Position numbers and translations under genes: made by a program
The notes under the pieces: generated by a model
Told to the model about the DNA's origin: nothing
Seen by the model: the letters and a program-made list of their open reading frames with translations, nothing else
The model's database searches: none
Source: Escherichia coli
GTDB lineage: Bacteria > Pseudomonadota > Gammaproteobacteria > Enterobacterales > Enterobacteriaceae
NCBI RefSeq assembly: GCF_013315695.1
Contig: NZ_CP054353.1
Reading direction: 5' to 3' (one strand)
DNA: 64,000 bases
Shown: in pieces, positions 1 to 64,000 of the stretch
How positions within the stretch are numbered: position 1 is the first letter of the stretch
How the letters are laid out: every line of letters starts with the position of its first letter

Positions 1-8724: not shown

Positions 8725-9736
8725 AAAGGTGAAAACCGGCAGTTCATCCAGTAAGTCTGTATTGACCTGGCTTGCTGATATGTGCGGTGCCGATTTGTGT
8801 GCATACCCGTCTGTATCTGCACTGGCAGAAGTAACGGAACTAAACAAAAAGACTGTGCAGGACAGCTTACGACACCTGATGGAGATTGGGTTAATTGTTG
8901 ATACCGGTGAGAGAAAAGGCAGAACAAAGCAAATTGTGGTGTACCGACTTATCGGTGTAGAAGAAAGTGTTGCCGAGCCTGAATACACCCAAAAACGGGA
9001 GTCTTTAAAGGTGGGTAAAATTGGTGCTGTTAATAAAAACAGTACCGAAAATGGTTATGTTTCAGCACAAAACAGACCCAAAAACGGAACTCTTAGCTGC
9101 ATGGAAAATAACCAAAGACACCCAAATTTTCCATCAAAGACACCCAAAAACGGATCACGGAACCCAAAGGAACCCAAAGATCTAAACCCCACACATAACG
9201 CACGCGAGAGTGCTCCGACCAGTGAGCAGGAAGTTTTGTCGTTACAGGCAGCACCCCTTGTATTCCTGGATGGCCTGAGCGAACCCATCGGAAAATTTCC
9301 GATGACCGATAGCTGGTATCCGTCACGGGATTTTCGACGACGGGCTGCGTTGTGGGGGATGGCTTTGCCGGAGACAGAATTTACACCTGCTGAACTTGCC
9401 GCCTTCCGGGACTACTGGGCAGCGGAGGGGAAAGTGTTTACGCAGATTCAGTGGGAGCAGAAATTCGCCCGTCACGTAAATCACGTCAGGGCGCAGGTTA
9501 AACCAGTCAGCAAGGGGGTAAACCATGCAGCAGCACCAGGTGGCACCGCATCACGGGCAGTTCAGGAAATTCGGGCAGCACGTGAGCAGTGGGAACGTGA
9601 AAACGGATTTATCAGCGACGGAAACGGTCTGGAAGCTGTGGGAACTCATGGGGGAGGTTTATTCGAACCGCTGGACCCAGAAGAACGGGGCCGCACCTTC
9701 GAAGCTCTGGATTGCACAGATTGGCGCGATGACTGA
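8696..9736 (+). CDS. Replication initiator, O-like, with winged-helix N-terminus and DnaT-like C-terminal domain
   Basis: MSIDALRWAKKVKTGSSSSKSVLTWLADMCGADLCAYPSVSALAEVTELNKKTVQDSLRHLMEIGLIV...; C-terminal ...ALWGMALPETEFTPAELAAFRDYWAAEGKVFTQIQWEQKFARH resembles DnaT C-terminus; RBS AGGGG. Confidence 0.7.
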   Translation: MSIDALRWAKKVKTGSSSSKSVLTWLADMCGADLCAYPSVSALAEVTELNKKTVQDSLRHLMEIGLIVDTGERKGRTKQIVVYRLIGVEESVAEPEYTQKRESLKVGKIGAVNKNSTENGYVSAQNRPKNGTLSCMENNQRHPNFPSKTPKNGSRNPKEPKDLNPTHNARESAPTSEQEVLSLQAAPLVFLDGLSEPIGKFPMTDSWYPSRDFRRRAALWGMALPETEFTPAELAAFRDYWAAEGKVFTQIQWEQKFARHVNHVRAQVKPVSKGVNHAAAPGGTASRAVQEIRAAREQWERENGFISDGNGLEAVGTHGGGLFEPLDPEERGRTFEALDCTDWRDD

Positions 9737-10190
9737 GCAGCAAATCCGACAGGTCTGCCGCCAGTGCATGGACCGCTGCCGGGCGGGTGAAACATGGCCT
9801 CCGGACCTGGCTGAGTTTGTGGCGCTGATTTCAGAAAGCGGGGCCAATCCATTTGGCCTGACGGTGGATGCTGTGATGGAGGAGTACCGCCGCTGGCGTG
9901 ATGAGTCCTGGCGATATGACGGAAGCGACAAATATCCGTGGCCTCAGCCTGTGCTGTACCACATCTGCCTCGAAATGCGTACCAGAGGGATTGAGCGCCA
10001 GATGACGCAGGGTGAGTTAAAACGACTTGCGGAACGGCAACTGACGAAATGGGCAAAGCATGTTGGTAACGGGATGAGTGTTCCGCCAGTGCGACGACAA
10101 CTGGAAGGGGCGAAACACCCGCAAGGGCCAACGCCAATTGAACGGCTGAAACAGGAATACGAACGCCGGAAGGCAGCTGGTTTTATTTGA
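9525..10190 (+). CDS. Replication protein P-like, 221 aa; start uncertain
   Basis: Strong RBS AAGGGGG before the 9525 ATG; region ...YPWPQPVLYHICLEMRTRGIERQMTQGELKRLAERQ... resembles the lambda P N-terminal domain; overlaps the O-like ORF by 211 nt in another frame. Confidence 0.6.
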   Translation: MQQHQVAPHHGQFRKFGQHVSSGNVKTDLSATETVWKLWELMGEVYSNRWTQKNGAAPSKLWIAQIGAMTEQQIRQVCRQCMDRCRAGETWPPDLAEFVALISESGANPFGLTVDAVMEEYRRWRDESWRYDGSDKYPWPQPVLYHICLEMRTRGIERQMTQGELKRLAERQLTKWAKHVGNGMSVPPVRRQLEGAKHPQGPTPIERLKQEYERRKAAGFI

Positions 10191-10223
10191 ATCTGAGAAA
10201 CGATTTTGTCGGAGGAAATTTTA

Positions 10224-10994
10224 ATGGAAACCGTATTTGACGCACTGAAAGCAATGGGAAAAGCCACATCGGTAGAACTGGCCGCGCGACTTGATATCAG
10301 TCGTGAAGAGGTTCTCAACGAGCTGTGGGAACTCAAAAGAAAAGGCGTCGTTGATAAAACTGGTCACACCTGGTTTCTGGCTGGCGAAGGTGAATCCCGG
10401 GTAACCGAAGAGCGGCCAGTAAAATCTGAAGCACAGGATATGCTGACCGGGGAGGTCGAACAAAAAGTTACCGCAGACATGATGATTGAGTTTATCGGTC
10501 AGGATGGGGCTAAAACGTGTGAGGAACTGGCGGGTAAGTTCGGTGTCAGTACTCGCAAGGTTGCTTCCACGCTGGCGGTGGTAACCGCAACGGGGCGGCT
10601 GGCACGCGTTAATCAGAACGGTAAATTTCGTTACTGCATGCCGGGCGATAATTTACCAGCAGAGCCGAAAGCCGCGCTGGTAACGGAAAGTGATGGTAAG
10701 GCCTTTCCTCAGCCAGCAGGTGCTGCGTTACCAGTCCGGGAAGCCGCAACACAGGAAGAAATTAAAACAGAAACTGTGGCGGACATTGTGCAGCCGTTGC
10801 CATCGTTTACCGAAACGCAAGCAGATGAGCTGATTTTTCCGTCCCTTCGCAGGGCAAACCTGGCGCTGCGCAGGGCGAAAAGTGATGTTCAGAAGTGGGA
10901 GCGAGTCTGCGCCGCGCTGCGGGAGCTGAACAAGCACCGGGATATTGTTCGACAGATTACTGATTCTTCCCGCCGTGTTGTATCGGAAAAGTGA
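10224..10994 (+). CDS. DUF1627-like protein with two winged-helix-like repeats
   Basis: RBS GGAGG 8 nt before [50 protein letters not shown]... Confidence 0.6.
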
Positions 10995-11009
10995 TTGCCG
11001 GAGGCGCTT

Positions 11010-11402
11010 ATGGCAAAAGTATTTACACCAGAAGAGCGGGAAGAAGTGAAGGCGCGCATTGTGGAATTCGTGCGCCTGAGCGGACGAGAAACTTTTCGAC
11101 AACTGGCAGATAAAACGGGTGTCAGTAAGACCGCTATTCGTCGTTTATCTGGTGCGCTTGCGGCCAGTGGTGATGTCTGGCTCTCTGGTTGCGGGGTATT
11201 TCCATCAGAGCAGGCGTATCGCGTATGGCGTAAGACACCGGAGAAGGCTGCTGACCCGACACTGATTCGAAAGTTACCTGACGGAGAAATACGTCGTTAC
11301 AACAGACGGCAGAACATAATTTGTCGTGAGTGCCGCCAGAGCGAAGTTATGCAGCGTGTGCTGGCGTTCTATCGGGGAAACTTTCAGGAGGTGATGGAGT
11401 GA
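11010..11402 (+). CDS. Hypothetical phage protein, 130 aa
   Basis: RBS GGAGG 6 nt before ATG; MAKVFTPEEREEVKARIVEFVRLSGRETFRQLADKTGVSKTAIRRL... Confidence 0.55.
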   Translation: MAKVFTPEEREEVKARIVEFVRLSGRETFRQLADKTGVSKTAIRRLSGALAASGDVWLSGCGVFPSEQAYRVWRKTPEKAADPTLIRKLPDGEIRRYNRRQNIICRECRQSEVMQRVLAFYRGNFQEVME

Positions 11403-11695
11403 GGGTCAGAGTTTATATTGCCGGTCCAATGACGGGATATGAAAATTTCAACCGTGAGGCGTTTCACAAGGCGGAAGAGGAACTGAAACGGGAAGGGCAT
11501 ACCGTCTTAAACCCGGCAGTACTTCCGGACGGGCTGACACAGCCGCACTACATGGATATTTGCATGGCAATGATTCGTTGTGTGGATGCGATTTACATGC
11601 TGAATGGCTGGCAGCGGTCAGCGGGCGCTAAGGCAGAGCTGGCACTGGCGGAGAAACTGGGGCATGCAGTGATTTATCAGGAGGTGGCTCAATGA
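11399..11695 (+). CDS. DUF4406-like protein (nucleoside 2-deoxyribosyltransferase-like fold), GTG start
   Basis: RBS AGGAGGT then GTG; VRVRVYIAGPMTGYENFNREAFHKAEEELKREGHTVLNPA... Confidence 0.6.
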   Translation: MRVRVYIAGPMTGYENFNREAFHKAEEELKREGHTVLNPAVLPDGLTQPHYMDICMAMIRCVDAIYMLNGWQRSAGAKAELALAEKLGHAVIYQEVAQ

Positions 11696-12153
11696 GAGAG
11701 GTTAACTATGAGGCGCTTCGTGAGGCAGCACAAAACTATCAGTCGACGCTGGCGTGGTATCAGGCTATTCCGGACAGCCCAAATGCTGAACGGGATTGTG
11801 ATGCGGCTCTTGCTGCGTTTAAGCGTCACATCCGTCATCGGGAAGCGGATATTATCGCTGATTTGCTGGATGGACTGGAAGAAGCAAAATCACAACTCAA
11901 CGAGCAGCGTGAGTATTACGAAGGCGTTATCTCTGATGGGAGCAAGCGTATTGCTGAACTGGAAGCGCGGGAAGTTCAATTACCGACTCGCTACGACCTT
12001 CGATATGGACACCCGATAAATGCAGATGAGCGACATGTCATGATACCTAAAGAAAATGGCAGTTGGCTTTACCTGATTGACTTAGAACACGCATTACGCG
12101 TCGCTGGCATTCGCATCAAAGGAGAGGAGCATGGAAATAAAACCAGAGGATGA
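11692..12153 (+). CDS. Ead/Ea22-like protein, 153 aa
   Basis: RBS AGGAGG; N-terminus MREVNYEALREAAQNYQ... typical of Ead/Ea22-family early proteins. Confidence 0.6.
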   Translation: MREVNYEALREAAQNYQSTLAWYQAIPDSPNAERDCDAALAAFKRHIRHREADIIADLLDGLEEAKSQLNEQREYYEGVISDGSKRIAELEAREVQLPTRYDLRYGHPINADERHVMIPKENGSWLYLIDLEHALRVAGIRIKGEEHGNKTRG

Positions 12154-12487
12154 GTTAAGCAATATCGTTTTATTTCCGGTAAAAGAGGATGACCCTCGTA
12201 ATCAGGTTAATTTTCTTTATGAGCCATCGGAAAGACCATATTGTCATCACGCCTCTGTTCGGGTTGACGAAAAAGAGCGTCAGGTCCGCTGTAAAATCTG
12301 CGGTGCAGTTGTGGAGCCATTTGACTGGATGCTCTCTGTGGCGAAAAGAGAAACCAGACTGGCAGATGATGTAAGGCTCTTGCGTCAGGAGGAGCGGGAA
12401 AGGCGAAAAAATATAGAAAAGCTAATTCAGATTGAGCGTAACGCGAAAGCGCGGATACGCAGGGCGACAAAATCCAGAACTGAATAA
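12131..12487 (+). CDS. Hypothetical protein with CHH...CxxC motif and basic C-terminus
   Basis: RBS GGAGAGGAG before ATG; 118 aa. Confidence 0.5.
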   Translation: MEIKPEDELSNIVLFPVKEDDPRNQVNFLYEPSERPYCHHASVRVDEKERQVRCKICGAVVEPFDWMLSVAKRETRLADDVRLLRQEERERRKNIEKLIQIERNAKARIRRATKSRTE

Positions 12488-12580
12488 TTAAATTTAGCTC
12501 TGTTAAAAATTTAATCCTTAACCGGAGGGATTTCTGCACCCTCAGAACATCAGGAGGCCGCCCGAAAGGGCGGTAGTTAA

Positions 12581-12763
12581 ATGCGAAAGTTTAAAATAAT
12601 TATTGAAACGGGAATAGCCGGTGGAGATTTCGAGGATGAATTCGAAGTGGATGATGATGCGACGCCTGATGAAATACATGACGAAGCAAAAGATATTTTC
12701 TTTAACTACTGCAATTACTCATATCACGAAATAAAAGACGAAGAGGAAGAGCAAAATGGCTGA
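12581..12763 (+). CDS. Small highly acidic protein, 60 aa
   Basis: MRKFKIIIETGIAGGDFEDEFEVDDDATPDEIHDEAKDIFFNYCNYSYHEIKDEEEEQNG; stop overlaps the next start. Confidence 0.5.
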   Translation: MRKFKIIIETGIAGGDFEDEFEVDDDATPDEIHDEAKDIFFNYCNYSYHEIKDEEEEQNG

Positions 12764-12932
12764 TTTTGGTTCAACTAAATACAACGTCAGTTTTGAAGCA
12801 TGGCATGAACTGTTAATGGACTATGCAGAGTTACGTGGTGGCAGTGCTGCTGATGCTGAAGCATGGCGTGATGATTATGAAGCAGGAAAAACTCCGGTCG
12901 AAGCATATTGTGATGAGTGGGGCGATGAATGA
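12756..12932 (+). CDS. Small acidic protein, 58 aa (below the ORF-track cutoff)
   Basis: MADFGSTKYNVSFEAWHELLMDYAELRGGSAADAEAWRDDYEAGKTPVEAYCDEWGDE; start overlaps upstream stop, stop overlaps downstream start. Confidence 0.45.
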   Translation: MADFGSTKYNVSFEAWHELLMDYAELRGGSAADAEAWRDDYEAGKTPVEAYCDEWGDE

Positions 12933-13444
12933 GCGAGATTAATTATCAGGAAGGGCATGAAACGGCAGGGCAGGCAAAACCAGTTGCATGGCGATATCGC
13001 TACGTGAAAAAAGACGTTACAGACTTTCAGGGGAAGCCGTGGGCTGGTGACTGGAAATATGTACCGACAAAAGAGGATTGTAACGACAGGCCGAACTATG
13101 AAATTCAGGCCTTATTCATCGGCCCGCCAGTCCCGGTGACATCAGAAGGACTGGTTAAAGCCGTGCGCTTTTATGAACAGGTAAAGCGTGAGAATCCGCC
13201 AGTCGAAACAGGAGCATGGAAGGATGCTGTTGACTGGGTGCTCAGAGAGGCCTGCTGCGCTGCCATTCTGGGTAAAGCCGACAATCCACCAGCATCCGGC
13301 AATCAGGTTAGCGAATTAACAATGTGGGTTAAACGACTGGTCAGTCAACTGAAAAAAGCTCAGCCGGACTGCAAATTACCGGAGAAGGCGATGGATTACC
13401 TGAAACGAAATGGACTGATAAGCGTGGAGGATGTTTTACGATGA
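12929..13444 (+). CDS. Hypothetical protein, 171 aa
   Basis: MSEINYQEGHETAGQAKPVAWRYRYVKK...; translationally coupled to the upstream small ORF. Confidence 0.55.
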   Translation: MSEINYQEGHETAGQAKPVAWRYRYVKKDVTDFQGKPWAGDWKYVPTKEDCNDRPNYEIQALFIGPPVPVTSEGLVKAVRFYEQVKRENPPVETGAWKDAVDWVLREACCAAILGKADNPPASGNQVSELTMWVKRLVSQLKKAQPDCKLPEKAMDYLKRNGLISVEDVLR

Positions 13445-13564
13445 ATATTTAGACTAAAGAGTTTGTAACGCTATGTAAGTGATTTTTTCTGGTTTAGATA
13501 TTTATATGTCCGGCCAAATTGAGGTGTGTTTAAATGTTATTGCACATTGATTGTAGGGGGAATA

Positions 13565-13744
13565 ATGAAAAACGCATTGCAGTTTTTGTTTGTTGCGTTC
13601 TGGTTGTTCGCATCATGTATGCCCATCATCTTCACAGCAAGGTATATGGAAAAAATTGATGTTTTGATATTAATGTTTGGACATATAAATGCCCTTTTTT
13701 TAGGGGTGTTCATGGCGGTCATGTGCATTGAATACTGGCGGTAA
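13565..13744 (+). CDS. Small hydrophobic membrane protein, 59 aa
   Basis: RBS GGGGG then ATG; MKNALQFLFVAFWLFASCMPIIFTARYMEKIDVLILMFGHINALFLGVFMAVMCIEYWR; AT-rich flanks. Confidence 0.45.
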   Translation: MKNALQFLFVAFWLFASCMPIIFTARYMEKIDVLILMFGHINALFLGVFMAVMCIEYWR

Positions 13745-13889
13745 ATACAGCGAACGCCATTGGTTTAGTTGGATATTTACTGTGCCGGACAAAAACGGTT
13801 TGCGGGGAAATCTTAGTTAAGTAGAATAACTGCGGGTGCTTGAGGCTATCTGTCTCAGGCATGAACACCAAAAGGCAGATAGAGAAAAG

Positions 13890-13953
13890 CCCCAGTTAAC
13901 ATTACGCGTCCTGCAAGACGCTTAACATTAATCTGAGGCCATATCTATGCGAC
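13890..13953 (-). ncRNA. Putative Sok-like antisense RNA of the hok locus (extent approximate)
   Basis: Reverse-strand promoter TTGACC, 18 nt, TAATCT (-35 at 13984-13989, -10 at 13960-13965) pointing across the mok-like start; 3' end not defined. Confidence 0.3.
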
Positions 13954-14006
13954 ACATAGAGATTAGCCTCTTACGGACCGAAAGGTCAAGGAGAAGCAGG
14001 CTATGA
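13947..14006 (+). CDS. mok-like leader ORF (19 codons) translationally coupled to hok
   Basis: ATG CGA CAC ... CTA TGA; its stop overlaps the hok ATG (cTATGAag). Confidence 0.35.
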   Translation: MRHIEISLLRTERSRRSRL

Positions 14007-14158
14007 AGCAGCAAAAGGCGATGTTAATCGCCCTGATCGTCATCTGTTTAACCGTCATAGTGACGGCACTGGTAACGAGGAAAGACCTCTGCGAGGTACG
14101 AATCCGAACCGGCCAGACGGAGGTCGCTGTCTTCACAGCTTACGAACCTGAGGAGTAA
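14003..14158 (+). CDS. hokD: Hok/Gef-family type I toxin, 51 aa (HokD/RelF-like)
   Basis: MKQQKAMLIALIVICLTVIVTALVTRKDLCEVRIRTGQTEVAVFTAYEPEE; RBS AAGGAG. Confidence 0.9.
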   Translation: MKQQKAMLIALIVICLTVIVTALVTRKDLCEVRIRTGQTEVAVFTAYEPEE

Positions 14159-14228
14159 GAGACCCGGCGAGGGAGAAATCCCTCGCCACCTCTGATGTGG
14201 CAGGCATTCTCAACGCACCCGCACTTAA

Positions 14229-14258
14229 CCCGCTTCGGCGGGTTTTTGTTTTTATTTT
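14229..14258 (+). terminator. Intrinsic terminator at the hok mRNA 3' end
   Basis: cccgcttcggcggg hairpin followed by tttttgtttttatttt. Confidence 0.7.
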
Positions 14259-14374
14259 CAACGCATTTGAAGTTCTGGACGGTGCCGGAATAGAATCAAA
14301 AATACTTAAGTAGCGCGCAGGGATAAGAGGGATGGTCCCTTAAAGGGGAGAGCTAATTATCCGGAAGGATTCTG

Positions 14375-14626
14375 ATGATGAACATCGAAGAACTGCGTAA
14401 AATTTTTTGTGAAGATGGCCTCTATGCTGTGTGCGTTGAAAATGGAAATATTGTTAGTCATTACCGCATTGTGTGTTTGCAAAAAAATGGGGCTGCGTTA
14501 ATTAATTTTGTGGATGCCCGAGTGACGGACGGATTTATCTTGCGCGACGGTGAGTTTGTCACTTCATTACAGGTATTGAAAGAGATCGGAATAAAAGCTG
14601 GCTTTTCTGCTTTTTCAGAAGAATAA
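14375..14626 (+). CDS. rem: Rem-like protein, 83 aa
   Basis: MMNIEELRKIFCEDGLYAVCVENGNIVSHYRIVCLQKNGAALINF...; same hok-rem-ydfU order as recalled for Qin. Confidence 0.65.
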   Translation: MMNIEELRKIFCEDGLYAVCVENGNIVSHYRIVCLQKNGAALINFVDARVTDGFILRDGEFVTSLQVLKEIGIKAGFSAFSEE

Positions 14627-14692
14627 ACTCATCTACAATCTTGCGCGGGGCTGAACTCCCGCTGAGTAACACCGTGCCACCGGAGAAAACCG

Positions 14693-14971
14693 ATGGCACG
14701 CAACGCAAAATATTACAAACATGATAATTCGACCGTTCTTGCCCACACGCACGAGCGGTATTCTCACGCATTTAAGTCAGACTGGTACCAGCATCCCCCA
14801 TGCACTGAAGAACAGGCCGAATGGCTCATTCAGTGTTACCGCAGGCGCGGATGCGAGGTTAAAAAAGCCCTTAGCCTCGACTACCGTCACTGGATAATCT
14901 CCGTCAGGCTTCCTTACTCCGAACGCCCACCGCGTCTGTCCCGCACATTCCAGCAACGCATCTGGAGGTAA
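14693..14971 (+). CDS. Hypothetical protein, 92 aa
   Basis: RBS GGAG; MARNAKYYKHDNSTVLAHTHERYSHAFKSDWYQHPPCTEEQAEW...; ends 1 nt before the ydfU-like GTG. Confidence 0.45.
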   Translation: MARNAKYYKHDNSTVLAHTHERYSHAFKSDWYQHPPCTEEQAEWLIQCYRRRGCEVKKALSLDYRHWIISVRLPYSERPPRLSRTFQQRIWR

Positions 14972-14972
14972 C

Positions 14973-16019
14973 GTGCGGGTATTACTTCGACCTGTTCTGG
15001 TACCGGAACTCGGGCTGGTGATCGTTAAGCCGGGCAGTGAATCCATGCCGGTATTCCACAATACCCGGGTACTGGTGGAGCCGGAACCGAAAAGCATGCG
15101 TAATCTGCCGTCCGGGGTCGTTCCTGCCGTTCGCCAGCCGCTGGCGGAGGATAAATCATTACTGCCATTTTTCAGCGACGAACGAGTGATTCGTGCTGCT
15201 GGTGGCGCTGGCGCATTGTCTGACTGGTTACTGCGCCATGTTAAATCCTGCCAGTGGCCACACGGCGATTATCACCACAGTGAAACCGTCATTCACCGTT
15301 ATGGTACCGGCGCAATGGTGTTGTGCTGGCACTGCGACAACCAGCTGCGCGACCAGACCTCCGAATCACTCGGGCAACTTGCTCACCAAAACCTGTCTGC
15401 ATGGATGATTGACGTCATACGCCATGCAATGAATGGCTCGCAGGAACGGGAATTATCGCTGGCTGAATTATCCTGGTGGGCGGTCCGCAATCAGGTGGCG
15501 GACGCGCTACCGGAAGCGGTATTACGTCGTTCGCTGGGGTTGCGTGCGGAAAAAATCCGCTCAATGTACCGTGAAAGCGACATCGTACCGGGAGAGCAGA
15601 CCGCCACCAGCATACTGAAGCAGCGCACAAAAAATCTTGCGCCGCTGCCTCACGCCCACCAGCAAAACCCGCCACAGGAAGAGACGGTGGTCAGCATTGC
15701 CGTTGATCCTGAGTCTCCGGAATCTTTCATGAAACGACCTAAACGTCGCCGCTGGGTTAACGAGAAATACACACGCTGGGTGAAGACACAGCCGTGTGCG
15801 TGTTGTGGTAAGCCAGCCGACGATCCCCATCACCTGATTGGTCATGGTCAGGGCGGAATGGGGACAAAATCTCACGATATTTTCACGCTACCGCTGTGTC
15901 GGGAGCATCACAACGAGCTTCATGCGGATCCTCTGGCGTTCGAAGAAAAGCATGGTTCTCAGGTTGATTTAATTTTTCGTTTTCTTGATCACGCCTTTGC
16001 AACTGGCGTGCTTGGGTAA
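14973..16019 (+). CDS. ydfU: YdfU-like DUF968 protein, 348 aa
   Basis: C-terminal KTQPCACCGKPADDPHHLIGHGQGG...LPLCREHHNELH motif cluster; GTG start. Confidence 0.7.
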   Translation: MRVLLRPVLVPELGLVIVKPGSESMPVFHNTRVLVEPEPKSMRNLPSGVVPAVRQPLAEDKSLLPFFSDERVIRAAGGAGALSDWLLRHVKSCQWPHGDYHHSETVIHRYGTGAMVLCWHCDNQLRDQTSESLGQLAHQNLSAWMIDVIRHAMNGSQERELSLAELSWWAVRNQVADALPEAVLRRSLGLRAEKIRSMYRESDIVPGEQTATSILKQRTKNLAPLPHAHQQNPPQEETVVSIAVDPESPESFMKRPKRRRWVNEKYTRWVKTQPCACCGKPADDPHHLIGHGQGGMGTKSHDIFTLPLCREHHNELHADPLAFEEKHGSQVDLIFRFLDHAFATGVLG

Positions 16020-16031
16020 AAGAGGTGACTG

Positions 16032-16406
16032 ATGCTCATAGATTTGGTTTTACCTTACCCGCCGACGGTGAACACTTACTGGCGACGCCGTGGCAGCACA
16101 TATTTTATCTCGGAGGAGGGAAAGCGTTATCGCCGGGCTGTGGCGCTTATTGTTCGCCAGCAGCGGCTGAAATTAAGCCTGTCCGGAAGGCTGGCGATAA
16201 AGGTGATTGCAGAGCCACCGGATAAGCGTCGTCGCGACCTGGACAATATCCTGAAAGCACCGCTGGATGCGCTGACGCATGCGGGAGTGTTAATGGACGA
16301 TGAGCAGTTTGATGAAATCAATATCGTTCGTGGTCAGCCAGTATCTGGTGGACGTCTGGGGGTGAAGATTTACCCCATAATGCATGAAGAGCAGGTCAAA
16401 AAATGA
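16032..16406 (+). CDS. rusA: Holliday-junction resolvase RusA
   Basis: MLIDLVLPYPPTVNTYWRRRG...DKRRRDLDNILKAPLDALTHAGVLMDDEQ. Confidence 0.85.
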   Translation: MLIDLVLPYPPTVNTYWRRRGSTYFISEEGKRYRRAVALIVRQQRLKLSLSGRLAIKVIAEPPDKRRRDLDNILKAPLDALTHAGVLMDDEQFDEINIVRGQPVSGGRLGVKIYPIMHEEQVKK

Positions 16407-17224
16407 AACTGGAAGATTTACCGAAATACTACTCCCCAAAATCCCCTGGCCTGACCGATGCATCGGCCTCAACGTCAAAAGATGCGCTGAGTATCACTGA
16501 TGTGATGGCCGCGCAGGGCATGACACAGAATCGGGCTGAGATGGGTTTTTCTGCGTTCCTGGGGAAAATGGGCATCAGTATGAATGACAGGGTGCGGGCA
16601 ACAGAATTACTGGCAGATTATGCACTCAGTCGGTGCGATCGTGTGGCGGCGTTGAGAAAACTTCCGGCAGAAATAAAACCGGTAGTGATGCGCATTATGG
16701 CTTCGTACGCTTTTGAGGATTATGCCCGCAGCGCAGCGAGTAAAAAGCAGTGCCCTTGTTGCTATGGGGAAAAATTTATTGAAAGCATAGTTTTTACAAA
16801 CAAGGTCCAGTATCCGGATGGTAAGCCGCCGGTATGGGCAAAGTGTACGAAAGGTGTGTATCCGTCTTACTGGGAAGAATGGAAAAAAGTCAGGGAGGTG
16901 GTAAAAGTTGCCTGTCCGGAGTGTGGCGGAAAGGGTGAGGTTTCCACCGCCTGTAAGGATTGCCGTGGGCGTGGTGTCGCCATTCACCGTGAAGAGTCGG
17001 TAAAACGTGGTATGCCTGTTATCAGAGACTGCCAGCGTTGTGGTGGTCGTGGCTATGAAAGACTACCATCAACGGAGGCATTTAATGCTATATGCGAGGT
17101 GACAAACCAGATAACACGCGCGTCATGGGAAAAAACAGTTAAGAAATTCTATGATGCGCTGGTGACCCGGTTTGATATTGAAGAAGCATGGGCTGAGCGG
17201 CAGTTAAAAAAGGTAACTAGGTAA
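16403..17224 (+). CDS. Late-gene antiterminator Q (QuuQ-like, zinc-finger type)
   Basis: MKLEDLPKYYSPKSPGLTD...; multiple CxxC pairs (CPCCYG, CPECGG, CKDCRG, CQRCGG); overlaps rusA stop. Confidence 0.75.
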   Translation: MKLEDLPKYYSPKSPGLTDASASTSKDALSITDVMAAQGMTQNRAEMGFSAFLGKMGISMNDRVRATELLADYALSRCDRVAALRKLPAEIKPVVMRIMASYAFEDYARSAASKKQCPCCYGEKFIESIVFTNKVQYPDGKPPVWAKCTKGVYPSYWEEWKKVREVVKVACPECGGKGEVSTACKDCRGRGVAIHREESVKRGMPVIRDCQRCGGRGYERLPSTEAFNAICEVTNQITRASWEKTVKKFYDALVTRFDIEEAWAERQLKKVTR

Positions 17225-17229
17225 CAAGG

Positions 17230-17257
17230 TTGATTTTTCCGGAATCTGTGGTAAATT
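17230..17257 (+). promoter_or_regulatory. Late promoter pR'-like
   Basis: TTGATT, 16 nt, TAAATT immediately downstream of Q, same -10 hexamer as lambda pR'. Confidence 0.6.
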
Positions 17258-17306
17258 CGTCATAACGATGGGCCTTTTATGCCTGACGTTAGAAGAGTTT
17301 CTACAA

Positions 17307-17331
17307 CCCGCCGCCGAGCGGGTTTTTTATT
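17307..17331 (+). terminator. tR'-like intrinsic terminator
   Basis: cccgccgccgagcggg hairpin followed by ttttttatt about 45 nt downstream of the putative late start. Confidence 0.65.
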
Positions 17332-17367
17332 GCGGAATTAATTACGGACCGTTATTATTCTGCTCCC

Positions 17368-17443
17368 GGCCCTTTAGCTCAGTGGTGAGAGCGAGCGACT
17401 CATAATCGCCAGGTCGCTGGTTCAAATCCAGCAAGGGCCACCA
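17368..17443 (+). tRNA. ileZ: Prophage tRNA with CAU anticodon, Ile2 (lysidine) type, ileZ-like
   Basis: GGCCCTTTAGCTCAGTGGTGAGAGCGAGCGACTCATAATCGCCAGGTCGCTGGTTCAAATCCAGCAAGGGCCACCA; close to host ileX in sequence. Confidence 0.85.
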
Positions 17444-17543
17444 TCACAAACCGCCATTAGCTTATCAGGAAGAGCAGACGACGCGATAACAGGGTTGTTG
17501 GTGCGGGGGCGGGTCCCCGATGGCGGTCCATTATCGGTATTCA

Positions 17544-17617
17544 GCGTTGTTAGCTCAGCCGGACAGAGCAATTGCCTTCTAAGCAATCGGTCACTGGTTC
17601 GAATCCAGTACAGCGCG
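17544..17617 (+). tRNA. Prophage tRNA-Arg (UCU), argO/argN-like
   Basis: Acceptor GCGTTGT/ACAGCGC, D-stem GCTC/GAGC, anticodon stem ATTGC/GCAAT with loop CTTCTAA, T-arm ACTGGTTCGAATCCAGT; no encoded CCA. Confidence 0.8.
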
Positions 17618-17730
17618 CTATATTCATTCTTCCAGATTCCTTCCGGCAGAGCCTTATACTGAAATATACCTGGCTCAGGATATTGTTGAAAATATTATAT
17701 GTTTGTCAAAAATAAAAGTTCTGTTAAGTA

Positions 17731-18084
17731 TTGATTGAGTGTTTGTTATACGGTCTAATGGTTTTTTCAGCATTAAATATTTATCATTCATATGGTGTGG
17801 GTAGAGTGAATATTGATGAGGCGTCGGGGTGTTTCATCCTTAGGCAGCGTATTGATATAGTCAATGCAGCACGAGCAAAGGCCTTCAGCCGTTTGACAGT
17901 TTTGTTCTGTACTCCTGATCGTCTTTCGGGAAGAGACGTTATTATTCTGAATAGTGATGCTATTCAGAGGGTTTGCGATGAGTTCATGGTTGCTAATTCA
18001 GAATTATTTGCTCTTGTTCAGGAGTACAACAGAATAGCCAGGACCTGTGGTATGGATGAACTTCGGATTACTCATCTGGGGTAG
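17731..18084 (+). CDS. Hypothetical ORF in an AT-rich moron region (start uncertain)
   Basis: Open frame with TTG/ATG starts and no clear RBS. Confidence 0.3.
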   Translation: MIECLLYGLMVFSALNIYHSYGVGRVNIDEASGCFILRQRIDIVNAARAKAFSRLTVLFCTPDRLSGRDVIILNSDAIQRVCDEFMVANSELFALVQEYNRIARTCGMDELRITHLG

Positions 18085-18531
18085 ATACATATCTGGATTA
18101 TCACTTGTTACGGTAAAAAGTGATTGCTTACTGTTTTTGTGAGTGGCATTGCAGCAGCCGGATAATGTCAGTGCTGGCTGACGGTGTGCTGGTGGCGGGT
18201 GTGGTGGTTGTTGCTTTCCCGTTGCTGAAAAAGAAAACGCCAGACTGTTAGCCGGGTATCAGTTAGCGGGAGAAATTTTTAAATACTTCACAATTCAGGC
18301 GGTTGACTGTTGTCTGGTTTGCGGGGAGTTTGTTAAAAGAAACTGGCATGGTGAATCCCCCTGTGCGGAGGGGCAATCAGCGAGTAGGTATATGGGATAA
18401 TCGCGGATTCAGGTGCTGGTACTGAATTCACCGGGAGGCACCCGGCACCATGCAATGGCACATAGCGCCACTCTCCAGCCCCTCTCCGGAGGGGCTGTTT
18501 ATATTGATTTTGTCAGATGTGAGTAAACTCC

Positions 18532-18867
18532 TTATGGACTTTGTTGTTTTAGTCCATAAGGACATATTTGCAGAGTGCAACGGTTATTAAAGCATTCATT
18601 CAATACGTTATCTGTATTTGTAGGACATTCCTGGCTGTTTTTGATTAAATTCCAGAATGTTTTATTGAATGGTGCTACGTTGTAAATGGTTACAGGTAGC
18701 ACTTTGTTATTGAGCATGATACCTGTGTGAGTCAGTGTAAATATACTTTCAGGAGGTAAGAAAGCATCCGATTGATACCAGATTATTAATTTTATTTTAC
18801 TCCATATGACTGAAAAAGATATTCCGCATGATGGCTGGATAACTGTATCAATCACAATCCACTTCAT
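18532..18867 (-). CDS. Hypothetical Cys-containing protein, 111 aa, reverse-strand moron
   Basis: Strong RBS AAGGAAA 5 nt before ATG; GC about 35 percent; opposite strand to the late operon. Confidence 0.5.
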
Positions 18868-19127
18868 TTAGTTTCCTTGTTTATGTCTTGCTGGTGATGT
18901 TCTGAAAAGTATAAATGATATTTTTGAATGTAAACCATAGAGCAGAATTATTTTTCTGATGTTGTTTATTGTTTATTTAAATGCAGGGTGGTTTATATCT
19001 CGTCTTGTAGTTTATCCATGCATATCTGCTTGATGATGAGGTTTTTATTTAAGGTATGGTTTTGTGTTTTTTCTGTATTACATGTCAGGTATTTTAAAGA
19101 ATTATTTTTCAGATGGTGGAAAGAACC

Positions 19128-21089
19128 ATGGCATTTAAACACTATGATGTTGTCAGGGCGGCATCGCCGTCAGACCTTGCGAAACGACTGACACAAAAAC
19201 TGAAGGAGGGGTGGCAGCCATTTGGCAGTCCGGTGGCCATCACGCCTTATACCCTGATGCAGGCCATTGCGGCGGAAGGTGATGTCACCACACCTGTGGT
19301 GGTGAAGCCGTCGGATGGAGAAGGCGCAGTTATCAGCAACACCAGCAACCCGGAGTATTACTTTGTTGTTGCCCTGGCCGGGCAGTCAAACGGTATGGCG
19401 TATGGTGAAGGGCTTCCGCTGCCGGAGACATATGACCGTCCGGACCCGCGTATTAAACAGCTGGCGCGTCGCAGCACTGTCACGCCGGGTGGTGCGTCCT
19501 GTAACTACAATGACATTATTCCTGCGGACCACTGCCTGCATGATGTTCAGGATTTGAGTAAGTTTTCACACCCGAAAGCCAGCGCAGCTCAGTATGGATG
19601 CGTGGGGCAGGGATTACATATCGCGAAGAAATTGTTGCCGTTTATTCCGGCGAATGCCGGTATTCTTCTGGTTCCGTGCTGCCGTGGTGGTTCTGCATTT
19701 TTGGCGGGCGATGAAGGTACCTTCAGCGAATCCACCGGCGCAAGCGAGACCTCGGCACGCTGGGGTGTAGATAAGCCACTGTACAAGGACCTGCTTACCC
19801 GTACTCAGGCCGCACTGAAGGCCAACCCTAAAAATATTCTGCTTGCAGTGGTCTGGATGCAGGGCGAGTTTGATTTGAAACAGGGTGCATACGCCACTCA
19901 GCCGGGGCTGTTTGATTCCATGGTGGAAAAATATCGTTCTGACCTGTCGGAATTCGGAGGTCAGTGTCTCGGGGGCTCTCCGTCATCAGTTCCCTGGATT
20001 TGTGGCGACACGACCTACTACTGGAAGCAGACTTATTCTTCGCAATACGATGCGGTGTATGGTGCATATAAGACGAAATCCGCAAAAAAAATCTTCTTTG
20101 TGCCGTTTATGACGGATGAAAACGGGCGAAATGTGGGTACCAACGAGCCGTCAGAAGATCCGGATGTTGCGGATATTGGGTATTACGGAGCCGGTGGTCG
20201 AACGGACGCCAAAACCTGGACGACGGCTGACCGTAAAACGCATTTTGGATCATGGGCACGTCGTGGGATTATTTCCGACCGTCTGGCAACGGCGATTCTT
20301 GTGCATGCCGGGAGAACCGCTGAATTCATTACCGGAAAACAGCCTGATACGGTGAAGCCCACCGGACCTTCCGGTGAAGGTACGGAGAGAGAGCCGGAAG
20401 GTCCGGTCAGTAACCGAACCCTGATGAGTCTGCTGGCGTCCGGCGAAGACCTGGCATCACAGGGCTGGCGCTATTATCACAAACCGGCGAGCGGAGACAA
20501 TGTTAACAAAAACATTGCTGAAGCGGTGGTCAGTGATGCGGGGGCTACGGGAGGTAAGGCCCTGCAACTGAATAAACCGGAAAACCACATCTGGTTTCTG
20601 GAGCATGATGCAGCCGGGCAGGGGGCAGAGTTGCTGAAGAAAGGAGGACGTGTGAGCGTACGGTTTAAGTTGCCGGGTTCACTGGTGCCGAATCAGTTTG
20701 CCCTGGGCATTTACTGGCAGTTGTCGTCCCTGCCGGAGGGAGTGACGCTGGCAGAGGAAGGCAACGACATGCTGATGTCCTTCTTTCTGCAGACGGATGC
20801 GACGAACCTGAACGCGATGCACCACAAGAAGCCGAATGCGAAGCTGGAAACGTTCGGGGTCTTTGATAACGGATGGCACACACTGGCTTTTGAGTTTGCC
20901 GGAAACAACAGCATTCAGGTGACGCCGGTACTGGATGAGAAACGGGGGACGCCGTTCACACTGGTGAAATCTCCGGCATCAGGGGCGGCGGACAAACTGC
21001 AACTGACAGGCATATCAAAGGCGGCGACATATACGCTGCTGATTGACAGTGTGAAGGTGGAAGTGAACAACGCGGATGCCGCGGCATGA
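19128..21089 (+). CDS. nanS: Prophage NanS-p-type sialate O-acetylesterase (N-terminal DUF1737-like plus SGNH-type esterase)
   Basis: MAFKHYDVVRAASPSDLAKRLTQKLKEGWQPFGSPVAITPYTLMQ... then ...FVVALAGQSNGMAYGEG...; 653 aa. Confidence 0.7.
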   Translation: MAFKHYDVVRAASPSDLAKRLTQKLKEGWQPFGSPVAITPYTLMQAIAAEGDVTTPVVVKPSDGEGAVISNTSNPEYYFVVALAGQSNGMAYGEGLPLPETYDRPDPRIKQLARRSTVTPGGASCNYNDIIPADHCLHDVQDLSKFSHPKASAAQYGCVGQGLHIAKKLLPFIPANAGILLVPCCRGGSAFLAGDEGTFSESTGASETSARWGVDKPLYKDLLTRTQAALKANPKNILLAVVWMQGEFDLKQGAYATQPGLFDSMVEKYRSDLSEFGGQCLGGSPSSVPWICGDTTYYWKQTYSSQYDAVYGAYKTKSAKKIFFVPFMTDENGRNVGTNEPSEDPDVADIGYYGAGGRTDAKTWTTADRKTHFGSWARRGIISDRLATAILVHAGRTAEFITGKQPDTVKPTGPSGEGTEREPEGPVSNRTLMSLLASGEDLASQGWRYYHKPASGDNVNKNIAEAVVSDAGATGGKALQLNKPENHIWFLEHDAAGQGAELLKKGGRVSVRFKLPGSLVPNQFALGIYWQLSSLPEGVTLAEEGNDMLMSFFLQTDATNLNAMHHKKPNAKLETFGVFDNGWHTLAFEFAGNNSIQVTPVLDEKRGTPFTLVKSPASGAADKLQLTGISKAATYTLLIDSVKVEVNNADAAA

Positions 21090-21240
21090 TAAAAAAAGGC
21101 CGCCAGCAATGAAGGAAAGGGATGAACTGTGTCCACTACATGAATGCTGGCGGCTGGTAAAACGACCACGATGACACCGAAGTTTGCGATATTTTTCTAC
21201 AAAAATAAGTAAATCATGTCAACTATCACGGTGAGAAACC

Positions 21241-21423
21241 ATGACATTTCTGAACCAGTTAATGCTGTACTTCTGTACGGCAGTCTGTGTTATGTATCTT
21301 CTTTCGGGTGGGTACAGGGCAGTGCGCGATTTCTGGCGCAGGCAGATTGATAAAAGGGCCGCTGAGAGAATCAGCGCCAGTCAGTCAGCCGGAAGCAAAC
21401 CCGAAGATCCGCTCATTCCGTAG
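21241..21423 (+). CDS. Small single-TM protein, 60 aa
   Basis: MTFLNQLMLYFCTAVCVMYLLSGGYRAVRDFWRR...; weak RBS. Confidence 0.3.
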   Translation: MTFLNQLMLYFCTAVCVMYLLSGGYRAVRDFWRRQIDKRAAERISASQSAGSKPEDPLIP

Positions 21424-21460
21424 TCACTTTCTTGACAACACCTTTCAACGAGAAAATCCC

Positions 21461-21706
21461 ATGTCAGAAATCACATCCCTGGTCACTGCTGAGGCAGTGA
21501 AGGAAGTCCTGCGCTCTGAAGAAGTCCTGAGCGCACTGAAACAGAAACTCCGCCAGAACCTTGAGTCGCGTCTTGATGCAGAAGTGGATGCCATTCTGGA
21601 TGAGCTGCTGGGCGTACCAGCGGTTCCGGAGCCGGAAGGTATCGCGGGTGACGGGAGTGCTTCAGATGGCGGTGAACCCACACCTGACAGCGACATGATG
21701 ATGTAA
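21461..21706 (+). CDS. Small acidic protein, 81 aa
   Basis: [50 protein letters not shown]...; inside a longer TTG-started ORF. Confidence 0.35.
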
Positions 21707-21782
21707 GCCTGCGCAAGGGACCATCGGTGTGTGCCGGTGGTCTTTATATTGTTGTGAGCTTCCGGATAACGGGAGACGGGGT

Positions 21783-21998
21783 ATGTACCAGATGGAAAAA
21801 ATCACAACAGGTGTGTCATACACCACGTCAGCGGTGGGAACGGGCTACTGGTTCCTGCAGTTGCTGGACAGGGTTTCCCCGTCTCAGTGGGCGGCAATAG
21901 GCGTGCTGGGGAGTCTGCTGTTTGGGCTGCTGACATATCTGACTAACCTGTATTTCAAAATCAGAGAGGACCGGCGTAAGGCGGCGCGGGGAGAGTAA
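21783..21998 (+). CDS. S: Class II holin, S21-like pinholin, dual-start motif
   Basis: [71 protein letters not shown]; Met1 and Met4 starts. Confidence 0.85.
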
Positions 21999-22002
21999 AG
22001 TG

Positions 22003-22893
22003 ATGAATAAAAAATATGAACTGGTTGTTAAGGGGATAAATAATTACGGGGATAAGGTTACTGTTACTGTGAAGCCGGAAGGTGACGGGCAAGCGTCGCT
22101 GTTGTTGCCAGATGTGGCGATTAGTCTTGACCGTACTGAAGGTGCCACGCTGGAGTTTTACGAAGCTGAGGCGAAAAAGCAGGCGAAGCAGTTTTTCATG
22201 GATGTTGCTGCCGGGTTATGTGAATGGAACGAACCGTTGCCGGAAAAGCGCCCCGTAATTTTAGAGGCGCAGGATGTGTTGATAACCTACAAAGGAAAGC
22301 TACCGGGAAGAATTACTTGTTCTCTGAAGATGCCGCCGTCAACACTGCGGTCAGAAAAAGATGATGTTGAATCACGTATTGAAAAACTGGAGAGCTACGT
22401 CGTTGAGCTGAATAAGAAATGGTCGATATTGGTGCCTTCTGGCGATGAAAAGCAGTTTGCTGCGTTTGACGATTATTGTCGGAAAGTGATGAGCAGAAAT
22501 CTCGCAGAGTGTTTCAGTATTCATAATGATAATTTCAGTGAGCTGGAATGGGAGTGTAACCGGCCATCCTTTGTTGTATCCGGTGATGCTGGGAAAATAA
22601 CCATCTCAGAAAATGGGAAAGTAACACCTCCATCGCACCAGCACAGTGAGGAGCTCATTGAATTTGCCATTGATTACCTGAAGAACAATAAAAAGCAGGG
22701 GCTGATGAAGCGCGTTGGCCGTTGCATGGGATATCTTCAGGTAGCCGCTGAGATTGAAGCGCTGGCCAGTGGTGCTGATAAGGATGCAATTGTGCGGGAG
22801 GCTCTTCTTCGTGATTTTAATACTCCACCCTTTAAAAAAGTGCCGGCTTACTGGCTTCATCCGGGGCTGACTTATCTTAAAGTGCGTATTTAG
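22003..22893 (+). CDS. Unknown cytoplasmic protein, 297 aa, embedded between holin and endolysin
   Basis: ATG 5 nt after the holin stop with GGGGAGAG RBS inside the holin 3' end; no TM segments; no family recognised. Confidence 0.7.
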   Translation: MNKKYELVVKGINNYGDKVTVTVKPEGDGQASLLLPDVAISLDRTEGATLEFYEAEAKKQAKQFFMDVAAGLCEWNEPLPEKRPVILEAQDVLITYKGKLPGRITCSLKMPPSTLRSEKDDVESRIEKLESYVVELNKKWSILVPSGDEKQFAAFDDYCRKVMSRNLAECFSIHNDNFSELEWECNRPSFVVSGDAGKITISENGKVTPPSHQHSEELIEFAIDYLKNNKKQGLMKRVGRCMGYLQVAAEIEALASGADKDAIVREALLRDFNTPPFKKVPAYWLHPGLTYLKVRI

Positions 22894-22929
22894 TGGGCCA
22901 GGGACAGCGGCTGAATATTTAATATATCC

Positions 22930-23463
22930 ATGAACACCAAAATCAAATACGGCCTGTCGGCTGCCGTTCTGGCGCTGATTGCCGCTGGTGCGCCTGCGCC
23001 TGACATTCTCGACCAGTTTCTGGATGAAAAGGAAGGCAACCACACCACAGCATACCGTGATGGTGCAGGTATCTGGACCATCTGCCGTGGTGCCATCATG
23101 GTGGATGGCAAACCTGTCGTTCCGGGCATGAAGTTGTCGAAGGAAAAATGCGACCAGGTTAACGCCATTGAGCGTGATAAAGCGCTGGCGTGGGTGGAGA
23201 AAAACATCAGAGTGCCGCTGACCGAACCCCAGAAAGCGGGGATCGCGTCATTCTGTCCGTACAACATTGGTCCCGGTAAGTGTTTCCCGTCGACGTTTTA
23301 TAAACGAATTAATGCAGGTGATCGCAGGGGAGCGTGTGAGGCGATTCGCTGGTGGATTAAGGACGGTGGCAGAGACTGCCGTATCCGCTCAAACAACTGT
23401 TATGGTCAGGTATCCCGTCGTGACCAGGAGAGCGCGCTGGCGTGCTGGGGAATCGACAGATAA
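22930..23463 (+). CDS. R: SAR (signal-anchor-release) endolysin, R21-like lysozyme
   Basis: MNTKIKYGLSAAVLALIAAGAPAPDILDQFLDEKEGNHTTAYRDGAGIWTICRG... Confidence 0.85.
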   Translation: MNTKIKYGLSAAVLALIAAGAPAPDILDQFLDEKEGNHTTAYRDGAGIWTICRGAIMVDGKPVVPGMKLSKEKCDQVNAIERDKALAWVEKNIRVPLTEPQKAGIASFCPYNIGPGKCFPSTFYKRINAGDRRGACEAIRWWIKDGGRDCRIRSNNCYGQVSRRDQESALACWGIDR

Positions 23464-23553
23464 GCAGAATATTTTGCTGAAAAATAAGGCATGGCCACGC
23501 GGGCGGATAACACGAAATCCTGCGAACTGGCGAAACGTAAGTGAATAAAAGTA

Positions 23554-23592
23554 AAAACCCCGTTTGTTGGCACCAAGCGGGGTTTTGTGTTT
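23554..23592 (+). terminator. Intrinsic terminator downstream of the endolysin
   Basis: aaaaccccg / cggggtttt stem around a 15-nt loop, followed by ttttgtgttt. Confidence 0.5.
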
Positions 23593-23619
23593 CTGACCTT
23601 GAGTAAGGCAAGGGAGAAC

Positions 23620-23802
23620 ATGGCGAAGTATAAACGAATTCTGTTGAGGTTGACTATGAAAAACGGCCTTGAACTGAAAGCGCCTGTAACTGATGACATC
23701 AGCAGAGCACTGGCTTTTGCCATTAAGTGGGTGGCGGTCGGTGTTGCTGTGTCCCCGATGCTGTATGGGCTGGCAAAACTGGTCATTGCGTTGAAATCAT
23801 GA
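23620..23802 (+). CDS. Small protein with C-terminal TM helix, 60 aa
   Basis: [72 protein letters not shown]. Confidence 0.4.
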
Positions 23803-23816
23803 AGGGAGGATTAAGC

Positions 23817-23948
23817 ATGCCAGACAAACTCATAACGCTGGCGAAGATCCTCTGTGTAATTGTCGGCATTTCATTTTCACTAATGCTGGTTGCTCTTTTT
23901 CTTTCCATGGCCTGGATGATGTTGTCTTCGTCGGGGTTGCTGGGGTGA
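23817..23948 (+). CDS. Small hydrophobic protein, 43 aa
   Basis: RBS GGGAGG 7 nt before [46 protein letters not shown]. Confidence 0.4.
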
Positions 23949-23959
23949 ACATAAACCGA

Positions 23960-24418
23960 ATGCTTTCCGCGTTTATCGTTATTCTGCTGGTGGCCTGTGG
24001 TGCGCTGTGGATGGCAACAGACCATTACCGTGATAACGCGATTACCTACAAAGCGCAGCGCGATAACAAAGCCAGTGAACTGAAGCTGGCGAACGCAACC
24101 ATTACTGATATGCAGGTGCGCCAGCGCGATGTTGCTGCGCTCGATGCAAAATACTCGAGGGAATTAGCCGATGCGAGAGCTGAAAATGAAACTCTTCGCG
24201 CTGACGTTGCCGCTGGTCGTAAGCGCCTGCGGATCAACGCCACCTGTCCAGGCTCCGTGCGTGAAGCCCCCACCACCTCCGGCGTGGATAATGCAACCGG
24301 CCCCCAACTGGCAGACACCGTTACACGGGATTATTTCACCCTCAGAGAGCGGCTGATGACGATGCACAAGCAACTGGAAGGGGCACAGGACTATATCCGC
24401 ACTCAGTGCCTGAAATAA
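23960..24418 (+). CDS. Rz: i-spanin Rz
   Basis: [65 protein letters not shown]..., closely lambda-Rz-like. Confidence 0.85.
24171..24356 (+). CDS. Rz1: o-spanin Rz1, lipoprotein embedded in Rz in the +1 frame
   Basis: [51 protein letters not shown]; lipobox VSAC, Pro-rich. Confidence 0.8.
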
Positions 24419-24728
24419 GTTTTGTTGATGCGCCGTATCGTCGCTATATTCCCTCATTAACAGAGACCGCAGCCCGACAGGGAGACTCCTCTGCGCGAGT
24501 GTGCGGGGATAATTAAAAACGATGCTCACCGGGTTTTTACCGCGTTAATGATTCGCGGGTTTATCCCGGTGCGATGGTGGAAGAAACAGGAAGCTGTATT
24601 ACAGAAAGTGCTACTACTGTATCCCGATGCGATGTATGTAATGTGAGTCAGATAATGGCACAGGATGTGGTGATGTGGCAGTCTGGAACACAGGATATAT
24701 TGTCAGAATAAGACCCGTAGGAATAAAA

Positions 24729-25055
24729 ATGAAAAGACGCCTTTTACTACTTTTTCTGTTATCTGTCCTGGCAGTGGGATGCTCGCAGCAAAAAGCTGAT
24801 GAGCCCCGGCAATTAGTGACGGTGTATCCACGATATCCGGAATATGCTGCAGCAAATTATATCAAGGGGCTGGTTGAGGTTAAGTTCGATATTGGTGCTG
24901 ATGGGACTGTGACACGGATCGTTTTTCTCCGCTCAGAGCCTCATAATTTGTTTCGTGATGAAGTGGTGAAGGCCATGGCGAAATGGCGATTTGAAAAGAA
25001 TCGCCCCTGTCAGGGAGTGAAGAGACAATTTATCTTTACGCCGTCACGTCCCTGA
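24729..25055 (+). CDS. Lipoprotein with TonB C-terminal-like domain, 108 aa
   Basis: MKRRLLLLFLLSVLAVGCSQ (lipobox) then VTVYPRYPEYAAANYIKGLVEVKFDIGADGTVTRIVFLRSEPHNLFRDEVVKAMAKWRFE; RBS AGGA. Confidence 0.65.
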   Translation: MKRRLLLLFLLSVLAVGCSQQKADEPRQLVTVYPRYPEYAAANYIKGLVEVKFDIGADGTVTRIVFLRSEPHNLFRDEVVKAMAKWRFEKNRPCQGVKRQFIFTPSRP

Positions 25056-25177
25056 TGCTTCCAGGTAGAGAGGGGCTGGACGCAGGAGAAAAATGAAAGA
25101 GCCAGCGGTTATATTTTTGTCATGGCTGACGAGGAATGATGGAAGAAGGCGTTGTATGCCACACAACGCCTCACTGT

Positions 25178-25670
25178 TCATTTCTTCTTTTTCTCTGGTG
25201 GAACCCGATGAATAAGAGTTGCACTGGTTTCCGATGAGATGGCGATATACTCGGGCAAAGTATGCTGGCAGTTTTCCAACTGGTCAAAAATACCTGCTCT
25301 CGTCTGTTGCAATGCCTGCAGCATGCGGCGGCAATGCGCCTTGCTTTTACTAACCATCTTTCCTTCCTCTATCAGTCGCTGCGTGAACTCATCATGTAAT
25401 ACCAGGTAAATGCGGATGTTATCGGTTTTGGCTACGCAGCATAGTACAAAACGGACAGGTGCATCCCGGGACGGGGGAGGCGTCACATGTCCCTGTGATG
25501 GTTGTTCCGGGTAATGCACTGTGTGGGGCATAAAAATGTCCGATAATTTTACTTTCTACCGCAGTTAGTTGATTCGTTGGTCCTGGTAGCACATTGGGCG
25601 AGGATTTAAATGCCAGGCAACTGAAGGATGATGTTGCAAGGGAGATAGCGAGAATATTTCTGATTTTCAT
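25178..25670 (-). other. Reverse-strand coding region in two overlapping frames (25419-25670 with signal-peptide-like start MKIRNILAISLATSSFSCLA; 25178-25531); possible frameshifted gene or two overlapping genes
   Basis: Two ORFs of 84 and 117 aa overlap by 113 nt; function unknown. Confidence 0.35.
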
Positions 25671-25817
25671 TTGATGATGCCTCTGTGTGAAATGACGGTA
25701 AACGACGCACTTGTGCCGGCACATAATAGCAAGCACCATAATAGATCAGATTCGATTCTTGCTGTAAGTGATAATCATTCTCGTTTTCGGGTCCTTTCCG
25801 TCGATCCAACAGGTTAC

Positions 25818-25829
25818 GGGGCGGCGACC
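25818..25829. other. cosN cohesive-end site, lambda-type
   Basis: GGGCGGCGACCT followed by CGCGGGTTTTCGCTATTTATGAAAATTTTCCGG, matching the lambda left end as I recall it for about 45 nt. Confidence 0.8.
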
Positions 25830-25867
25830 TCGCGGGTTTTCGCTATTTATGAAAATTTTCCGGGAAC

Positions 25868-25966
25868 CATGTCCGGTTTCTCTTCAAGTTAACTATATGA
25901 AAAATAAAAAAAGAGGTCTTCTGTGAACCGGACATGCACAAAAAATAGACATGTAAGCCGGACATG
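25868..25966. repeat. Three copies of CCGGACATG (one inverted) in the cosB position, putative small-terminase binding sites
   Basis: catgtccgg 25868-25876 (inverted), ccggacatg 25928-25936 and 25958-25966, between cosN and Nu1. Confidence 0.45.
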
Positions 25967-26013
25967 ACCGGTTTTGTTGTGATTGTGAAGTGAGAGTTTT
26001 TGCGAGGTGAGGA

Positions 26014-26523
26014 GTGGCTACGCAGACTGAAGTTGCCAGGCATTTAAGTCTGACCGATCGCCAGCTTCGCAGATTGCAGAAATTGCCGGGTGCCCCGATA
26101 TCGAATAAGCGAGGGCAACTGGATCTGGATGCCTGGCGCGATTTTTACATATCGTATCTGAGAAGAAGTAAAAACGATGTGCCTGATGGCGATAGCGAAG
26201 ACGACTATGAGGAGAAATTGCTTATTGCCAGATGGGAACTGACAGCAGAACAGGCTGTTACACAGCAGTTAAAAAATGAGGTGTCAAAAGGAAAACTTAT
26301 TGACACCGGGTTCTGTATTTTTGCCCTCAGCAAGCTGGCAATGGCGTTATCCAGTACGCTTGATTCCATCCCTTTATCCATGCAGCGACAGTTTCCTGAT
26401 TTAACACCGCGCCATCTTGACCATCTGAAAACCCTTATTGCGAAGGGGGCAAATCAGTGTGCGCGGGCGGGGGATAAATTACCGGATTTACTCGATGAAT
26501 ATATCAGAGCAACAACTGAATAA
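26014..26523 (+). CDS. nu1: Terminase small subunit, Nu1-like
   Basis: GTG start; C-terminal half TGFCIFALSKLAMALSSTLDSIPLSMQRQFPDLTPRHLDHL... resembles lambda Nu1. Confidence 0.8.
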   Translation: MATQTEVARHLSLTDRQLRRLQKLPGAPISNKRGQLDLDAWRDFYISYLRRSKNDVPDGDSEDDYEEKLLIARWELTAEQAVTQQLKNEVSKGKLIDTGFCIFALSKLAMALSSTLDSIPLSMQRQFPDLTPRHLDHLKTLIAKGANQCARAGDKLPDLLDEYIRATTE

Positions 26524-28412
26524 TATGATGAGTGCTGTCACAACAGCATTACAGCCCCTGATAAGGGCATTGCCGGTGACGCCAGTTGAATGGGCTGATC
26601 AAAATTATTATCTGCCTAAAGAATCTTCATATGGTGAGGGAGAATGGAAAACGCTGCCGTTCCAGATCGCCATCATGAACAGCATGGGGAATGATCAGAT
26701 CCGGACTGTTAATCTGATTAAATCTGCCCGTGTTGGCTATACAAAGATGTTGCTGGGGGTGGTCGGGTATTTTATTGAGCATAAATCCCGAAACAGTCTG
26801 CTTTTTCAGCCCACGGATTCTGCCGCTGAAGATTTTATGAAGTCTCACGTGGAGGCGACGATTCGGGATGTGCCATGTCTGAAAGACCTTTCTCCATGGC
26901 TGGGGCGTAAACATCGTGACAATACTCTCACGCTGAAACGCTTTTCATCGGGTGTGGGCTTCTGGTGCCTGGGCGGCGCTGCCGCCAAAAACTACCGTGA
27001 AAAATCCGTGGACGTGGTCTGCTATGACGAACTTTCCTCGTTCGAACCGGATGTCGAAAAAGAGGGTTCGCCAACCCTGCTTGGGGATAAACGTATTGAG
27101 GGCTCTGTATGGCCCAAATCCATTCGCGGCTCGACGCCTAAAATCAAAGGCACCTGCCAGATCGAAAAAGCGGCCAACGAGTCGGCGCATTTCATGCGTT
27201 TTTATGTGCCCTGCCCGCACTGTGGGGAGGCGCAGTATCTGAAATTTGGCGATGAGTCCACGCCTTTTGGCCTTAAATGGGAGAAGGACAGCCCCGAAAG
27301 CGTTTTCTACCTCTGTGAACATCATGGCTGCGTGATCCATCAGTCTGAGCTTGACCAGAGCAACGGGCGGTGGATCTGTGAAAACACGGGGATGTGGACC
27401 CGCGACGGTCTGACGTTTTTCAGCGCTGCGGATAATGAAATTCCGCCGCCGCGCTCCATCACATTCCATATCTGGACGGCGTACAGTCCGTTCACCACCT
27501 GGGTACAGATTGTCTATGACTGGCTGGATGCACTGAAAGATCCCAACGGCCTGAAAACCTTTGTGAACACCACGCTGGGCGAGACCTGGGAAGAGGCCGT
27601 GGGCGAAAAACTCGATCACCAGGTGCTGATGGATAAGGTTGTGCGTTACACGGCTGCGGTGCCTTCCCGGGTGGTTTATCTGACGGCGGGCATTGACTCG
27701 CAGCGAAACCGTTTTGAGATGTATGTCTGGGGATGGGCTCCGGGAGAGGAAGCCTTTCTGGTGGATAAAATCATCATTATGGGGCGTCCCGATGAGGAAG
27801 AGACGCTGTTACGTGTGGATGTGGCGATCAACAAAAAATACCGCCATGCAGACGGAACCGAAATGACCATTTCCCGTGTCTGCTGGGACACCGGGGGGAA
27901 TTGTCTATCAGAGGTCAAAAAAACACGGTGTTTTCCGGGTGCTGCCGGTAAAAGGTGCATCTGTTTATGGCAAGCCGGTGATCACCATGCCAAAAACCCG
28001 CAATCAGCGGGGCGTGTATCTGTGCGAAGTGGGGACGGACACCGCAAAAGAAATTCTCTATGCCCGTATGAAAGCCGATCCCACGCCTGCGGATGAAGCC
28101 ACGTCGTATGCCATCCGTTTTCCTGATGATCCGGAGATTTTTTCGCAGACAGAGGCGCAGCAACTGGTGGCGGAAGAGCTTGTGGAGAAGTGGGAAAAAG
28201 GAAAGATGCGTCTGCTGTGGGATAACAAAAAGCGGCGTAACGAAGCGCTGGACTGCCTGGTGTATGCCTACGCGGCATTACGTGTGTCCGTGCAACGCTG
28301 GCAGCTTGATCTGGCTGTACTGGCAAAATCCCGGGAAGAAGAGACGACCCGGCCAACCCTTAAAGAACTGGCAGCGAAGCTGTCCGGAGGAGTGAATGGT
28401 TACAGTCGCTGA
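26495..28412 (+). pseudogene. A: Terminase large subunit gpA, interrupted by a +1 frameshift near 27893-27900
   Basis: N-terminal 466 aa (MNISEQQLNN...ISRVCWDTGG) and C-terminal 170 aa (...IVYQRSKKHGVFRVLPVKGASVYGKP...) both lambda-gpA-like but in different frames; junction at ccggggggaattg. Confidence 0.6.
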
Positions 28413-28602
28413 ACTGCAGGCGCTGCGTCAGGCGCGCCTTGATTTATTAACCGGTAAACGGGTGGTGTCTGTCCAGAAAGATGGTCGCAGAATTGAATAT
28501 ACGGCAGCTTCTCTGGATGAGCTTAACCGGGCGATCAATGATGCGGAGTCGGTACTGGGGACAACCCGCCGTCGCCGTCGTCCGCTGGGAGTGAGGTTAT
28601 GA
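28396..28602 (+). CDS. W: Head-tail joining protein gpW
   Basis: MVTVAELQALRQARLDLLTGKRVVSVQKDGRRIEYTAASLDEL..., lambda-W-like. Confidence 0.85.
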   Translation: MVTVAELQALRQARLDLLTGKRVVSVQKDGRRIEYTAASLDELNRAINDAESVLGTTRRRRRPLGVRL

Positions 28603-30191
28603 AACGAACGCCTGTCCTGATTGATGTGAACGGCGTTCCGCTTCGGGAGAGCCTCAGCTACAACGGTGGCGGTGCAGGATTTGGCGGGCAAATGGCAGAG
28701 TGGTTGCCACCCTCGCAGAGTGCCGATGCGGCCCTGCTGCCCGCGTTGCGTCTGGGGAATGCCCGTGCAGATGATCTGGTGCGCAATAACGGAATAGCGG
28801 CCAATGCGGTGGCCCTGCATAAGGATCACATTGTCGGGCATATGTTTCTGATCAGTTACCGTCCGAACTGGCGCTGGCTGGGGATGCGGGAGACCGCGGC
28901 AAAAAGTTTTGTCGATGAGGTGGAGGCGGCCTGGTCAGAATACGCAGAAGGGATGTTTGGTGAGATCGACATGGAAGGGAAACGCACGTTCACGGAATTT
29001 ATCCGTGAAGGTGTGGGCGTTCATGCGTTTAACGGCGAAATCTTTGTGCAGCCGGTCTGGGATACGGAGAGCACGCAACTGTTTCGTACGCGTTTTAAAG
29101 CCGTGAGTCCGAAACGGGTGGACACGCCAGGACACGGTATGGGGAACCGTTTTCTGCGGGCCGGTGTGGAGGTCGATCGATATGGTCGTGCCGTTGCGTA
29201 CCATATCTGTGAGGATGATTTTCCTCGCTCCGGGAGTGGACGATGGGAACGGATCCCGCGTGAACTTCCCACCGGGCGTCCGGCCATGCTGCATATTTTC
29301 GAGCCGGTGGAGGACGGGCAGACCCGTGGGGCCAATCAGTTTTACAGCGTAATGGAACGGCTGAAGATGCTCGATTCCCTGCAGGCAACACAGCTTCAGT
29401 CGGCCATAGTGAAGGCGATGTATGCAGCGACGATTGAAAGTGAACTTGATACCGAAAAGGCCTTTGAATATATCGCCGGTGCGCCGCAGGGGCAGAAGGA
29501 TAATCCGCTTATTAATATTCTGGAGAAGTTCTCCACCTGGTATGACACGAATAGCGTGACGCTGGGCGGTGTCAAAATTCCGCACCTTTTCCCCGGTGAT
29601 GATCTGAAACTTCAGACCGCGCAGGATTCAGACAATGGATTTTCGGCGCTTGAACAGGCGCTGCTGCGGTATATCGCCGCCGGTCTTGGCGTTTCCTACG
29701 AACAGTTGTCCCGTGATTACTCGAAGGTCAGTTATTCAAGTGCCCGCGCATCCGCCAATGAGTCGTGGCGCTATTTTATGGGGCGGCGAAAATTTATTGC
29801 GTCCCGGCTGGCCACGCAGATGTTTTCCTGCTGGCTGGAAGAGGCACTTCTTCGGGGGATTATTCGTCCGCCACGGGCGCGTTTTGATTTTTATCAGGCG
29901 CGATCAGCCTGGTCACGGGCTGAGTGGATTGGAGCCGGAAGAATGGCCATTGACGGGCTCAAGGAGGTTCAGGAATCAGTGATGCGCATTGAGGCCGGAC
30001 TGAGCACGTATGAGAAAGAGCTGGCGCTGATGGGCGAGGATTATCAGGACATTTTCCGCCAGCAGGTCAGGGAATCTGCAGAGCGGGAAAAAGCCGGACT
30101 CTCACGTCCGGTGTGGATAGCGCAGGCGTATCAGCAGCAGATAGCGGAGAGTCGCAGGCCGGAAGAGGAGACAACACCACGTGAGACGTAA
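28599..30191 (+). CDS. B: Portal protein gpB
   Basis: 530 aa, lambda-B-like; start overlaps the W stop. Confidence 0.9.
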   Translation: MKRTPVLIDVNGVPLRESLSYNGGGAGFGGQMAEWLPPSQSADAALLPALRLGNARADDLVRNNGIAANAVALHKDHIVGHMFLISYRPNWRWLGMRETAAKSFVDEVEAAWSEYAEGMFGEIDMEGKRTFTEFIREGVGVHAFNGEIFVQPVWDTESTQLFRTRFKAVSPKRVDTPGHGMGNRFLRAGVEVDRYGRAVAYHICEDDFPRSGSGRWERIPRELPTGRPAMLHIFEPVEDGQTRGANQFYSVMERLKMLDSLQATQLQSAIVKAMYAATIESELDTEKAFEYIAGAPQGQKDNPLINILEKFSTWYDTNSVTLGGVKIPHLFPGDDLKLQTAQDSDNGFSALEQALLRYIAAGLGVSYEQLSRDYSKVSYSSARASANESWRYFMGRRKFIASRLATQMFSCWLEEALLRGIIRPPRARFDFYQARSAWSRAEWIGAGRMAIDGLKEVQESVMRIEAGLSTYEKELALMGEDYQDIFRQQVRESAEREKAGLSRPVWIAQAYQQQIAESRRPEEETTPRET

Positions 30192-31686
30192 TCTTTCACA
30201 CATTATTGCCGCAGCATTCAATGAACCGCTGCTTCTGGAGCCCGCCTATGCGCGGGTTTTCTTTTGCGCGCTCGGGCGCGAGATGGGGGCAGCAAGTCTT
30301 TCGGTACCGCAACAGCAGGTACAGCTTGATGCTCCCGGGATGCTGGCTGAAACGGACGAGTACATGGCCGGAGGTAAACGACCGGCCCGTGTTTACCGGG
30401 TGGTGAACGGTATTGCGGTACTGCCGGTGACCGGCACGCTGGTGCACCGGCTGGGGGGGATGCGGCCATTTTCCGGAATGACTGGCTATGACGGCATTGT
30501 CGCCTGTCTTCAGCAGGCAATGGCAGATAGCCAGGTGCGGGGCATACTGCTGGACATTGACAGTCCGGGCGGGCAGGCCGCCGGCGCGTTTGACTGCGCT
30601 GACATGATTTACCGCCTCCGGCAGCAGAAGCCGGTCTGGGCACTGTGTAATGACACGGCCTGTTCTGCAGCCATGCTGCTGGCGTCGGCCTGCTCCCGAC
30701 GGCTGGTTACCCAGACATCCCGTATCGGCTCCATTGGCGTGATGATGAGCCATGTCAGCTATGCCGGTCATCTGGCGCAGGCCGGTGTGGATATCACGCT
30801 GATTTACTCAGGAGCGCACAAGGTGGATGGCAATCAGTTTGAAGCGTTGCCGGCAGAGGTTCGCCAGGACATGCAGCAGCGGATTGATGCGGCGCGCCGG
30901 ATGTTTGCCGAAAAAGTGGCGATGTATACCGGTCTGTCTGTTGATGCGGTCACGGGAACAGAGGCTGCCGTTTTTGAAGGTCAGTCCGGCATTGAGGCCG
31001 GGCTGGCGGATGAATTAATCAATGCGTCGGATGCCATCAGTGTGATGGCCACGGCGCTGAACAGTAATGTCAGAGGAGGCACTATGCCGCAATTAACTGC
31101 AACGGAAGCCGCCGTGCAGGAGAACCAGCGAGTGATGGGGATCCTGACATGCCAGGAAGCGAAAGGACGTGAACAGCTTGCCACGATGCTGGCAGGGCAA
31201 CAGGGCATGAGCGTTGAACAGGCCCGGGCGATTCTGGCCGCGGCGGCACCGCAGCAGCCGGTGGCATCCGCACAGAGTGAAGCCGATCGCATTATGGCGT
31301 GTGAAGAAGCGAACGGTCGTGAACAACTGGCGGCAACGCTGGCGGCGATGCCGGAGATGACGGTGGAAAAAGCCCGCCCGATCCTGGCTGCTTCACCGCA
31401 GGCGAATGCCGGACCATCACTCCGTGATCAGATCATGGCACTGGATGAGGCAAAAGGGGCTGAGGCGCAGGCTGAACAGCTGGCTGCCTGCCCGGGAATG
31501 ACTGTGGAGAGCGCCCGGGCTGTGCTGGCTGCGGGATCAGGTAAGGCAGAACCGGTCTCTGCATCCACAACCGCCCTGTTTGAACATTTCATGGCGAACC
31601 ATTCACCGGCTGCGGTCCAGGGGGGCGTGTCACAGGCGTCAGAAGACGGTGATGCGGACGTGAAAATGCTCATGGCCATGCCATGA
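30181..31686 (+). CDS. C: Head protease/scaffold gpC-like (S49-type peptidase N-domain plus repeat-containing C-terminal region)
   Basis: GTG start overlapping the B stop; three tandem ~40-aa repeats in the C-terminal half. Confidence 0.8.
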   Translation: MRRNLSHIIAAAFNEPLLLEPAYARVFFCALGREMGAASLSVPQQQVQLDAPGMLAETDEYMAGGKRPARVYRVVNGIAVLPVTGTLVHRLGGMRPFSGMTGYDGIVACLQQAMADSQVRGILLDIDSPGGQAAGAFDCADMIYRLRQQKPVWALCNDTACSAAMLLASACSRRLVTQTSRIGSIGVMMSHVSYAGHLAQAGVDITLIYSGAHKVDGNQFEALPAEVRQDMQQRIDAARRMFAEKVAMYTGLSVDAVTGTEAAVFEGQSGIEAGLADELINASDAISVMATALNSNVRGGTMPQLTATEAAVQENQRVMGILTCQEAKGREQLATMLAGQQGMSVEQARAILAAAAPQQPVASAQSEADRIMACEEANGREQLAATLAAMPEMTVEKARPILAASPQANAGPSLRDQIMALDEAKGAEAQAEQLAACPGMTVESARAVLAAGSGKAEPVSASTTALFEHFMANHSPAAVQGGVSQASEDGDADVKMLMAMP

Positions 31687-31722
31687 AGTCAGTGCTGAAC
31701 ATCAATACGAGGTTTTTACAAT

Positions 31723-32070
31723 ATGGTGACGAAAACCATCACTGAACAGCGTGCGGAAGTACGTATTTTTGCCGGTAATGATCCGGCTCACACCGCCACA
31801 GGCAGCAGCGGGATTTCCTCGGCAACACCGGCACTGACACCCCTGATGCTGGATGGGGCCACCGGGAAACTGGTGGTCTGGGACGGACAGAAAGCCGGTA
31901 GTGCGGTTGGCATACTGGTACTGCCGCTTGAAGGCACAGAGGAGGTGCTGACCTATTACAAGTCGGGGACCTTTGCGACGGAGGCAATCCGCTGGCCTGA
32001 AAGTGTGGATGAACACAAAAAGGCCAACGCCTTTACCGGCAGTGCCCTGAGTCACGCGGCGCTGCCGTAA
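31723..32070 (+). CDS. D: Head decoration protein gpD
   Basis: ...NDPAHTATGSSGISSATPALTPLMLDGATGKLVVWDG...YYKSGTF..., lambda-D-like. Confidence 0.85.
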   Translation: MVTKTITEQRAEVRIFAGNDPAHTATGSSGISSATPALTPLMLDGATGKLVVWDGQKAGSAVGILVLPLEGTEEVLTYYKSGTFATEAIRWPESVDEHKKANAFTGSALSHAALP

Positions 32071-32127
32071 CACGTTATCAGGCCACCGCGTTGGCCTGAC
32101 TGATTTCTTAATGAAAGGAACTGATTT

Positions 32128-33156
32128 ATGGGATTGTTTACGACCCGCCAGTTACTCGGTTATACCGAACAAAAAGTTAAATTCCGTGCGCTGTTTCTGG
32201 AGCTGTTTTTCCGCCGTACGGTGAATTTCCACACCGAAGAGGTGATGCTGGACAAAATTACCGGAAAAACGCCGGTGGCGGCCTATGTCTCCCCGATCGT
32301 TGAAGGAAAAGTGCTTCGCCATCGCGGTGGTGAAACCCGCGTGTTACGTCCGGGCTACGTCAAGCCCAAACACGAATTTAATTACCAGCAGGCGGTTGAG
32401 CGCCTTCCTGGTGAAGATCCGGCTCAGCTGAACGACCCGGCCTACCGTCGTCTGCGTATCATTACCGATAACCTCAAACAGGAAGAGCACGCCATTGTCC
32501 AGGTGGAAGAAATGCAGGCGGTGAATGCCGTGCTGTATGGCAAATACACCATGGAAGGGGATCAGTTTGATACTGTCGAGGTGGATTTCGGGCGCTCTGA
32601 AGGAAATAACATTGAGCAGGCTGACGGTAAAAAATGGTCTGAGCAGGACCGTGATACGTTTGATCCGACGCATGATATTGACCTCTACTGCGATCAGGCC
32701 AGCGGCCTTGTGAATATCGCCATTATGGACGGTACGGTCTGGCGTCTGCTGAATGGCTTTAAGCTGTTCCGCGAAAAACTGGATACCCGTCGCGGCTCAA
32801 ATTCACAACTCGAAACGGCAGTGAAAGACCTGGGGGCGGTGGTGTCCTTCAAGGGGTATTACGGCGATCTGGCCATTGTGGTGGCGAAAACGTCTTATGT
32901 GGCAGAAGACGGTACCGAAAAACGTTATCTGCCGGAGGGCACACTGGTCCTGGGGAATACGGCAGCAGAGGGCATTCGTTGCTATGGTGCCATTCAGGAT
33001 GCGCAGGCGTTGTCCGAAGGTGTGGTGGCCTCTTCCCGTTATCCGAAACACTGGCTGACTGTGGGCGATCCGGCCCGTGAATTCACCATGACGCAGTCCG
33101 CACCGCTGATGGTGCTGCCGGATCCGGATGAGTTTGTGGTGGTACAGGTGAAATAA
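32128..33156 (+). CDS. E: Major capsid protein gpE
   Basis: 342 aa, closely lambda-E-like (...RIEGSVWPK-type motifs, C-terminal GDPAREFTMTQSAPLMVLPDPDEFVVVQV). Confidence 0.9.
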   Translation: MGLFTTRQLLGYTEQKVKFRALFLELFFRRTVNFHTEEVMLDKITGKTPVAAYVSPIVEGKVLRHRGGETRVLRPGYVKPKHEFNYQQAVERLPGEDPAQLNDPAYRRLRIITDNLKQEEHAIVQVEEMQAVNAVLYGKYTMEGDQFDTVEVDFGRSEGNNIEQADGKKWSEQDRDTFDPTHDIDLYCDQASGLVNIAIMDGTVWRLLNGFKLFREKLDTRRGSNSQLETAVKDLGAVVSFKGYYGDLAIVVAKTSYVAEDGTEKRYLPEGTLVLGNTAAEGIRCYGAIQDAQALSEGVVASSRYPKHWLTVGDPAREFTMTQSAPLMVLPDPDEFVVVQVK

Positions 33157-33207
33157 TCCGTGAGCGGGGGCGAAATGCCCCCGTGTCTTTTTTCACAGGA
33201 GGCTGAG

Positions 33208-33591
33208 ATGGCAACAAAAGAAGAAAATCTGAATCGTCTTCGTCAACTGGCTGGCCTGCTGGGGCGCGAGGCGGATATGTCGGGGAGTGCTGCGGATATT
33301 GCTCAACGTGTGTCTGAGTGGGAAGAGGAGCTTGCTGTTTCCCCGGAGGGCATTATGCACTCTGATGAGAGCGGGGCTGATCAAAATCACACAGACGATG
33401 GTGAGCAGTTGCACAACACTGATGCTCCGGATGATGTTAAAGCGGTCCGTGTGCGGAAATGCCTGCATGTGATGGGGTATTGCCCGGAGACAGGCCGTCC
33501 CGTTGAACTGACGTACCGGGGCATGCGTGTTATGGTGCCATCACCACTGGCGACAGCCATGATACAGCACGGAACGGCTGAGCATGCGTGA
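33208..33591 (+). CDS. FI: DNA-packaging protein FI-like
   Basis: RBS AGGAGG 6 nt before ATG (MATKEENLNRLRQLAG...); position between E and FII. Confidence 0.65.
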   Translation: MATKEENLNRLRQLAGLLGREADMSGSAADIAQRVSEWEEELAVSPEGIMHSDESGADQNHTDDGEQLHNTDAPDDVKAVRVRKCLHVMGYCPETGRPVELTYRGMRVMVPSPLATAMIQHGTAEHA

Positions 33592-33937
33592 TTTTCAGAA
33601 TGCCTTTGATGCTGCCCTCGCCGGGGTGGACAGTACGATCGTTGAAGTGATGGGGATCCGTGCGCAGTTCACCTCCGGAGCACAACGTGGCGGCGAAGTT
33701 CAGGGGGTTTTTGACGATCCGGAGTCGCTGGGTTTTGCCGGTGGCGGGGTCCGTATTGAAGGAAGCAGCCCGTCATTATTTGTGCGGACGGATACGGTGC
33801 GTGCCGTGCGGCGTGGTGACACGCTGACCATTAACGGCGAGATGTTCTGGGTGGATCGTGTTTCTCCGGATGACGGGGGAAGCTGTTATCTCTGGCTCAA
33901 CCGTGGGCAACCACCCGCTGTTAACCGGCGACGATAA
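33584..33937 (+). CDS. FII: Head-tail connector gpFII
   Basis: MRDFQNAFDAALAGVDS...WVDRVSPDDGGSCYLWLNRGQPPAVNRRR, lambda-FII-like. Confidence 0.85.
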   Translation: MRDFQNAFDAALAGVDSTIVEVMGIRAQFTSGAQRGGEVQGVFDDPESLGFAGGGVRIEGSSPSLFVRTDTVRAVRRGDTLTINGEMFWVDRVSPDDGGSCYLWLNRGQPPAVNRRR

Positions 33938-33952
33938 ACGCAGGGTGAAATT

Positions 33953-34528
33953 ATGGCGATAAAAGGGCTTGATCAGGCGATTGATAATCTGAGCCGGGTT
34001 CGTAAAAACGCCATTCCGGCGGCTTCAGCAATGACGATTAACCGCGTGGCCACAACGGCGATTAATCAGTCTTCATCACAGGTTGCCCGGGAGACAAAGG
34101 TACGCCGGAAACTGGTTAAGGAACGGTCCAGACTGAAACGGGCCACGGTCAGAAATCCGAATGCAAAAATTATCGTTAACCGCGGTGATCTCCCTGTGAT
34201 TAAGCTGGGGATCAGAATGCTGGGGCGTCGTCCGGACAGCATACTCAAAGCCGGTCAGCATCGTTATCAGCGGGCATTTATCCAGCGATTAAATAATGGG
34301 CGCTGGCATGTTATGCAACGTCTTCCCCAGGCCAGATATGAGGAGGGCAATGACGACAAGGGAAGGAAAAAGCGTAATCGCCTTCCCATTCAGGTGGTGA
34401 AAATCCCGATGGCGGCCCCACTGAAACAGGCATTTGATGAGAATGTTGACCGTATCCGGCGTGAACGCCTGCCTAAAGAACTGGCATACGCGCTGAAACA
34501 ACAACTGAGGATTGCGATAAAACGATGA
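33953..34528 (+). CDS. Z: Tail completion protein gpZ
   Basis: MAIKGLDQAIDNLSRVRKNAIPAASAMTINRVATTAINQSSSQVARETKVRRKLVKER..., lambda-Z-like. Confidence 0.85.
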   Translation: MAIKGLDQAIDNLSRVRKNAIPAASAMTINRVATTAINQSSSQVARETKVRRKLVKERSRLKRATVRNPNAKIIVNRGDLPVIKLGIRMLGRRPDSILKAGQHRYQRAFIQRLNNGRWHVMQRLPQARYEEGNDDKGRKKRNRLPIQVVKIPMAAPLKQAFDENVDRIRRERLPKELAYALKQQLRIAIKR

Positions 34529-34920
34529 AACACACTGACATTCGTGCCGCAGTGCTGGATGCACTCGAGCAGCATGAACACGGGGCGACGCTGTTTGATG
34601 GTCGCCCCGTTGTTTTTGACGAAGAGGATTTTCCTGCGATCGCGGTTTATCTGACGGATGCAGAGTATACCGGTGAAGAGCTGGATGCAGATACCTGGCG
34701 GGCCACGCTGCATATTGAGGTGTTTTTACCGGCACAGGTACCGGATTCAGAGCTTGATCAGTGGATGGAAAGCCGGATTTACCCGGCGATGACCGCGATC
34801 CCGGCACTGGCAGGACTGATTACCACGATGGTTACGCAGGGCTATGAGTATCGTCGTGATGACGATATGGCGTTATGGAGTTCTGCAGATCTGACTTATT
34901 CCATTACATACGAGATGTGA
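34525..34920 (+). CDS. U: Tail terminator gpU
   Basis: [54 protein letters not shown]..., lambda-U-like. Confidence 0.9.
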
Positions 34921-34927
34921 GGACGAT

Positions 34928-35674
34928 ATGGCAACACCAAATCCCCTTGAGCCGGTAAAAGGTGCCGGTACCACTCTGTGGGTTTACAACGGCAAGGCTG
35001 ATGCTTACGCAAACCCGTTGTCAGACGATGGCTGGCAGCGACTGGCTAAGGTGAAGGATCTGACGCCGGGCGAGATGACGGCTGAACCCTACGATGATAA
35101 CTACCTGGATGATGAAGACGCGGACTGGACCGCGACCGGGCAGGGACAGAAATCTGCAGGTGATACCAGTTTTACGCTGGCCTGGAAACCGGGAGAGGAA
35201 GGCCAGAAAGGGCTTATAGGCTGGTTTGAAAGCGGCGATGTCCGGGCCTATAAAATCCGTTTTCCGAATGGCACGGTGGATGTGTTTCGTGGCTGGGTCA
35301 GCAGTATCGGTAAGGCCGTGACGGCGAAAGAAGTGATCACCCGCACGGTGAAAGTCACTAACGTGGGTAAACCTTCTGTAGCGGAAGAACGCAGCAAAAT
35401 TACGCCGGTCACTGCGATTAAGGTAACGCCGACAGGTACGGTTGAAAAAGGGAAAACAACCACCCTGACCGTTACTGTGGAACCGGAAAATGCAACGGAT
35501 AAGACATTCAGGGCGATTTCCGCCGATCCATCAAAAGCCACCATTAGCGTGAAAGATATGACGATTACTGTGACGGGGGTTAAGGATGGAAAAGTCAGCA
35601 TCCCTGTGATTTCCGGTAATGGTCAGTTTGCTGCGGTGGCTGAAATTACCGTTAATAATGTGCCGGGTGGCTAA
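34928..35674 (+). CDS. V: Major tail protein gpV
   Basis: ...[76 protein letters not shown]..., lambda-V-like. Confidence 0.9.
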
Positions 35675-35692
35675 AGAGCTGAGAGATAAGCG

Positions 35693-36124
35693 ATGTTCCT
35701 GAAAACAGAACAATTTGAATATAACGGTGTATCCGTCACGCTTTCTGAGCTGTCTGCGCTGCAGCGTATTGAGCATCTTGCCCTCCTGAAACGGCGGGCA
35801 GAAGAGGCTGAAGCCAGCGGCAACCTGCAGGTGAGTGTGGAAGATCTTGTCAGAACCGGCGCGTTTCTGGTGGCGATGTCCCTGTGGCATAACCATCCAC
35901 AGAAAACGCAGTCACCGTCAATGAATGAGGCCGTGATGAAGATAGAGCAGGAAGTGCTCACCACCTGGCCTGCCGATGCCATTGCCCGGGCGGAAGACGT
36001 GGTGTTGTGCCTGTCCGGGATGATCGAAGCTGTTCGTCCGGATACTGATATTACTGAAGTGGCGAAAAATAACACGCTGACTGATGATGATTTTTCTGCG
36101 GGAAAGTCTTCGACGGCGAGCTGA
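35693..36124 (+). CDS. G: Tail assembly chaperone gpG
   Basis: MFLKTEQFEYNGVSVTLSELSALQRIEHLALLKRRAEEAEASG..., lambda-G-like. Confidence 0.9.
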   Translation: MFLKTEQFEYNGVSVTLSELSALQRIEHLALLKRRAEEAEASGNLQVSVEDLVRTGAFLVAMSLWHNHPQKTQSPSMNEAVMKIEQEVLTTWPADAIARAEDVVLCLSGMIEAVRPDTDITEVAKNNTLTDDDFSAGKSSTAS

Positions 36125-36564
36125 ACTTTGCCCTCAGACTGGCGCGTGAGATGGGGAGACCCGACTGGCGCGCCATGCTTGCCGGGATGACATCCACCGA
36201 ATATGCCGACTGGCACCGTTTTTACCGCACGCATTATTTTCAGGATACCCAGCTGGATATGCATTTTTCCGGGCTGACGTACGCTGTACTCAGCCTGTTT
36301 TTTTGCGATCCGGATATGCATCCCTCTGATTTCAGTCTGCTTGTCCCCCGGCATGAGGAAGAGCAGGTGGAGAGGCCGGATGAGGACAAAATGCTGATGC
36401 AGAAAGCGGCAGGACTTGCCGGAGGCGTCCGGTTCGGTGGGGACGGAGGGCGCGATATTTTATCGTCTGCGGATGTGGCGGATGTCATGGTGGATGATGC
36501 CGCATTAATGATGGCTTCAGCGGGGATTCCGGGAGGTGTGAGATATGTCCCAGCCGGTTGGTGA
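35693..36564 (+). CDS. GT: Tail assembly chaperone G-T fusion by programmed -1 frameshift at 36100-36106
   Basis: Slippery heptamer G GGA AAG at 36100-36106; the -1 frame is open from 36106 to 36564. Confidence 0.75.
36100..36106 (+). promoter_or_regulatory. Programmed -1 ribosomal frameshift slippery site (G GGA AAG)
   Basis: Same heptamer as the lambda G/GT site, 18 nt before the G stop. Confidence 0.75.
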
Positions 36565-39118
36565 TCTTGTTATTGACCTTAGTCTGGATGCTGTCCGTTT
36601 CGATGAGCAGATGAGCCGGGTAAGGCGTCATTTTTCAGGTCTGGATACCGACGCCAGAAAAACCGCCAGTGCTGTTGAACAGGGCCTGAGCCGCCAGGCG
36701 CTGGCTGCACAAAAAGCAGGGATTTCCGTCGGGCAGTATAAAGCGGCCATGCGAACCCTGCCCGCACAGTTTACGGATATCGCCACGCAGCTTGCCGGTG
36801 GTCAGAATCCCTGGCTGATCCTGCTGCAACAGGGCGGTCAGGTGAAGGACTCCTTCGGCGGGATGATCCCCATGTTCAGGGGGCTTGCCGGTGCGATCAC
36901 CCTGCCGATGGTCGGGGTCACCTCGCTGGCGGTGGCGACAGGTGCGCTGGTGTACGCCTGGTACCAGGGAGATTCCACGCTTTCAGCGTTTAATAAAACT
37001 CTGGTTCTTTCCGGTAATCAGTCCGGACTGACTGCCGATCGTATGCTGACTCTCTCAAGAGCCGGGCAGGCAGCAGGGCTGACGTTTAACCAGGCGAGAG
37101 AGTCACTGGCAGCCCTGGTGAATGCCGGTGTGCGTGGTGGTGAACAGTTTGATGCCATCAACCAGAGTGTCGCGCGTTTTGCGTCTGCATCCGGTGTGGA
37201 GGTGGATAAAGTCGCTGAAGCCTTCGGGAAGCTGACCACTGACCCGACGTCGGGACTGATGGCGATGGCGCGCCAGTTCCGTAACGTGACGGCAGAGCAG
37301 ATTGCGTATGTTGCACAGCTGCAGCGTTCCGGAGACGAGGCCGGGGCATTGCAGGCGGCGAACGATATCGCCACGAAAGGCTTTGATGAGCAGACCCGTC
37401 GCCTGAAAGAAAACATGGGAACACTGGAGACCTGGGCGGATAAAACAGGGAAGGCATTCAAATCGATGTGGGATGCCATTCTGGATATCGGTCGTCCGGA
37501 ATCCTCAGCGGATATGCTCGCCAGTGCGCAGAAGGCATTTGATGAGGCGGATAAAAAATGGCAGTGGTACCAGAGCCGGAGCCAGCGCCGGGGAAAGACC
37601 TCCTCTTTTCGTGCGAACCTTCAGGGGGCATGGGATGACCGGGAAAATGCCCGTCTGGGTCTGGCAGCGGCCACGCTGCAGTCGGATATGGAAAAAGCCG
37701 GTGAACTGGCGGCAAGGGACCGGGCTGAGCGTGAGGCGTCACAGCTGAAGTATACCGGAGAGGCGCAGAAGGCGTATGAGCGCCTGCAGACGCCGCTGGA
37801 TAAATATACCGCCCGTCAGAAAGAGCTGAATAAGGCCCTGAAAGACGGAAAAATCCTGCAGGCGGATTACAACACGCTGATGGCGTCGGCAAAAAAGGAT
37901 TATGAATCGACGCTGAAAAAGCCGTCAGGTGTGAAGGTGTCTGCCGGTGAGCGCCAGGAAGACCGGGCGCATGCAGCCATGCTGGCGCTTGAAACCGAGC
38001 TCAGGACGCTGGAAAAACACAGCGGTGTGAATGAGAAAATCAGCCAGCAGCGCCGGGATTTATGGGAAGCGGAAAATCAGTATGTGGTCCTGAAAGAGGC
38101 CGCCACGAAACGGCAGTTATCTGAGCAGGAAAAATCCCTGCTGGCCCATGAGAAAGAAACGCTGGAGTACAAACGCCAGCTGGCTGAGCTGGGCGACAAG
38201 ATAGAACACCAGAAGCGGCTGAATGAGCTGGCACAGCAGGCGGCGCGGTTTGAACAGCAGCAGAGCGCGAAGCAGGCGGCAATCAGCGCAAAAGCCCGCG
38301 GCCTCACTGACCGTCAGGCGCAGCGGGAGTCGGAAGAGCAGCGCCTTCGTGAGGTGTACGGTGATAATCCGGCTGCGCTGGCGAAGGCCACATCGGCACT
38401 GAAGAACACCTGGTCTGCGGAGGAGCAGCTTCGTGGAAGCTGGATGGCCGGGATGAAGTCCGGCTGGGGCGAGTGGGCGGAAAGTGCGACGGACAGTTTT
38501 TCGCAGGTTAAAAACGCGGCCACGCAGACCTTTGACGGTATTGCACAGAATATGGCGGCGATGCTGACCGGCAGTGAGCAGAACTGGCGTGGTTTCACCC
38601 GTTCCGTGCTCTCCATGCTGACAGAGATTTTTCTGAAGCAGGCAATGGTGGGGATTGTCGGAAGTATCGGCAGCGCCATTGGCGGGGCTGTTGGTGGTGG
38701 CGCATCCGCGTCAGGCGGTACAGCCATTCAGGCTGCGGCGGCGAACTTCCATTTTGCGACCGGAGGATTTACGGGAACCGGCGGCAAATATGAGCCAGCG
38801 GGGATTGTTCACCGTGGTGAATTTGTCTTCACGAAGGAGGCAACCAGCCGGATTGGTGTCGGCAACCTGTATCGTCTGATGCGCGGGTATGCGGAAGGTG
38901 GTTATGTCGGCGGTGCCGGAAGTCCGGCGCAGATGCGGCGGGCGGAAGGTATCCGGTTTGAGCAGAACAACAGCGTGGTGATTCAGAACGACGGTATCAA
39001 CGGACAGGCCGGGCCGCAGCTGATGAAAGCGGTGTATGAGATGGCCCGTAAAGGTGCGCAGGATGAGATTCAGGCGCAGATGCGTGATGGCGGCGTATTT
39101 TCCGGAGGCAGGCGATGA
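36545..39118 (+). CDS. H: Tail tape-measure protein gpH
   Basis: 857 aa, coiled-coil-rich, lambda-H-like in order and length. Confidence 0.9.
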   Translation: MSQPVGDLVIDLSLDAVRFDEQMSRVRRHFSGLDTDARKTASAVEQGLSRQALAAQKAGISVGQYKAAMRTLPAQFTDIATQLAGGQNPWLILLQQGGQVKDSFGGMIPMFRGLAGAITLPMVGVTSLAVATGALVYAWYQGDSTLSAFNKTLVLSGNQSGLTADRMLTLSRAGQAAGLTFNQARESLAALVNAGVRGGEQFDAINQSVARFASASGVEVDKVAEAFGKLTTDPTSGLMAMARQFRNVTAEQIAYVAQLQRSGDEAGALQAANDIATKGFDEQTRRLKENMGTLETWADKTGKAFKSMWDAILDIGRPESSADMLASAQKAFDEADKKWQWYQSRSQRRGKTSSFRANLQGAWDDRENARLGLAAATLQSDMEKAGELAARDRAEREASQLKYTGEAQKAYERLQTPLDKYTARQKELNKALKDGKILQADYNTLMASAKKDYESTLKKPSGVKVSAGERQEDRAHAAMLALETELRTLEKHSGVNEKISQQRRDLWEAENQYVVLKEAATKRQLSEQEKSLLAHEKETLEYKRQLAELGDKIEHQKRLNELAQQAARFEQQQSAKQAAISAKARGLTDRQAQRESEEQRLREVYGDNPAALAKATSALKNTWSAEEQLRGSWMAGMKSGWGEWAESATDSFSQVKNAATQTFDGIAQNMAAMLTGSEQNWRGFTRSVLSMLTEIFLKQAMVGIVGSIGSAIGGAVGGGASASGGTAIQAAAANFHFATGGFTGTGGKYEPAGIVHRGEFVFTKEATSRIGVGNLYRLMRGYAEGGYVGGAGSPAQMRRAEGIRFEQNNSVVIQNDGINGQAGPQLMKAVYEMARKGAQDEIQAQMRDGGVFSGGRR

Positions 39119-39444
39119 AAACCTTTCGCTGGAAAGTGAAACCGGATATGGAGGTGAACTCGCAGCCATCGGTGCGTGAAGTGCGTTTTGGTGACGGGTA
39201 CTCACAGCGTATGGCGGCAGGGCTGAATGCTGACCTGAAAACATACAGGGTGACGCTTTCCGTGACCCGGGAGGAGGCCCGGCATCTGGAAGCGTTCCTG
39301 GCAGAGCACGGTGGCTGGAAGGCATTTTTGTGGAAGCCACCCTATGCATACCGGCAGATAAAGGTGACCTGTGCCGGGTGGTCTGCGCGGGTCGGGATGT
39401 TGCGCGTTGAGTTCAGCGCGGAGTTTAAGCAGGTGGTGAACTGA
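39115..39444 (+). CDS. M: Minor tail protein gpM
   Basis: MKTFRWKVKPDMEVNSQPSVREVRFGDGYSQRMAAGLNADLKTYRVTLSV..., lambda-M-like. Confidence 0.9.
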   Translation: MKTFRWKVKPDMEVNSQPSVREVRFGDGYSQRMAAGLNADLKTYRVTLSVTREEARHLEAFLAEHGGWKAFLWKPPYAYRQIKVTCAGWSARVGMLRVEFSAEFKQVVN

Positions 39445-40142
39445 TGCAGGATATTCGCGAAGAAAGTCTGAACGAGTCGGTTAAGTCAGAGCAGTCACCG
39501 CGGGTGGTACTCTGGGAAATCGACCTGACGGTACAGGGTGGTGAGCGGTATTTTTTCTGTAATGAGCTGAATGAAAAAGGGGAGCCGGTCACCTGGCAGG
39601 GGCGTAAGTATGAGGCATACCCGATTGACGGCAGCGGCTTTGAGATGAACGGCCGGGGCAGCAGTGCCAGACCGTCGCTGACGGTGTCCAATCTGTTCGG
39701 TCTGGTCACCGGGATGGCGGAAGACCTGCAGAGTCTGGTGGGGGCCACGGTGGTCCGCCGCCGGGTGTATGCCCGTTTTCTGGATGCGGTGAATTTCGTT
39801 GCGGGCAATCCGGAGGCGGACCCGGAGCAGGAGCTGAGTGACCGCTGGGTGGTGGAGCAGATGTCGCAGCTGACAGCCATGACGGCCTCGTTTGTGCTGG
39901 CCACACCGACCGAGACGGACGGGGCGCTGTTTCCCGGTCGCATCATGCTGGCGAACACCTGTATGTGGGATTACCGGGGAGATGAATGCGGGTATAACGG
40001 TCCTGCGGTGGCGGATGAGTTCGACAACCCCACCACGGATATCCGTAAGGACAGATGCAGCAAGTGCATGCGCGGGTGTGAGATGCGCGGCATGGTGGCT
40101 AATTTTGGCGGTTTCCTTTCCATTAACAAACTTTCGCAGTAA
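39444..40142 (+). CDS. L: Minor tail protein gpL
   Basis: MQDIREESLNESVKSEQSPRVVLWEIDLTVQGGERYFFCNELNEKGEPVTWQGRKYEAYPIDGSGFEMNG..., lambda-L-like. Confidence 0.9.
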   Translation: MQDIREESLNESVKSEQSPRVVLWEIDLTVQGGERYFFCNELNEKGEPVTWQGRKYEAYPIDGSGFEMNGRGSSARPSLTVSNLFGLVTGMAEDLQSLVGATVVRRRVYARFLDAVNFVAGNPEADPEQELSDRWVVEQMSQLTAMTASFVLATPTETDGALFPGRIMLANTCMWDYRGDECGYNGPAVADEFDNPTTDIRKDRCSKCMRGCEMRGMVANFGGFLSINKLSQ

Positions 40143-40147
40143 ATCCA

Positions 40148-40891
40148 ATGACACAGACAGAATCAGCGATTCTGGCGCATGCCCGGCGGTGTGTGCCTGC
40201 GGAGTCGTGCGGCTTAGTGGTGAGAACGCCGGAGGGGGAGCGGTATATCCCTTGTGTGAATATCTCTGCAGAGCCGGAGGCGTATTTTCGTATTGCACCG
40301 GAAGACTGGCTGCGGGCAGAGATGCAGGGGGAGATTGTGGCACTGGTCCACAGTCATCCCGGTGGGCTGCCCTGGCTGAGCGAGGCTGACCGGCGGCTGC
40401 AGATAAAAAGCGCACTGCCCTGGTGGCTGGTCTGCCGGGGTGACATTCACAAATTCCGCTGCGTGCCGCACCTGACGGGACGGCGCTTTGAGCACGGGGT
40501 GACGGACTGTTACACCCTGTTCCGGGATGCATACCATCTGGCGGGGACTGAAATGCCGGATTTTCATCGCGAGGATGACTGGTGGCGCAACGGTCAGAAC
40601 CTTTACCTGGACAATATGGCGGTCACCGGCTTTTACCGGGTGCCCCTGTCCTCTGCACAGGCGGGCGATATTCTGCTGTGCTGCTTTGGTGCTTCGGTAC
40701 CGAACCATGCCGCCATTTACTGCGGCAACGGTGAGCTGCTTCACCATCTGCCTGAACAACTGAGTAAACGGGAGAGGTATTCCGAAAAATGGCAACGACG
40801 AACGCATTCTGTCTGGCGTCACCGCCACTGGCACGCATCTGCCTTCACGGGGATTTGCAACGATTTGGCCGCCGCCTCAGCCTGTATGTGA
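40148..40891 (+). CDS. K: Tail assembly protein gpK (NlpC/P60 plus JAB/MPN-like); 3' extent uncertain because the frame runs into gpI
   Basis: MTQTESAILAHARRCVPAESCGLVVRTPEGERYIPCVNIS...HSHPGG; overlaps I by 103 nt. Confidence 0.8.
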   Translation: MTQTESAILAHARRCVPAESCGLVVRTPEGERYIPCVNISAEPEAYFRIAPEDWLRAEMQGEIVALVHSHPGGLPWLSEADRRLQIKSALPWWLVCRGDIHKFRCVPHLTGRRFEHGVTDCYTLFRDAYHLAGTEMPDFHREDDWWRNGQNLYLDNMAVTGFYRVPLSSAQAGDILLCCFGASVPNHAAIYCGNGELLHHLPEQLSKRERYSEKWQRRTHSVWRHRHWHASAFTGICNDLAAASACM

Positions 40892-41469
40892 ACACGGCAG
40901 CGGAAGCCATTCGCGCCCTGTCGATGCAGATGCCGGGCTTTCGCCGTCAGATGAACGAAGGCTGGTACCAGATACGTATTGCCGGTGATGACACGGCACC
41001 GGAGGCGGTGTATGCCCGTCTTCACGAACAGCTGGGTGAGGGAACGGTCATCCACATTGTGCCGCGACTGGCCGGGGCCGGAAAGGGTGGACTGCAGATT
41101 GTGCTGGGGGCGGCAGCCATCGTGGGCTCTTTCTTCACGGCCGGAGGCTCGATGGCGTTATGGGGTACAGCCCTGAGTGCCGGTGGTTTTTCTGCCACCA
41201 CGATGCTGTTTTCACTGGGTGCCAGCATGATACTGGGCGGAGTGGCCCAGATGCTGGCCCCGAAGGCAAAAACACCGGATTACCGCGCAACGGATAACGG
41301 CAGACAGAACACGTACTTTTCCTCGCTGGATAACATGATTGCCCAGGGGAACCCGATGCCGGTGCCTTACGGGGAAATGCTGGTTGGCTCCCGCCGTATA
41401 TCCCAGGACATCAGCACCCGTGATGAAGGCGGGGGCGGAAAGGTCGTGGTTATCGGGCGGCAGGGGTAA
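40789..41469 (+). CDS. I: Tail assembly protein gpI
   Basis: MATTNAFCLASPPLARICLHGDLQRFGRRLSLYVNTAAEAIRALSMQMPGFRRQ..., lambda-I-like. Confidence 0.85.
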   Translation: MATTNAFCLASPPLARICLHGDLQRFGRRLSLYVNTAAEAIRALSMQMPGFRRQMNEGWYQIRIAGDDTAPEAVYARLHEQLGEGTVIHIVPRLAGAGKGGLQIVLGAAAIVGSFFTAGGSMALWGTALSAGGFSATTMLFSLGASMILGGVAQMLAPKAKTPDYRATDNGRQNTYFSSLDNMIAQGNPMPVPYGEMLVGSRRISQDISTRDEGGGGKVVVIGRQG

Positions 41470-41474
41470 AAAGA

Positions 41475-41573
41475 ATAAAAAAATCCCGCAGTGATCGCGG
41501 ACAGGAACTGCGGGAGAGTTACGAAGATTAAGTGTAAGGAATTATTCTTATATCACGACAAAAAAATTAACGC
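41475..41573 (-). ncRNA. Candidate small RNA between I and J (promoter to intrinsic terminator, about 100 nt, no ORF)
   Basis: Reverse-strand TTCACA, 16 nt, TATAAT (41580-41607) then AU-rich transcript ending in hairpin CCCGCAG...CTGCGGG plus U7 (41471-41514). Confidence 0.45.
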
Positions 41574-41579
41574 AGAGAA

Positions 41580-41607
41580 ATTATACGCGCCACAGTCAGT
41601 TTGTGAA
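41580..41607 (-). promoter_or_regulatory. Near-consensus sigma70 promoter on the reverse strand in the I-J spacer
   Basis: -35 TTCACA (41607-41602), 16-nt spacer, -10 TATAAT (41585-41580). Confidence 0.45.
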
Positions 41608-41680
41608 AATGTGAAGATATTCAGAATTTTTATGCCATTACCGGTTTTAACCAACAGGATTATCGGTGGGCATGAAAGAA

Positions 41681-41715
41681 AACCCCGGTATCTGCTGATA
41701 CCGGGGTTTCTCTTT
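41681..41715 (+). terminator. Intrinsic terminator-like hairpin upstream of J
   Basis: ccccggtatc / gataccgggg stem then tttctcttt. Confidence 0.5.
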
Positions 41716-41812
41716 AGCATGGCAGAAATGTGTTTCATGCTTTTCGGGCGAAGGATATCCGACTTCTGTACGGAATGGCAAGTGGCGGTTAATTTATTCA
41801 GGGGAAGGCTGT

Positions 41813-44800
41813 ATGGGAAAAGGTGGCGGTAAGGCACACACGCCTCGTGAGGCGAAGGATAATCTCAAATCCACGCAGATGATGAGTGTGATTGATGCGA
41901 TTGGTGAGGGACCGATAGAAGGTCCGGTGAAGGGACTGCAGAGTATTCTGGTGAACAAAACCCCGCTGACGGACACGGACGGTAATCCCGTGATACACGG
42001 TGTGACTGCGGTCTGGCGTGCCGGGGAGCAGGAGCAGACACCACCGGAAGGCTTTGAGTCCTCCGGAGCTGAAACCGGACTGGGCGTGGAAGTGACGAAG
42101 GCAAAACCGGTGACGCGCACCATTACGTCCGCGAACATTGACCGCCTGCGGGTTACCTTCGGGGTGCAGTCACTGGTGCAGACCACGTCAAAGGGCGACC
42201 GTAATCCTTCCTCTGTCCGGATTCTGATTCAGTTACAGCGTAATGGCCGCTGGGTGACGGAAAAGGATGTCACCATTAACGGCAAGACCACCTCGCAGTT
42301 CCTGGCCTCGGTGATTCTGGATAATCTGCCTCCCCGGCCCTTTAACATCCGGATGGTCAGGGAGACGGCGGACAGCACCACGGACCAGCTGCAGAATAAG
42401 ACGCTGTGGTCGTCATACACCGAAATCATCGATGTGAAACAGTGCTACCCGAACACGGCCATTGTGGGGCTGCAGGTGGATGCGGAGCAGTTCGGCGGCC
42501 AGCAGATGACGGTGAACTACCATATCCGCGGTCGCATCATCCAGGTGCCGTCAAACTATGACCCGGAAAAACGCACGTACAGTGGTATCTGGGACGGCAG
42601 CCTGAAACCGGCATACAGCAACAACCCGGCCTGGTGTCTGTGGGACATGCTGACTCACCCGCGCTACGGCATGGGAAAACGTCTGGGGGCGGCGGATGTG
42701 GACAAGTGGGCGCTGTATGCCATCGGGCAGTACTGCGACCAGACGGTCCCGGATGGTTTCGGGGGGACCGAGCCGCGGATGACCTTTAATGCGTACCTGG
42801 CACAACAGCGTAAGGCGTGGGACGTTCTCAGTGATTTCTGCTCTGCGATGCGCTGTATGCCGGTATGGAACGGCCAGACGCTGACGTTCGTTCAGGACCG
42901 TCCGTCGGATGTGGTGTGGCCGTACACCAACAGCGATGTGGTGGTGGATGATAACGGCGTGGGTTTCCGCTACAGCTCCAGTGCCCTGAAGGACCGGCAC
43001 ACGGCAGTGGAGGTGAATTACACCGACCCGCAGAACGGCTGGCAGACCTCCACGGAACTGGTGGAAGACCCGGAAGCCATACTGCGCTACGGACGCAACC
43101 TGCTGAAGATGGACGCGTTCGGCTGTACCAGCCGCGGTCAGGCCCACCGTGCCGGGCTGTGGGTGATAAAGACCGAACTGCTGGAAACGCAGACGGTGGA
43201 TTTCACGCTTGGGTCACAGGGGCTGCGTCACACACCCGGTGACATCATTGAAATCTGTGATAACGACTATGCCGGGACCATGACCGGCGGACGTGTCCTG
43301 TCCATCGATGCCGCCAGCCGTACCCTGACGCTGGACCGGGAGGTGACACTGCCGGAGACCGGCACGGCCACTGTTAATCTGATTAACGGCAGCGGTAAGC
43401 CGGCGAGCGTGGCCATCACCGCACACCCCGCGCCTGACCGGATACAGGTCAGCACCCTGCCGGATGGTGTGGAGACATACGGTGTGTGGGGACTCTCCCT
43501 GCCGTCACTGCGTCGTCGCCTGTTCCGCTGTGTCTCCATCCGGGAAAACACGGACGGCACCTTTGCCATCACGGCGGTGCAGCACGTACCTGAAAAAGAA
43601 GCCATCGTGGATAACGGGGCCCGCTTTGAGCCGCAGTCAGGCACCCTGAACAGCGTTATCCCACCGGCAGTGCAGCACCTGACGGTGGAGGTGAGCGCAG
43701 CTGACGGCCAGTATCTGGCGCAGGCTAAATGGGACACGCCGCGGGTGGTGAAGGGCGTGCGCTTCAGTCTGCGCCTGACCAGTGGTAAGGGAACGGATGC
43801 CAGACTGGTGACCACCGCCATCACCGCAGACACGGAGCACCGTTTCAGCGGCCTGCCACTGGGGGAATACACCCTGACGGTGCGGGCCATTAACAGCTAC
43901 GGCCAGCAGGGCGAACCTGCGACCACCACCTTCCGGATTAACGCGCCTGCAAAACCCGCCACCATTGAGCTGACGCCGGGGTATTTTCAGATAACGGCGG
44001 TACCGGTGCTGGCGGTGTATGACCCGACGGTGCAGTTTGAATTCTGGTTCTCAGAAAAACGCATCACGAACACGGCACAGGTGGAAAAATCTGCCCGTTA
44101 TCTGGGGACCGGCAGTCAGTGGACTGTCCAGGGGAGCCGGATTAAGCCGGGGACGGATTTCTGGTTTTACGTGCGAAGCGTCAACCTGGTGGGAAAATCT
44201 GCTTTTGTGGAAGCCAGCGGGCAGCCCAGCAATGATGGTGAAGGGTATCTGGAAATTTTCCGGGGGCTGATAGATGAGACGCTTCTGGGGCAGGCACTGA
44301 AAGAGCGCATTGATGCTTCAGCGCTGCGTACGGAGGTCACGCAACTGGAAGAAGATATCCGTCAGCGGATGGACACGGATATCGCAGAAGTGACCCGGAA
44401 AATCGGGAAGGCGGAAAACAGCCTCACGCAGCTGGTTGCGAAAAAGAATGAGGACCAGACACTGGCCATCGCGCAGGTGAGCCAGAAAGTGGACCGGGTG
44501 AGCAGTGAAATCTCACAGACTGTCAGCCAGGGGCAGTCAGAAAACGCCCGACAGATAGCACAGGTCCGCCAGTACGTGGATAAAAAAGGGAGTGAAATTA
44601 CCTCGACCACGGATAAAAAGCTGGGTGACCAGGCCGTGACCATACAGCAAATCCAGCGGGTTCAGTCAGACACGCGCAATGAGCTGAATGCCATGTATAT
44701 GCTGAAGGTGCAGAAAACAAAAAACGGTATTCCCTATGTGGCCGGGATTGGCGCGGGGATTGAGGATGTTGATGGTCAGACCCTGAGTAACATTCTGCTG

Positions 44801-45505
44801 CAGGCCGATCGCATTGCGATGATTACCCCGGAGAACGGCAACACCACGCCGCTGTTTGTGGCGCAGGGGAATCAGCTGTTCATGAACGACGTGTTCCTGA
44901 AGCGACTGTTTGCGGTGAGCATCACGTCATCCGGCAATCCTCCGACGTTTTCCCTGACGCCGGATGGCAGGCTGACAGCCCGCAATGCGGATATCAGTGG
45001 AGCCATCACGGCGAATACCGGCACGCTCAATAATGTCACCATTAACGAGAACTGTGTCATCAGAGGGAAACTGTCTGCAAACCAGATTGAAGGCGATCTC
45101 GTTAAAACAGTGGGTAAGGCTTTCCCCCGTGACTCCCGTGCACCGAAGCGTTGGCCATCAGGAACCATTACCGTCAGGGTTTATGACGATCAGCCGTTTA
45201 ACCGGCAGATTGTTATTCCGGCGGTGGCTTTCAGCGGTGCCAGACATGAGCGGGAGAACAGCGATACTTATTCGTCATGCCGCCTGATAGTGAAGAAAAA
45301 CGGTGCTGAAATTTATAACCGTACCGCGATGGATAATACGCTGGTTTACAGTGGTGTTATTGATATGCCTGCTGGTCGCGGCCACATGACGCTGGAGTTT
45401 TCTGTATCAGCATGGTGGGTAAATGGCTGGTATCCCACAGCAAGTATCAGCGATTTGCTGGTTGTTGTGATGAAGAAAGCCACTGCAGGCATCACGATTA
45501 GCTGA
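41813..45505 (+). CDS. J: Central tail fiber / host specificity protein gpJ
   Basis: 1230 aa; N-terminus [52 protein letters not shown]... lambda-J-like. Confidence 0.9.
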
Positions 45506-45572
45506 ATTTTATAACCCCAATACGGGCGCCAGAAATGGCGCCTTTTTTATTGCAGAAAAGCGAGAGGTAATT

Positions 45573-46172
45573 ATGCGTAAATTATGTGCAGCCATTTTGT
45601 CCGCAGCCATCTGTCTGTCCGTATCCGGTGCGCCTGCATGGGCGTCTGAACATCAGTCCACACTGAGCGCGGGGTATCTTCATGCCCGTACGAACGCTCC
45701 CGGCAGCGATAATCTGAACGGGATTAACGTGAAATACCGTTATGAGTTTACGGACACGCTGGGGCTGATTACGTCCTTCAGTTATGCCAATGCTGAGGAT
45801 GAGCAAAAAACGCACTACAACGATACCCGCTGGCATGAAGATTCCGTGCGTAACCGCTGGTTCAGCGTGATGGCGGGGCCGTCTGTACGCGTGAATGAAT
45901 GGTTCAGCGCGTATGCGATGGTGGGTGTGGCTTACAGCCGTGTGTCGACTTTCTCCGGGGATTATCTCCGCGTAACTGACAACAAGGGGAAAACGCACGA
46001 TGTGCTGACCGGAAGTGATGACGGTCGCCACAGCAACACGTCTCTGGCGTGGGGGGCTGGCGTGCAGTTTAACCCGACCGAATCCGTGGCCATTGATATT
46101 GCTTATGAAGGCTCCGGTAGTGGTGACTGGCGCACTGACGGTTTCATCGTGGGTGTCGGTTATAAGTTCTGA
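45573..46172 (+). CDS. lom: Lom-like outer membrane protein (Ail/Lom family)
   Basis: Signal peptide MRKLCAAILSAAICLSVSGAPAWA, beta-barrel-like pattern, C-terminal ...GVGYKF. Confidence 0.85.
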   Translation: MRKLCAAILSAAICLSVSGAPAWASEHQSTLSAGYLHARTNAPGSDNLNGINVKYRYEFTDTLGLITSFSYANAEDEQKTHYNDTRWHEDSVRNRWFSVMAGPSVRVNEWFSAYAMVGVAYSRVSTFSGDYLRVTDNKGKTHDVLTGSDDGRHSNTSLAWGAGVQFNPTESVAIDIAYEGSGSGDWRTDGFIVGVGYKF

Positions 46173-46198
46173 TTAGCCAGGTAACACAGTGTTATGAC

Positions 46199-46226
46199 AG
46201 CCCGCCGGTTCAGGCGGGCTTTTTTG
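46199..46226 (+). terminator. Intrinsic terminator after lom
   Basis: agcccgcc ggttcag gcgggct followed by tttttt. Confidence 0.75.
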
Positions 46227-46236
46227 TGGAGTGGAT

Positions 46237-48303
46237 ATGGCAGCAGTAAAAATCTCAGGTGTGCTGAAAGATGGTGCGGGAAAACCAATACAGAACTGCA
46301 CTATTCAACTGAAGGCAAAGCGTAACAGCACCACGGTACTGGTGAACACGGTGGCCTCTGAAAATCCGGATGAAGCCGGGCGTTACAGCATGGATGTTGA
46401 GTATGGCCAGTACAGCGTCACCCTGCTGGTTGAAGGTTTTCCACCTTCACATGCCGGGACCATTACCGTCTATGAAGGTTCCAGACCAGGTACGCTGAAT
46501 GATTTTCTCGGTGCCATGACGGAGGATGATGTTCGTCCGGAGGCACTGCGCCGTTTTGAGCTGATGGTGAATGAAGTGGCACGTCATGCCGGAGCGTCAT
46601 CACAGAGTGCAGCGGCGGCAAAGAAATCCGAAACGGCAGCAGCCTCATCGAAGAATGCGGCGAAAACCTCAGAAACGAATGCAGCTAACAGCGCACAGGC
46701 GGCAGCGGCCTCGCAGACTGCATCGGCAAACTCCGCGACAGCAGCCAAAAAATCAGAAACCAGCGCGAAAAATAGCGAGACAGCCACAAAGGCCAGCGAA
46801 AAAAACGCAAAATCCAGCCAGACGGCAGCGAAAACCAGTGAGACGAATGCCAAAGACAGTGAAGCCAACGCAAAGGTGAGCGAAACAGCGGCGGCGAACT
46901 CGGCGAAAGCATCGGCAGCAAGCCAGACGGCAGCAAAAGCAAGTGAAGATGCTGCCAGAGAATACGCAAACCAGACAGCAGAGCCGTACAGATATGTTTT
47001 ACAGCCGCTGCCGGATGTGTGGATACCCTTTAATGATTCGCTGGATATGATTACGGGCTATTCTCCGGGTTATAAAAAAGTGAAGATTGGTGATAATGTG
47101 GTTCAGGTTGCCAGTGATAAACAGGTTAATTTCAGTCGCGCATCAACGGCAACATATATCAACAAATCTGGCGAACTGAAAACGGCGGAAATTAATGAGC
47201 CACGATTTGAGTGTGATGGCCTGCTTATTGAGGGGCAAAGAACGAACTTCTTCCCGAACAGTACAGACCCTTCGAAGTGGAATAAGTCAACTTCACTGGA
47301 CGTTACAGAAACAGGCACAGATAGTTTCGGGTTTAATTATGGCCGGTTTGTCGTACAGGATTCGATTGTTGGTACAAGTAAAGCGCATACCATTATCGGA
47401 CTGTATTCGAGTACCGGAGGGGTTGATACTTCAGGGGACGAAAAGCATGTAACTATATCCTGTCGGGTAAAAAGTGAAGTTGATAATATCGCCGTTCGTA
47501 TTTTATTTGAACATTATGATGGGGAGGTAAGGACATCAATAGGAGCAGCAAACCTGAACCTTACCACCCGCATAATTAGCAAGACAGGTCAGACAAGCCG
47601 TGTTACAGCAAGGTCTGTTAAGGATGATGCAACTGGCTGGATATTTTTTGAGGCTACATTAAAAGCAGATACAACAGAAAATACGGTTGGTGGTTTTGTC
47701 CAGTATTCTCCGGATACAGGGCAGATGGTTGCATCAGGGGATTATCTCGATGTAACCACTCCACAGATTGAGGCTGGTACAGGCGCATCATCTTTTATTG
47801 TTACGGGGACGGCACCGGTAACGCGGGCAAGCGATATGGTTACAGTTCCGATTAAGAATAATCTTTATAATCTTCCTTTTACGGTTCTTTGTGAGGTACA
47901 TAAGAACTGGTATAAAACGCCAAATGCAGCACCGCGTGTTTTTGACACATACCGGCATCAGGCAGATGCGGGGATCGTAATGGGGTTTGGTTCATCAGGT
48001 GGGTACGACGGTTTTCCGTATTGCGATATAGGTGGTTCAGACCGACGAATAAATGAAAATGCCGGGCTGGAAAAAATGCTTATTGGTATGCGGGTAAAGT
48101 CCGAACGGTCCACATGTGTAGTCAGTAACGGTAAGTTAAGCAGCGAAACTAAAACCAAATGGGAATATATCCGGAGTACAGCAACCATTCGCATTGGTGG
48201 ACAAACTACAGCAGGATTACGCCATTTATTTGGGCATGTGAGGAATTTTCGTCTCTGGCATAAAGAGCTAACAGATGCGCAGCTTGGGGAGGTTGTGGAG
48301 TGA
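46237..48303 (+). CDS. stf: Side tail fiber Stf: lambda-Stf-like N-terminus, Ala/Ser/Thr-rich repeat stalk, divergent C-terminal receptor-binding region
   Basis: MAVKISGVLKDGAGKPIQNCTIQLKAKRNSTTVLVNTVASENPDEAGRYSMDVEYGQYSVTLLVEGFPPSHAGTITVYEG...; ATG chosen 6 nt after the ORF-track GTG. Confidence 0.85.
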   Translation: MAAVKISGVLKDGAGKPIQNCTIQLKAKRNSTTVLVNTVASENPDEAGRYSMDVEYGQYSVTLLVEGFPPSHAGTITVYEGSRPGTLNDFLGAMTEDDVRPEALRRFELMVNEVARHAGASSQSAAAAKKSETAAASSKNAAKTSETNAANSAQAAAASQTASANSATAAKKSETSAKNSETATKASEKNAKSSQTAAKTSETNAKDSEANAKVSETAAANSAKASAASQTAAKASEDAAREYANQTAEPYRYVLQPLPDVWIPFNDSLDMITGYSPGYKKVKIGDNVVQVASDKQVNFSRASTATYINKSGELKTAEINEPRFECDGLLIEGQRTNFFPNSTDPSKWNKSTSLDVTETGTDSFGFNYGRFVVQDSIVGTSKAHTIIGLYSSTGGVDTSGDEKHVTISCRVKSEVDNIAVRILFEHYDGEVRTSIGAANLNLTTRIISKTGQTSRVTARSVKDDATGWIFFEATLKADTTENTVGGFVQYSPDTGQMVASGDYLDVTTPQIEAGTGASSFIVTGTAPVTRASDMVTVPIKNNLYNLPFTVLCEVHKNWYKTPNAAPRVFDTYRHQADAGIVMGFGSSGGYDGFPYCDIGGSDRRINENAGLEKMLIGMRVKSERSTCVVSNGKLSSETKTKWEYIRSTATIRIGGQTTAGLRHLFGHVRNFRLWHKELTDAQLGEVVE

Positions 48304-48578
48304 GAGATTTCACGTTGCGTTTCAGTGATAAAGCAGATTTCAGGGCATTTCTCAGGAAACTTAACTGGGAAGAGGACGAAGAGCTGCAGAATGCCGTTCT
48401 GGTTGATGAGATTGGTTTTACGTTCAGGGAGACAGATGTTTCTGATGACGGAGAACCAGAATACACGCGAAACGAAGGGTACTTTGTTAATATCCGTCTT
48501 CTTGACGATGGATTTGATGATTCCGTGTTCCGTGAGTGGGTGGTTACACCAGAGCGCCCGCTCAGGGAGTGGTTTTAA
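48300..48578 (+). CDS. Hypothetical acidic protein downstream of stf (tail fiber assembly/chaperone position), GTG start
   Basis: GTG overlaps the stf stop (GTGA); 92 aa; not lambda-Tfa-like. Confidence 0.45.
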   Translation: MRDFTLRFSDKADFRAFLRKLNWEEDEELQNAVLVDEIGFTFRETDVSDDGEPEYTRNEGYFVNIRLLDDGFDDSVFREWVVTPERPLREWF

Positions 48579-48587
48579 GGATAGCAG

Positions 48588-48875
48588 ATGGATATCACGT
48601 CGATACTTCATGCGCTTTGTGCCGTAGCGGTGCAGGTACTGGCTGGTCTTTTTACCGGAAACTGGGCTTACGGTGCGATAGCCGGTTGTACGTTCTTCAT
48701 TGCGCGTGAACACACCCAGGCAGAATATCGCTGGATTGAAATGTTTGGGCATGGCAAGAGGATTAACATGCCGTGGTGGGGCGGTTTTGATCCGCGCGTG
48801 TGGGATGTGGCAAGCCTGATGGATTTTGCTGTGCCGGTGGTGGCGTGTCTGCTGATCTGGATGTTGATCCGTTAA
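48588..48875 (+). CDS. Hypothetical membrane protein, 95 aa, last prophage gene before attR
   Basis: MDITSILHALCAVAVQVLAGLFTGNWAYGAIAGCTFFIAREH...; two or three hydrophobic segments. Confidence 0.5.
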   Translation: MDITSILHALCAVAVQVLAGLFTGNWAYGAIAGCTFFIAREHTQAEYRWIEMFGHGKRINMPWWGGFDPRVWDVASLMDFAVPVVACLLIWMLIR

Positions 48876-49112
48876 ATATAAAAAGTAAAAAGCCGCAGTA
48901 ACTTGTCATGACAGGATACTGCGGCTGGCTGGTTAACTTTCGATAGTGCGAGTATTGAATGATTTCCAGCTGTTACTGATTTTATATAACTGCAGTGGAA
49001 TTATTCAACACACAGGCAAAACGGAATAAGCTGAGAAAAAAAGCGTGCTTTCCCAATCTGGGGTAAATCACATCTGAATGACACCTGAAAACAGGTGGTG
49101 GCCTCAAGAAGG

Positions 49113-49185
49113 CTTGGAATATTCTTCTTTAATGTTATGTAATTTATTGATTTTTCGTGTACGATTTTAAGACATTTATTCCAAG
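49113..49185. repeat. CTTGGAATAT arm-type motif copies flanking attR (one direct, one inverted)
   Basis: cttggaatat at 49113-49122 and attccaag at 49178-49185; same motif as 1882-1914. Confidence 0.45.
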
Positions 49186-49224
49186 AAAAATTTTTAACTC
49201 TTTGATTTTTCGACTCTGTATCAT

Positions 49225-49286
49225 CGGTCTCGAAAACCGGAGTAGGGGCAACTCTACCGGGGGTTCAAATCCCCCTCTCTCCGCCA
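49225..49286. other. attR core: displaced original 3' part of serU
   Basis: CGGTCTCGAAAACCGGAGTAGGGGCAACTCTACCGGGGGTTCAAATCCCCCTCTCTCCGCCA, no 5' half of the tRNA upstream. Confidence 0.85.
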
Positions 49287-49830
49287 CTTTATCAATGACT
49301 TATCTCCCGACTTCCCGCCTTGCTTTTCCTAAACAGAACAATCGTAGAATATTCTTGAAGGGTTAGATCGTCACTGTTTTCTGTTCGATACTGTGACATT
49401 CAGCACTTGATTCGCTATGGAGCTGACAGGAAGGTTTCGAGCGAAAATCTACAGTTATTCAGTCGTTTTCTTATCGATCACCATTATTCTTTTAGACATT
49501 GATCCTATGAAACTGCCGCAAAGTTGCTGGCGGGAACTGAAGTTGCGTAGAGAAGGGGTCAATAATTGAGCCAAAAAAGGAACGCGGCCGTCAGATTAAA
49601 GCCGCGGGACAAAGTCCATAATTTCCAAGAGTTGTTGAATTTCCCAGCTTTTTTGAAAGCCTTTGTATTATACTAACAAGTAAAAAAGGTTTAAACACCA
49701 AAATTAACCTATATTTCTGGTTAGCTTTACCATGACAGATGACTTGCTCCTGGAAACATTTGCGCTGCCAGTCTGTATGGCTGAGTTGTGTATTTATTGT
49801 TCGCCTTTTTCGCAGTTTTTTTCTACAGAC

Positions 49831-49867
49831 ATAATAAAAAAGACACGACTCAAGTATGAGCGTGTCT
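49831..49867 (-). terminator. Intrinsic terminator of zinT
   Basis: Reverse strand agacacgctcatacttgagtcgtgtct hairpin followed by tttttatt. Confidence 0.7.
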
Positions 49868-49955
49868 GAGTTTGTCTTACTTATTTGTCTTGGTAAATTA
49901 TTGTTGTTACTACCAGGCACTGTTCTGTTAAATAACTGAAGTCAGCGCAAAAAAA

Positions 49956-50606
49956 TCAATGAGACATCATCTCCTCGACCACTTCTTCGCTACTCAACTG
50001 ATAGGGATAATACGTTGGCCAGTTTTCCATTTCATTCAATAAAGATTGCTGGGAATCATTACCCATAAAAATGTGAAAATGAGATGATTTTCGTGGTGCA
50101 ATTATATGATCGCTAAATTGTATATATTTAGGGGCTTTGCTTTCAGGATCTTTACATTCGAATAAGTAACGAACGCCTTTCTTGCCTGATTTATAGGTGA
50201 GTATTTTGTATCCATCGTAATCATATTTACAGGATGTTGTTTCATTATTTCTATGGAATTCGACAATGCCGTCCTCAATGCCAATCATTTCGATATCTGT
50301 CGCATAACCTTTGCGATAATAATCTTTAATTTCAGCAAATGGTTTGGTTTTATCTGCATCCGCTTTCTTCTGAAAGACGGGATCAAGTTTGCCACTTTGC
50401 AGTAAAGGGTAAACGGATTGCCAGACTCCATCCCAGTCACTGAGCGTTCGGTTTTGTACATTGGTATCATCAAAAACACCATTAGCAGCTTTTTGTTCGA
50501 CCTCTGTTAAGGGTTTGCCGTGTGAGTGATGACCATGCGAAAAGGCAGGAGCGCTAACAATAAAGACACCTAAAGCAACAGCCAGTTTATGAAGACGAAT
50601 CGCCAA
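49956..50606 (-). CDS. zinT: Zinc/cadmium-binding periplasmic protein ZinT (YodA)
   Basis: 216 aa; signal peptide then HGHHSHG His-rich motif. Confidence 0.9.
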
Positions 50607-50863
50607 AACAATTTCCTCCAGAGTTAATGTACATGATGTGTAATGTTATATTGTAACATATGAAAAAATGCAACAACTCATTAGGAAATGAGAGCATGGT
50701 ATTCTCAGGTGTATTTAACTATCTTATTGAAATAAAATAAATTATTCTGGTGATGAAAGGTTGATGACAAACGAAACATAACTTGATGCGATCTGTGTGG
50801 GCCGGATAGGGCGCTCGCGCCGCATCCGGCCGGGATAACGCGAAGTTTGTCGGCAATATGAAG

Positions 50864-51499
50864 TTATAGAGATAATTTGTTGTGGGCCTGCTTGCGTAAC
50901 CGGTTGAAAAGGGAAAGCAACTTCTTATACCGTAAGGCTAAAAGCAGTACAGCCAGCCCAGCGTAGATGAGTGGCTGCGGTGAAATAATCTTCACTGACC
51001 ACAGATAATGTATTGGGGCCAGGATCGCGACAAGATAGACGAAGTTATGCAACTGTTGCCAGTGTTTGCCGAGTTTTCGCTGCATCGACTGGGTTGAAGT
51101 GAACGCTAAAGCAAGCAAAATAACCCAGCTGATAATTCCTAACGTTAAATAAGGCCGGGTAATTAACTCCTTACCTAATAACGCCAGATTATTCACGCCC
51201 AACTCCAGCAATGCGTAACTGGTTAAATGCAGTGTCGCCCAGGCAAAGCACCATAAGCCTAACAGGCGGCGAGTGCGTATCAATAACGGCTGTTTTGCGT
51301 AGCGTGCCAGAGGTGTGATTAACAAGGCCGCAAGCAAAAATTTCAGTGCAGTGCGACCGGTAAAATGCTGAATATCTTTCACCGGATCGGCACCTAGTCC
51401 ACCGTGATTGATCGCCCAGACCAGCCAGAGAAACGGCAACAATCCGGCAAGATGCAGGCAAACTTTCAGCCATATCACCTGCTTTGCTGTCAGACGCAT
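50864..51499 (-). CDS. msrQ: MsrQ (YedZ), heme-binding membrane subunit of the MsrPQ system
   Basis: 211 aa polytopic membrane protein, [28 protein letters not shown]... Confidence 0.9.
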
Positions 51500-52510
<1,011 letters not shown>

Positions 52511-52612
52511 TCACACTTTTTTGTCGTTAGCCAACAAGAGCCGTTTACTGTTAATCTGTCAGGGAGTCACCTCCCTAACAGTAGCAGAGATCAGCTTTTA
52601 CATATTTACGCA

Positions 52613-53026
52613 TTAACTGCCACGATAGGTTGAATACCCATATTGGCTGAGTAATAAAGGCACATGATAATGCTCGTTCACTTTATTAATATGAAATTCA
52701 ACGGGGATCTCAGGGAAGAAACTTTCAAGATTTTGTTTCTTGAAATAGTCTCCGGTTTTAAATACGACACGGTAATCGCCAGTAGTCGCAGTTTGCTCGG
52801 GCCACAGTGCCTTAATTCGTCCATCCTTATCTGTTTTGGCGGTATTAAGTTGTAACCAGCCGTTATCCGCTTTCTTTTCAAGAGTGACTGTCACGTCGGC
52901 AGCGGGTTTTCCTGTTTGCTGGTTCAAAATGTGCACGCTAAGAATGTTTTGTTGTGCGGCATAAACCAAAGAAGGTAATGAAAATGCTGCCGTTGCTACC
53001 GAGAGTACTAAATAACGCTTTAACAT
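52613..53026 (-). CDS. hiuH: 5-hydroxyisourate hydrolase (transthyretin-like) HiuH/YedX
   Basis: 137 aa, signal peptide, C-terminal YRGS. Confidence 0.85.
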
Positions 53027-53158
53027 GTTTATATCCTTGTCATGTGAATGAGTTTTGAGGATAGCGAAAAAACGTCCAGGGTAACCTTACAGCAGCATTA
53101 CAATTTTGTAATGAACCAGGTTGTTTCTATAACATATGATTTATGGCATATTATTTTC

Positions 53159-53830
53159 ATGAAGATTCTACTTATTGAAGATAATCAAAGGACCCAGGAA
53201 TGGGTAACGCAGGGGCTTTCCGAAGCGGGTTATGTCATTGATGCCGTTTCTGATGGCAGAGATGGGCTTTATCTTGCGCTGAAGGATGATTATGCATTGA
53301 TCATTCTGGATATTATGCTTCCGGGTATGGATGGCTGGCAGATCTTACAAACGTTAAGAACGGCAAAGCAAACTCCTGTTATTTGCCTTACAGCAAGGGA
53401 TTCTGTCGATGACAGAGTCAGAGGGCTGGACAGTGGAGCAAATGATTATCTGGTAAAACCTTTTTCATTTTCTGAGTTGCTGGCAAGGGTTCGGGCACAA
53501 TTAAGGCAACATCACGCTTTGAATTCAACATTAGAAATCAGTGGCTTAAAAATGGACTCTGTCAGTCAAAGTGTGAGCAGGGACAATATCAGTATTACAC
53601 TGACGCGCAAGGAGTTTCAGTTACTTTGGCTACTGGCCTCCAGAGCTGGCGAGATTATACCCAGAACGGTTATTGCGAGTGAAATTTGGGGAATCAACTT
53701 TGATAGTGAGACCAATACGGTGGATGTCGCCATTCGCAGGCTCCGCGCAAAAGTTGATGATCCTTTTCCTGAAAAGCTAATCGCCACAATCCGGGGGATG
53801 GGCTATTCATTCGTAGCGGTAAAAAAATAA
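53159..53830 (+). CDS. hprR: Two-component response regulator HprR (YedW)
   Basis: MKILLIEDNQRTQEWVTQGLSEAGY..., OmpR-family winged-helix C-terminus. Confidence 0.85.
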   Translation: MKILLIEDNQRTQEWVTQGLSEAGYVIDAVSDGRDGLYLALKDDYALIILDIMLPGMDGWQILQTLRTAKQTPVICLTARDSVDDRVRGLDSGANDYLVKPFSFSELLARVRAQLRQHHALNSTLEISGLKMDSVSQSVSRDNISITLTRKEFQLLWLLASRAGEIIPRTVIASEIWGINFDSETNTVDVAIRRLRAKVDDPFPEKLIATIRGMGYSFVAVKK

Positions 53831-55188
53831 TGAAAAGATTATCTATAACCGTCCGTTTAACCTTGCTTTTTATATTGCTGCTGTCTGTTGCTGGCGCTGG
53901 AATTGTATGGACTCTCTATAATGGCCTGGCAAGTGAGTTGAAATGGCGCGATGATACAACACTCATTAACCGGACAGCGCAGATCAAGCAGTTGTTAATT
54001 GATGGGGTAAATCCAGATACGTTACCTGTGTACTTTAACCGGATGATGGATGTTAGTCAGGATATTTTGATCATTCATGGTGATGGCATCAATAAAATTG
54101 TTAACCGGACAAATGTCAGTGATGACATGTTAAATAACATACCTGCTAGTGAGACAATCAGCGCAGCAGGCATTTACAGAAGCATTATTAATGATACAGA
54201 GATAGATGCTTTACGAATTAACATTGATGAAGTTTCGCCATCATTAACGGTTACTGTGGCTAAATTGGCTTCAGCCAGACATAATATGCTTGAACAGTAT
54301 AAAATTAATAGCATTATAATTTGCATTGTCGCCATTATATTGTGCTCAGTATTAAGTCCGTTGTTAATCAGGACGGGGTTGCGAGAGATCAAAAAGTTGA
54401 GTGGCGTAACGGAAGCGCTGAATTATAACGATAGCCGAGTGCCGGTTGAGGTTAGCGCATTACCGAGAGAACTAAAACCTCTTGGGCAGGCGTTGAATAA
54501 AATGCATCATGCTTTAGTCAAAGATTTTGAGCGCCTTAGTCAATTTGCTGACGATCTCGCTCATGAACTTAGAACGCCAATTAATGCATTACTGGGTCAG
54601 AATCAGGTTACGCTCAGTCAAATCAGAAGTATCGCTGAATATCAAAAAACAATTGCCGGAAACATTGAAGAGCTGGAAAATATTTCGCGGTTAACAGAGA
54701 ATATACTGTTTCTTGCCAGGGCAGACAAAAACAATGTTTTGGTGAAACTGGATGCGCTTTCTCTCAATAAGGAAGTTGAAAATCTTTTGGACTATCTTGA
54801 ATATCTTTCAGACGAGAAAGAGATTCGTTTTAAGGTCGAGTGCAATCAACAAATCTTTGCGGATAAAATTTTACTGCAACGAATGTTATCGAATCTTATT
54901 GTTAACGCCATTCGATATTCACCAGAAAAATCGCGTATTCATATAACCAGTTTTCTTGATGCCAACGGTTCTCTTAATATTGATATCGCCAGTCCTGGAA
55001 CGAAAATTAATGAGCCTGAAAAACTCTTCCGTAGATTTTGGCGGGGAGATAATTCGCGTCATTCCGTAGGTCAGGGACTTGGCCTTTCTTTAGTCAAAGC
55101 GATTGCCGAATTACATGGAGGAAGTGCTACGTATCACTATCTCAGTAAGCATAACGTGTTCCGAATTACGTTACCGCAAAGAAATTAA
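53830..55188 (+). CDS. hprS: Sensor histidine kinase HprS (YedV)
   Basis: 452 aa, two TM segments, H-box ...ELRTPINALLGQ..., ATPase domain; start overlaps hprR stop. Confidence 0.85.
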   Translation: MKRLSITVRLTLLFILLLSVAGAGIVWTLYNGLASELKWRDDTTLINRTAQIKQLLIDGVNPDTLPVYFNRMMDVSQDILIIHGDGINKIVNRTNVSDDMLNNIPASETISAAGIYRSIINDTEIDALRINIDEVSPSLTVTVAKLASARHNMLEQYKINSIIICIVAIILCSVLSPLLIRTGLREIKKLSGVTEALNYNDSRVPVEVSALPRELKPLGQALNKMHHALVKDFERLSQFADDLAHELRTPINALLGQNQVTLSQIRSIAEYQKTIAGNIEELENISRLTENILFLARADKNNVLVKLDALSLNKEVENLLDYLEYLSDEKEIRFKVECNQQIFADKILLQRMLSNLIVNAIRYSPEKSRIHITSFLDANGSLNIDIASPGTKINEPEKLFRRFWRGDNSRHSVGQGLGLSLVKAIAELHGGSATYHYLSKHNVFRITLPQRN

Positions 55189-55295
55189 CATCGGGCTTCA
55201 GTACGCCATAAGTTAACCGTGAAAAAACGCAGCCACGTCGTGAGTATTAACGTGGCTGCGATTGATTATGCGCTTACATCACAATGTAACAGGGA

Positions 55296-56147
55296 TTAAC
55301 TCGCGTAAGCTGCCAGCATTTCCTGCGCCGCCAGTTTACCCAACGCATTCGCTGCAAAAGGACTGTCGCCGGTGAGAAGTTTACGGTCCTTATGTACTCG
55401 CCCGGTGATGTCGTCATTAATGATGTTCATGCCCATTTTCTTCAACTCTTCGCCGAAGTACCAGGTGAGATGACCCGGCATATAGCCAATATCTGGCGTT
55501 TGTTTGTCTGCGGCGTCTGGGAATGCGCAAATAGAATAACCATTCAGTGGGTTATCGCTGTGGCGAAGTGCCAGAAAAGCCGCCGGACCGTGGCAAAGGG
55601 AGATAACAAAACGGTCATTTTTGATTGCCCACTGTAAAGCGGCAGCCACGTCCTGGCTTTCTGGTAAACCAATAAGTGCGCCATGCCCACCAGGAACAAA
55701 GATTGCTGCATATTCGCTATCAGCGTTGAGGCTGGCGACAACATCCGCGAGTTTCTTCGGATTACGGAATAACGATTTATGCTGTTCAAAGAATGGCATT
55801 ACTTTTTCATCTTTGTGCGGCATAGCCCAGTATTCAAACTTGGTCATCAGACCGGAAATGGTCGCCACTTCGAATTCGAAACCTGCAGCATGGAGATGAT
55901 ACAACGGCAGCAACGTTTCAATCGGATGGTTACCGGTCGAGAACAGTTTTCCGTTATCGGTCGGCAAATAACGTTCGTCCGCGGCGATCACCAGAATTTT
56001 ATGTTTACCGCGATACGGTTTTGGATAGTCCACGCCATCAAGATCAGAGACGGGACTCGTATATTGGCTAAGCGAATATTCTGAAGGGAAGAACGCATTA
56101 TCTTCAGCAATATCGACCTGCGGGTTTTTACTTGTTTGAACAGTCAT
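55296..56147 (-). CDS. hchA: Hsp31 / glyoxalase III HchA
   Basis: 283 aa, MTVQTSKNPQVDIAEDNAFFPSEYSLSQYTSPVSDLDG... Confidence 0.9.
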   Translation of the reverse strand: MTVQTSKNPQVDIAEDNAFFPSEYSLSQYTSPVSDLDGVDYPKPYRGKHKILVIAADERYLPTDNGKLFSTGNHPIETLLPLYHLHAAGFEFEVATISGLMTKFEYWAMPHKDEKVMPFFEQHKSLFRNPKKLADVVASLNADSEYAAIFVPGGHGALIGLPESQDVAAALQWAIKNDRFVISLCHGPAAFLALRHSDNPLNGYSICAFPDAADKQTPDIGYMPGHLTWYFGEELKKMGMNIINDDITGRVHKDRKLLTGDSPFAANALGKLAAQEMLAAYAS

Positions 56148-56742
56148 AGTGTATTCCTTATTGTTGCTTAGTTAGGGTAGTCACTATATTTGCGACTGAG
56201 CTGGTCGCTATTTTTAACCAGGCTGAAAAATTGAGTCAATATATCGAAAGCGGTAGTTGGCGGGCATAAGTATGTAATGATGATGCTGCACTGGTGTTGA
56301 ATATTATTCACGCCAAACTTTCCTTATTGAGTAACGTCGTCGCAAGTGGCCTCAATGATTTTAGACCATTATCAGAGGTTTGGGGGCGATGGGGAGAGAT
56401 TTAGTGCTGTGGAATGTTGTGGTACTGATGAATATTTATATCCCGGATTGGTAGGGAAAAAGCTTTTTTCATGCACTATTTTTGCAAATATTTCTATATG
56501 GGAAGCGGTTTTGTTACAGATTAAATTTATAAAGAAATGCATTTGGGGTGTTGGCTGGAAGAGTTGCTGGTAGAGGATATTGTGCCAGGAGGGGCAGGGT
56601 AAGTGGCTGTATCGAGATGCTTTGGCAATTGCGTGTGCCGCAGATGGAGATGAAATGCCAATAAAAAAAGCCTGAGTTCGATGAGGGACGAACTCAGGCT
56701 GGTGTTATGTTTTACAGTAACACGCCTCGGCGCGTTGGCTGA

Positions 56743-57801
56743 TTAGAACTGGTAGACGATACCAACTGCCAGTTGGTCGTCGGTGTTCAGTCCATGAGCG
56801 AGAACATAATCACTCTTATCAAGCAGGTTGATCTGATAAGCGGTATATACGTTCATATTCTTATTGAAGTAATACCAGGTACCGATTTCAATATAGTTCA
56901 GACGATCAGAATCTTTGTAACCTGCTACGTCCAGTGCTTTAGAATAGGAGTAACCGATGGATGGACGCAGACCAAAGTCGAACTGATATTGCAGAACAGC
57001 TTCGAAGTTTTGTGTTTTGTTCACAACATCACCGTCGTCGGAATTCATGTTGTGAGATTCACCGTACATCACAGCAGCATAGACATTGTTAGCGTCATAT
57101 TTTGTTGACAACGCCCAAACTTCGGCTCTTTCGCCTTTACCATCACCAGACTGCCAATCAGTACGGTCAGAGTTTGCATAAGCACCAGCAAATGAGAAAC
57201 CGTCAATAGTGTAAGTTGCAGATAAACCATGGCCATCGCCATTTGCTTTGTAGTTGCCTGTACCTTCATTTTTACCCTGATATTGCAGAGCAAAATTTAG
57301 ACCTTCAACCATGCCAAAGAAATCTGTGTTACGATAGGTTGCAACACCGTTGGTACGGTTGGTCATGAACAGGTCAGTACCAGCCCATGAGTCACCGCCC
57401 CACTCAACAAACATATCAGTAAATGCTTCTGCATCATACGCGACACCGACATTACGACCGTAGTCGAATGAACCAAAATCTTTGTAACTCAAACCAGCAT
57501 ATGCCAAACGAGTTTGGTCAGGGTTGTGTCTGTTTGATGCTTCCAGGTCTAGTTCAAACTGACCGTAACCAGTCAGTTCAGGGTTGATCTGAGTTTCACC
57601 TTTCACGCCTACACGGGCATAAGAGGTATCTTGAGAATTATCGCCTTTTTCACCATTTTCACGGTCGGTCAGAATGCGCTCACCAACCATCTTGCCGTAT
57701 AGCTCAACTTTATTGCCATTTTTATTATAAATTTCAGCCGCATTTGCTGCGCCAGCAACTAATAACGCCGGGACCAGCATTGCCAGAACTTTTCTTTTCA
57801 T
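56743..57801 (-). CDS. yedS: OmpC/OmpF-family outer membrane porin, apparently intact (YedS-like)
   Basis: Signal peptide MKRKVLAMLVPALLVAGAANA, porin-type repeats, C-terminal ...GIVYQF. Confidence 0.8.
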   Translation of the reverse strand: MKRKVLAMLVPALLVAGAANAAEIYNKNGNKVELYGKMVGERILTDRENGEKGDNSQDTSYARVGVKGETQINPELTGYGQFELDLEASNRHNPDQTRLAYAGLSYKDFGSFDYGRNVGVAYDAEAFTDMFVEWGGDSWAGTDLFMTNRTNGVATYRNTDFFGMVEGLNFALQYQGKNEGTGNYKANGDGHGLSATYTIDGFSFAGAYANSDRTDWQSGDGKGERAEVWALSTKYDANNVYAAVMYGESHNMNSDDGDVVNKTQNFEAVLQYQFDFGLRPSIGYSYSKALDVAGYKDSDRLNYIEIGTWYYFNKNMNVYTAYQINLLDKSDYVLAHGLNTDDQLAVGIVYQF

Positions 57802-58430
57802 TATGTATTCCCTTGTGATTATAATCTTCATGAATATATCAATAAGTGCTGTTATCCAAAAAAAGCACATTTGGATACTATTCTATGAAGTTCATTTTAT
57901 TTTAAAGATTACATGTAACAAATGTATTTAAAAGATTTCAAAATGTTTCTAATCTATTTAATATAATTCATAGTTATGAATTCTGAATATAAATATTCAC
58001 GAATATTATGGATATATATCAATATGTTATGAGTTGATCGAAAAGATAGGGAGTATCAATGATTGTTGCGCTAAACGGCTGGTGTGATCTCGCGCACATT
58101 AATGAAGGCATAAAAAAAAGCCGGCATCATGCCGGCCCAAAAAAATATAAACAAGACGATAAAAGGCTAATAACGGAGGCATGATGACACAGAAAAATAA
58201 AAAGGTATAATTGTAATCAGTACCAATATATTGATTGAATGAATTAATAAAGCCGAAATCAAAGATAAATAACATCGTTCAAATCGATTTTTCCTGTATT
58301 CACCGCCGTTGCGCAAAATTTATCTATTTGTTCAAAAAATGATTGAGTCTTGACTGGCTCATCCAATGTGGAAAAATGTGACTTTTATCACATAATAGTT
58401 CTAAGTCTGAATTTTCCGGGTTATCTCAAA

Positions 58431-58733
58431 ATGGAATACGGTTCGACAAAGATGGAAGAGAGACTCTCTCGCAGCCCTGGCGGCAAATTGGCTTTGTGGG
58501 CTTTCTATACATGGTGTGGCTATTTCGTCTGGGCAATGGCGCGATACATCTGGGTGATGAGCCGGATCCCCGATGCCCCCGTGTCGGGATTTGAAAGTGA
58601 TTTAGGATCTACCGCGGGGAAGTGGTTAGGAGCATTGGTCGGATTTCTGTTTATGGCCCTGGTTGGTGCCTTGTTAGGCGGCATTGCATGGTACACCCGA
58701 CCTCGTCCCGCACGTTGCAGACGCTATGAATAA
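58431..58733 (+). CDS. yedR: Inner membrane protein YedR-like (start uncertain)
   Basis: Two hydrophobic helices; position between yedS and yedJ. Confidence 0.6.
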   Translation: MEYGSTKMEERLSRSPGGKLALWAFYTWCGYFVWAMARYIWVMSRIPDAPVSGFESDLGSTAGKWLGALVGFLFMALVGALLGGIAWYTRPRPARCRRYE

Positions 58734-58772
58734 AAACTGCTAAGGTTGCGACTCTTTGGCAACGGAGCGCGT

Positions 58773-59468
58773 ATGGAGTTACAACACTGGCAGGCACAGT
58801 TCGATAACTGGTTGAAAAACCATCATCAACATCAGGACGCGGCGCATGACTTGTGTCATTTTCGCCGTGTCTGGGCTACGGCACAGAAACTGGCGGCAGA
58901 TGACGATGTCGATATGCTGGTGATTTTAACCGCCTGTTATTTTCACGATATCGTGACCCTGGCGAAAAATCATCCGCAACGGCAGCGTTCTTCAATCCTG
59001 GCGGCAGAAGAGACGCGTCGCCTGCTCCGTGAAGAGTTCGCGCAATTTCCGGCGGAGAAAATTGAGGCCGTTTGTCATGCCATTGCCGCTCACAGTTTCA
59101 GCGCGCAAATCGCCCCCTTAACAACGGAAGCTAAAATCGTCCAGGATGCGGATCGGCTGGAAGCCCTGGGGGCGATTGGCCTGGCGCGCGTATTTGCCGT
59201 TTCAGGGGCATTGGGCTTGGCGCTGTTTGATGGCGAAGATCCGTTCGCACAGCATCGCCCGCTTGATGATAAACGCTACGCGCTGGATCATTTCCAGACA
59301 AAGTTACTGAAATTACCGCAAACCATGCAAACCGCAAGAGGCAAGCAGCTGGCACAGCACAACGCGCAATTTTTAGTCGAGTTTATGGCGAAGCTCGGTG
59401 CCGAACTGGCGGGGGAGAATGAAGGTATCGATCACAAGGTGATAGATGCGTTTTCACCCGCTGGCTGA
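58773..59468 (+). CDS. yedJ: HD-domain phosphohydrolase YedJ
   Basis: ...[17 protein letters not shown]...YFHDIV... HD motifs. Confidence 0.8.
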
Positions 59469-59534
59469 GCGCGTGGCCCTAAACGGCAGTAATTATGTTA
59501 ACCTGTCGGCCATCTCAGATGGCCGGTTAAATCT

Positions 59535-60953
59535 ATGCAGGAAAATATATCAGTAACCGATTCATACAGCACCGGGAATGCCGCACAGGCAATGCTGGAG
59601 AAACTGCTGCAAATTTATGATGTTAAAACGCTGGTGGCGCAGCTTAATGGTGTGGGTGAGAATCACTGGAGCGCGGCAATTTTAAAACGTGCGCTGGCGA
59701 ATGACTCGGCATGGCACCGTTTAAGTGAGAAAGAGTTTGCCCATCTGCAAACGTTGTTACCCAAACCACCGGAACATCATCCGCATTATGCGTTTCGCTT
59801 TATCGATCTATTTGCCGGAATTGGCGGCATCCGTCGCGGTTTTGAATCGATTGGCGGACAGTGCGTGTTTACCAGCGAATGGAACAAACATGCTGTACGC
59901 ACTTATAAAGCCAACCATTATTGCGACCCGGCGACGCATCATTTTAATGAAGATATCCGCGACATCACCCTCAGTCATCAAGAAGGCGTGAGTGATGAGG
60001 CGGCGGCGGAACATATTCGTCAACACATTCCTGAACACGATGTTTTACTGGCCGGTTTCCCTTGTCAGCCATTTTCGCTGGCTGGCGTATCGAAAAAGAA
60101 CTCGCTCGGGCGGGCGCACGGTTTTGCCTGCGATACCCAGGGTACGCTGTTCTTTGATGTGGTGCGCATTATCGACGCGCGTCGTCCGGCGATGTTTGTG
60201 CTCGAAAATGTCAAAAACCTGAAGAGTCACGATAAGGGAAAAACGTTCCGCATCATCATGCAGACGCTGGACGAACTGGGCTATGACGTTGCCGACGCAG
60301 CAGATAACGGGCCGGACGATCCGAAAATCATCGACGGTAAACATTTCCTGCCGCAGCACCGTGAACGCATCGTGCTGGTGGGTTTTCGTCGCGATCTGAA
60401 TCTGAAAGCCGATTTTACTCTGCGTGATATCAGCGAATGTTTCCCTGCACAGCGAGTGACGCTGGCGCAGCTGCTGGACCCGATGGTTGAGGCGAAATAT
60501 ATCCTGACGCCGGTGCTGTGGAAGTACCTCTATCGATATGCGAAAAAACATCAGGCGCGCGGTAACGGCTTCGGTTATGGAATGGTTTATCCGAACAATC
60601 CGCAAAGCGTCACCCGTACGCTGTCTGCTCGTTATTACAAGGATGGCGCGGAAATTTTAATCGACCGCGGCTGGGATATGGCCACGGGTGAGAAAGACTT
60701 TGACGATCCGCTGAATCAGCAACATCGTCCACGTCGGTTAACACCTCGTGAATGCGCGCGCTTAATGGGTTTTGAAGCGCCGGGAGAAGCGAAATTCCGC
60801 ATTCCGGTTTCGGACACTCAGGCCTATCGCCAGTTCGGTAACTCGGTGGTCGTGCCGGTCTTTGCCGCGGTGGCAAAACTGCTTGAGCCAAAAATCAAAC
60901 AGGCGGTGGCGTTGCGTCAGCAAGAGGCACAACATGGTCGACGTTCACGATAA
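59535..60953 (+). CDS. dcm: DNA-cytosine methyltransferase Dcm
   Basis: 472 aa; FAGIGG motif I, PCQ catalytic motif, ENV motif. Confidence 0.9.
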
Positions 60954-61404
60954 GGCCACCCGCAGCAAAAATATGCGCGCGATTGCCACGCGTGATACGG
61001 CGATTGAGAAGCGCCTCGCCAGTTTGTTAACCGGGCAGGGCCTTGCGTTTCGCGTTCAGGACGCCAGTCTGCCCGGACGCCCGGATTTTGTCGTTGATGA
61101 ATATCGCTGCGTGATATTTACCCACGGCTGCTTCTGGCATCATCATCACTGCTATCTGTTTAAAGTGCCTGCGACTCGAACCGAGTTCTGGCTGGAGAAG
61201 ATAGGTAAAAATGTTGAACGCGATCGCCGCGATATCAGTCGCTTGCAGGAGCTCGGCTGGCGCGTACTGATTGTCTGGGAGTGTGCGTTACGTGGGCGCG
61301 AGAAGCTGACGGATGCGGCGCTTACCGAGCGTCTGGAAGAGTGGATCTGCGGCGAAGGTGCCAGCGCGCAGATCGACACGCAGGGGATTCATTTACTCGC
61401 TTGA
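60934..61404 (+). CDS. vsr: Very-short-patch repair endonuclease Vsr (overlaps the dcm 3' end)
   Basis: [57 protein letters not shown]... Confidence 0.9.
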
Positions 61405-62313
61405 TGCATCCTGAATAACTGGCGCGACAACGGGTTTGGCCGGGAAGAGATATTTTCCCAACGTGACCAGTACCACCGCGAAAACAATTACGCCGAGCGC
61501 CAGCCATTCAATTTTCGACAGCGTTTCGCCACCCAGTCCCGTACCCAGCAAGACCGCGACCACCGGGTTAACGTAGGCGTAGCTGGTGGCGAGAGCCGGA
61601 CTGACATTACGGATTAAATACATATAAGCGTTAATGGCGATAATCGAACCAAACAGCGCCAGATAGCCGACCGCAAGGAAGCCTGACAGGGAAGGGAGCG
61701 CCGTCAGTTTTTCACCCGCAATCATCGATGCGATCATTAACACCACGCCTGCCGCCAGCATCTCAATCGCACCCGCCATCATCCCTACAGGTAAGGTAAT
61801 GCGCGAGCCATAAACTGAGCCAAACGCCCAGCTAATCGAGCCGATTAAAATCAGAATCGCGCCCCACGGATTGCCGCTTAAATTTCCACCGCTATTGAGC
61901 ATGATGATTCCGGCAAGCCCAATGGCGATACCCACCCATTCCAGTTTGCGCGTTTTAATGCCAAACAGGCGGCTGAAGCACAGGGTAAAGAGGGGCACGG
62001 TTGCAACCACTACGGCGGCGATGCCGGAAGGAACATTTTGATGTTCGGCAACCGTCACCATGCCATTACCGACAGCCAGCAATAACAGGCCAATCAGCGC
62101 GGCATTGAGCAGCGGACGTAGCGGGGGAAGTTTGTGTCCGCGCAGTAGCAAAAATGCCAGCAATAAAATACCGGCTGCCAGGAATCGAACGCCCGCCATC
62201 ATTAACGGAGGCCAGCTTTCCACGCCAATCCGAATGACAAAATAGGTTGAGCCCCAAATGATATACAACGCAAACAGCGCGCCAAAAAGCGGTAACAACT
62301 GGCGGAAACGCAT
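61393..62313 (-). CDS. yedA: EamA-family transporter YedA
   Basis: 306 aa, 10-TM-like. Confidence 0.85.
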   Translation of the reverse strand: MRFRQLLPLFGALFALYIIWGSTYFVIRIGVESWPPLMMAGVRFLAAGILLLAFLLLRGHKLPPLRPLLNAALIGLLLLAVGNGMVTVAEHQNVPSGIAAVVVATVPLFTLCFSRLFGIKTRKLEWVGIAIGLAGIIMLNSGGNLSGNPWGAILILIGSISWAFGSVYGSRITLPVGMMAGAIEMLAAGVVLMIASMIAGEKLTALPSLSGFLAVGYLALFGSIIAINAYMYLIRNVSPALATSYAYVNPVVAVLLGTGLGGETLSKIEWLALGVIVFAVVLVTLGKYLFPAKPVVAPVIQDASSE

Positions 62314-62485
62314 AATCCCTCACGGCGGAAATAAAAAGGTGGTTCATAGTAAACGTGAAAATCATTCTGCTGGCGAGAGATATAATTGCACTTGATTGTT
62401 AAATAAATGTTGACCTGTGAAGCAAGTATCAGAGCTGCCGTTTTTGCTTCATACTTACACCCTTCAACAATAAAAATGAGAGGGA

Positions 62486-63403
62486 ATGCTTTTGGCCGGG
62501 AGTAGTTTACTGACGTTGCTCGATGATATCGCCACACTGCTGGACGATATCTCCGTGATGGGCAAACTGGCGGCGAAGAAAACCGCCGGTGTATTAGGGG
62601 ATGATTTATCGCTCAATGCGCAACAAGTTTCAGGCGTGCGGGCCAACCGGGAACTTCCCGTGGTCTGGGGCGTGGCGAAAGGATCGCTGATCAATAAAGT
62701 GATTCTGGTGCCGCTGGCGTTGATCATCAGTGCGTTTATCCCGTGGGCGATTACGCCACTGTTGATGATTGGTGGCGCGTTTCTCTGCTTTGAAGGGGTA
62801 GAGAAAGTGCTGCATATGCTGGAGGCGCGTAAACATAAAGAAGATCCAGCGCAGAGCCAGCAGCGTCTGGAGAAGCTGGCGGCGCAGGATCCGCTGAAGT
62901 TTGAAAAGGACAAAATTAAAGGGGCGATTCGTACCGATTTTATTTTGTCTGCGGAAATCGTCGCCATCACGCTGGGGATTGTGGCAGAGGCGCCGTTGCT
63001 TAATCAGGTGCTGGTGCTTTCAGGCATCGCGCTGGTAGTGACCGTGGGCGTCTACGGTCTGGTAGGGGTTATCGTTAAGATTGATGACCTGGGGTATTGG
63101 CTGGCGGAAAAATCCAGCGCGCTGATGCAGGCATTAGGTAAAGGGTTATTGATTATCGCGCCCTGGCTGATGAAAGCATTATCGATTGTCGGCACGCTGG
63201 CGATGTTCCTCGTCGGCGGCGGGATTGTGGTACATGGTATTGCGCCGCTGCATCACGCCATTGAACATTTCGCCGGGCAGCAAAGTGCAGTGGTGGCGAT
63301 GATATTACCGACTGTTTTAAATCTGATTCTTGGATTTATCATCGGCGGCATCGTGGTGCTGGGAGTGAAAGCAGTAGCGAAAATGCGCGGTCAGGCACAT
63401 TAA
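62486..63403 (+). CDS. yedI: DUF808 inner membrane protein YedI
   Basis: 305 aa polytopic membrane protein. Confidence 0.8.
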
Positions 63404-63481
63404 TACTCGCACTGGCTATTATGCAAAATTTGCCATCTTCAACTAAGGTGAACAAGTTTCACTCGAAAAAAGGAGGCGAGT

Positions 63482-63664
63482 ATGAGCTTTATGGTTAGTG
63501 AGGAAGTTACGGTTAAAGAGGGCGGCCCGCGGATGATTGTCACTGGATACTCCAGCGGTATGGTTGAGTGTCGTTGGTATGACGGTTACGGGGTCAAGCG
63601 GGAAGCTTTTCATGAAACCGATCTTGTTCCGGGGGAGGGGAGTCGTTCTGCGGAAGAAGTTTGA
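63482..63664 (+). CDS. yodC: YodC (DUF2158) small protein
   Basis: 60 aa, RBS AAGGAGG; MSFMVSEEVTVKEGGPRMIVTGYSSGMVECRWYDGYGVKREAFHETDLV. Confidence 0.8.
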   Translation: MSFMVSEEVTVKEGGPRMIVTGYSSGMVECRWYDGYGVKREAFHETDLVPGEGSRSAEEV

Positions 63665-63834
63665 AAGGGTATCATTAACACCAGGCCGGATCACATCCGG
63701 CCTGGTGTCCCAATGCCTGCAATGAATGATAGTCGCGTCTTATCATGCCACCATTATAAAATTATCGCTGTTTTGCGGTACGCTATCGCCGGGTTATGCC
63801 AGAATCATAAAAAAGCAGGTTGGGAGTCGTCAGG

Positions 63835-64000
63835 GTGCAGCACGAGACAAAAATGGAAAACCAGAGCTGGTTGAAAAAACTCGCACGCCGCCTGGGGCCT
63901 GGTCATATCGTTAATCTCTGCTTTATCGTGGTATTGCTTTTTTCCACCTTGCTCACCTGGCGTGAAGTGGTGGTGCTGGAAGATGCCTATATCTCCAGCC
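63835..64000 (+). CDS. dgcQ: Diguanylate cyclase DgcQ (YedQ), 5' end only (runs off the window)
   Basis: ...[49 protein letters not shown]; start GTG 63835 or ATG 63853. Confidence 0.7.

Follow-up and report, generated by a model that had tools for sequence, protein, structure and literature searches.

A long, multi-module YdfR-family protein encoded between the pinholin and SAR endolysin genes of an Escherichia coli lysis cassette

The open reading frame at 22003-22893 of the window, by which we mean the whole 64,000-nucleotide stretch of Escherichia coli DNA that was analysed, is identified by its profile matches and alignments as the long, multi-module form of the YdfR/DUF1327 family (PHROG 1085). 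It encodes a soluble, cytoplasmic protein of 296 residues, which is translated from a Shine-Dalgarno sequence embedded in the 3′ end of the pinholin gene. We regard the long form as belonging to a known family of unknown function, and as a finding of modest significance.

Gene structure and late expression

The ORF is intact on the + strand, running from an ATG at 22003 to a stop codon ending at 22893 (Table 1), and its true length is 296 aa plus the stop rather than the 297 aa of the original prediction. An in-frame GTG at 22000 lies just ahead of this ATG. As had been predicted, the ORF sits between the holin and endolysin genes and has its ribosome-binding site inside the 3′ end of the holin gene, which reads ...GGA GAG TAA and places the GGAGAG 7 nt upstream of the ATG. 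The spacings, however, are 4 nt from the holin stop to the ATG and 36 nt from the ORF end to the endolysin ATG (22930), not 5 and 37 nt. This Shine-Dalgarno serves whichever gene comes next: in other cassettes ...GGAGAG TAA is followed by 3-4 nt and the ATG of an endolysin, N-type or C-type gene. Direct reading of the 36-nt spacer revealed no obvious Shine-Dalgarno for the endolysin. The predicted lack of transmembrane segments was borne out by a Kyte-Doolittle analysis with a 19-residue window, in which no hydrophobic or membrane segment was seen; the peak mean is 0.75, whereas the holin reaches 1.70 and the SAR segment of the endolysin 1.74. A signal peptide is likewise absent. An antisense ORF of 145 aa (22606-23043) overlaps the YdfR-family gene as well as the start of the endolysin gene; no homolog of it was seen among the partner ORFs of related loci, and it was taken as spurious.

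The neighbouring genes are those of an S21-type lysis cassette, and the holin (21783-21998) carries the dual-start MYQMEK motif. The Q-dependent transcript with the YdfR-family gene begins at the STnc100 leader RNA, downstream of the Q gene (16403-17224); according to a terminator scan, this leader ends in a terminator-like hairpin (18476-18497). No sigma-70-like site was found on the + strand from the leader (18317-18506) to the ORF, which fits expression from the Q-dependent late operon and agrees with the late context originally proposed. To judge from this context, the gene would be transcribed only within that operon. A promoter-like site at 18137-18166, upstream of the leader, scores low (9/12) and was not taken as the late promoter.

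Table 1. Features of the long-form YdfR-family gene and its surroundings in the window
Feature	Coordinates	Strand	Basis
Late-operon leader RNA STnc100	18317..18506	+	Rfam, 132 bits vs gathering score 47
S21-type class II holin (pinholin), upstream neighbour	21783..21998	+	PHROG 9876 and 20; PGAP 'class II holin family protein'
Shine-Dalgarno GGAGAG	21990..21995	+	last two sense codons of holin, sequence read directly
Long-form YdfR-family CDS	22003..22893	+	ORF; PHROG 1085; Pfam DUF1327; PGAP name; dN/dS
N core, aa 1-74, DUF1327/YdfR domain, acidic (pI 4.9)	22003..22224	+	Pfam, K-12 YdfR alignment, AF2
Basic linker, aa 75-119 (PEKRPVILEAQDVLITYKGKLPGRITCSLKMPP...), pI 9.4	22225..22359	+	alignment, pLDDT, pI
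Helical hairpin and variable middle, aa 120-187	22360..22563	+	AF2, alignments
Conserved C domain, aa 188-296, three-strand meander plus helices, basic (pI 9.1)	22564..22890	+	
SAR endolysin (R21/rrrQ-like lysozyme), downstream neighbour	22930..23463	+	PHROG 7, E 4.3e-62; hydrophobic N-terminal segment
Rz-like i-spanin	23960..24418	+	PHROG 13, E 1.6e-73; 100% identity to PGAP 'lysis protein'
Rz1 ORF embedded in i-spanin gene	24171-24356	+	ORF list

Family membership and comparison with K-12 YdfR

The original prediction held that the protein could not be placed in any family, which proved wrong. Pfam DUF1327 (PF07041) matches aa 1-100 over positions 1-88 of its 93-position model (i-Evalue 4.5e-40, 136 bits), and the PHROG 1085 profile aligns from end to end (aa 1-296 against positions 1-296 of 296, E 1.5e-189). 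PGAP and NCBI use the name 'YdfR family protein', the UniProt/AFDB entry A0A376Q4W6 ('Phage protein') is 100% identical, and the DNA of the gene recurs with 100% identity in E. coli M16807. The protein, its family and its genomic position are already in public databases, and the sequence is not new. The confident match is nevertheless to a family without an established function, as the prediction had supposed for the protein itself: PHROG 1085, A0A376Q4W6 and the RefSeq 'YdfR family protein' entries carry no functional annotation, all eight PHROG matches are labelled 'unknown function', NCBIfam gave no match, and two papers on Stx-phage lysis cassettes and the stx flanking region make no mention of the slot gene. 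Among 5426 complete E. coli genomes, 495 carry at least 80% of the window gene. Some YdfR-family member is present in a lysis cassette in about half of complete E. coli genomes, Stx phages included. In at least two RefSeq genomes intact copies are annotated as a 'partial' pseudogene spanning only codons 1-112, which leaves their C domain unannotated.

K-12 YdfR (b1555, P76160), from the cryptic prophage Qin, belongs to the same Pfam family DUF1327 and occupies the same position: in essQ-ydfR-rrrQ, a gap of 4 nt separates the class II holin gene essQ from ydfR, which directly precedes the lysozyme gene rrrQ. The order holin-gene-endolysin is therefore not unusual for a cassette of this type, contrary to what had been assumed, and a family member fills this slot in about 87% of the 68 cassettes surveyed below. 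BLASTP aligns the two proteins over aa 1-74 with 46% identity (E 7e-21) and finds nothing beyond residue 74; the N allele of the window is 46-53% identical to K-12 YdfR. The K-12 protein has only 103 aa, ending in an unrelated short tail whose stop codon overlaps the start of rrrQ, whereas the window protein continues for 222 residues past aa 74 through the linker, the helical hairpin and the conserved C domain, and its gene stops short of the endolysin gene by the 36-nt spacer.

Experimental data exist for the K-12 protein only. In two-hybrid assays its residues 1-72 bind the N-terminal, catalytic half of Rne, and the signal of the full-length fusion is limited to the Rne1-597 construct (PMC13232886, 2026). 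Rne1-598 co-purifies with Strep-YdfR, as does RNA, for which the authors left possible a contaminant as carrier; overproduction altered few transcripts and caused no growth defect (PMC13232886). The same paper cites an envelope-integrity screen for ydfR, a gene that is absent from the main text of that screen (PMC3879167). An envelope phenotype could have a trivial cause, if a ydfR deletion cassette had a polar effect on the lysozyme gene that follows.

Domain architecture

In the AF2 model the N core comprises three strands (residues 6-14, 18-27 and 38-43) and a long helix (50-73). The linker that follows is kept among E. coli homologs and is predicted to be disordered (pLDDT 25-39). The hairpin consists of helices 122-146 and 149-170, modelled with a pLDDT of about 60. 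The segment aa 120-187 is the site of insertions, deletions and recombination breakpoints; alignments place indels of 28-33 aa here in variants of 268, 329 and 330 aa, and stand-alone C-module ORFs align from aa 120.

The C domain is marked by the invariant residues H214, G239, R240, L245, Q246, A248, A249, P276, K278, W284, P287, G288, Y291 and L292, together with a near-invariant E250. Neither a Pfam family nor a fold relative was found for aa 188-296. Searches of PDB sequences with phmmer and with a profile returned nothing, and a Foldseek search with the full model gave no PDB match below E 0.5, while matches in AFDB50 were confined to members of the same unannotated family. A C-domain profile run against 5.8 billion proteins retrieved only hypothetical proteins, from E. 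coli, Shigella and Salmonella, and none of them showed an informative fusion to another domain. The C domain and the DUF1327 core each open with three strands and a helix, but an hhalign probability of 0.2% led us to reject an origin of the C domain by duplication and divergence of the core. Taken over the NCBIfam, Pfam, PDB sequence and Foldseek searches, the protein bears no enzyme, toxin or binding-domain signature.

A possible modulator of RNase E

We tentatively put forward, as a possibility, that the protein is an accessory late factor that acts on host RNA metabolism through RNase E, as an adaptor or inhibitor. Docking on RNase E, at its catalytic N-terminal half, would fall to the acidic N core, in keeping with the experiments reported for the homologous part of K-12 YdfR (residues 1-72). 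The remaining modules, the helical hairpin and a C domain that is basic and strongly conserved, may allow the protein to oligomerise and to bind a second partner, either RNA or a protein. In this way the protein could alter the action of RNase E on phage or host transcripts at the time when the long late mRNA is expressed. We count for this proposal that the region of homology to K-12 YdfR (aa 1-74) coincides with the reported RNase E-binding region, and that the N core and C domain differ in charge (pI 4.9 and 9.1, respectively). Against it, the evidence for the interaction comes from the 103-aa K-12 protein alone, to which the window N allele is related at the modest identity given above, and overproduction of that protein changed transcripts little and left growth intact. 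The role of the C domain is a guess, because the domain has no detectable relative.

Selection, mosaicism and alternative roles

The ORF is far more than a chance ORF, because it is identical or near-identical in hundreds of genomes and shows pairwise dN/dS values of 0.16-0.56 against diverged homologs. These values are lowest in the C domain, and dN/dS stays below 1 nearly everywhere along the gene. Such values, together with the alignments, indicate a gene that is under purifying selection and recombinationally mosaic. One long form has middle and C modules identical to those of the window (dS = 0) and an N core 81% identical to K-12 YdfR, which we also count for the RNase E proposal.

To survey the slot after the holin, 68 cassettes were chosen for a near-identical (99-100% identical) holin. 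In 13% (9/68) the slot is empty and the endolysin follows the holin directly; 46% hold an N-only gene and 9% the 296-aa form. Fused genes, as well as genes for the N or the C module alone, are found behind the same holin, and endolysin alleles do not segregate with slot class, with the caveat that the loci were sampled by holin identity. Distant homologs (P0142, P0150 and P0180) also match PHROG 1085, and homologs of 27-34% identity in three different genomic contexts keep the layout of N module, coiled coil and C module. Related matches annotated from Salmonella were also seen. The N and C modules are found either fused or as adjacent separate genes in reverse order (L015/L016); they appear to be functionally linked, a point that we count for the RNase E proposal. 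The fused architecture of N module, hairpin and C module is probably ancestral, and the 103-aa K-12 YdfR and the C-only ORFs would then be deletion derivatives of the long form. The comparisons indicate that the gene is accessory and dispensable for the lysis cassette rather than a core, wired-in lysis gene, since cassettes with essentially identical holins exist without it and distant homologs lie outside the S-R junction.

Could the protein instead be a cytoplasmic regulator of lysis timing, which binds the cytoplasmic tail of the pinholin or affects export or release of the SAR endolysin? It would then be a soluble counterpart of P1 LydB or T4 RIII. Its start 4 nt past the holin stop and the Shine-Dalgarno inside the holin gene tie its synthesis to holin translation, and the occupancy of about 87% in S21-type holin/SAR endolysin cassettes of E. 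coli would also fit a lysis-related role. Moreover, the slot does not behave as a general cargo site in the 68-cassette sample, because all recognised contents are YdfR-family modules plus small convergent ORFs, and of the three distant homologs, two have kept a place no more than about 1 kb upstream of a holin. We nevertheless think this role unlikely. The nine empty-slot cassettes show that the gene is not kept with its holin as a required partner, and the variety of slot forms behind one holin, with unsorted endolysin alleles, is hard to reconcile with a single conserved partner in the cassette. The protein lacks a membrane segment and resembles no PHROG in the lysis category, including the described lysis-regulator families, in a search that did match the neighbouring holin, endolysin and spanin. 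In addition, K-12 YdfR causes no growth defect when overproduced (PMC13232886), and one homolog adjoins a DUF4406 gene on a 3.1-kb contig without any lysis gene.

The presence/absence polymorphism of the gene, its at least eight architectures and the recombination breakpoints at module borders could alternatively reflect an arms race, in which the protein would serve defence, anti-defence or superinfection exclusion against competing phages or host immunity, in some relatives with a small convergent partner gene. The drop in GC content from 52-56% in the flanks to 43-48% within the gene points the same way, as do the small convergent ORFs that recur in related loci (phrog_1853 in L003, L006, L007 and L012; phrog_2572; others), which suggest two-gene cassettes, and a Tad2-like gene adjoining a related cassette (L013). 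We rate this reading as improbable. PADLOC-DB 2.0 gave no meaningful match for the protein, the best being PbeC (E 0.049, 9.9 bits) over a coiled-coil stretch, and none was significant for the partner ORFs, which Pfam and NCBIfam did not recognise either. The window copy has no convergent partner (phrog_1853 or phrog_2572) beside it. Furthermore, there is no promoter-like site for expression in the lysogen, a protein made only as the lytic cycle ends would come late for anti-defence, and dN/dS lies below 1 nearly throughout.

It is very unlikely that the protein is a late product which, like Stx and the NanS-p esterase, leaves the cell as cargo upon lysis and works extracellularly to the benefit of surviving lysogens: the gene does share its late-operon segment with a NanS-p-like SASA esterase (19113-21089), and for a soluble protein without a signal peptide lysis would be the only way out, but nothing speaks positively for this reading, no enzyme, toxin or binding-domain signature was found, and the K-12 homolog binds an intracellular target (PMC13232886).

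Implications and comparison with known systems

The YdfR family is widespread, occurring in about half of the complete E. coli genomes, and sits in an intensively studied lysis cassette without an assigned role. Our comparisons connect K-12 YdfR, which has been studied in part, with a longer and probably ancestral protein whose C domain is strongly conserved, so experiments on the 103-aa remnant may overlook most of what the family does. Should the RNase E lead extend to the long form, this would be the first modulator of RNA decay to be described in lambdoid or Stx phages. A broader version of the RNase E proposal, which we consider quite unlikely, is that the S-R junction of S21-type cassettes houses modular late effectors, whose DUF1327 core would dock on RNase E while a C domain with a new activity or RNA-binding capacity reprograms host RNA decay before lysis in lambdoid and Stx prophages. 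The invariant H214, R240, Q246 and K278 and the near-invariant E250 would then lie in the domain with the proposed activity, and K-12 YdfR would be a truncated remnant.

Three groups of known systems invite comparison. P1 LydB and T4 RIII are soluble lysis regulators of small to medium size that are encoded beside the holin and co-expressed with it. The 296-aa protein is likewise soluble, adjacent to the holin and co-expressed, but it has no similarity to lysis-category PHROGs, and its gene is absent from otherwise identical cassettes.

phiKZ Dip/gp37 (PMC4980113) is a phage-encoded modulator of RNase E, and so are T7 gp0.7 and T4 Srd. Such proteins bind the host RNA-decay enzyme or modify it and thereby alter how stable transcripts are during infection; we compare all three solely as proteins that work alike, and the acidic binding module of the YdfR-family protein may be reminiscent of Dip. 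The target of Dip, however, is the C-terminal scaffold of RNase E, and YdfR has been reported to bind the catalytic half. Unlike the YdfR-family gene, those for Dip, gp0.7 and Srd come from virulent phages and are not part of a lysis cassette. Neither sequence nor fold similarity links the 296-aa protein to phage RNase E modulators, and nothing significant was found in the PDB.

[quoted passage not shown] The two proteins are not homologous; YdfR has no known RNA ligand, and its overproduction barely affects the transcriptome. K-12 YdfR falls into the RapZ class of interaction, as it contacts only constructs with the Rne catalytic domain and RNA co-purifies with it (PMC13232886). An adaptor model of this kind would fit the combination of an acidic N core and a basic C domain in the long form.

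An intact long-form YdfR gene between holin and endolysin

The original prediction described a 297-aa ORF that starts 5 nt after the holin stop codon, with its ribosome-binding site within the holin 3′ end, and that ends 37 nt before the SAR endolysin gene. The intact ORF, the arrangement and the ribosome-binding site are all confirmed, while the length is 296 residues and the two spacings are 4 nt and 36 nt; an in-frame GTG at 22000 lies just ahead of the ATG at 22003. The holin gene ends in GGA GAG TAA, which places GGAGAG 7 nt upstream of this ATG. The absence of transmembrane segments also held, as a 19-residue hydropathy scan found no hydrophobic segment (maximum 0.75, compared to about 1.7 for the holin and for the SAR segment). 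The product is a soluble protein translated from a Shine-Dalgarno sequence inside the holin gene.

The proposed late-operon context is supported by the Q gene and by the STnc100 match, the late operon's short leader transcript, which is closed by a terminator-like hairpin. No plus-strand promoter-like sites were found between this leader and the ORF, and from the context we infer late-operon expression. The leader may be StxS, a regulatory sRNA known from Stx phages (PMC7547250).

Features of the window and of related loci (L numbers) fetched for comparison
Feature	Position	Strand	Remarks
DicF sRNA	6262-6313	-	Qin-like feature
sok/hokD toxin-antitoxin locus	13834-14155	+	Qin-like feature
Q gene	16403-17224
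tRNA, anticodon CAT	17368-17443	+	PGAP tRNA-Ile, ARAGORN tRNA-Met
tRNA-Arg (TCT)	17544-17618	+
STnc100 late-operon leader RNA	18317-18506	+	Rfam, 132 bits
Terminator-like hairpin	18476-18497		closes the leader
IraM-like anti-adapter	18535-18870	-
SASA-family carbohydrate esterase	19113-21089	+	658 aa; NanS-p-like, PHROG 143
DUF1378	21241-21423		between esterase and holin
DUF826	21461-21706		between esterase and holin
S21-type class II holin	21783-21998	+	MYQMEK dual-start motif
YdfR-family ORF	22003-22893	+	intact
Antisense ORF	22606-23043	-	145 aa; most likely spurious
Endolysin (lysozyme)	22930-23463	+	hydrophobic SAR-type N-terminus
Rz/Rz1 pair	23960-24418 and 24171-24356	+	downstream of endolysin
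TonB family protein	24729-25055	+	108 aa
rseX, host sRNA	58113-58203	-	close to right end
Annotated 5′ parts of intact ORFs	L001 12304-12639; L098 3001-3336		codons 1-112
Permuted modules	L015/L016 3001-3897
Convergent ORFs	L003 3145-3459; L006 2378-2713; L007 4807-5124; L012 3420-3734; L004 3084-3344; L015 3902-4189	-	also in L038, L030
Tad2-like gene	L013 5092-5613		directly after spanin gene

Family, distribution and annotation

The claim that the protein belongs to no placeable family has to be withdrawn. Pfam DUF1327 (PF07041) matches residues 1-100 (E = 4.5e-40), PHROG 1085, a family of unknown function, matches over the whole length (296 of 296 profile positions, E = 1.5e-189), and PGAP uses the name “YdfR family protein”; the identical AFDB entry A0A376Q4W6 is called only “Phage protein”. 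These matches show that the protein is a long-form member of the YdfR/DUF1327/PHROG 1085 family. Proposed as the best candidate for something undescribed, the gene instead belongs to a known family and is among the commonest prophage genes of E. coli.

NCBIfam gave no match and PADLOC no meaningful one, and searches of the PDB by sequence and by profile reached E values of 0.71 and 0.19 at best. Foldseek found no fold relative of the predicted structure in the PDB (best E 0.5), and in AFDB50 it retrieved only the same unannotated family in Escherichia, Shigella and Salmonella, along with short DUF1327-only proteins of Yersinia, Hafnia, Providencia and Rosenbergiella. When 5.8 billion proteins were searched with a C-domain profile, only hypothetical proteins of enterobacteria came up, none of them an informative domain fusion. 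The family is narrow, with 74 representatives at 50% clustering of 1.84 billion proteins.

At least 80% of the gene is present in 495 of 5426 complete E. coli genomes and some matching part in 2702; the nearest 90%-identity protein cluster has 962 members, and E. coli M16807 carries the same 296-aa ORF with 100% identical DNA. Against diverged homologues, dN/dS (Nei-Gojobori) is 0.29-0.53 for the full-length gene, with the smallest values, 0.16-0.37, in the C-terminal domain. The gene is real and constrained. In two RefSeq genomes with the intact ORF (L001, identical protein; L098, 100% identical DNA), PGAP annotates codons 1-112 alone, with the pseudogene label ‘YdfR family protein; incomplete; missing C-terminus’. 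The other roughly 590 nt carry no annotation, so that the conserved C domain is missing there.

Domain architecture and modularity

An AlphaFold2 model built from a 43-sequence alignment yields four parts: an N core of three strands and a long helix (residues 1-74, pLDDT 65-90, pI 4.9); a conserved linker predicted to be disordered (75-119, pLDDT 25-39, pI 9.4); a helical hairpin with a variable middle (120-187, helices 122-170, pLDDT about 60, pI 4.6); and a C domain (188-296, pLDDT 50-93, pI 9.1). Modelled alone, the C domain is predicted with confidence (pLDDT 91.1, pTM 0.83) and consists of a three-strand meander followed by helices. Homologues of 27-34% identity keep the layout of N core, coiled-coil and C domain, and in them the C domain is the most conserved part, with His-214, Gly-239, Arg-240, Leu-245, Gln-246, Ala-248, Ala-249, Pro-276, Lys-278, Trp-284, Pro-287, Gly-288, Tyr-291 and Leu-292 invariant. 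The C domain is not detectable as a duplicate of the N core (hhalign probability 0.2%).

The modules are combined in many ways. Compared to L010, the N module has a dS of 0.58, and the middle and C modules each have one of 0.00; compared to L012, dS is 0.07, 0.00 and 0.24 for N, middle and C, respectively. These synonymous differences show recombination at the module borders. In L015 and L016 the order is permuted, the holin being followed by the C module (213 aa) and then by the DUF1327 core as a gene of its own (75 aa). Many genomes are arranged like this, as the 213-aa protein occurs on 203 contigs. Such fusion and fission, with the N and C modules joined in some genomes and neighbours in others, argues that they act together and are functionally linked. 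Distant homologues in other contexts have the fused layout, which makes it probable that the long form came first and that K-12 YdfR arose from it by deletion.

What fills the slot

We classified the holin-endolysin region (the slot) in 80 viral-contig loci with a holin 97-100% identical to that of the window, an invariance that is partly a product of locus selection. The slot could be bounded in 68 loci, to which the shares refer.

Homologue forms and slot contents
Form	Length (aa)	Share of slots
Empty, endolysin ATG 4 nt past holin stop		13%
N only	103-116	46%
N + part of middle	176-183	6%
N + longer middle	211
N + middle, convergent phrog_2572 ORF		3%
N + C, middle shortened	268 and 287
N + C, convergent phrog_1853 ORF	268	6%
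Window type	296	9%
33-aa insertion in hairpin	325-333
330-aa form	330	1%
C module only, from equivalent of residue 120	185-222, or with short first ORF	12%
Disrupted or other		4%

At the junction, GGAGAG, a stop codon and 3-4 nt always precede the ATG of whichever gene comes next. Endolysin alleles (90-99% identity) show no grouping by slot class. In E. coli the gene is very tightly linked to S21-type holin/SAR endolysin cassettes. Three distant homologues that themselves match PHROG 1085 lie elsewhere: between Q (with a HicAB pair) and the holin (P0142), two genes upstream of the holin (P0180) and next to a DUF4406 gene (P0150). Together with the survey, this indicates that the gene is accessory and dispensable for the cassette.

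In the window, the A/T-rich 36-nt spacer (22894-22929) holds no obvious Shine-Dalgarno sequence for the endolysin. In empty-slot cassettes (e.g. L044), the endolysin ATG stands where that of YdfR would be and is served by the GGAGAG within the holin. Insertion of a slot gene displaces the endolysin from this site, and could lower or delay its translation.

In many relatives, convergent ORFs of 86-111 aa lie at, and sometimes overlap, the 3′ end of the YdfR-family gene. Copies of the phrog_1853 family share 45-77% identity across three different phage contexts; Pfam, PADLOC and NCBIfam recognise none of these ORFs. The window has no such partner: its antisense ORF, which covers the 3′ end of the gene and also the start of the endolysin, was judged most likely spurious because it has no similarity to them.

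Neighbouring features

Both phage-borne tRNA genes lie just 3′ of Q, as in Stx and lambdoid prophages, and the esterase gene precedes that of the holin, an order shared with Stx phages; the annotation of a near-identical relative shows no stx or other cargo genes between Q and the esterase. The IraM-like protein, 100% identical to a PGAP-annotated IraM, is encoded in an island of 31-39% GC that has the late terminator on one side and the esterase gene on the other, on the strand opposite to the late operon, as is typical of a moron. The TonB-family gene just downstream of Rz/Rz1, also found downstream of the cassette in L001, L010 and L098, is a candidate lysogenic-conversion or exclusion gene; a longer ORF from GTG 24675 has the sequence ...LLLLFLLSVLAVGCSQQ, resembling a lipoprotein signal. 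In L013, which encodes a 333-aa YdfR-family protein, the Tad2-like gene (anti-Thoeris family) indicates that anti-defence cargo can adjoin this cassette type.

Possible functions

Our literature search on YdfR/DUF1327 found a single functional study (PMC13232886, RNA Biology 2026), and the Stx-phage genomics papers examined do not describe the slot gene. In that study, residues 1-72 of K-12 YdfR were recovered in a two-hybrid screen with RNase G as bait, and were positive with RNase G and, more strongly, with both RNase E constructs; for the cloned full-length fusion, Rne 1-597 was the sole construct to give a signal. Strep-YdfR was purified together with Rne1-598, DNase-resistant nucleic acid also came along in the purification, and when the protein was overproduced few transcripts changed and growth was not impaired (PMC13232886). 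The part of our protein homologous to K-12 YdfR is exactly this reported RNase E interaction region. We tentatively suggest that the protein modulates host RNA decay late in infection: the acidic N core would dock on the catalytic half of RNase E, the hairpin and basic C domain would supply oligomerisation and a second binding surface, and the whole would serve either as a RapZ-like adaptor or as an inhibitor comparable to phage Dip.

Could the protein be a cytoplasmic regulator of lysis timing? Its tight linkage to the cassette and its translational set-up would fit, but slots can be empty, different modules can stand behind one and the same holin, homologues occur outside the holin-endolysin junction and known lysis regulators show no similarity, all of which makes this rather unlikely. 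A role in conflict (defence, anti-defence or exclusion) is doubtful too: polymorphism and mosaicism, lower GC and the recurring small convergent ORFs speak for it, but PADLOC gave no meaningful match, a promoter for expression in the lysogen is lacking and dN/dS stays below 1. Cargo released at lysis is very improbable, and the remaining probability falls to explanations outside those named.

Our analysis adds the domain dissection, the evidence for a functional link between the N and C modules and for a probably ancestral long form, the slot survey, and the finding that intact long copies are annotated by RefSeq as truncated pseudogenes.

Comparison with K-12 Qin ydfR

The prototype, ydfR of the K-12 Qin prophage, occupies exactly the same position between holin and lysozyme: a 4-nt gap separates essQ from ydfR (103 aa), and the ydfR stop codon overlaps the start of rrrQ. 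The window prophage shares further features with Qin, as DicF, hokD/sok and rem are present. The alignment of the two proteins is limited to residues 1-74 (46% identity), and in a long form that shares its middle and C modules with the window protein (dS = 0), 81% of the N core is identical to K-12 YdfR. Beyond the part homologous to K-12 YdfR, the protein of the window has a further 222 residues.

Follow-up and report, generated by a model that had tools for sequence, protein, structure and literature searches.

Gram-negative lysis is usually described in terms of holin, endolysin and spanin, and in classical phage cassettes the endolysin gene R abuts the spanin gene Rz; in the Qin prophage of K-12 the two genes overlap by 4 nt. 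In the DNA analysed here, a 64,000-nucleotide stretch of Escherichia coli sequence (the window), R and Rz are separated by a terminator-like hairpin and two small open reading frames, ORF1 and ORF2. What these elements are, how they are expressed and whether they belong with the lysis functions around them are the questions addressed in this study. The module is an overlooked candidate part of the lysis machinery.

The lysis cassette and the R-Rz interval

The cassette lies on the + strand. Translation identified an S21-type class II holin of 71 aa with an MYQM dual start (21783..21998); at the AVS0790 locus, which is 99.2% identical over R-Rz, the holin is named 'class II holin family protein' by PGAP. 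The holin-endolysin interval holds a 297-aa ORF (22000..22893) with an N-terminal DUF1327/YdfR domain (Pfam PF07041, E=2.7e-40). The SAR-type endolysin R (22930..23463; Pfam Phage_lysozyme, E=3e-24) has an Ala/Gly-rich N-terminus of weak hydrophobicity (KD19 1.74) and an E-x8-D-x5-T motif. It is followed by the hairpin, ORF1, ORF2 and Rz/Rz1, the i-spanin Rz at 23945..24418 (Pfam Phage_lysis, E=1.8e-47) and the o-spanin Rz1 embedded in it at 24171-24356 (+ strand; Pfam Rz1, E=4e-20). Candidate starts for Rz are GTG 23945, in a GTGA overlap with the ORF2 stop, and ATG 23960, which lacks a Shine-Dalgarno (SD) sequence; the GTG is favoured because relatives conserve 'NR' ahead of the transmembrane (TM) domain. 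Elsewhere in the window, a hok/sok locus is located at 13834-14005.

The initial annotation had described a terminator-like hairpin after the SAR endolysin and two small membrane ORFs with ribosome binding sites before Rz. Both were confirmed, the hairpin at 23554-23586 and the ORFs with predicted TM segments, and the interval is indeed an insertion relative to classical R/Rz cassettes. The conservation check that it had proposed also came out positively: both reading frames are open in all relatives examined, and 989 of the 5426 complete genomes of E. coli (~18%) contain the 497-bp interval at a coverage of at least 80%. The order R-hairpin-ORF1-ORF2-Rz was seen in the window and in 80 IMG/VR loci, which are not phylogenetically independent. 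Searches of Pfam, NCBIfam and Rfam gave no match for the ORF1-ORF2 interval, and neither ORF matched a defence system (PADLOC), a PDB entry or a curated family. A literature search by accession or locus tag returned no papers on the module.

Between R and the hairpin is a conserved non-coding spacer (23464..23553, + strand), of which 29 distinct variants were compared. It includes an invariant 17-mer, CGGATAACACGAAATCC, at 23504-23520, and in its R-distal part TAAGTGAATAA (23538-23548), which closes each of the three frames with a stop codon and forms the junction common to window-type, ant-type and GH108-type cassettes. The spacer is also found in Stx phages and Salmonella. A 17-codon ORF at 23493-23546 was considered as a gene and rejected, its frame not being conserved in Sp10 or Salmonella.

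ORF1 and ORF2

ORF1 (23620..23802, + strand) encodes a predicted C-tail-anchored membrane protein of 60 aa. It matches PHROG 1115 (E=2.6e-42), a family with no assigned function, and also phrog_4493 and phrog_3246. The predicted TM segment is C-terminal (residues 38-56, KD19 1.88) with an N-terminal flank of net charge +5; the charged region is N-terminal and the protein ends in ...LVIALKS. An AlphaFold2 model places a helix over residues 25-59 with moderate confidence. ORF1 probably has a cytoplasmic N-terminus and a C-terminal inner-membrane anchor. Its soluble N-terminal motif is conserved among homologues of only 34-55% identity, distant members of the family keeping MKNGLExDAPVTxEIS together with the hydrophobic C-terminal segment.

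ORF1 is apparently made in two lengths, judging from the conservation of two translation starts. The long form begins at ATG 23620, behind a first SD, GGGAG, at 23612-23616, and carries a strongly basic 12-residue extension (YKRILLRLT). An internal ATG at 23656, preceded by the SD GAGG at 23646-23649, would give a putative 48-aa form beginning MKNGLE. The internal arrangement GAGG-N6-ATG is invariant, and its SD remains GGAGG in variants that encode different residues there. The rare codon AGG, 9 nt before the internal ATG, is fixed in 17/17 variants, and the codons neighbouring it vary freely at the third position. The extension itself is coding, as it shows synonymous variation. By analogy, the two-start arrangement recalls holin/antiholin genes.

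Two observations had pointed to an origin of the ORF1 TM segment from pinholin TMD2: P0119, a holin::ORF1 chimera located on a 554-bp contig, and a 16-aa BLASTP match (E=0.004) to the TMD2 of the prophage's own holin. It was rejected, as neither distant homologues nor a profile search gave support; the profile search with ORF1 covered 1.84 billion proteins and returned no holin among its matches.

ORF2 (23799..23948, + strand) encodes a predicted single-TM peptide matching PHROG 4906 (E=4e-23), a family with no assigned function that is confined to E. coli. The peptide has 43 aa when read from ATG 23817 (SD GGGAGG at 23804-23809) and possibly 49 aa from ATG 23799; it has a KD19 of 2.89 and ends in ...SSSGLLG. 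Homologues occur in ~276 phage records, mostly of Stx phages and often unannotated, and ORF2 lies directly upstream of Rz in all six Stx-type loci fetched. A weak PHROG holin match (E=0.08) was recorded. No BLASTP alignment was obtained between ORF2 and the N-terminal TM segment of Rz or between ORF2 and ORF1, and ORF2 was accordingly rejected both as a duplicate of the former and as a paralogue of the latter. ORF1 and ORF2 are independent of each other: in Stx phages ORF2 is accompanied by ant, and Salmonella prophages have ORF1 alone.

The ratio dN/dS was 0.14-0.25 for ORF1 and 0.3-0.55, indicating moderate constraint, for ORF2, and variable columns were most numerous at the third codon position (19/15/41 and 16/13/21, respectively), a pattern of purifying selection. 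Because of dN/dS and codon-position bias, both ORFs are taken to be coding in the + frames. Long stop-free stretches on the minus strand cross module junctions, and minus-strand ORFs were rejected because codon-position bias and distant homology fit the + frames. By these sequence measures ORF1 and ORF2 are genuine genes for small membrane proteins.

ATG 23799 of ORF2 overlaps the ORF1 stop as ATGA, and ORF1, ORF2 and Rz are joined by stop/start overlaps, Rz having no SD of its own. Such a layout would also be expected if ORF2, and ORF1 where it abuts Rz, were mainly translated spacers that deliver ribosomes to Rz, with the hairpin merely marking a recombination boundary between modules. In many relatives the ORF1-family gene terminates in ...RWW*, with the codons TGGTGGTGA serving as SD for the spanin gene, small TM ORFs in the gap are shuffled, truncated and fused, and the dN/dS of ORF2 reflects only moderate constraint. 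Filler of this kind is nevertheless very unlikely when set against the low dN/dS of ORF1, the persistence of its N-terminal motif at 34-55% identity and the conservation of its internal SD and both starts. ORF2, moreover, is open over its full length in 276 phage records, and the hairpin accompanies the ORF1-family gene even in tail clusters that have no spanin downstream.

Hairpin, transcription and genomic neighbourhoods

The hairpin with its T-rich tail (23554..23595, + strand) was defined by folding and comparison as the 5' element of the ORF1 module. Its 13-bp stem, with 6 G-C pairs, is formed by 23554-23566 paired with 23574-23586 around a 7-nt loop (23567-23573), has a folding energy of -18.9 kcal/mol (z=-2.9) and directly precedes the tail GTGTTTCTG. 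In sequence it has the features of an intrinsic (Rho-independent) terminator, a G+C-rich stem-loop with the U-rich tract UUUUGUGUUUCU directly behind it. A hairpin of the same architecture was found upstream of every ORF1-family member examined (~37 loci), with 62-89 nt between hairpin and internal ATG in all loci and energies of -12 to -31 kcal/mol. Across the family it is the outer stem that is conserved, with a variable and covarying inner stem; one common variant has a C.A mismatch and folds at -12 kcal/mol, so selection on the stem is not absolute. The sequence 5' of the hairpin differs between genomic contexts and is not conserved. On these comparisons the hairpin is part of the ORF1 module and not of the endolysin gene. 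Downstream of it, a small leader stem-loop, CCTTG-AGTAAGG-CAAGG (23597..23613, + strand), is predicted, whose 3' arm overlaps the first SD of ORF1; it is retained in Salmonella and GH108-type variants.

The hairpin was compared with known prophage sRNAs (AgvB/AsxR, Pas, STnc100, EcOnc), and no match in sequence or position was found at the interval. As the terminator of such an sRNA it was rejected, Rfam being empty at gathering and permissive thresholds apart from a chance rimP-leader match (E=0.08). The spacing of the hairpin had suggested EcOnc11/12, which are bound by Hfq; Sakai Sp10, however, has EcOnc11 ~75 bp after Rz and a different hairpin behind R. PasA and PasC were rejected as well, both being located upstream of the holin.

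A consensus scan, which an atypical promoter might escape, revealed no promoter-like site on the + strand in 21000-26000, and hence no sense sigma-70 promoter between R and ORF1. Given this result, expression of the module is expected to depend on the late transcript, and ORF1 and ORF2 are presumably late products. On the minus strand the scan placed a promoter-like site, TAGTCA-18-TATACT, at 23656-23627. The pattern T[AGT]G[TA]CA-18-TATA[ACG]T is found at this position in 22 of 25 ORF1-family variants, some with a perfect TATAAT, and the TAT and AAA codons under it show no synonymous variation (17/17 and 16/17).

A minus-strand promoter in the first codons of ORF1 could produce a ~75-nt RNA, complementary to the ORF1 leader and SD, that silences a membrane toxin, the hairpin serving as its bidirectional terminator. 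The hairpin does fold on the minus strand (-11 to -25 kcal/mol) and is bordered by A-rich sequence on its 5' side and T-rich sequence on its 3' side. ORF1 and ORF2 also resemble type I toxins (Hok, Ldr, Ibs, TisB, ShoB, ZorO) in being hydrophobic, at most 60 aa long and possibly faced by an antisense RNA. The promoter signal is inseparable from other constraints, however, because the same bases are conserved codons and form the internal translation-initiation region, and promoter-like sites are no more frequent than in shuffled sequence (5 found, 5.7 expected). Further, U.G pairs make the + strand fold the more stable one in 20 of 24 hairpin variants, and the toxin gene would be promoterless. 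Unlike the type I toxins, ORF1 and ORF2 are embedded in, and translationally coupled to, a phage late operon, and they show no homology to these toxins; Rfam and Pfam searches linked them to none of the type I systems. Among the sRNAs reported from Hfq-CRAC in O157 Sakai there is none at the R-ant spacer, although this absence weighs little because the Sp10 hairpin differs and sites within 100 bp of a CDS were filtered out. An antisense-controlled toxic peptide is therefore judged improbable. For the type I toxin-like peptides suggested in the initial annotation, support is weak; toxin or antitoxin-RNA homology and a sense promoter were not found.

The neighbourhoods of the ORF1 family bear on its role. 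All close relatives of ORF1 are flanked by lysis genes. A Salmonella prophage has a different holin, a SAR lysozyme, the hairpin, ORF1 and Rz; E. coli TUM9812 has two holins, a GH108 endolysin, the hairpin, ORF1, ORF2 and a lipoprotein; and phiSTEC1575-Stx2k has an M15 endolysin, an ORF1-family member and a lipoprotein. Among 24 further diverse loci, the gene lies between endolysin and spanin in 14, where the endolysins are of Phage_lysozyme, GH19, GH19-like+PG_binding_1, GH108 or 'NNPGNIR' type and the spanins are Rz, DUF2514, LysC-like or small lipoproteins. Overall, the partners comprise six classes of endolysin and at least three types of spanin, and one or two ordinary holins are usually present. 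Near-identical ORF1-family proteins occur beside endolysins and spanins that are unrelated to one another, which points to a generic action and not to a partner-specific one. In two arrangements any Rz-like i-spanin is missing: endolysin, ORF1-family member and two lipoproteins (L097, L116, L125), and holins, endolysin, ORF1-family member and a 60-aa lipoprotein (L105, L106).

In the remaining 10 of the 24 loci the gene is located in tail, baseplate or tail-fibre clusters, so the family is not exclusively lysis-linked. Positions occupied by family members include TAC/tape-measure and gpV/gpW slots and sites after tail-fibre genes. An exclusion factor, also raised in the initial annotation, is possible, as these tail-cluster slots are typical of morons. 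HK97 gp15-type proteins are small inner-membrane superinfection-exclusion proteins in tail gene clusters, and HK97 gp15, lambda lom and bor mark such slots as known moron sites.

ORF1 and/or ORF2 could accordingly be cargo that benefits the lysogen, for example by superinfection exclusion, and that landed at permissive late-operon junctions, one of which would be the R/Rz junction adjoining the Bor slot. Like HK97 gp15-type morons, the ORF1 family consists of small single-pass inner-membrane proteins inserted in late operons, and some members share the TAC/tape-measure slot. The R-Rz gap behaves as a swap site, holding ant, ORF1 or other small TM ORFs depending on the phage. The ORF1-ORF2 segment is 98-99% identical between loci with flanks of only 80-93%, which marks it as a mosaic module, and the family is mostly carried by prophages and rare in isolated phages (9-14 INPHARED records). 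Morons, however, bring along a promoter and a 3' terminator, and lysogens express them. In the + strand consensus scan the layout of upstream sigma-70 promoter and downstream terminator was not seen at ORF1/ORF2: the terminator is 5' of the genes with none 3', ORF2 overlaps Rz with no terminator between them, and the sequence upstream of the hairpin varies between contexts. The module also shares no sequence similarity with HK97 gp15-type morons and no PADLOC family, and the flanking lysis genes in 14 of 24 diverse members and in all close relatives further count against cargo of this kind, which we consider unlikely.

The reading that we favour, with moderate confidence, is that ORF1 and ORF2 are accessory inner-membrane lysis proteins transcribed with the late lysis genes. 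The locus comparisons suggest that lysis cassettes of Gram-negative phages repeatedly include an ORF1-family gene as an accessory between endolysin and spanin, whatever the type of holin, endolysin or spanin. During lytic growth, Q-modified RNA polymerase would read through the hairpin and the peptides would be made alongside S, R and Rz; stray expression of the module in the lysogen would be blocked by the hairpin together with the three-frame stop next to it. The two ORF1 isoforms in the inner membrane might then modulate when or how lysis triggers, in analogy to holin/antiholin pairs and P2 LysA, and ORF2 might additionally set Rz translation through coupling. It is in this sense that we infer an effect of ORF1 and ORF2 on lysis. 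A strong terminator in P2-like late operons without antitermination is hard to square with simple read-through. It is rather doubtful that the ORF1 family and its obligatory hairpin constitute an unrecognised class of lysis genes, a portable, dual-start, C-tail-anchored fourth component that sets timing regardless of the holin, endolysin and spanin types around it. In the Rz-less cassettes, the ORF1-family protein may be the inner-membrane partner of the lipoproteins, or the only holin, and this, if true, would be a new arrangement for envelope disruption.

If ORF1 and ORF2 tune lysis timing, Shiga-toxin release and phage burst would be affected. A promoterless gene that moves between operons together with a hairpin may also illustrate how phages insulate toxic cargo. 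The module is ~96% identical in the genomes of phages PhiR5 and PhiR12, for which K-12 or E. coli C is the recorded host; with these induced phages of E. coli the idea is directly testable.

Comparison with known lysis proteins

Spanin features are absent from ORF1 and ORF2, which have no lipobox and no long soluble domain, and the genuine Rz/Rz1 pair follows at 23945-24418. Neither ORF has a Pfam holin match or the charged hydrophilic C-terminal tail typical of holins. ORF1 nevertheless resembles the dual-start holins lambda S107/S105 and phage 21 S71/S68 as a small inner-membrane protein encoded in a lysis cassette, with two in-frame starts, extra positive charge at the N-terminus of the longer product, a stem-loop overlapping the first ribosome-binding site and, as presumed for ORF1, late-transcript expression. 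It differs from them in showing no homology (profile search, Pfam), in its single C-terminal TM segment, in an extension of 12 residues rather than 2-3 and in the position of its gene after the endolysin.

The P2 protein LysA, encoded between endolysin K and the spanins LysB/LysC, is a non-essential membrane protein thought to modulate lysis timing, although its function is poorly defined. ORF1 shares with LysA the endolysin-spanin slot and a membrane location; LysA is larger and polytopic, and no sequence similarity was detected between them.

P1 LydD is described as a pinholin; its gene shares an operon with the SAR endolysin gene lyz, and the protein cooperates with other holins (PMC9025707). 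The likeness to ORF1 lies in a small membrane protein gene in a SAR-endolysin operon, whereas ORF1 and ORF2 lack typical holin features; no record bearing P1 as organism name appeared among the tblastn matches of ORF1 or ORF2.

The releasin of Mu, gp25 (DUF2730), and Lcc6 of the Shewanella phage LambdaSo are additional small membrane proteins active in lysis by SAR endolysins, and work on both shows that such proteins can be essential (PMC9239132; bioRxiv 10.1101/2024.01.23.576932). Releasins are defined by DUF2730, an N-out N-terminal TM segment and a cytoplasmic acidic C-terminal domain (PMC9239132). ORF1 and ORF2 have no Pfam match to DUF2730, and ORF1 has the opposite arrangement to releasin and Lcc6, in which an N-terminal TM segment is followed by a cytoplasmic C-terminal domain: its TM segment is C-terminal and its N-terminal flank basic. 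The gene for Lcc6, unlike ORF1, lies far from the lysis genes. All three are nonetheless small bitopic proteins of the inner membrane that come in addition to holin, endolysin and spanin, and the ORF1 family, unlike releasin and Lcc6, also occurs with the non-SAR endolysins M15, GH19 and GH108.

Organisation of the lysis cassette

The window carries a lambdoid E. coli prophage that is of the Stx-phage type but lacks stx; its genes follow the order Q, tRNAs, STnc100, IraM, nanS-p, holin, YdfR, R and onward. Its lysis cassette consists of an S21-type holin gene (21783-21998), a 297-aa ORF with DUF1327 (22000-22893), the SAR-type endolysin gene R (22930-23463; Pfam Phage_lysozyme), whose product has a weakly hydrophobic, Ala/Gly-rich N-terminus by hydropathy, a 156-nt spacer with a hairpin at its end (23554-23586; 13 bp, T-rich tail, folding energy -18.9 kcal/mol, z=-2.9), ORF1 (23620-23802; 60 aa), ORF2 (from 23817, 43 aa, or 23799, 49 aa, to 23948) and the spanin gene Rz (GTG 23945 or ATG 23960, to 24418) with Rz1 embedded. 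Reading of 22400-24800 and listing of its ORFs confirmed the initial annotation, which had placed a hairpin, a 60-aa ORF with a C-terminal TM helix and a 43-aa hydrophobic ORF before Rz/Rz1; its premise that R abuts Rz in the classical cassette also holds, R directly overlapping Rz in K-12 Qin with nothing between. By hydropathy, ORF1 has a C-terminal TM segment (KD19 1.88) with a flank of net charge +5 on its N-terminal side, and ORF2 a single, very hydrophobic segment (KD19 2.89). The three genes are joined by stop/start overlaps, ATGA between ORF1 and the first ATG of ORF2 and GTGA between ORF2 and the GTG of Rz; no Shine-Dalgarno (SD) sequence was found at the Rz ATG 23960. Strain AVS0790 matches the R-Rz stretch at 99.2% identity and the 497-bp R-Rz gap at 100%, and PGAP annotates its counterparts of ORF1 and ORF2 both as 'hypothetical protein'.

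The junction between holin and endolysin is interrupted too, since the 297-aa ORF, an N-terminal DUF1327/YdfR domain with a ~200-aa extension, lies there; its AVS0790 counterpart is an incomplete YdfR pseudogene according to PGAP. Downstream of Rz, 24729-25055 encodes a member of the TonB family whose signal (MKRRLLLLFLLSVLAVGCSQQ) resembles that of a lipoprotein, at the position where lambda carries bor; the sequence after Rz differs from that in Sakai Sp10. There, an Hfq-CRAC peak lies ~75 bp downstream of Rz (locus L007, ~7820-7870; record 1946819-1946867, minus) on the strand opposite to the late genes, and the EcOnc10, EcOnc11 and EcOnc12 peaks, with nearly identical signal in Sp12, Sp10 and Sp9, look like an undescribed multi-copy Hfq-bound RNA adjoining the lysis cassette. 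Directly 5' of the holin gene, a further strong terminator-like hairpin (21716-21745; 13 pairs) occupies the position at which the PasA/PasC sRNAs of EPEC/EHEC prophages have been reported (bioRxiv 10.64898/2026.05.13.724894), and STnc100, a PasD relative, lies at 18317-18506. Rfam matches to sok antitoxin RNA (hok/sok type I system), DicF and rseX were listed together at 13834-14005, 6262-6313 (minus) and 58113-58203 (minus), the first two inside the prophage and rseX further along, presumably in the flanking chromosome. Prophage sRNA readings of the R-Rz gap itself were checked and dropped.

Conservation of ORF1, ORF2 and the hairpin

The 497-bp interval was present at a coverage of at least 80% in 989 of 5426 complete E. 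coli genomes, and is also carried by the induced phages PhiR5/PhiR12. ORF1 matches PHROG 1115 (E=2.6e-42) and ORF2 PHROG 4906 (E=4e-23), both families without known function; Pfam, NCBIfam, PADLOC and the PDB gave no match for either. Pairwise dN/dS was 0.14-0.25 for ORF1 and 0.3-0.55 for ORF2, with variable columns by codon position of 19/15/41 and 16/13/21, respectively. A profile search of 1.84 billion representative proteins recovered a small ORF1 family sharing (YKRILxRLT)MKNGLExDAPVTxEIS, a hydrophobic C-terminal segment and an MYG motif. Recurrence, PHROG matches, dN/dS, codon-position pattern and the recovered family together indicate that ORF1 and ORF2 are real genes, with signs of purifying selection that are clear for ORF1 and moderate for ORF2. 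It is plausible that ORF2 is a neutral coupling spacer, a reading not plausible for ORF1 because of its conservation.

The codon 9 nt 5' of an internal ORF1 ATG (23656) was AGG, a rare Arg codon in E. coli, in 17 of 17 diverse variants, the third position being free to vary in nearby Ala, Pro, Ile, Leu and Thr codons; in two loci (L091 and L093) the amino acids of the N-terminal extension differ and the nucleotides remain GGAGG. Because AGG is fixed and GGAGG is kept despite changed residues, we infer that the internal GAGG-N6-ATG-AAA is conserved as a ribosome-binding site. The extension is predicted to be coding as well, since it varies synonymously and an ATG, GTG or TTG with its own SD precedes it in all variants. 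With two putative starts and a small stem-loop (23597-23613) overlapping the first SD, ORF1 resembles holin/antiholin dual-start genes; however, its charged tail is at the wrong end for a holin, and neither Pfam nor the profile search revealed holin homology.

The second TM domain of the holin (21783-21998) and the ORF1 TM segment (23620-23802) are alike (W[AV]A[IV]GV..S..L[FY]GL), a homology for which the profile search gave no confirmation. P0119, a database protein from a 554-bp ENA contig, has holin residues 1-36 fused to the last 23 ORF1 residues at the common Trp, and arose either by recombination or through chimeric assembly.

A AAAACCCC...GGGGTTTT hairpin with a T-rich tail stood 62-89 nt upstream of the internal ATG in every family member examined (~37 distinct loci, all contexts), with folding energies of -12 to -31 kcal/mol, and we assign it to ORF1. 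Its inner stem is freely variable and its outer stem differs occasionally; one frequent variant has a C.A mismatch (-12 kcal/mol). Among close relatives, both-side changes occurred in 2 of 13 pairs, with 95.8% of cells paired, and RNAalifold on 20 diverse hairpins found compensatory changes at 5 of 8 predicted pairs, register problems notwithstanding. The hairpin was more stable on the + strand in 20 of 24 variants, owing to U.G pairs; because the stem folds on the minus strand too and its flanks are A-rich and T-rich, it looks bidirectional. A minus-strand promoter-like element, which 22 of 25 variants have in the same position, could with such a hairpin yield a ~75-nt RNA over the ORF1 ribosome-binding site, as expected of an antisense-controlled toxin. 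We consider this quite improbable: the promoter-like bases also serve as codons and belong to the region of internal initiation, and none of the known type I families was matched.

Genomic settings of the two genes

Comparison of the gap over ~130 loci revealed several arrangements sharing a left junction, TAAGTGAATAA (23538-23548), with a stop codon in all three frames. Alongside the window type (R, spacer, hairpin, ORF1, ORF2, Rz) there is the order of Stx phages and Sakai Sp10, in which the common spacer leads into another hairpin, its T-rich tail similar, and then into an antirepressor gene (ant), an ORF2 homologue and Rz; the start of the homologue in Sp10 (ECs_1966) overlaps the ant stop. 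Salmonella loci have a different holin, a SAR lysozyme, the common spacer, a covarying hairpin and ORF1 followed directly by Rz, without ORF2, and in other E. coli prophages the gap is filled by additional small ORFs with a C-terminal TM segment, by copies that are truncated or in altered order, and by fusions of the ORF2::ORF1 kind. By tblastn, ORF2 occurs in 276 phage records, mostly of Stx-converting phages, where it is often unannotated, and ORF1 in only 14. Since some arrangements carry one gene without the other, ORF1 and ORF2 are independent parts.

Within the spacer, a 17-mer, CGGATAACACGAAATCC (23504-23520), hardly changes between E. coli and Salmonella, whereas its neighbouring bases vary; it has no conserved reading frame, and a short stem (GGAT/ATCC) is possible. 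One Salmonella locus (CP030203; L088, 2723-2812) has a very hydrophobic 29-codon ORF (MICFVAAFMLACDGRSGWGWFLLVGLIVM) whose start overlaps the endolysin stop (ATGA), 5' of the conserved spacer and hairpin. Many small TM ORFs 5' of spanin genes (L104 961-1176, L108 1960-2100 and the family gene ends of L110-L113 and L127) terminate in ...RWW*; the final codons, TGGTGGTGA, are also the i-spanin SD, so that peptide C-terminus and spanin ribosome-binding site are one set of bases.

ORF1 family members were located by exact-protein look-ups and two IMG/VR scans, and their neighbours typed with Pfam and PHROGs. The gene lay directly between endolysin and spanin in 14 of 24 diverse IMG/VR loci, beside five endolysin classes (SAR Phage_lysozyme, GH19, GH19-like with PG_binding_1, GH108 with PG_binding_3 and a 140-aa 'NNPGNIR' type); a sixth, M15, adjoins a member in phiSTEC1575-Stx2k. 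The accompanying spanins were Rz (PF03245), DUF2514, a LysC-like o-spanin or small lipoproteins, and ordinary holins lay upstream in most such cassettes. As nearly identical family proteins were paired with unrelated endolysins and spanins, a partner-specific interaction is argued against. An Rz-like i-spanin is missing altogether from two arrangements. One (L097 3001-3565, L116, L125) runs from endolysin through family member to two lipoproteins and shows no other holin; the other (L105 1980-2337, L106 1573-2095) has holins, endolysin, family member and a 60-aa lipoprotein. Their lipoboxes are LLAGC, LLTGC and LLVGC, and the complete phiSTEC1575-Stx2k genome has no annotated Rz. These family-plus-lipoprotein cassettes may form a non-canonical envelope-disruption set.

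The other 10 of the 24 loci lay in clusters of tail, baseplate or tail-fibre genes, the classic slots for morons, cargo genes benefiting the lysogen. These members and a prophage bias would suit ORF1/ORF2 as a moron or exclusion factor, but no consensus promoter was found, a terminator stands at the 5' side and the genes are coupled to Rz, so this is unlikely, if somewhat less so than an antisense-controlled toxin.

Proposed role and known lysis proteins

A consensus scan of 21000-26000 found no + strand promoter-like site, and the sequence 5' of the hairpin varies between contexts. The simplest inference is that the module would be expressed from the Q-antiterminated late transcript. The hairpin and three-frame stop could insulate the module and downstream genes from non-antiterminated transcription and upstream ribosomes, a logic that would also suit ant-type cargo; the same strong hairpin also stands in P2-like late operons, which this scheme does not account for. 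The best-supported reading of these sequences is an accessory inner-membrane lysis module, in which a hairpin and dual-start ORF1, portable between cassettes, accompany a separate Rz-coupled ORF2. We give a lysis-modulator function an even chance, and hold the anatomy of the module with much higher confidence; the ORF1 family has a modest chance of being a new class of lysis protein. This uncharacterised module is ordinary in frequency, and its products are best placed among the accessory membrane proteins of lysis cassettes.

In a survey of Stx-phage genomes the cassette is given as no more than pinholin, SAR endolysin and Rz/Rz1 (PMC8136144), and no paper came up in literature searches by accession and by locus tag. 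The closest functional analogues of the module would be dual-start holin/antiholin genes, P2 LysA, which occupies the slot of ORF1, Mu releasin gp25 (PMC9239132), LambdaSo Lcc6, a 65-aa TM protein required for pinholin/SAR lysis (bioRxiv 10.1101/2024.01.23.576932), and P1 LydD, encoded beside lyz (PMC9025707). All five are non-homologous, and each is unlike the module in topology or location.

Follow-up and report, generated by a model that had tools for sequence, protein, structure and literature searches.

What does a phage gain from a short gene that encodes a TonB domain on a lipid anchor? The window analysed here is a stretch of 64,000 nucleotides from Escherichia coli (assembly GCF_013315695.1, contig NZ_CP054353.1), and a prophage in it carries such a gene at positions 24,729 to 25,055. 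Entry of siderophores, vitamin B12, many phages, colicins, microcins and 'Trojan-horse' antibiotics depends on one energy gate, the TonB system. A first-pass annotation, made from the letters of the window, had described the gene as a moron that might serve superinfection exclusion or lysogenic conversion by interfering with TonB-dependent receptors. The gene itself is already in public annotation, and what is new here is the proposed function only. The same DNA is found at 98.4% identity in phage 21 (gene CPT_21_73, 'TonB C-terminal domain protein'), and the RefSeq entry of the protein is WP_000830178.1 ('TonB family protein'). The databases that we consulted offered TonB-family or fragment labels and no functional name, and a full-text literature search found no functional study of the gene.

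Architecture of the protein

The gene encodes a protein of 108 residues that consists of a lipobox, a tether of seven residues and a single complete TonB C-terminal domain. Its elements, with their coordinates in the window, are as follows.

24719-24722, + strand: Shine-Dalgarno sequence AGGA, 6 nt 5' of the ATG; ribosome-binding site annotated in phage 21
24729-25055, + strand: coding sequence of the 108-aa TonB_C lipoprotein (ATG at 24729, TGA at 25053-25055)
24729-24782, + strand: putative lipoprotein signal peptide with the lipobox L-A-V-G-C18 at its end, assigned from the sequence (Cys invariant among homologues)
24783-24803, + strand: short tether of 7 residues (SQQKADE) from the lipidated Cys to the folded domain; the pLDDT of the AlphaFold2 model climbs from residue ~21-26
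24804-25043, + strand: TonB C-terminal domain with its beta3 edge strand (residues 94-103); it spans residues 26-105, which correspond to TonB 153-232, and is assigned from profiles, alignment and fold

The ATG at 24729 is also the start annotated in phage 21 and in RefSeq. A GTG at 24675, which would give the form of 126 aa found in UniProt (Q1RCX6), was rejected because MK[RK] opens all the homologues and a signal peptide has to stand at the N-terminus; the ATG is therefore the true start. The AGGA ahead of it corresponds to the gene's own ribosome-binding site reported at first pass.

The translated N-terminus comprises MKRR, 12 hydrophobic residues and the lipobox L-A-V-G-C18, followed by Ser19 at position +2. 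The sequence thus matches what is looked for in a lipoprotein (a charged n-region, a hydrophobic h-region and a lipobox Cys within about 30 residues), and MKRR-LLLLFLLSVLAV-G-C18 agrees with the PROSITE-type lipobox pattern. The lipobox Cys is kept in all nine phage-type homologues, which are 38-85% identical to the protein, so that the classical lipoprotein signal recognized at first pass is well founded. The tether measures 7-8 residues across the phage homologues. At position +2 the homologues have Thr or Ala, the window protein has Ser, and Asp does not occur. According to the +2 rule, Ser at this position marks lipoproteins for the outer membrane, and outer-membrane sorting of the TonB_C lipoprotein is predicted on this ground.

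The first-pass annotation had assigned about 85 residues to a TonB C-terminal domain and had suggested a profile search as a check. This search gave a match to Pfam PF03544 (E = 9.1e-13, model positions 2-67 of 79) and one to NCBIfam TIGR01352 with 47.4 bits, above the cutoff of 27.1. With phmmer against the PDB, residues 24-103 aligned gap-free to E. coli TonB 151-230 (1U07, 1XX3, 2GSK, 2GRX), and the identity to E. coli TonB 150-235 was 38% over 86 aligned positions, again ungapped. In an AlphaFold2 model, for which an alignment of 28 sequences was used, the pLDDT was about 97 throughout the domain. The modelled fold is a three-stranded sheet on two helices that can be superposed on solved TonB domains, and the best Foldseek matches were TonB C-terminal domains (1u07, 2gsk_B, 2grx_C; TM 0.91-0.92, rmsd 0.9-1.5 Å), with TolA domain III as a distant second tier only. 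Profiles, alignment and predicted fold thus concur with the domain assignment.

The protein shares with the E. coli TonB C-terminal domain (residues ~150-239) the same Pfam and TIGR domain, the fold, the YP motif, G186 and the aromatic core, all five aromatics (F180, F202, W213, Y215 and F230) being retained and beta3 (residues 94-103) being intact. Its C-terminus is the equivalent of TonB 235, and the mature lipoprotein has 91 aa, compared with 92 residues in the crystallised TonB fragment of 1U07. Several surface residues of TonB are replaced (R158 by T, Q160 by Y and R166 by Y), and R204, K207 and R211 are also lost. We take R158, Q160 and R166 to be residues of TonB that contact receptors or suppress TonB-box mutants. 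Y39, N43, S69 and K99 are conserved in a family of short TonB_C proteins and absent from TonB; K99 places a Lys on beta3 at the position of TonB V226.

We also considered whether the protein could be a TonB energy transducer, and rejected this possibility. The TonB equivalog models NF008081-84 scored at best 69.2 bits against a cutoff of 315, with only profile positions 156-240 matched. Whereas TonB has a transmembrane helix, a proline-rich rod and coupling to ExbBD, the phage protein is lipid-anchored and has neither an N-terminal transmembrane anchor nor a proline-rich rod, but a cleavable lipoprotein signal and a spacing of seven residues instead.

Genomic position and expression signals

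The surroundings of the gene contain the following features.

23945-24418: Rz (phrog_13), complete
24171-24356: Rz1 (phrog_3198), complete
24601-24728, + strand: cassette-specific upstream region, common only to gene-carrying phages
24701-24709, + strand: extended -10-like motif TGTCAGAAT, a candidate promoter of the gene itself; conserved as TGT(C/T)AGAAT in both alleles
25147-25171, no strand assigned: G+C hairpin GGCGTTGT-7 nt-ACAACGCC with a stem of 8-9 bp, 92 nt past the stop codon
~25818: cos, mapped from the right genome end of phage 21
26014: start of TerS

The gene therefore lies between Rz and cos, as the first-pass annotation had placed it. In every locus it is on the late strand and directly 3' of the spanin genes, and a small terminase gene follows 3' of it wherever the retrieved contig reaches far enough. 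This order of spanin, TonB_C and terminase genes holds in four backgrounds, namely with a lambda-type TerS, with an HNH gene and an HK97-type TerS, in Klebsiella, and in Salmonella with GH19, DUF2514 and a P27-TerS. In phage 21, bor adjoins the TonB_C gene in the Rz-to-cos interval; bor was not found in the window. Bor (Iss) is likewise an accessory lipoprotein encoded in this interval, but it is an unrelated protein encoded on the opposite strand. Bor has a role in serum resistance and its own promoter.

The protein matches PHROG 1267 (5e-43), a family labelled 'Rz-like spanin'. We rejected a spanin on the evidence of the loci, because Rz and Rz1 are complete upstream and each of the four contexts examined has a Pro-rich o-spanin lipoprotein of its own, whose gene overlaps that of the i-spanin or lies within it. 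The TonB_C lipoprotein is itself not Pro-rich, and it does not have the C-terminal transmembrane segment that is a feature of u-spanins.

The gene behaves as a cassette. Between the common flanks of phages JLK-2012 and YYZ-2008, JLK-2012 has a segment of 653 nt with the gene and YYZ-2008 has 246 nt. The TonB_C gene has a GC content of 47% (GC3 44%), compared with 54-55% (GC3 58-59%) for Rz and TerL. The homology between the window allele (allele 1) and a second, divergent allele (allele 2) begins about 300 nt upstream of the gene and ends exactly at the stop codon, and the sequences 3' of the gene are unrelated between the two alleles. An annotated ORF of 45 aa at 24574-24711 is not conserved as a protein in allele 2. 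The presence and absence between homologous phages and the lower GC content speak for the moron proposed at first pass, but a promoter or terminator was not found on the + strand, and moron status is thus half demonstrated.

As for transcription, a scan of the + strand for two-hexamer sigma-70 promoters found none. The extended -10-like motif lies 20-33 nt 5' of the ATG in both alleles, and the leader between this motif and the ribosome-binding site differs by an indel of 13 nt. The first-pass annotation had also reported a terminator-like hairpin at about 25140-25200. The stem is real (25147-25171), but no U-run adjoins it, the scan for terminators made no call there, the regional folding z-score is -1.45, and the hairpin is specific to allele 1 and missing downstream of allele 2; the terminator is therefore not upheld. 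The hairpin lies 6 nt beyond the stop of a convergent ORF (25178-25357, - strand, phrog_4843). Since the gene is co-oriented with the late operon, late expression is the sole expression implied by the layout; expression in the lysogen is what we presume in addition.

Other kinds of regulation were considered for the upstream region. Fur regulation was rejected for the window, where the best match to a Fur box (11/19) is at background level; a Fur-like palindrome in allele 2 (13/19) is only suggestive. The conserved 170 nt upstream had no match in Rfam, and their folding z-scores (-1.5 and -1.3) were not significant, with negligible covariation. A known small RNA was rejected for this region, AsxR/AgvB being located at the pR' site instead, and the preprint on Pas-sRNA does not mention the region upstream of the TonB_C gene.

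We also asked whether the gene is tied to the receptor of its own phage. The C-terminus of J from the window phage is 53% identical to that of lambda J, the J types vary among the gene carriers (65-71% identity), and RefSeq lists no cor-named gene for a prophage of strain GE3 that is closely related. These data give no evidence of self-exclusion, and the gene is not obviously linked to the receptor of its phage.

Prevalence, relatives and selection

The allele WP_000830178.1 is present in 1224 of the 5426 complete E. coli genomes, with an identity of at least 99% in 1202 of them; Nissle 1917 and ST131 isolates are among the carriers. Among phages, it is carried by ev017, Perceval ('TonB fragment') and several ECOR-derived phages as well as by phage 21. 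Allele 2 (70% protein and 73% DNA identity) occurs in another 415 of the 5426 genomes, and in the phages JLK-2012, Lys8385Vzw and Stx1a phages. Homologues with a lipobox at 39-47% identity were found in a Klebsiella phage and in a prophage on a Salmonella plasmid.

Comparison of allele 1 with allele 2, which are 27% divergent in DNA, gave dS = 1.37 and dN = 0.18, and hence a dN/dS of 0.13 (0.11 for the domain alone). The ORF of 108 aa was intact in all 80 IMG/VR loci retrieved. These values indicate that the TonB_C lipoprotein gene is under purifying selection and is maintained, not a relic.

An exhaustive search scored two short TonB_C lipoproteins, P0041 (83 bits) and P0050 (75 bits), higher than TonB-like sequences (~57-60 bits). 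Both are chromosomal and in a non-phage context, next to ahpCF/GST or Usp/acetyltransferase genes, and homologues of 108-129 aa exist in many Enterobacterales. Among the BFVD viral structures, no relative was found at E <= 1e-3. A known anti-phage defence system was rejected, as the search of PADLOC-DB with the lipoprotein matched none of its defence families at E <= 1. A 2024 review of superinfection exclusion names Cor, Imm/Sp, Rex and others, and a TonB-like protein is absent from it.

Possible function of the tethered domain

The best reading, to which we give somewhat under an even chance, is that the protein tethers a TonB domain to the outer membrane and blocks TonB-dependent uptake as a dominant-negative. 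With a tether of seven residues, a monomer-sized TonB C-terminal domain would stay a few nanometres at most from the periplasmic face of the TonB-dependent transporters. The lipoprotein would be unable to transduce energy, since it lacks a transmembrane anchor, a proline-rich rod and any link to ExbB/ExbD. Native TonB docks at the transporters by addition of the TonB box as a strand beside beta3 (2GSK, 2GRX). The lipoprotein might fill the TonB boxes of transporters by beta-strand addition at its own beta3 edge, or it might capture the scarce native TonB C-terminal domain arriving at the outer membrane, and both routes would lower TonB-dependent import. The carrier cell would be less sensitive to agents that depend on energised TonB, namely phages of the T1/phi80 type, group B colicins, several microcins and sideromycins, and would pay with reduced uptake of siderophores and vitamin B12. 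In this proposal we infer the binding partner, the timing of expression, the phenotype and the outer-membrane sorting of the lipoprotein.

The laboratory precedent comes from engineered TonB fragments. Periplasmic TonB 33-239, 103-239 and 122-239 inhibit the activity of the TonB system (bioRxiv 10.1101/2020.01.05.895219), and PMC9841981 cites Howard (2001) for such an inhibition by periplasmic TonB fragments. These fragments block ferrichrome transport. One study gave blocked contact between TonB and the transporter as the cause of the inhibition of TonB-dependent transport, and later work showed that they disturb the interaction of ExbD with TonB as well. Since periplasmic TonB fragments inhibit transport, a tethered, energy-dead TonB head is plausible as a dominant-negative by analogy. 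The engineered fragments resemble the phage lipoprotein in placing the TonB C-terminal domain in the periplasm without the energy-coupling part, and they serve as the model for the idea. They are, however, laboratory-made, soluble, overexpressed and longer (a signal peptide followed by the TonB residues), whereas the phage protein occurs in nature, is shorter, has diverged in sequence and is held by a lipid tether, probably in the outer membrane. With this precedent, the superinfection exclusion or lysogenic conversion put forward in the first-pass annotation appears reasonable and is partly supported by analogy.

A second analogy is provided by Llp of T5 and Cor of phi80, N15, HK022 and mEp167, which are small phage lipoproteins of the outer membrane that inactivate FhuA from the periplasmic side. 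Llp and Cor make up one family, and neither appeared among the PHROG, NCBIfam or PDB fold matches of the TonB_C lipoprotein; its TonB-type fold agrees with the earlier statement that it differs in fold from Cor/Llp. Llp acts allosterically on one receptor, whereas a TonB decoy would hit the shared coupling step and thereby many receptors.

Other observations favour a decoy. The domain is authentic and under purifying selection, the gene is highly prevalent, behaves like a cassette and occupies the bor slot, and the lipobox and the tether of 7-8 residues persist in the Klebsiella and Salmonella prophage homologues at 39-47% identity. In a single-chain AlphaFold2 model (the domain, a G30 linker and FhuA 1-20), exactly the TonB box DTITVT formed a beta strand and the linker was disordered, at a pLDDT of about 59, with no control and with the pairing not inspected; this model may hint weakly at TonB-box binding. 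Against a decoy, R158, Q160, R166, R204, K207 and R211 are not retained, so that some of the sequence evidence disfavours a simple mimic that binds TonB boxes. The protein is also nearer to uncharacterised short chromosomal lipoproteins than to TonB, and its native partner may differ. Furthermore, no two-hexamer promoter or terminator was found that would serve expression in a lysogen. Transporters vastly outnumber TonB, so a decoy for TonB boxes would need high expression. Carriers such as Nissle 1917 and ST131 strains rely on siderophore uptake, which argues against a strong constitutive inhibition.

Part of this evidence fits a protein of the same fold with another partner, which we regard as possible but rather unlikely. 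The protein would then belong to a short, secreted or lipid-anchored TonB_C family whose native ligand is something other than the TonB box (it could be peptidoglycan, one particular outer-membrane protein or a different periplasmic beta-strand motif), and the prophage copy would be a lysogenic-conversion factor that alters an envelope property, as Bor does, without general inhibition of TonB. Its closeness to the chromosomal short lipoproteins outside phages (those beside ahpCF/GST and Usp/acetyltransferase genes), the homologues of 108-129 aa in many Enterobacterales, the family-specific conserved residues that are unlike those of TonB, and the position in the bor slot all favour such a partner, and the high prevalence in iron-dependent commensals and pathogens suits a function of low cost. 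On the other hand, no other partner is known, the fold and the beta3 edge match TonB at about 1 Å, and the single-chain model renders the FhuA TonB box as a strand.

The position of the gene could instead point to an accessory of lysis or egress that is transcribed only with the late operon and acts when the lytic cycle ends, for instance by closing TonB-dependent receptors against superinfection or loss of progeny, or by aiding the disruption of the envelope. The gene's constant place on the late strand, directly 3' of the spanin genes in four lysis/terminase backgrounds, the want of a clear independent promoter or terminator, and the spanin label of PHROG 1267 agree with this. We nevertheless consider it improbable, given that every context has a complete i-spanin and a separate Pro-rich o-spanin lipoprotein, that the protein is not Pro-rich and is without a C-terminal transmembrane segment, and that close relatives such as YYZ-2008 lyse without the gene. 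Moreover, TonB-dependent adsorption requires energised cells, and nothing would therefore be gained by blocking it on debris. Least credible of all, and in our view very improbable, is an inert leftover, that is, a captured fragment of host tonB without function. Annotations in ev017, Perceval and CP-933N do speak of a partial gene or a fragment ('TonB fragment', 'partial tonB-like'). We rejected the pseudogene on the dN/dS of 0.13 across alleles 27% divergent in DNA and on the 80 intact ORFs among 80 loci; in addition, a lipoprotein signal has been acquired and kept, and an identity of only 38% to E. coli TonB means that the gene is not a recent fragment.

If the protein is a dominant-negative TonB domain, a very common prophage gene (1224 + 415 of 5426 genomes) acts on the TonB system. 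There would be an influence on the host range in phage therapy, on bacteriocin competition in the gut and on susceptibility to siderophore-drug conjugates, and the exclusion lipoproteins known so far would be joined by one with a receptor-independent mechanism. The broadest form of the proposal, a natural 'energy-coupling decoy' in which a prophage lipoprotein of about a quarter to a third of E. coli strains throttles all TonB-dependent transporters at once, seems to us doubtful. In this form, cells would give up iron uptake in exchange for survival and would be broadly protected, whatever the receptor, from TonB-dependent phages, group B colicins, microcins and conjugates of siderophores with antibiotics, by a principle of exclusion or bacteriocin resistance distinct from the receptor masking of Llp/Cor; the efficacy of sideromycin-type drugs would be affected as well. 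Should the dominant-negative proposal be wrong, the gene would still stand for a family of lipid-anchored TonB_C proteins that is uncharacterised and has some periplasmic partner.

Among the nearest counterparts of the gene product are the TonB_C-only proteins of 105-135 aa from Enterobacterales and other Gammaproteobacteria, which are automatically named 'Protein TonB' or 'TonB family protein'. None of them is characterised, and some are chromosomal without a phage context. They have the same arrangement of a signal or lipobox, a tether and one TonB_C domain, and the motifs SEPxHLFD and G-[MLV]-x-K-x-[IVLF]-x-F are common to them and the phage lipoprotein.

Lysis genes and the label of PHROG 1267

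The lysis cassette of the window contains a classical embedded o-spanin gene inside the i-spanin gene Rz, and two small ORFs lie between the endolysin gene and Rz:
23587-23802 and 23727-23948, the two small ORFs
24171-24356, Rz1, a Pro-rich lipoprotein of the classical type, inside Rz (23945-24418) in the +1 frame

The two small ORFs therefore make this cassette unlike that of phage 21. The TonB_C lipoprotein itself gave a full-length match (5e-43) to PHROG 1267, which the database labels 'Rz-like spanin'. We rejected this designation as an apparent annotation error, since the members examined were TonB_C lipoproteins adjoining complete spanin pairs. The label looks as if it had been derived from the position of the gene together with the lipobox.

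The region 3' of Rz

In phage 21 (3496-4000 of its locus, L001) and in some IMG/VR loci, the minus-strand lipoprotein gene bor and its promoter region lie between Rz and a conserved non-coding element:
24429-24600 (+), conserved non-coding element of about 170 nt, directly 3' of Rz

The corresponding interval in the window is only 24419-24428, and because bor is missing from the window and from at least 20 other loci, Rz directly abuts the element there. The element has about 90% identity between the contexts of allele 1 (the TonB_C gene version of the window and phage 21) and allele 2 (represented by JLK-2012), a higher degree of conservation than that of the TonB_C coding sequence (73%). Parts of the element were found in 402 phage records, the majority from lambdoid and Stx phages, both with and without the TonB_C gene and either 3' of Rz or 3' of bor. 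An invariant stem (CACCGG...CCGGTG) encloses a variable hairpin, with a small number of compensatory changes; the element had no match in Rfam, and its folding z-scores were not significant.

A candidate operator upstream of allele 2

The upstream region of allele 2 contains a perfect 7-bp inverted repeat:
3466-3484 of the JLK-2012 locus (L005), GAATAAG-A-CTTATTC

Against the Fur-box consensus, this repeat agrees in 13 of 19 positions, a score reached at only 19 positions within the 64-kb window; it also overlaps the -10-like motif. It is a possible operator, perhaps an iron-responsive one. Its right half has been lost through a 13-nt deletion in allele 1, including the window.

From the TonB_C gene into the terminase gene

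Two minus-strand ORFs, which accompany allele 1, precede cos, and the large terminase gene follows it:
25178-25357 (-), 59-aa ORF (phrog_4843, WP_000253883.1), convergent with the TonB_C gene
25419-25739 (-), 106-aa ORF between the TonB_C gene and cos
26438-28412, large terminase gene with an apparent frameshift at about 27879-27898

No family match was found for the 106-aa ORF, and its translation from the internal MKIRNILAISLATSSFSCLA is signal-peptide-like in appearance. In the annotation of phage 21, small plus-strand ORFs are called in the same interval instead of the minus-strand ones. The terminase gene appears to be frameshifted: TerL (642 aa) from the closely related prophage of strain GE3 aligned to the window with residues 1-468 in one frame and residues 466-642 in the next, and the ORF list has two overlapping ORFs here. 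The apparent frameshift reflects either a packaging-defective prophage or a sequencing error, and the TonB_C gene is intact irrespective of it.

Follow-up and report, generated by a model that had tools for sequence, protein, structure and literature searches.

The slot between the lysis genes and cos of lambdoid phages is known for its morons, with bor/Iss of lambda as the closest described example. In lambda, the last reverse-strand ORF before cos is a 64-aa DUF3950 (PF13132) ORF (48109-48303, complement). A further set of described proteins with a bearing on this locus is formed by the periplasmic members of the Zur regulon of Enterobacteria, namely ZinT (PF09223), ZnuA (PF01297) and PliG (Gilston et al. 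2014, PMC4219657). Here, we analyzed the Rz-cos interval of an Escherichia coli prophage within a window of 64,000 nt (the whole stretch of DNA analyzed, from contig NZ_CP054353.1 of assembly GCF_013315695.1), the features of which are collected in Table 1. Two reverse-strand ORFs, termed ORF A and ORF B, overlap in this interval by 113 nt (25419-25531), as the original prediction had stated; it took them for the pieces of a single frameshifted gene or for two genuinely overlapping morons. Our results show that ORF A contains a complete and intact gene (gene A) with its own start, ribosome-binding site and stop, and that the 117-aa ORF B does not, in its drawn extent, correspond to a gene. Gene A is found beside the packaging site of phage-21-like prophages. 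The overall explanation in which we place good confidence combines a genuine gene A with a non-gene ORF B and a putative exported, metal-linked product.

Table 1 Features of the Rz-cos interval and its surroundings (window coordinates).
Feature	Position	Strand	Description and source
Rz	23945-24418		Context listing
Rz1	24171-24356		Context listing
TonB C-terminal-domain lipoprotein	24729..25055	+	Neighboring moron, convergent with gene A; PF03544, E 1e-12; PGAP and phage 21 annotations agree
40-aa ORF CPT_21_74	25093..25215	+	Annotated in the phage 21 record; probably spurious
Inverted repeat, 12-bp arms	25147..25171	.	Between the TonB_C gene and the reverse-strand ORFs; repeat search; candidate terminator
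ORF B	25178..25531	-	117 aa, ends ...SATLIHRVPPEKKKK; +1 frame of ORF A
B'	25178..25357	-	Candidate 59-aa ORF (MVSKSKAHCRRMLQ...PPEKKKK), = phrog_4843
ORF B, N-terminal 58 codons	25358..25531	-	Open, non-coding; 25419-25531 = gene A +1 frame, 25358-25418 = spacer
45-aa ORF WP_000881609 (phrog_3744)	25262..25399	+	PGAP annotation in AR_0017; probably spurious
ORF A	25419..25739	-	106 aa (ORF listing)
Gene A	25419..25670	-	83-aa precursor of a predicted small exported cysteine-rich protein; MKIRN start; homologues and purifying selection
C5 homopolymer in gene A	25473..25477	-	Codons Ser65-Pro66-Val67; one C fewer fuses frames A and B
Shine-Dalgarno-like AGAGG	25680..25684	-	9 nt 5' of gene A ATG; sequence inspection
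Fur-box-like array	25764..25788	.	Abuts cosQ; 94-118 nt upstream of gene A ATG
cosQ GGGTCCT	25789-25795	+	Alignment to OL657228 and its cosQ feature
12-nt cohesive end GGGCGGCGACCT	25819-25830	+	Sequence; phage 21 linear genome ends 25818
Nu1-like small terminase	26014-26523		Context listing

Gene A reads from an ATG at 25670-25668 to a stop codon at 25421-25419. It thus comprises 83 codons plus the stop, where 84 aa had been predicted; the 117 aa given for ORF B were correct. ORF A as listed starts further upstream and contains MKIRNILAISLATSSFSCLA... from this ATG, and its in-frame extension up to 25739 is not common to the homologues. The signal-peptide-like start described before holds up, a signal peptide being predicted (MKIRNILAISLATSSFSCLA, with cleavage before FKS) and common to the homologues. 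The predicted mature protein of ~63 aa contains four cysteines (Cys62, Cys70, Cys72 and Cys75). Gene A found no match in Pfam (E<=0.1), NCBIfam or PHROG, B' had none in Pfam at the same threshold, and neither the 106-aa ORF A nor the 117-aa ORF B gave any Pfam match at E<=1. A profile search of the PDB and a literature search for the peptide strings likewise returned nothing, PADLOC defence models yielded zero matches for gene A, B' and the TonB_C protein, and the genome announcement of phage 21 (PMC9119081) is silent on the Rz-cos interval. AlphaFold, run with 32 sequences, gave a pLDDT of 53 and no confident fold.

Gene A belongs to an uncharacterised family of ~80-aa proteins in the Enterobacterales that carries no database name. 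Full-length homologues of 78-86 aa with 41-72% identity are present in Salmonella, Citrobacter, Klebsiella, Buttiauxella, Pantoea, Erwinia, Raoultella, Rahnella and Serratia, and 21 species-representative genomes contain a family member. Our alignment A4 comprises 31 full- or near-full-length homologues of 76-99 aa, and phmmer and profile searches relate gene A to members of the family with E-values from 1e-9 to 1e-39. The family has two hallmarks, an N-terminal signal peptide ending in (C/A)-L-A before F and the invariant C-terminal motif G-x-C-x2-(S/A)P-V-x-G-C-x-C-x-F-C-x-x-L-R (also written C-x2-SPVPGC-x-C-x-FC-x-MLR). The product of gene A has all invariant and nearly invariant columns of A4 and is on these grounds a member.

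The pattern of substitutions points to the same frame. Across the comparisons, frame A shows a pN/pS of 0.2-0.5 with saturated pS, compared with 0.9-1.9 in the other two frames. For example, between the window and the prophage locus L021, frame A has a pS of 0.78 and a pN of 0.16, and the shifted frames have a pN/pS of 1.8-1.9. Within the overlap, synonymous differences affect 19 of the 38 codons of frame A and amino acid changes affect 7; identity to L021 is 31/38 in frame A versus 11/37 in frame B. DNA homology to L021-23 extends from cos to the stop codon of gene A and ends there; similarly, homology to L012-14 extends from ~6 nt 5' of the ATG to the same stop. In other E. coli prophages, homologues of gene A occupy the same cos-proximal slot, and in those of the L021 type the gene order is Nu1, cos, gene A homologue, DUF3950 and Rz. 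Gene A is therefore a mobile moron cassette, since it recurs as the last reverse-strand gene before cos in E. coli prophages with unrelated flanks.

The length of an ORF is by itself no evidence of coding: in the wrong frames of the 33 long ORFs of the window taken as genes, there are 43 stretches of 117 or more codons without any stop. ORF A rises above chance because it is conserved and not because it is long. Other measures were set aside as coding tests. Codon-usage log-odds are uninformative for these morons, as gene A resembles a wrong frame (mean log-odds -0.19) though conserved, and B' is intermediate (+0.06). The relative L005 (85% identical) is full of indels, which affect even the TonB_C gene and the start codon of gene A, marking it as decayed or error-rich, and among near-identical copies polymorphism is too sparse to separate the frames, even gene A not reaching significance.

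As to expression, gene A would be transcribed leftward in the prophage from the cos-proximal region and independently of the late operon. A promoter and terminator scan revealed nothing above shuffle expectation, and the single promoter-like site near gene A overlaps its start codon. An extended -10-like TGcTATTAT at 25731-25723 was spotted by eye only and is not conserved in L021; we make no claim for it. On the distal side, the inverted repeat at 25147-25171 folds into a hairpin of -18.8 kcal/mol on the minus strand (z -2.6) and -20.3 kcal/mol on the plus strand (z -2.9), and is kept in the relative L024 despite a neighboring 71-nt deletion. With its weak U-tract, it is a candidate terminator for a transcript of gene A, with or without B'. 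An Rfam scan of 24000-26600 (E<=1) found no RNA family.

The two earlier readings of the locus turn on the overlap and on the C5 run within it. According to one of them, a ~165-aa ancestral gene was broken by a +1 frameshift through an extra C at 25473-25477, and ORFs A and B are its pseudogene halves. C4 instead of C5 does give a continuous ORF of 163-165 aa, and such fused ORFs exist in databases (cluster P0002, 54 members, with the junction DASP/SRDAP); in strain 3385, one was annotated by PGAP. However, they are restricted to near-identical copies of the module, the main cluster differing by one base of the C-run, and in the P0002 assemblies the portal, terminase and Nu1 genes are shattered by frameshifts as well. 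Besides fragmented assemblies, C4 was found in only 2/1222 complete E. coli genomes, 1219/1222 differ from a C4 query as C5 predicts, and C5 is also present in phage 21 and in the other copies retrieved. The diverged relatives carry a separate conserved ORF of 80-84 aa that ends at the stop of ORF A, none of them with a B-like extension. Moreover, a fusion would lose the conserved PGCxCxFCxMLR, which frame A encodes past the point of the putative frameshift. The broken-gene reading is already contradicted, and we regard it as exceedingly improbable; a rare variant of the C-run, differing by one base, or a sequencing error accounts for the 165-aa "repaired" ORF, which is not the ancestral form. 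We give just as little credence to genuine overlapping genes (gene A and full-length ORF B), or to an A-B fusion produced by programmed +1 frameshifting or a phase-variable C-run. Both frames are open in ~1200 genomes, and CCC-N is a known +1-prone sequence, but conservation is lacking for the first 58 codons of ORF B, and no Shine-Dalgarno sequence precedes its ATG at 25531. In L024, Q13 of ORF B is changed to a stop at 25495, and the substitutions in the overlap leave the amino acids of frame A unchanged but replace those of frame B; stops in frame B also occur in L012 and L066. The C-run, including in L021, and all that follows it downstream are absent in the diverged homologues, no stimulatory element is evident, and the rarity of an alternative run length is far from phase-variable behavior. 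Of the two overlapping morons once proposed, ORF A is thus a real moron of the Rz-cos interval, but the overlap with a second one does not stand.

Two adjacent, non-overlapping genes are a more serious possibility, although we would put it somewhat below an even chance. Here, gene A would be followed, 61 nt past its stop, by B' in a small operon ending at the hairpin, and the 117-aa ORF would be B' plus a fortuitously open extension. Gene callers recover B' as phrog_4843 (E 3e-46), a GAGGA (25369-25365) precedes its ATG by 7 nt, and the strong hairpin stands 6 nt past its stop, with none between gene A and B'. In the frame of B', 6/13 changes are synonymous, 7 are non-synonymous and none is nonsense, which makes it the best of six frames at an uncorrected p of 0.04 that loses significance once corrected for the six frames; the L024 lineage shows five synonymous changes, including a double-synonymous TTG>CTA. 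However, no homologues beyond near-identical copies were found among 1.8 billion representatives or in IMG/VR, and B' is absent beside gene A in every other context looked at. The lineage L003/L059, represented by independent sources, carries a frameshifting 1-nt insertion at 25342 (codon 5 of B') and three replacements. The density of substitutions in B' is not lower than in the flanks, and AlphaFold (single sequence) predicts one long helix only. Taken together, B' may be a separate orphan gene co-transcribed with gene A. Two identities considered for its product were discarded: a helix-turn-helix suspected from the LPEYIAISSETSATLIHRV segment receives no support from AlphaFold, and BLASTP against the DUF3950 protein of L021, of which B' might have been a diverged form, gives no alignment. 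Finally, the annotated plus-strand ORFs could be the real genes, expressed on the late transcript, with the reverse ORFs as their shadows. They do lie on the strand of that transcript and are annotated in RefSeq and OL657228, but their decay in relatives makes this very improbable. In L024, the 45-aa ORF carries two nonsense changes (C12 and Q6 to stop) and mostly replacement substitutions, and its stop varies by lineage (45 vs 60 aa). The start of the 40-aa ORF is removed by the L024 deletion (25065-25135), and in L003 its E37 has become a stop. Neither ORF overlaps gene A, the conservation of which is independent of them. Both are probably spurious, and their annotation varies across the four records examined (phage 21 and three RefSeq records annotated by PGAP), although the module is 98-100% identical in all. 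Gene A is missing from these four records, which call plus-strand ORFs instead and, once, a different reverse frame.

Returning to gene A as the one conserved gene of the interval, its sequence allows some suggestions about function. The precursor would be exported by the Sec pathway, with signal peptidase I cleaving it behind Ala20. The mature product of ~63 aa would then be a periplasmic protein, the four C-terminal cysteines of which might form two disulfides or a metal site. In general, cysteines in the periplasm are more common in disulfides than as zinc ligands. A link to metals is suggested by the chromosomal homologues, which neighbor genes for ZnuA-type transporters, COG0523/Fur-family genes or HemB/amidohydrolase genes. 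We scanned 26 homologue loci, several of them from the same or closely related species, with a consensus for Zur boxes (GAAATGTTATAWTATAACATTTC-like palindrome) that represents general knowledge of gamma-proteobacterial boxes. In 12/26 of these loci, Zur-like boxes with at least 16/23 matches (16-18/23) lie 40-273 nt upstream, and the match is usually the only one in ~6 kb. The window itself contains a known operator, that of zinT, which served as positive control and reached 19/23. Homologues with a strong box include those of Buttiauxella noackiae (L068) and Pantoea coffeiphila (L072). Some of the boxes lie in intergenic regions common to divergent neighbors (L075-77, L019), and no strong box was found at the homologues of Salmonella, Rahnella and most Serratia. 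The phage-borne copies of gene A have no Zur-like box (13-14/23), the copy in the window reaching 13/23 at best. Because homologues stand behind Zur-box-like palindromes and near zinc-homeostasis genes, the ancestral role of the family most likely lay in the response of the periplasm to zinc (metal) starvation.

The element next to gene A in the prophage is of a different type. The Fur-box-like array consists of two overlapping 15/19 matches to GATAATGATAATCATTATC, which are the top two of five sites with at least 14/19 in the 64 kb. It may serve as an operator, in which case gene A could provide the lysogen with an extra factor under metal starvation. However, lambda and L021 both have the same element beside cosQ; lambda has no gene A, and in L021 the element is followed by another gene. 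As it is kept beside cosQ in lambda without gene A, it may be a packaging element and not an operator. A bolder and, in our judgement, rather unlikely proposal is that the family consists of small periplasmic Cys-cluster metal binders of the Zur response in many Enterobacterales, captured by lambdoid phages and rewired behind the Fur-like element at cos. Roughly one E. coli strain in five would in that case owe to a prophage a factor for metal acquisition or protection, expressed under nutritional immunity. If true, leftward transcription of morons in lambda-like phages would be under a Fur operator, namely the conserved palindrome by cosQ.

The interval is widespread, being present at >=95% identity in ~1230/5426 complete E. 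coli genomes and at >=99% in 1201. It is ~99% identical in the classical phage 21, and the strains that carry it include Nissle 1917, ATCC 25922 and ST131 EC958. The reference annotations examined miss the one demonstrably conserved ORF and call unconserved plus-strand ORFs; a corrected annotation would add one more small exported-protein candidate for lysogenic conversion by lambdoid phages. A testable lead to a periplasmic protein family linked to zinc starvation comes from the Zur boxes predicted at the chromosomal homologues. For annotation in general, the locus underlines that homopolymer errors in long reads can create plausible "repaired" ORFs and that codon-usage scoring can overlook genuine morons.

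Compared with ZinT, ZnuA and PliG, the chromosomal homologues of gene A share the predicted Zur-box-like palindromes, the ZnuA-type neighbors and a signal peptide, which presumably places them in the periplasm as well. However, they are not related to these proteins in sequence or, detectably, in structure, the known periplasmic zinc binders use His/Asp/Glu ligands in contrast to the C-terminal four-Cys cluster of gene A, and the Zur-like box is missing from the phage-borne copies. The DUF3950 ORF of lambda resembles gene A in position: no other reverse-strand ORF stands between it and cos, and it follows the same Fur-box-like palindrome adjoining cosQ. In L021-type prophages, DUF3950 adjoins the gene A homologue. 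Nevertheless, its sequence is related to neither gene A nor B', and it has no signal peptide. Similarly, Bor differs from gene A in sequence. Neither ORF matches PF06291, in agreement with the original prediction that neither resembles Bor, and the bor genes of relatives are separate ORFs. The product of gene A also lacks a lipobox and is, unlike Bor, not a lipoprotein: in its pre-cleavage sequence S-F-S-C-L-A/F, the position of the Cys misfits L-[AS]-[GA]-C, and this residue is Ala in Pantoea, Erwinia, Raoultella and Serratia. What gene A shares with bor/Iss and other lambdoid morons is the slot between the lysis genes and cos, an orientation opposite to the late operon, a small product targeted, as predicted for gene A, to the envelope, and its nature as a cassette with varied flanks.

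The interval belongs to a phage-21-like lambdoid prophage of E. coli. The ORF listing confirmed two overlapping reverse-strand frames, ORF A and ORF B, which share 113 nt (25419-25531), with ORF B in the +1 frame of ORF A; the protein starting within ORF A at ATG 25670-25668 counts 83 aa, against the 84 aa of the original prediction. In E. coli AR_0017 the surrounding 1 kb recurs at 100% identity, and the right end of phage 21 (OL657228) matches it at 99.3%. A 611-bp stretch (25150-25760) was matched in 1230/5426 complete E. coli genomes, and most of it is held by 1222, with at least 99% identity in 1201/1222. Further to the right, the large terminase ORF carries an 11-bp deletion (ATCGATGGCGA, ~27899) relative to AR_0017, giving 552 aa with an out-of-frame tail versus 642 aa; truncated in this way, the terminase suggests that the prophage is probably packaging-defective.

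Features of the Rz-terminase region and of the zinT locus
Feature	Coordinates	Strand	Remarks
Rz	23945-24418
Rz1	24171-24356
TonB_C lipoprotein gene	24729-25055	+	PF03544
B'	25178-25357	-	ATG 25357; last 59 codons of ORF B
ORF B	25178-25531	-	117 aa, C-terminal end ...SATLIHRVPPEKKKK
ORF A	25419-25739	-	106 aa; MKIRNILAISLATSSFSCLA begins at residue 24
cosQ	25789-25795		GGGTCCT
Cohesive end	25819-25830		GGGCGGCGACCT
Nu1-like small terminase	26014-26523
Large terminase ORF	26438-28096
Host zinT	49956-50606	-	PF09223, 216 aa; 19/23 Zur box immediately upstream, 50640-50662

Annotators are at odds over the ORF content of this interval. PGAP called a plus-strand 45-aa ORF in AR_0017 (25262-25399) and, in two further genomes, a reverse ORF of 48 aa or a 95-aa reverse ORF in another frame; the phage 21 record holds two plus-strand ORFs, and PHROGs contains B' (phrog_4843) together with an antisense plus-strand ORF (phrog_3744). 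Throughout public collections these ORFs are named "hypothetical protein". Length is no evidence of coding here: in the wrong frames of 33 long ORFs of the window that were taken as genes, stretches of 117 or more codons without a stop occur 43 times.

Homology and substitution patterns show ORF A to be a genuine, intact gene, gene A. An exhaustive phmmer search of the fused sequence against 1.84 billion representatives returned diverged full-length homologues (80-83 aa, 41-61% identity) matching the ORF A part only, all of which keep the frame-A C-terminus ...C-D/N-x-SPVPGC-x-C-P-F-C-x-MLR...; the proposed alignment with relatives thus yielded homologues ending in frame A and no conserved longer ORF. 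A profile search gave 44 clusters from Salmonella enterica subsp. salamae, indica and arizonae, Citrobacter koseri, Klebsiella quasipneumoniae, Buttiauxella, Pantoea and E. coli, and among genomes scanned one per species 21 carried a homologue, which extends the range to Superficieibacter, Erwinia, Raoultella, Enterobacter, Rahnella and Serratia. Across the 32 sequences of the family alignment, M1, S10, L11, L19, A20, F21, C62, P66, C72 and C75 are invariant and C70, G69, F74, M77, L78 and R79 nearly so. Against Pfam, NCBIfam, PHROG, PADLOC and PDB entries gene A gave no match, and it is missing from the phage 21 record and three RefSeq records examined.

Selection analysis likewise supports frame A as the coding frame. 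Against the E. coli prophage relative L021 and the Salmonella island L012, frame A showed pS 0.78 and pN 0.16, and pS 0.72 and pN 0.21, respectively; the two shifted frames of the same alignments gave pN/pS of 1.1-1.9 and contained stops. Within the 38 overlap codons, window and L021 differ synonymously at 19 and by replacement at 7, with identity of 31/38 in frame A versus 11/37 in frame B, and frame B is interrupted by stops in L012 and in a second Salmonella island, L066. The limits of DNA homology coincide exactly with gene A: homology with L021-23 extends from cos as far as position 428 of 432, which is the gene A stop, and that with the islands L012-14 begins ~6 nt before the ATG and ends at the stop. 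The in-frame extension up to 25739 is not common to the homologues, and the start is therefore placed at 25670, with AGAGG 9 nt upstream.

It had also been proposed that both ORFs are one gene broken by a frameshift. A query concatenating ORF A and ORF B did retrieve 165-aa proteins covering both. In their main cluster, P0002, the junction (...TCDASP|SRDAP...) corresponds to four instead of five C at 25473-25477, and a second shift lies in an A-run at its end. Its carriers are five genomes of one assembly series, in which the nearby genes for portal, large terminase and Nu1 have each been split into two to four pieces, a pattern typical of homopolymer errors; the remaining fusions are singletons joining the frames at varying places. 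Among 1222 complete RefSeq genomes the four-C run occurs in two, one of which (strain 3385) also has its portal gene flagged as frameshifted, and 1219 differ from the four-C query as expected for five. The single 165-aa ORF thus reads as an artefact or rare variant, a one-base change of two complete genomes or fragmented assemblies, and with diverged homologues full-length for the ORF A part only, the broken-gene explanation was rejected. Of the alternative, two overlapping morons, the ORF A half stands. The first 58 codons of ORF B (25358-25531) are non-coding in frame B, an out-of-frame artefact: in the related locus L024 (~95% identity) Q13 becomes a stop at 25495, and all overlap substitutions silent in frame A are replacements in frame B.

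The rest of ORF B, B', could be a second small gene beside gene A, although we regard its being a real gene as rather doubtful. A GAGGA stands 7 nt before the B' ATG, the stretch between gene A and B' is free of hairpins, and one with 12-bp arms follows 6 nt after the B' stop; the B' frame has the top synonymous count of all six (6/13 unique substitutions versus an expected fraction of 0.21; uncorrected p 0.04) and no nonsense changes. However, diverged homologues were not found among the 1.84 billion representatives by phmmer or in IMG/VR, B' is absent beside gene A in all other contexts compared, and its conservation is no higher than that of its flanks. Two related loci from independent sources, L003 and L059, share a 1-nt insertion at 25342 and three replacements, and the AlphaFold model is a single long helix only. 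Assignment of B' to DUF3950 was ruled out by comparison with a DUF3950 protein. The plus-strand ORFs picked by annotators fare worse than B': the 45-aa ORF acquired two stops in L024, and a 40-aa ORF lost its start in L024 and gained a stop in L003. L024 also lacks 71 nt (25065-25135) that otherwise lie between the TonB_C gene and the hairpin and are therefore dispensable, leaving the hairpin ~20 nt from the TonB_C stop.

The gene A protein begins with a basic n-region (MKIR), followed by a hydrophobic core of 13 residues and (C/A)-L-A|F, which reads as a predicted signal peptidase I site; a lipobox was ruled out because the pre-cleavage Cys is Ala in many members. The predicted mature protein has ~63 aa, with four conserved cysteines all in the last 22 residues. 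AlphaFold gave no usable model of gene A (pLDDT 53).

Zur-like boxes and metal-related neighbours point to a role of the gene A family in how the periplasm responds to starvation for zinc or metal. We scanned 300 nt upstream of homologues with the gamma-proteobacterial Zur-box consensus; the known zinT operator elsewhere in the window, scoring 19/23, served as control. Palindromes scoring 16-18/23 occurred in 12/26 loci, at -40 to -120 in ten and at -180 and -273 in L019 and L063, and in most loci were the sole such match within ~6 kb. The bearers are Buttiauxella (2), Citrobacter sp., Superficieibacter (2), Pantoea (2), Erwinia, Raoultella/Enterobacter (3) and the metagenomic locus L019; phage copies had no such box in the upstream scan. 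Neighbours include ZnuA-type binding proteins, ABC transporters, a CobW/COG0523 GTPase with a Fur-family regulator, HemB/ALAD with an amidohydrolase, and ECF sigma-FecR pairs. The association with Zur, as predicted here, offers a new lead that can be tested. In Pantoea coffeiphila (L072), as in Erwinia (L074), the gene directly downstream of the homologue (3303-4586(-)) encodes an exported protein of 427 aa that has a His-rich C-terminal tail and matches nothing in Pfam, and it is followed by a ZnuA-family gene (4617-5558(-)) with its own 19/23 Zur box (5620-5642), a layout that looks like a zinc metallochaperone and binding-protein pair. The ORF next after zinT, in host chromosome right of the prophage, encodes a Ferric_reduct-domain protein (50864-51499(-)).

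A promoter scan established none for gene A. At 25764-25788 lie two overlapping 15/19 Fur-box-like matches, which rank first and second among the five sites of at least 14/19 in the 64 kb. This array could be a Fur operator controlling leftward transcription of morons, or could belong to the packaging-termination signal. In the cos regions of phage-21-like phages, lambda and other lambdoids (lambda L065, ~2556-2574; L021, ~3853-3871), a Fur-box-like AT-rich palindrome or array lies directly against cosQ, whichever reverse-strand gene comes next; it may therefore be a conserved packaging element instead of an operator.

The settings of the homologues mark gene A as a mobile moron cassette. A 72%-identical homologue occupies the same slot in three E. 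coli prophages whose lysis and Q modules differ, and there the gene order reads Nu1, cos, homologue, DUF3950, Rz. The S. salamae homologue shares its island with genes for a PPC-domain protein, Bor, an omptin, a SPATE autotransporter and a NEL effector; elsewhere the gene is chromosomal or plasmid-borne. In the Salmonella islands L012 (4335-4357) and L066 (3337-3359), a near-perfect palindrome, CAAATGATAAAAATTATCATTTC, stands between the homologue and a downstream bor homologue and resembles the cos-proximal lambdoid palindrome. In L021, inspection by eye suggested a candidate small lipoprotein-like ORF that starts with GTG (MKYFALISALLLSAC...) and lies between the homologue and DUF3950, at approximate coordinates 4346-4480, which taken exactly contain stops; if real, it would be another tiny envelope-protein candidate of the cos-proximal slot. 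Gene A is a previously overlooked moron, and its protein family is undescribed. As an element it is of an ordinary kind, a small envelope-protein gene carried as a lambdoid moron; in lambda, the same slot instead holds a DUF3950 64-aa ORF on the reverse strand.

Follow-up and report, generated by a model that had tools for sequence, protein, structure and literature searches.

What reads the repeats that separate a lambda-type cohesive end from the small terminase gene of this Escherichia coli prophage, and do they give it a packaging specificity of its own? The locus lies in what we call the window, the whole 64-kb stretch of DNA that was analysed, and a first-pass annotation had proposed that it combines a lambda-type cosN with a different specificity of the small terminase (TerS). 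We consider it likely that region 25789-26013 is the cos of a lambda-like prophage, in which the repeats would be the R boxes of a complex cosB, read by TerS and conferring their own packaging specificity. At the level of sequence, every part of the earlier proposal holds: cosN is indeed of lambda type, and both the boxes and the TerS N-domain differ from those of lambda. The distinct specificity is what we infer from covariation.

An alignment with lambda cos bore out the match given in the first-pass annotation, in that the 12-nt cohesive end and the next 33 nt equal the lambda left end at 45 of 45 bp, with divergence beyond. The sequence GGGCGGCGACCT is present as a single copy in the 64-kb window, and cosN is unchanged across the 32 haplotypes described below. 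The heptamer cosQ, the signal that terminates packaging, is kept across all related loci. Both hallmarks of a lambda-like cos, a 12-nt end closely matching that of lambda and a 7-bp cosQ at lambda spacing, are therefore present in the sequence. Phage 21 (M81255) is 97% identical to positions 25700-25866 by megablast, over a stretch that starts upstream of cosQ and ends at bp 48 of the left end. Since the lambda match runs through bp 45 and the phage 21 match through bp 48, cosQ and cosN are, judged by alignment, the versions common to lambda and 21, and cosB is that of neither.

Table 1. Features of the cos region and of the adjoining terminase genes, with the R boxes of lambda and phage 21 alongside. 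Box coordinates in bp are counted from bp 1 of the cohesive end; the references are the annotated phage 21 records and the lambda sequence.
Feature	Window position	bp from cohesive end	Strand	Remarks
cosQ heptamer GGGTCCT	25789-25795		+	Identical in lambda and 21; 30 nt 5' of cosN, the lambda spacing
cosN GGGCGGCGACCT, 12-nt cohesive-end sequence	25819-25830		+	12/12 identical to lambda and 21
Left-end bp 13-45	25831-25863	13-45	+	Lambda-identical; includes what M81255 (phage 21) lists as IHF site I2
R3 box CATGTCCGGTTT	25868-25879	50-61	+	Core CATGTCCGG at bp 50-58; proposed primary TerS binding site
Candidate IHF site I1 TTTCATATAGTTA	25890-25902		-	Positional homologue of the TAACTnnnnTG block of lambda/21 I1; A-rich tract next to it
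R2 box AACCGGACATG	25926-25936	108-118	-	Perfect inverted copy of R3; 9-mer at bp 110-118
Degenerate fourth copy TAGACATGT	25946-25954		+	Between R2 and R1
Composite R1	25958-25974		+	Exact CCGGACATG (25958-25966, R2 orientation) overlapping CATGACCGGTTT (25963-25974, R3 orientation)
TerS, 169 aa, GTG start	26014-26523		+	'MATQ'-type winged-helix N-domain (residues 1-55, predicted) and Nu1-like C-terminal half
Large terminase (gpA-like)	26495-28412		+	Frame broken by 11-bp deletion after ~27898
Window boxes		R3 50-58, R2 110-118, R1 145-153	+, -, +	R3 CATGTCCGG; R2 exact inverted copy; R1 CATGACCGG
Lambda boxes		R3 53-59, R2 114-120, R1 155-161	+, -, +	
Phage 21 boxes		R3 53-60, R2 112-119, R1 153-160	+, -, +	

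Downstream of this shared end, the three copies of CCGGACATG that had been reported ahead of the small terminase gene, one of them inverted, are all found (25868-25876 on the minus strand, 25928-25936 and 25958-25966 on the plus strand). No other copy of the 9-mer exists in the 64 kb: all three lie inside 99 bp 3' of cosN, with about 0.52 occurrences expected for the whole window. R2 repeats R3 in inverted orientation over 11 nt without a mismatch, CATGTCCGGTT / AACCGGACATG. The third exact repeat (bp 140-148) is inverted and overlaps R1, which makes the R1 found here a composite palindrome. Its other constituent, CATGACCGGTTT, is a direct copy of the R3 box, 11/12 identical to CATGTCCGGTTT and with one mismatch in its core CATGACCGG at bp 145-153, and this overlapping copy in R3 orientation is probably the functional R1. 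The degenerate fourth copy differs between haplotypes, reading CGGACATGT (8/9 match), TGGACATGT, TAGACACTA, TGGGCATGT and others, down to TGTACAAAC. Because of this variability it is probably not constrained, and may be a box either in decay or in the making.

In a complex cosB, R3 comes first (near bp 48-65), then R2 in inverted orientation, then R1; the window shows this order, with one extra inverted copy. All boxes are oriented as their lambda and phage 21 counterparts, R3 and R2 lying at most 4 bp and R1 at most 10 bp off. The canonical R3-I1-R2-R1 arrangement has been described by Feiss and colleagues (PMC4669245, PMC9026076), and the match in positions and orientations indicates that the window cosB has this same lambda/21 layout, its I1 being a candidate. 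The first-pass annotation had spoken of a non-lambda cosB, which describes the box sequences well, as they are not those found in lambda, 21 or N15, but does not fit the architecture.

In the interval from R3 to R2 there is a block, TAACTATATG, that can be aligned to I1 of both lambda and 21. This candidate I1 agrees with the IHF consensus at 7 of 9 specified positions, equal to the verified I1 of lambda, at a stringency where the consensus scan is at chance level: allowing 2 mismatches to WATCAANNNNTTR gave 501 matches against 562 expected, which is uninformative. The stretch is almost invariant between haplotypes. Since the scan did no better than chance, I1 stays a candidate, put forward for its position and its conservation.

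In order to see how the boxes fare among close relatives, we took the window, PhiR12_1 and 80 IMG/VR loci whose TerS is near-identical, and reduced them to 36 distinct cos haplotypes, 32 of them gap-free. Within these 32, the repeat core is polymorphic at 2 of 27 columns and the spacer at 20 of 38 (Fisher p = 1.4e-4, the haplotypes being related to one another). All 79 loci that span cos have the exact R3 box; R2 is exact in 74 of them, and 76 have an exact third copy. The stretch from cosN to I1 is conserved throughout, and part of the R3 footprint may be this shared constraint. A few loci have been rearranged. In L015 (IMGVR_UViG_2675903621_000013), R2 and R1 have become a single box through the loss of 30 bp, apparently by unequal crossing-over of the direct repeats, and this is a natural example of the proposed route to simple cosB forms. 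In two other IMG/VR loci, L063 and L081, about 60 nt of unrelated DNA replaces the sequence 3' of the third box, which reads CCGGACATA; L063 moreover carries the cosN variant GGGCGTCGACCT.

If the boxes are read by TerS, the protein should have a suitable domain for doing so. It is RefSeq WP_000235436.1, named 'terminase small subunit', and the identical start is annotated in ATCC 25922. The suspicion that this Nu1-like protein has a non-lambda N-terminal half proved right: its first 72 residues have no BLASTP match to Nu1 or to gp1 of phage 21, and residues 73-164 are 46% identical to Nu1 and ~40% to gp1. The Pfam family PF07471 (Phage_Nu1) likewise matches only residues 49-150, at profile positions 62-163 (E 1e-18), whereas the lambda and 21 proteins match it over 1-164; a full-length match to this profile, including the N-terminal DNA-binding domain, was not found for TerS. 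PHROG 57 (small terminase) spans the entire protein. A homologue search with the 72-aa N-domain returned solely fragments of the same E. coli protein, and an exhaustive representative search with HMMER, used instead, gave 43 clusters that have the start 'MATQxE(V/I)AxHLxLSDRQ...' in common, many of them with C-termini that are not of Nu1 type.

Nevertheless, the N-domain has kept a trace of common descent. When compared by hhalign with the N-domains of Nu1, gp1 and N15, it aligns over residues 4-46 to Nu1 5-51 (probability 69.5%, E 4e-5), and from this result it would be a remote Nu1 homologue with the same predicted fold, in which the recognition helix (DRQLRRLQKL) is almost wholly different. 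The structure model and fold searches agree with a gpNu1-like winged helix-turn-helix (MerR-like HTH, beta-wing and third helix), resembling the TerS DNA-binding domains of solved structure. The top structural match is RppC, with fold-search scores that are moderate, and Foldseek gave no match at E < 0.1.

A protein that reads the boxes should change together with them. Relatives were gathered by protein or by a DNA pattern at the start of the gene, with the repeats ignored, and each of those given next has its own matched inverted pair at the R3 position. In L087, with a 58% identical N-domain and an N15-type cosN (GGGCGGCGTCCG), the helix ERQLRRLQKL is accompanied by an R3 reading GATGTCCGG and the inverted partner CCGGACATG. 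L089 and L140 (helix DRQLRNLQKQ) have CATTTCCGG with the inverted partner CCGGAAATG, and in L104 (helix RQVYNL) both copies are altered to TTCCTGTTC. Aeromonas phage phiARM81ld (KT898133, L097; helix ERQINNLQKM) carries CATTTCCGG at bp 52-60 and an exact inverted copy, AACCGGAAATG, at bp 251-261 in the TerS gene, where the record is taken as beginning at the cohesive end because it opens with a cos-like GGGCG.... This phage is a linear-plasmid prophage, and its R3/rR2 layout is the one that Feiss proposed for N15, in an unrelated lineage of TerS N-domains. The layout is also seen in L100-L104 and in many IMG/VR contigs, the in-gene copy encoding the conserved peptide EPE(V/M).

This comparison was extended to about 80 distinct N-terminal variants, taken from an IMG/VR scan and the earlier loci. 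Helices resembling 'DRQ.R.L' go with a TTCCGGTT-type box just 5' of the gene, and for most of these variants an inverted copy also lies ~170-180 nt into the TerS gene; in variants of the same table with unrelated helices (SVKRVSELIRDG, TPQSVSELVKKG), the TTCCGGTT-type motif is absent. Arg20 occurs in three variants only, those of the window, L087 and the distant L216, and exactly these have a G before TCCGG (CATGTCCGG, GATGTCCGG and CGTGTCCGG), where a T is seen in the ~33 variants whose residue 20 is N, D, E, S or T. Such a pattern points to a direct contact between Arg20 and this G, for a correlation that comes from ~2 independent lineages and from counts that ignore phylogeny. The genetics of lambda and 21 places residue 24, not 21, near bp 56, an imperfect parallel to the Arg20-G pair. 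L216 (IMG/VR), the sole distant lineage with Arg20, reads TGTCCG-TGTCCGG ~20-35 nt 5' of TerS instead of the tandem TTCCGG-TTCCGG usual for simple-cos relatives, so that the T-to-G change is found in both half-repeats. The distant relatives P0040 (L091) and P0045 (L093-L095) showed no clear box. A metagenome contig encoding P0043 (L092) combines a 'MATQ'-type TerS with a short cos ~110 nt 5' (GGGTCCTT, CGCTATTTATGAG) and a lambda-like box, GCGTTTCCAG (GCGTTTCC), with no R2 or R1 seen.

Inverted repeats that change in concert are also what one would expect of a conserved stem, and we must take into account that R3 and R2 could form a nucleic-acid hairpin, either in the leader of a late mRNA or as a DNA cruciform, with compensatory changes in its arms and no protein bound. 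The concerted arm changes in L089 and L104 would suit such a structure, and the minimum-free-energy RNA fold does pair R3 with R2. That fold, however, is unexceptional (z = -1.41), as 16 of 200 shuffled sequences fold equally well. In simple-cos relatives, the partner is ~170-200 nt off and within the coding region, a hairpin would leave the third and fourth copies unexplained, and the box changes in step with a residue in the helix of the DNA-binding protein encoded next to it. Furthermore, the homologous inverted boxes in lambda are established gpNu1 sites. All in all, we regard the hairpin as highly improbable. The conservation footprint and the covariation, in turn, argue that the repeats are functional, which is in keeping with their being R boxes for TerS.

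How, then, does this cosB relate to those already known? The likeness to lambda extends over cosQ and its spacing, cosN, bp 13-45, the order, orientation and approximate positions of the boxes, the AT-rich site between R3 and R2, the Nu1-like C-terminal half of TerS, and the gpA-, W- and B-like genes that lie 3'. It ends at the R box itself, CATGTCCGG as opposed to CGTTTCC(G/T)T in lambda (CGTTTCCG), at the composite palindrome of R1, at a shorter R2-R1 spacing, and at a TerS N-domain that BLAST and Pfam do not connect with lambda. The R3 core is also 2-3 bp nearer to cosN than in lambda and 21, and lambda tolerates shifts of 1-2 bp only, a point against our reading. With phage 21, the classical second packaging specificity, the window has the three-box layout in common, and its box and the C(A/G)TGTCGG boxes of 21 both contain CATGTC..GG; the window box has one extra C (CATGTCCGG vs CATGTCGG), the DNA cannot be aligned past bp 48, and the 40% identity of gp1 to TerS is confined to the C-terminal half. 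Neither the lambda markers of specificity (CGTTTCC... boxes and the Nu1 recognition helix) nor those of phage 21 (C(A/G)TGTCGG boxes and the gp1 recognition helix) were found in the window. In its sequence, CATGTCCGG looks like a hybrid of lambda and 21, a close variant of both CGTTTCCG and C(A/G)TGTCGG.

This closeness leads to the most serious objection, namely that the R boxes are real, while the specificity is not distinct: the terminase of lambda, 21 or N15 would also recognise this cosB, and the variant would be without functional consequence. A single inserted base separates CATGTCCGG from CATGTCGG, and few positions separate it from CGTTTCCG. Moreover, cross-packaging between N15 and lambda has been documented as asymmetric, with the N15 terminase packaging lambda DNA. 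On the other hand, two conserved base differences in the box are enough for lambda and 21 to exclude each other by more than 1000-fold, and the window box has comparable or more differences from each of them, in addition to the shift of 2-3 bp. The recognition helix of TerS has almost no residues in common with that of Nu1 or gp1. Since helix and box both differ, cross-recognition by the lambda, 21 or N15 terminase is unlikely, and we think it improbable that the specificity is not distinct.

The comparison with N15 and the Monarch group, the third specificity, concerns layout. There, a simple cosB consists of R3 and a remote rR2 in the TerS gene, and the TerS lineage of the window likewise divides into complex and simple forms of cosB: complex in the window, L087 and L089, simple (R3 and an in-gene inverted copy) in phiARM81ld and many IMG/VR contigs. 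The R3 of N15 is GAGGTTGTTGTT, and its TerS N-domain (MAVLLNKSDMASSLGISVQ...) is another sequence type. With box and TerS both different, the N15/Monarch type was rejected for the window. The cryptic prophages of K-12 were likewise rejected as a source: the cos of DLP12 and Qin, which come with NohD and NohA, are of lambda type.

A lambda-type cosQ and cosN joined to a non-lambda cosB is also what has been described for the PICI EcCICFT073 (Fillol-Salom 2019), whose Rpp protein is a winged helix of the same fold. The window element differs in being a phage that itself carries a full set of terminase and head genes; its cosB has three boxes where the PICI has one R3 equivalent, and no Rpp gene is involved. 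A PICI cos was rejected on these grounds, given the full TerS/TerL/W/portal module 3' and the three-box cosB. One might still suppose that the repeats bind some other factor, be it a redirecting protein of the Rpp type or a host or phage regulator, or that they are neutral remnants of a decaying prophage. A complete TerS-TerL-W-portal module directly 3' of the site does not suit a PICI, for which cosB has been described with the R3 equivalent only, and the boxes are conserved in isolated phages whose terminase is intact and in over 1,100 genomes. As the boxes also covary with the TerS helix, we give this possibility very little weight, and continue with TerS as the probable reader of the boxes.

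With the TerS, TerL, gpW and portal genes directly 3' of cos, the packaging module is in its expected place. The copy in the window is damaged, though: compared with the intact 1929-nt genes of PhiR12_1 and ATCC 25922, the large terminase gene has lost the 11 bp ATCGATGGCGA, and its frame is lost after ~residue 468. None of the 5,426 complete E. coli genomes carries this deletion; all have the extra 11 bp, with a best match of 96%. Provided that the deletion is not a sequencing error, the frameshift implies that its own enzyme would be unable to cut the window cos, and the prophage would depend on a helper phage that shares its specificity.

Several further features of the prophage and its surroundings may be mentioned. 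Between the lysis genes and cos lie two moron-like ORFs, one at 24729-25055 (+), which the ATCC 25922 annotation calls a TonB family protein, and a small one at 25419-25739 (-), which has a signal-peptide-like start (MKIRNILAISLATSSFSCLA...) and is also found at the start of the phage 21 record. At the left end, tRNA-Asn and tRNA-Ser(cga) adjoin an integrase-sized ORF at 1889-2914 (span 680-2914). Elsewhere (6262-6313; 13834-14005; 17368-17618; 18317-18506; 58113-58203), the window contains DicF RNA, a sok antitoxin RNA, phage-borne tRNA-Met and tRNA-Arg(tct), the sRNA STnc100, and rseX, the last of these in the flanking chromosome.

Taken together, the anatomy of this cos suggests the following course of packaging. 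The large terminase would nick cosN to produce 12-nt cohesive ends identical to those of lambda. It would be anchored there by a complex of TerS with cosB, in which R3 and R2, as an inverted pair, are occupied by a dimer of the N-terminal winged helix-turn-helix domains. A bend in the AT-rich stretch that separates these two boxes, the candidate IHF site, would bring them together, and the composite R1 would serve as an accessory site. Initiation would then be specific to this type of phage, because neither the box CATGTCCGG nor the helix DRQLRRLQKL is that of lambda, 21 or N15, whereas termination at cosQ and cosN would be interchangeable with lambda and 21. We infer TerS binding to the R boxes, IHF bending and the distinct specificity from sequence comparison.

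The arrangement is by no means rare. Of 5,426 complete E. coli genomes, 1,147 contain at least 80% of region 25780-26530, in most cases at an identity of at least 99%. Among 50,697 deposited phage records, only PhiR12_1 to PhiR12_5, all of them E. coli phages, have this N-domain, and in all five, TerS is identical to that of the window and the same three boxes are present. To our knowledge, packaging specificity has been studied genetically for lambda, 21 and N15 only. A full-text search of the open literature, covering the 9-mer motif, the RefSeq protein accession, the PhiR12 phages and surveys of cosB, found no description of this type, and returned work on lambda, 21, N15 and PICIs only. 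This type of box and reading domain thus seems to be common in E. coli and apparently never to have been studied.

Whether it amounts to a fourth packaging specificity of the lambda-like cos phages, found in about one fifth of the complete E. coli genomes, is a claim to which we assign roughly even chances in its full form. That form holds that a DNA-binding domain of a separate and widespread 'MATQ...' lineage has been joined to a Nu1-type C-terminus and reads a lambda/21-hybrid box, that box and helix co-evolve (Arg20 with the G before TCCGG), and that the lineage repeats the complex/simple cosB split of N15. It would be a further specificity class of a well-known system, real but unsurprising, with an ordinary mechanism that extends the known ones incrementally. 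Our findings nonetheless support Feiss's proposal that simple cosB was derived from complex cosB, and the covariation of helix and box yields testable predictions on how winged-helix domains read DNA. Which DNA is loaded into capsids by a lambda-like phage, or by a satellite hijacking it, depends on packaging specificity, and hence so does which co-resident prophages can cross-package or exclude each other. If the fourth specificity is true, nature would here supply a recognition code with which cos packaging could be re-targeted.
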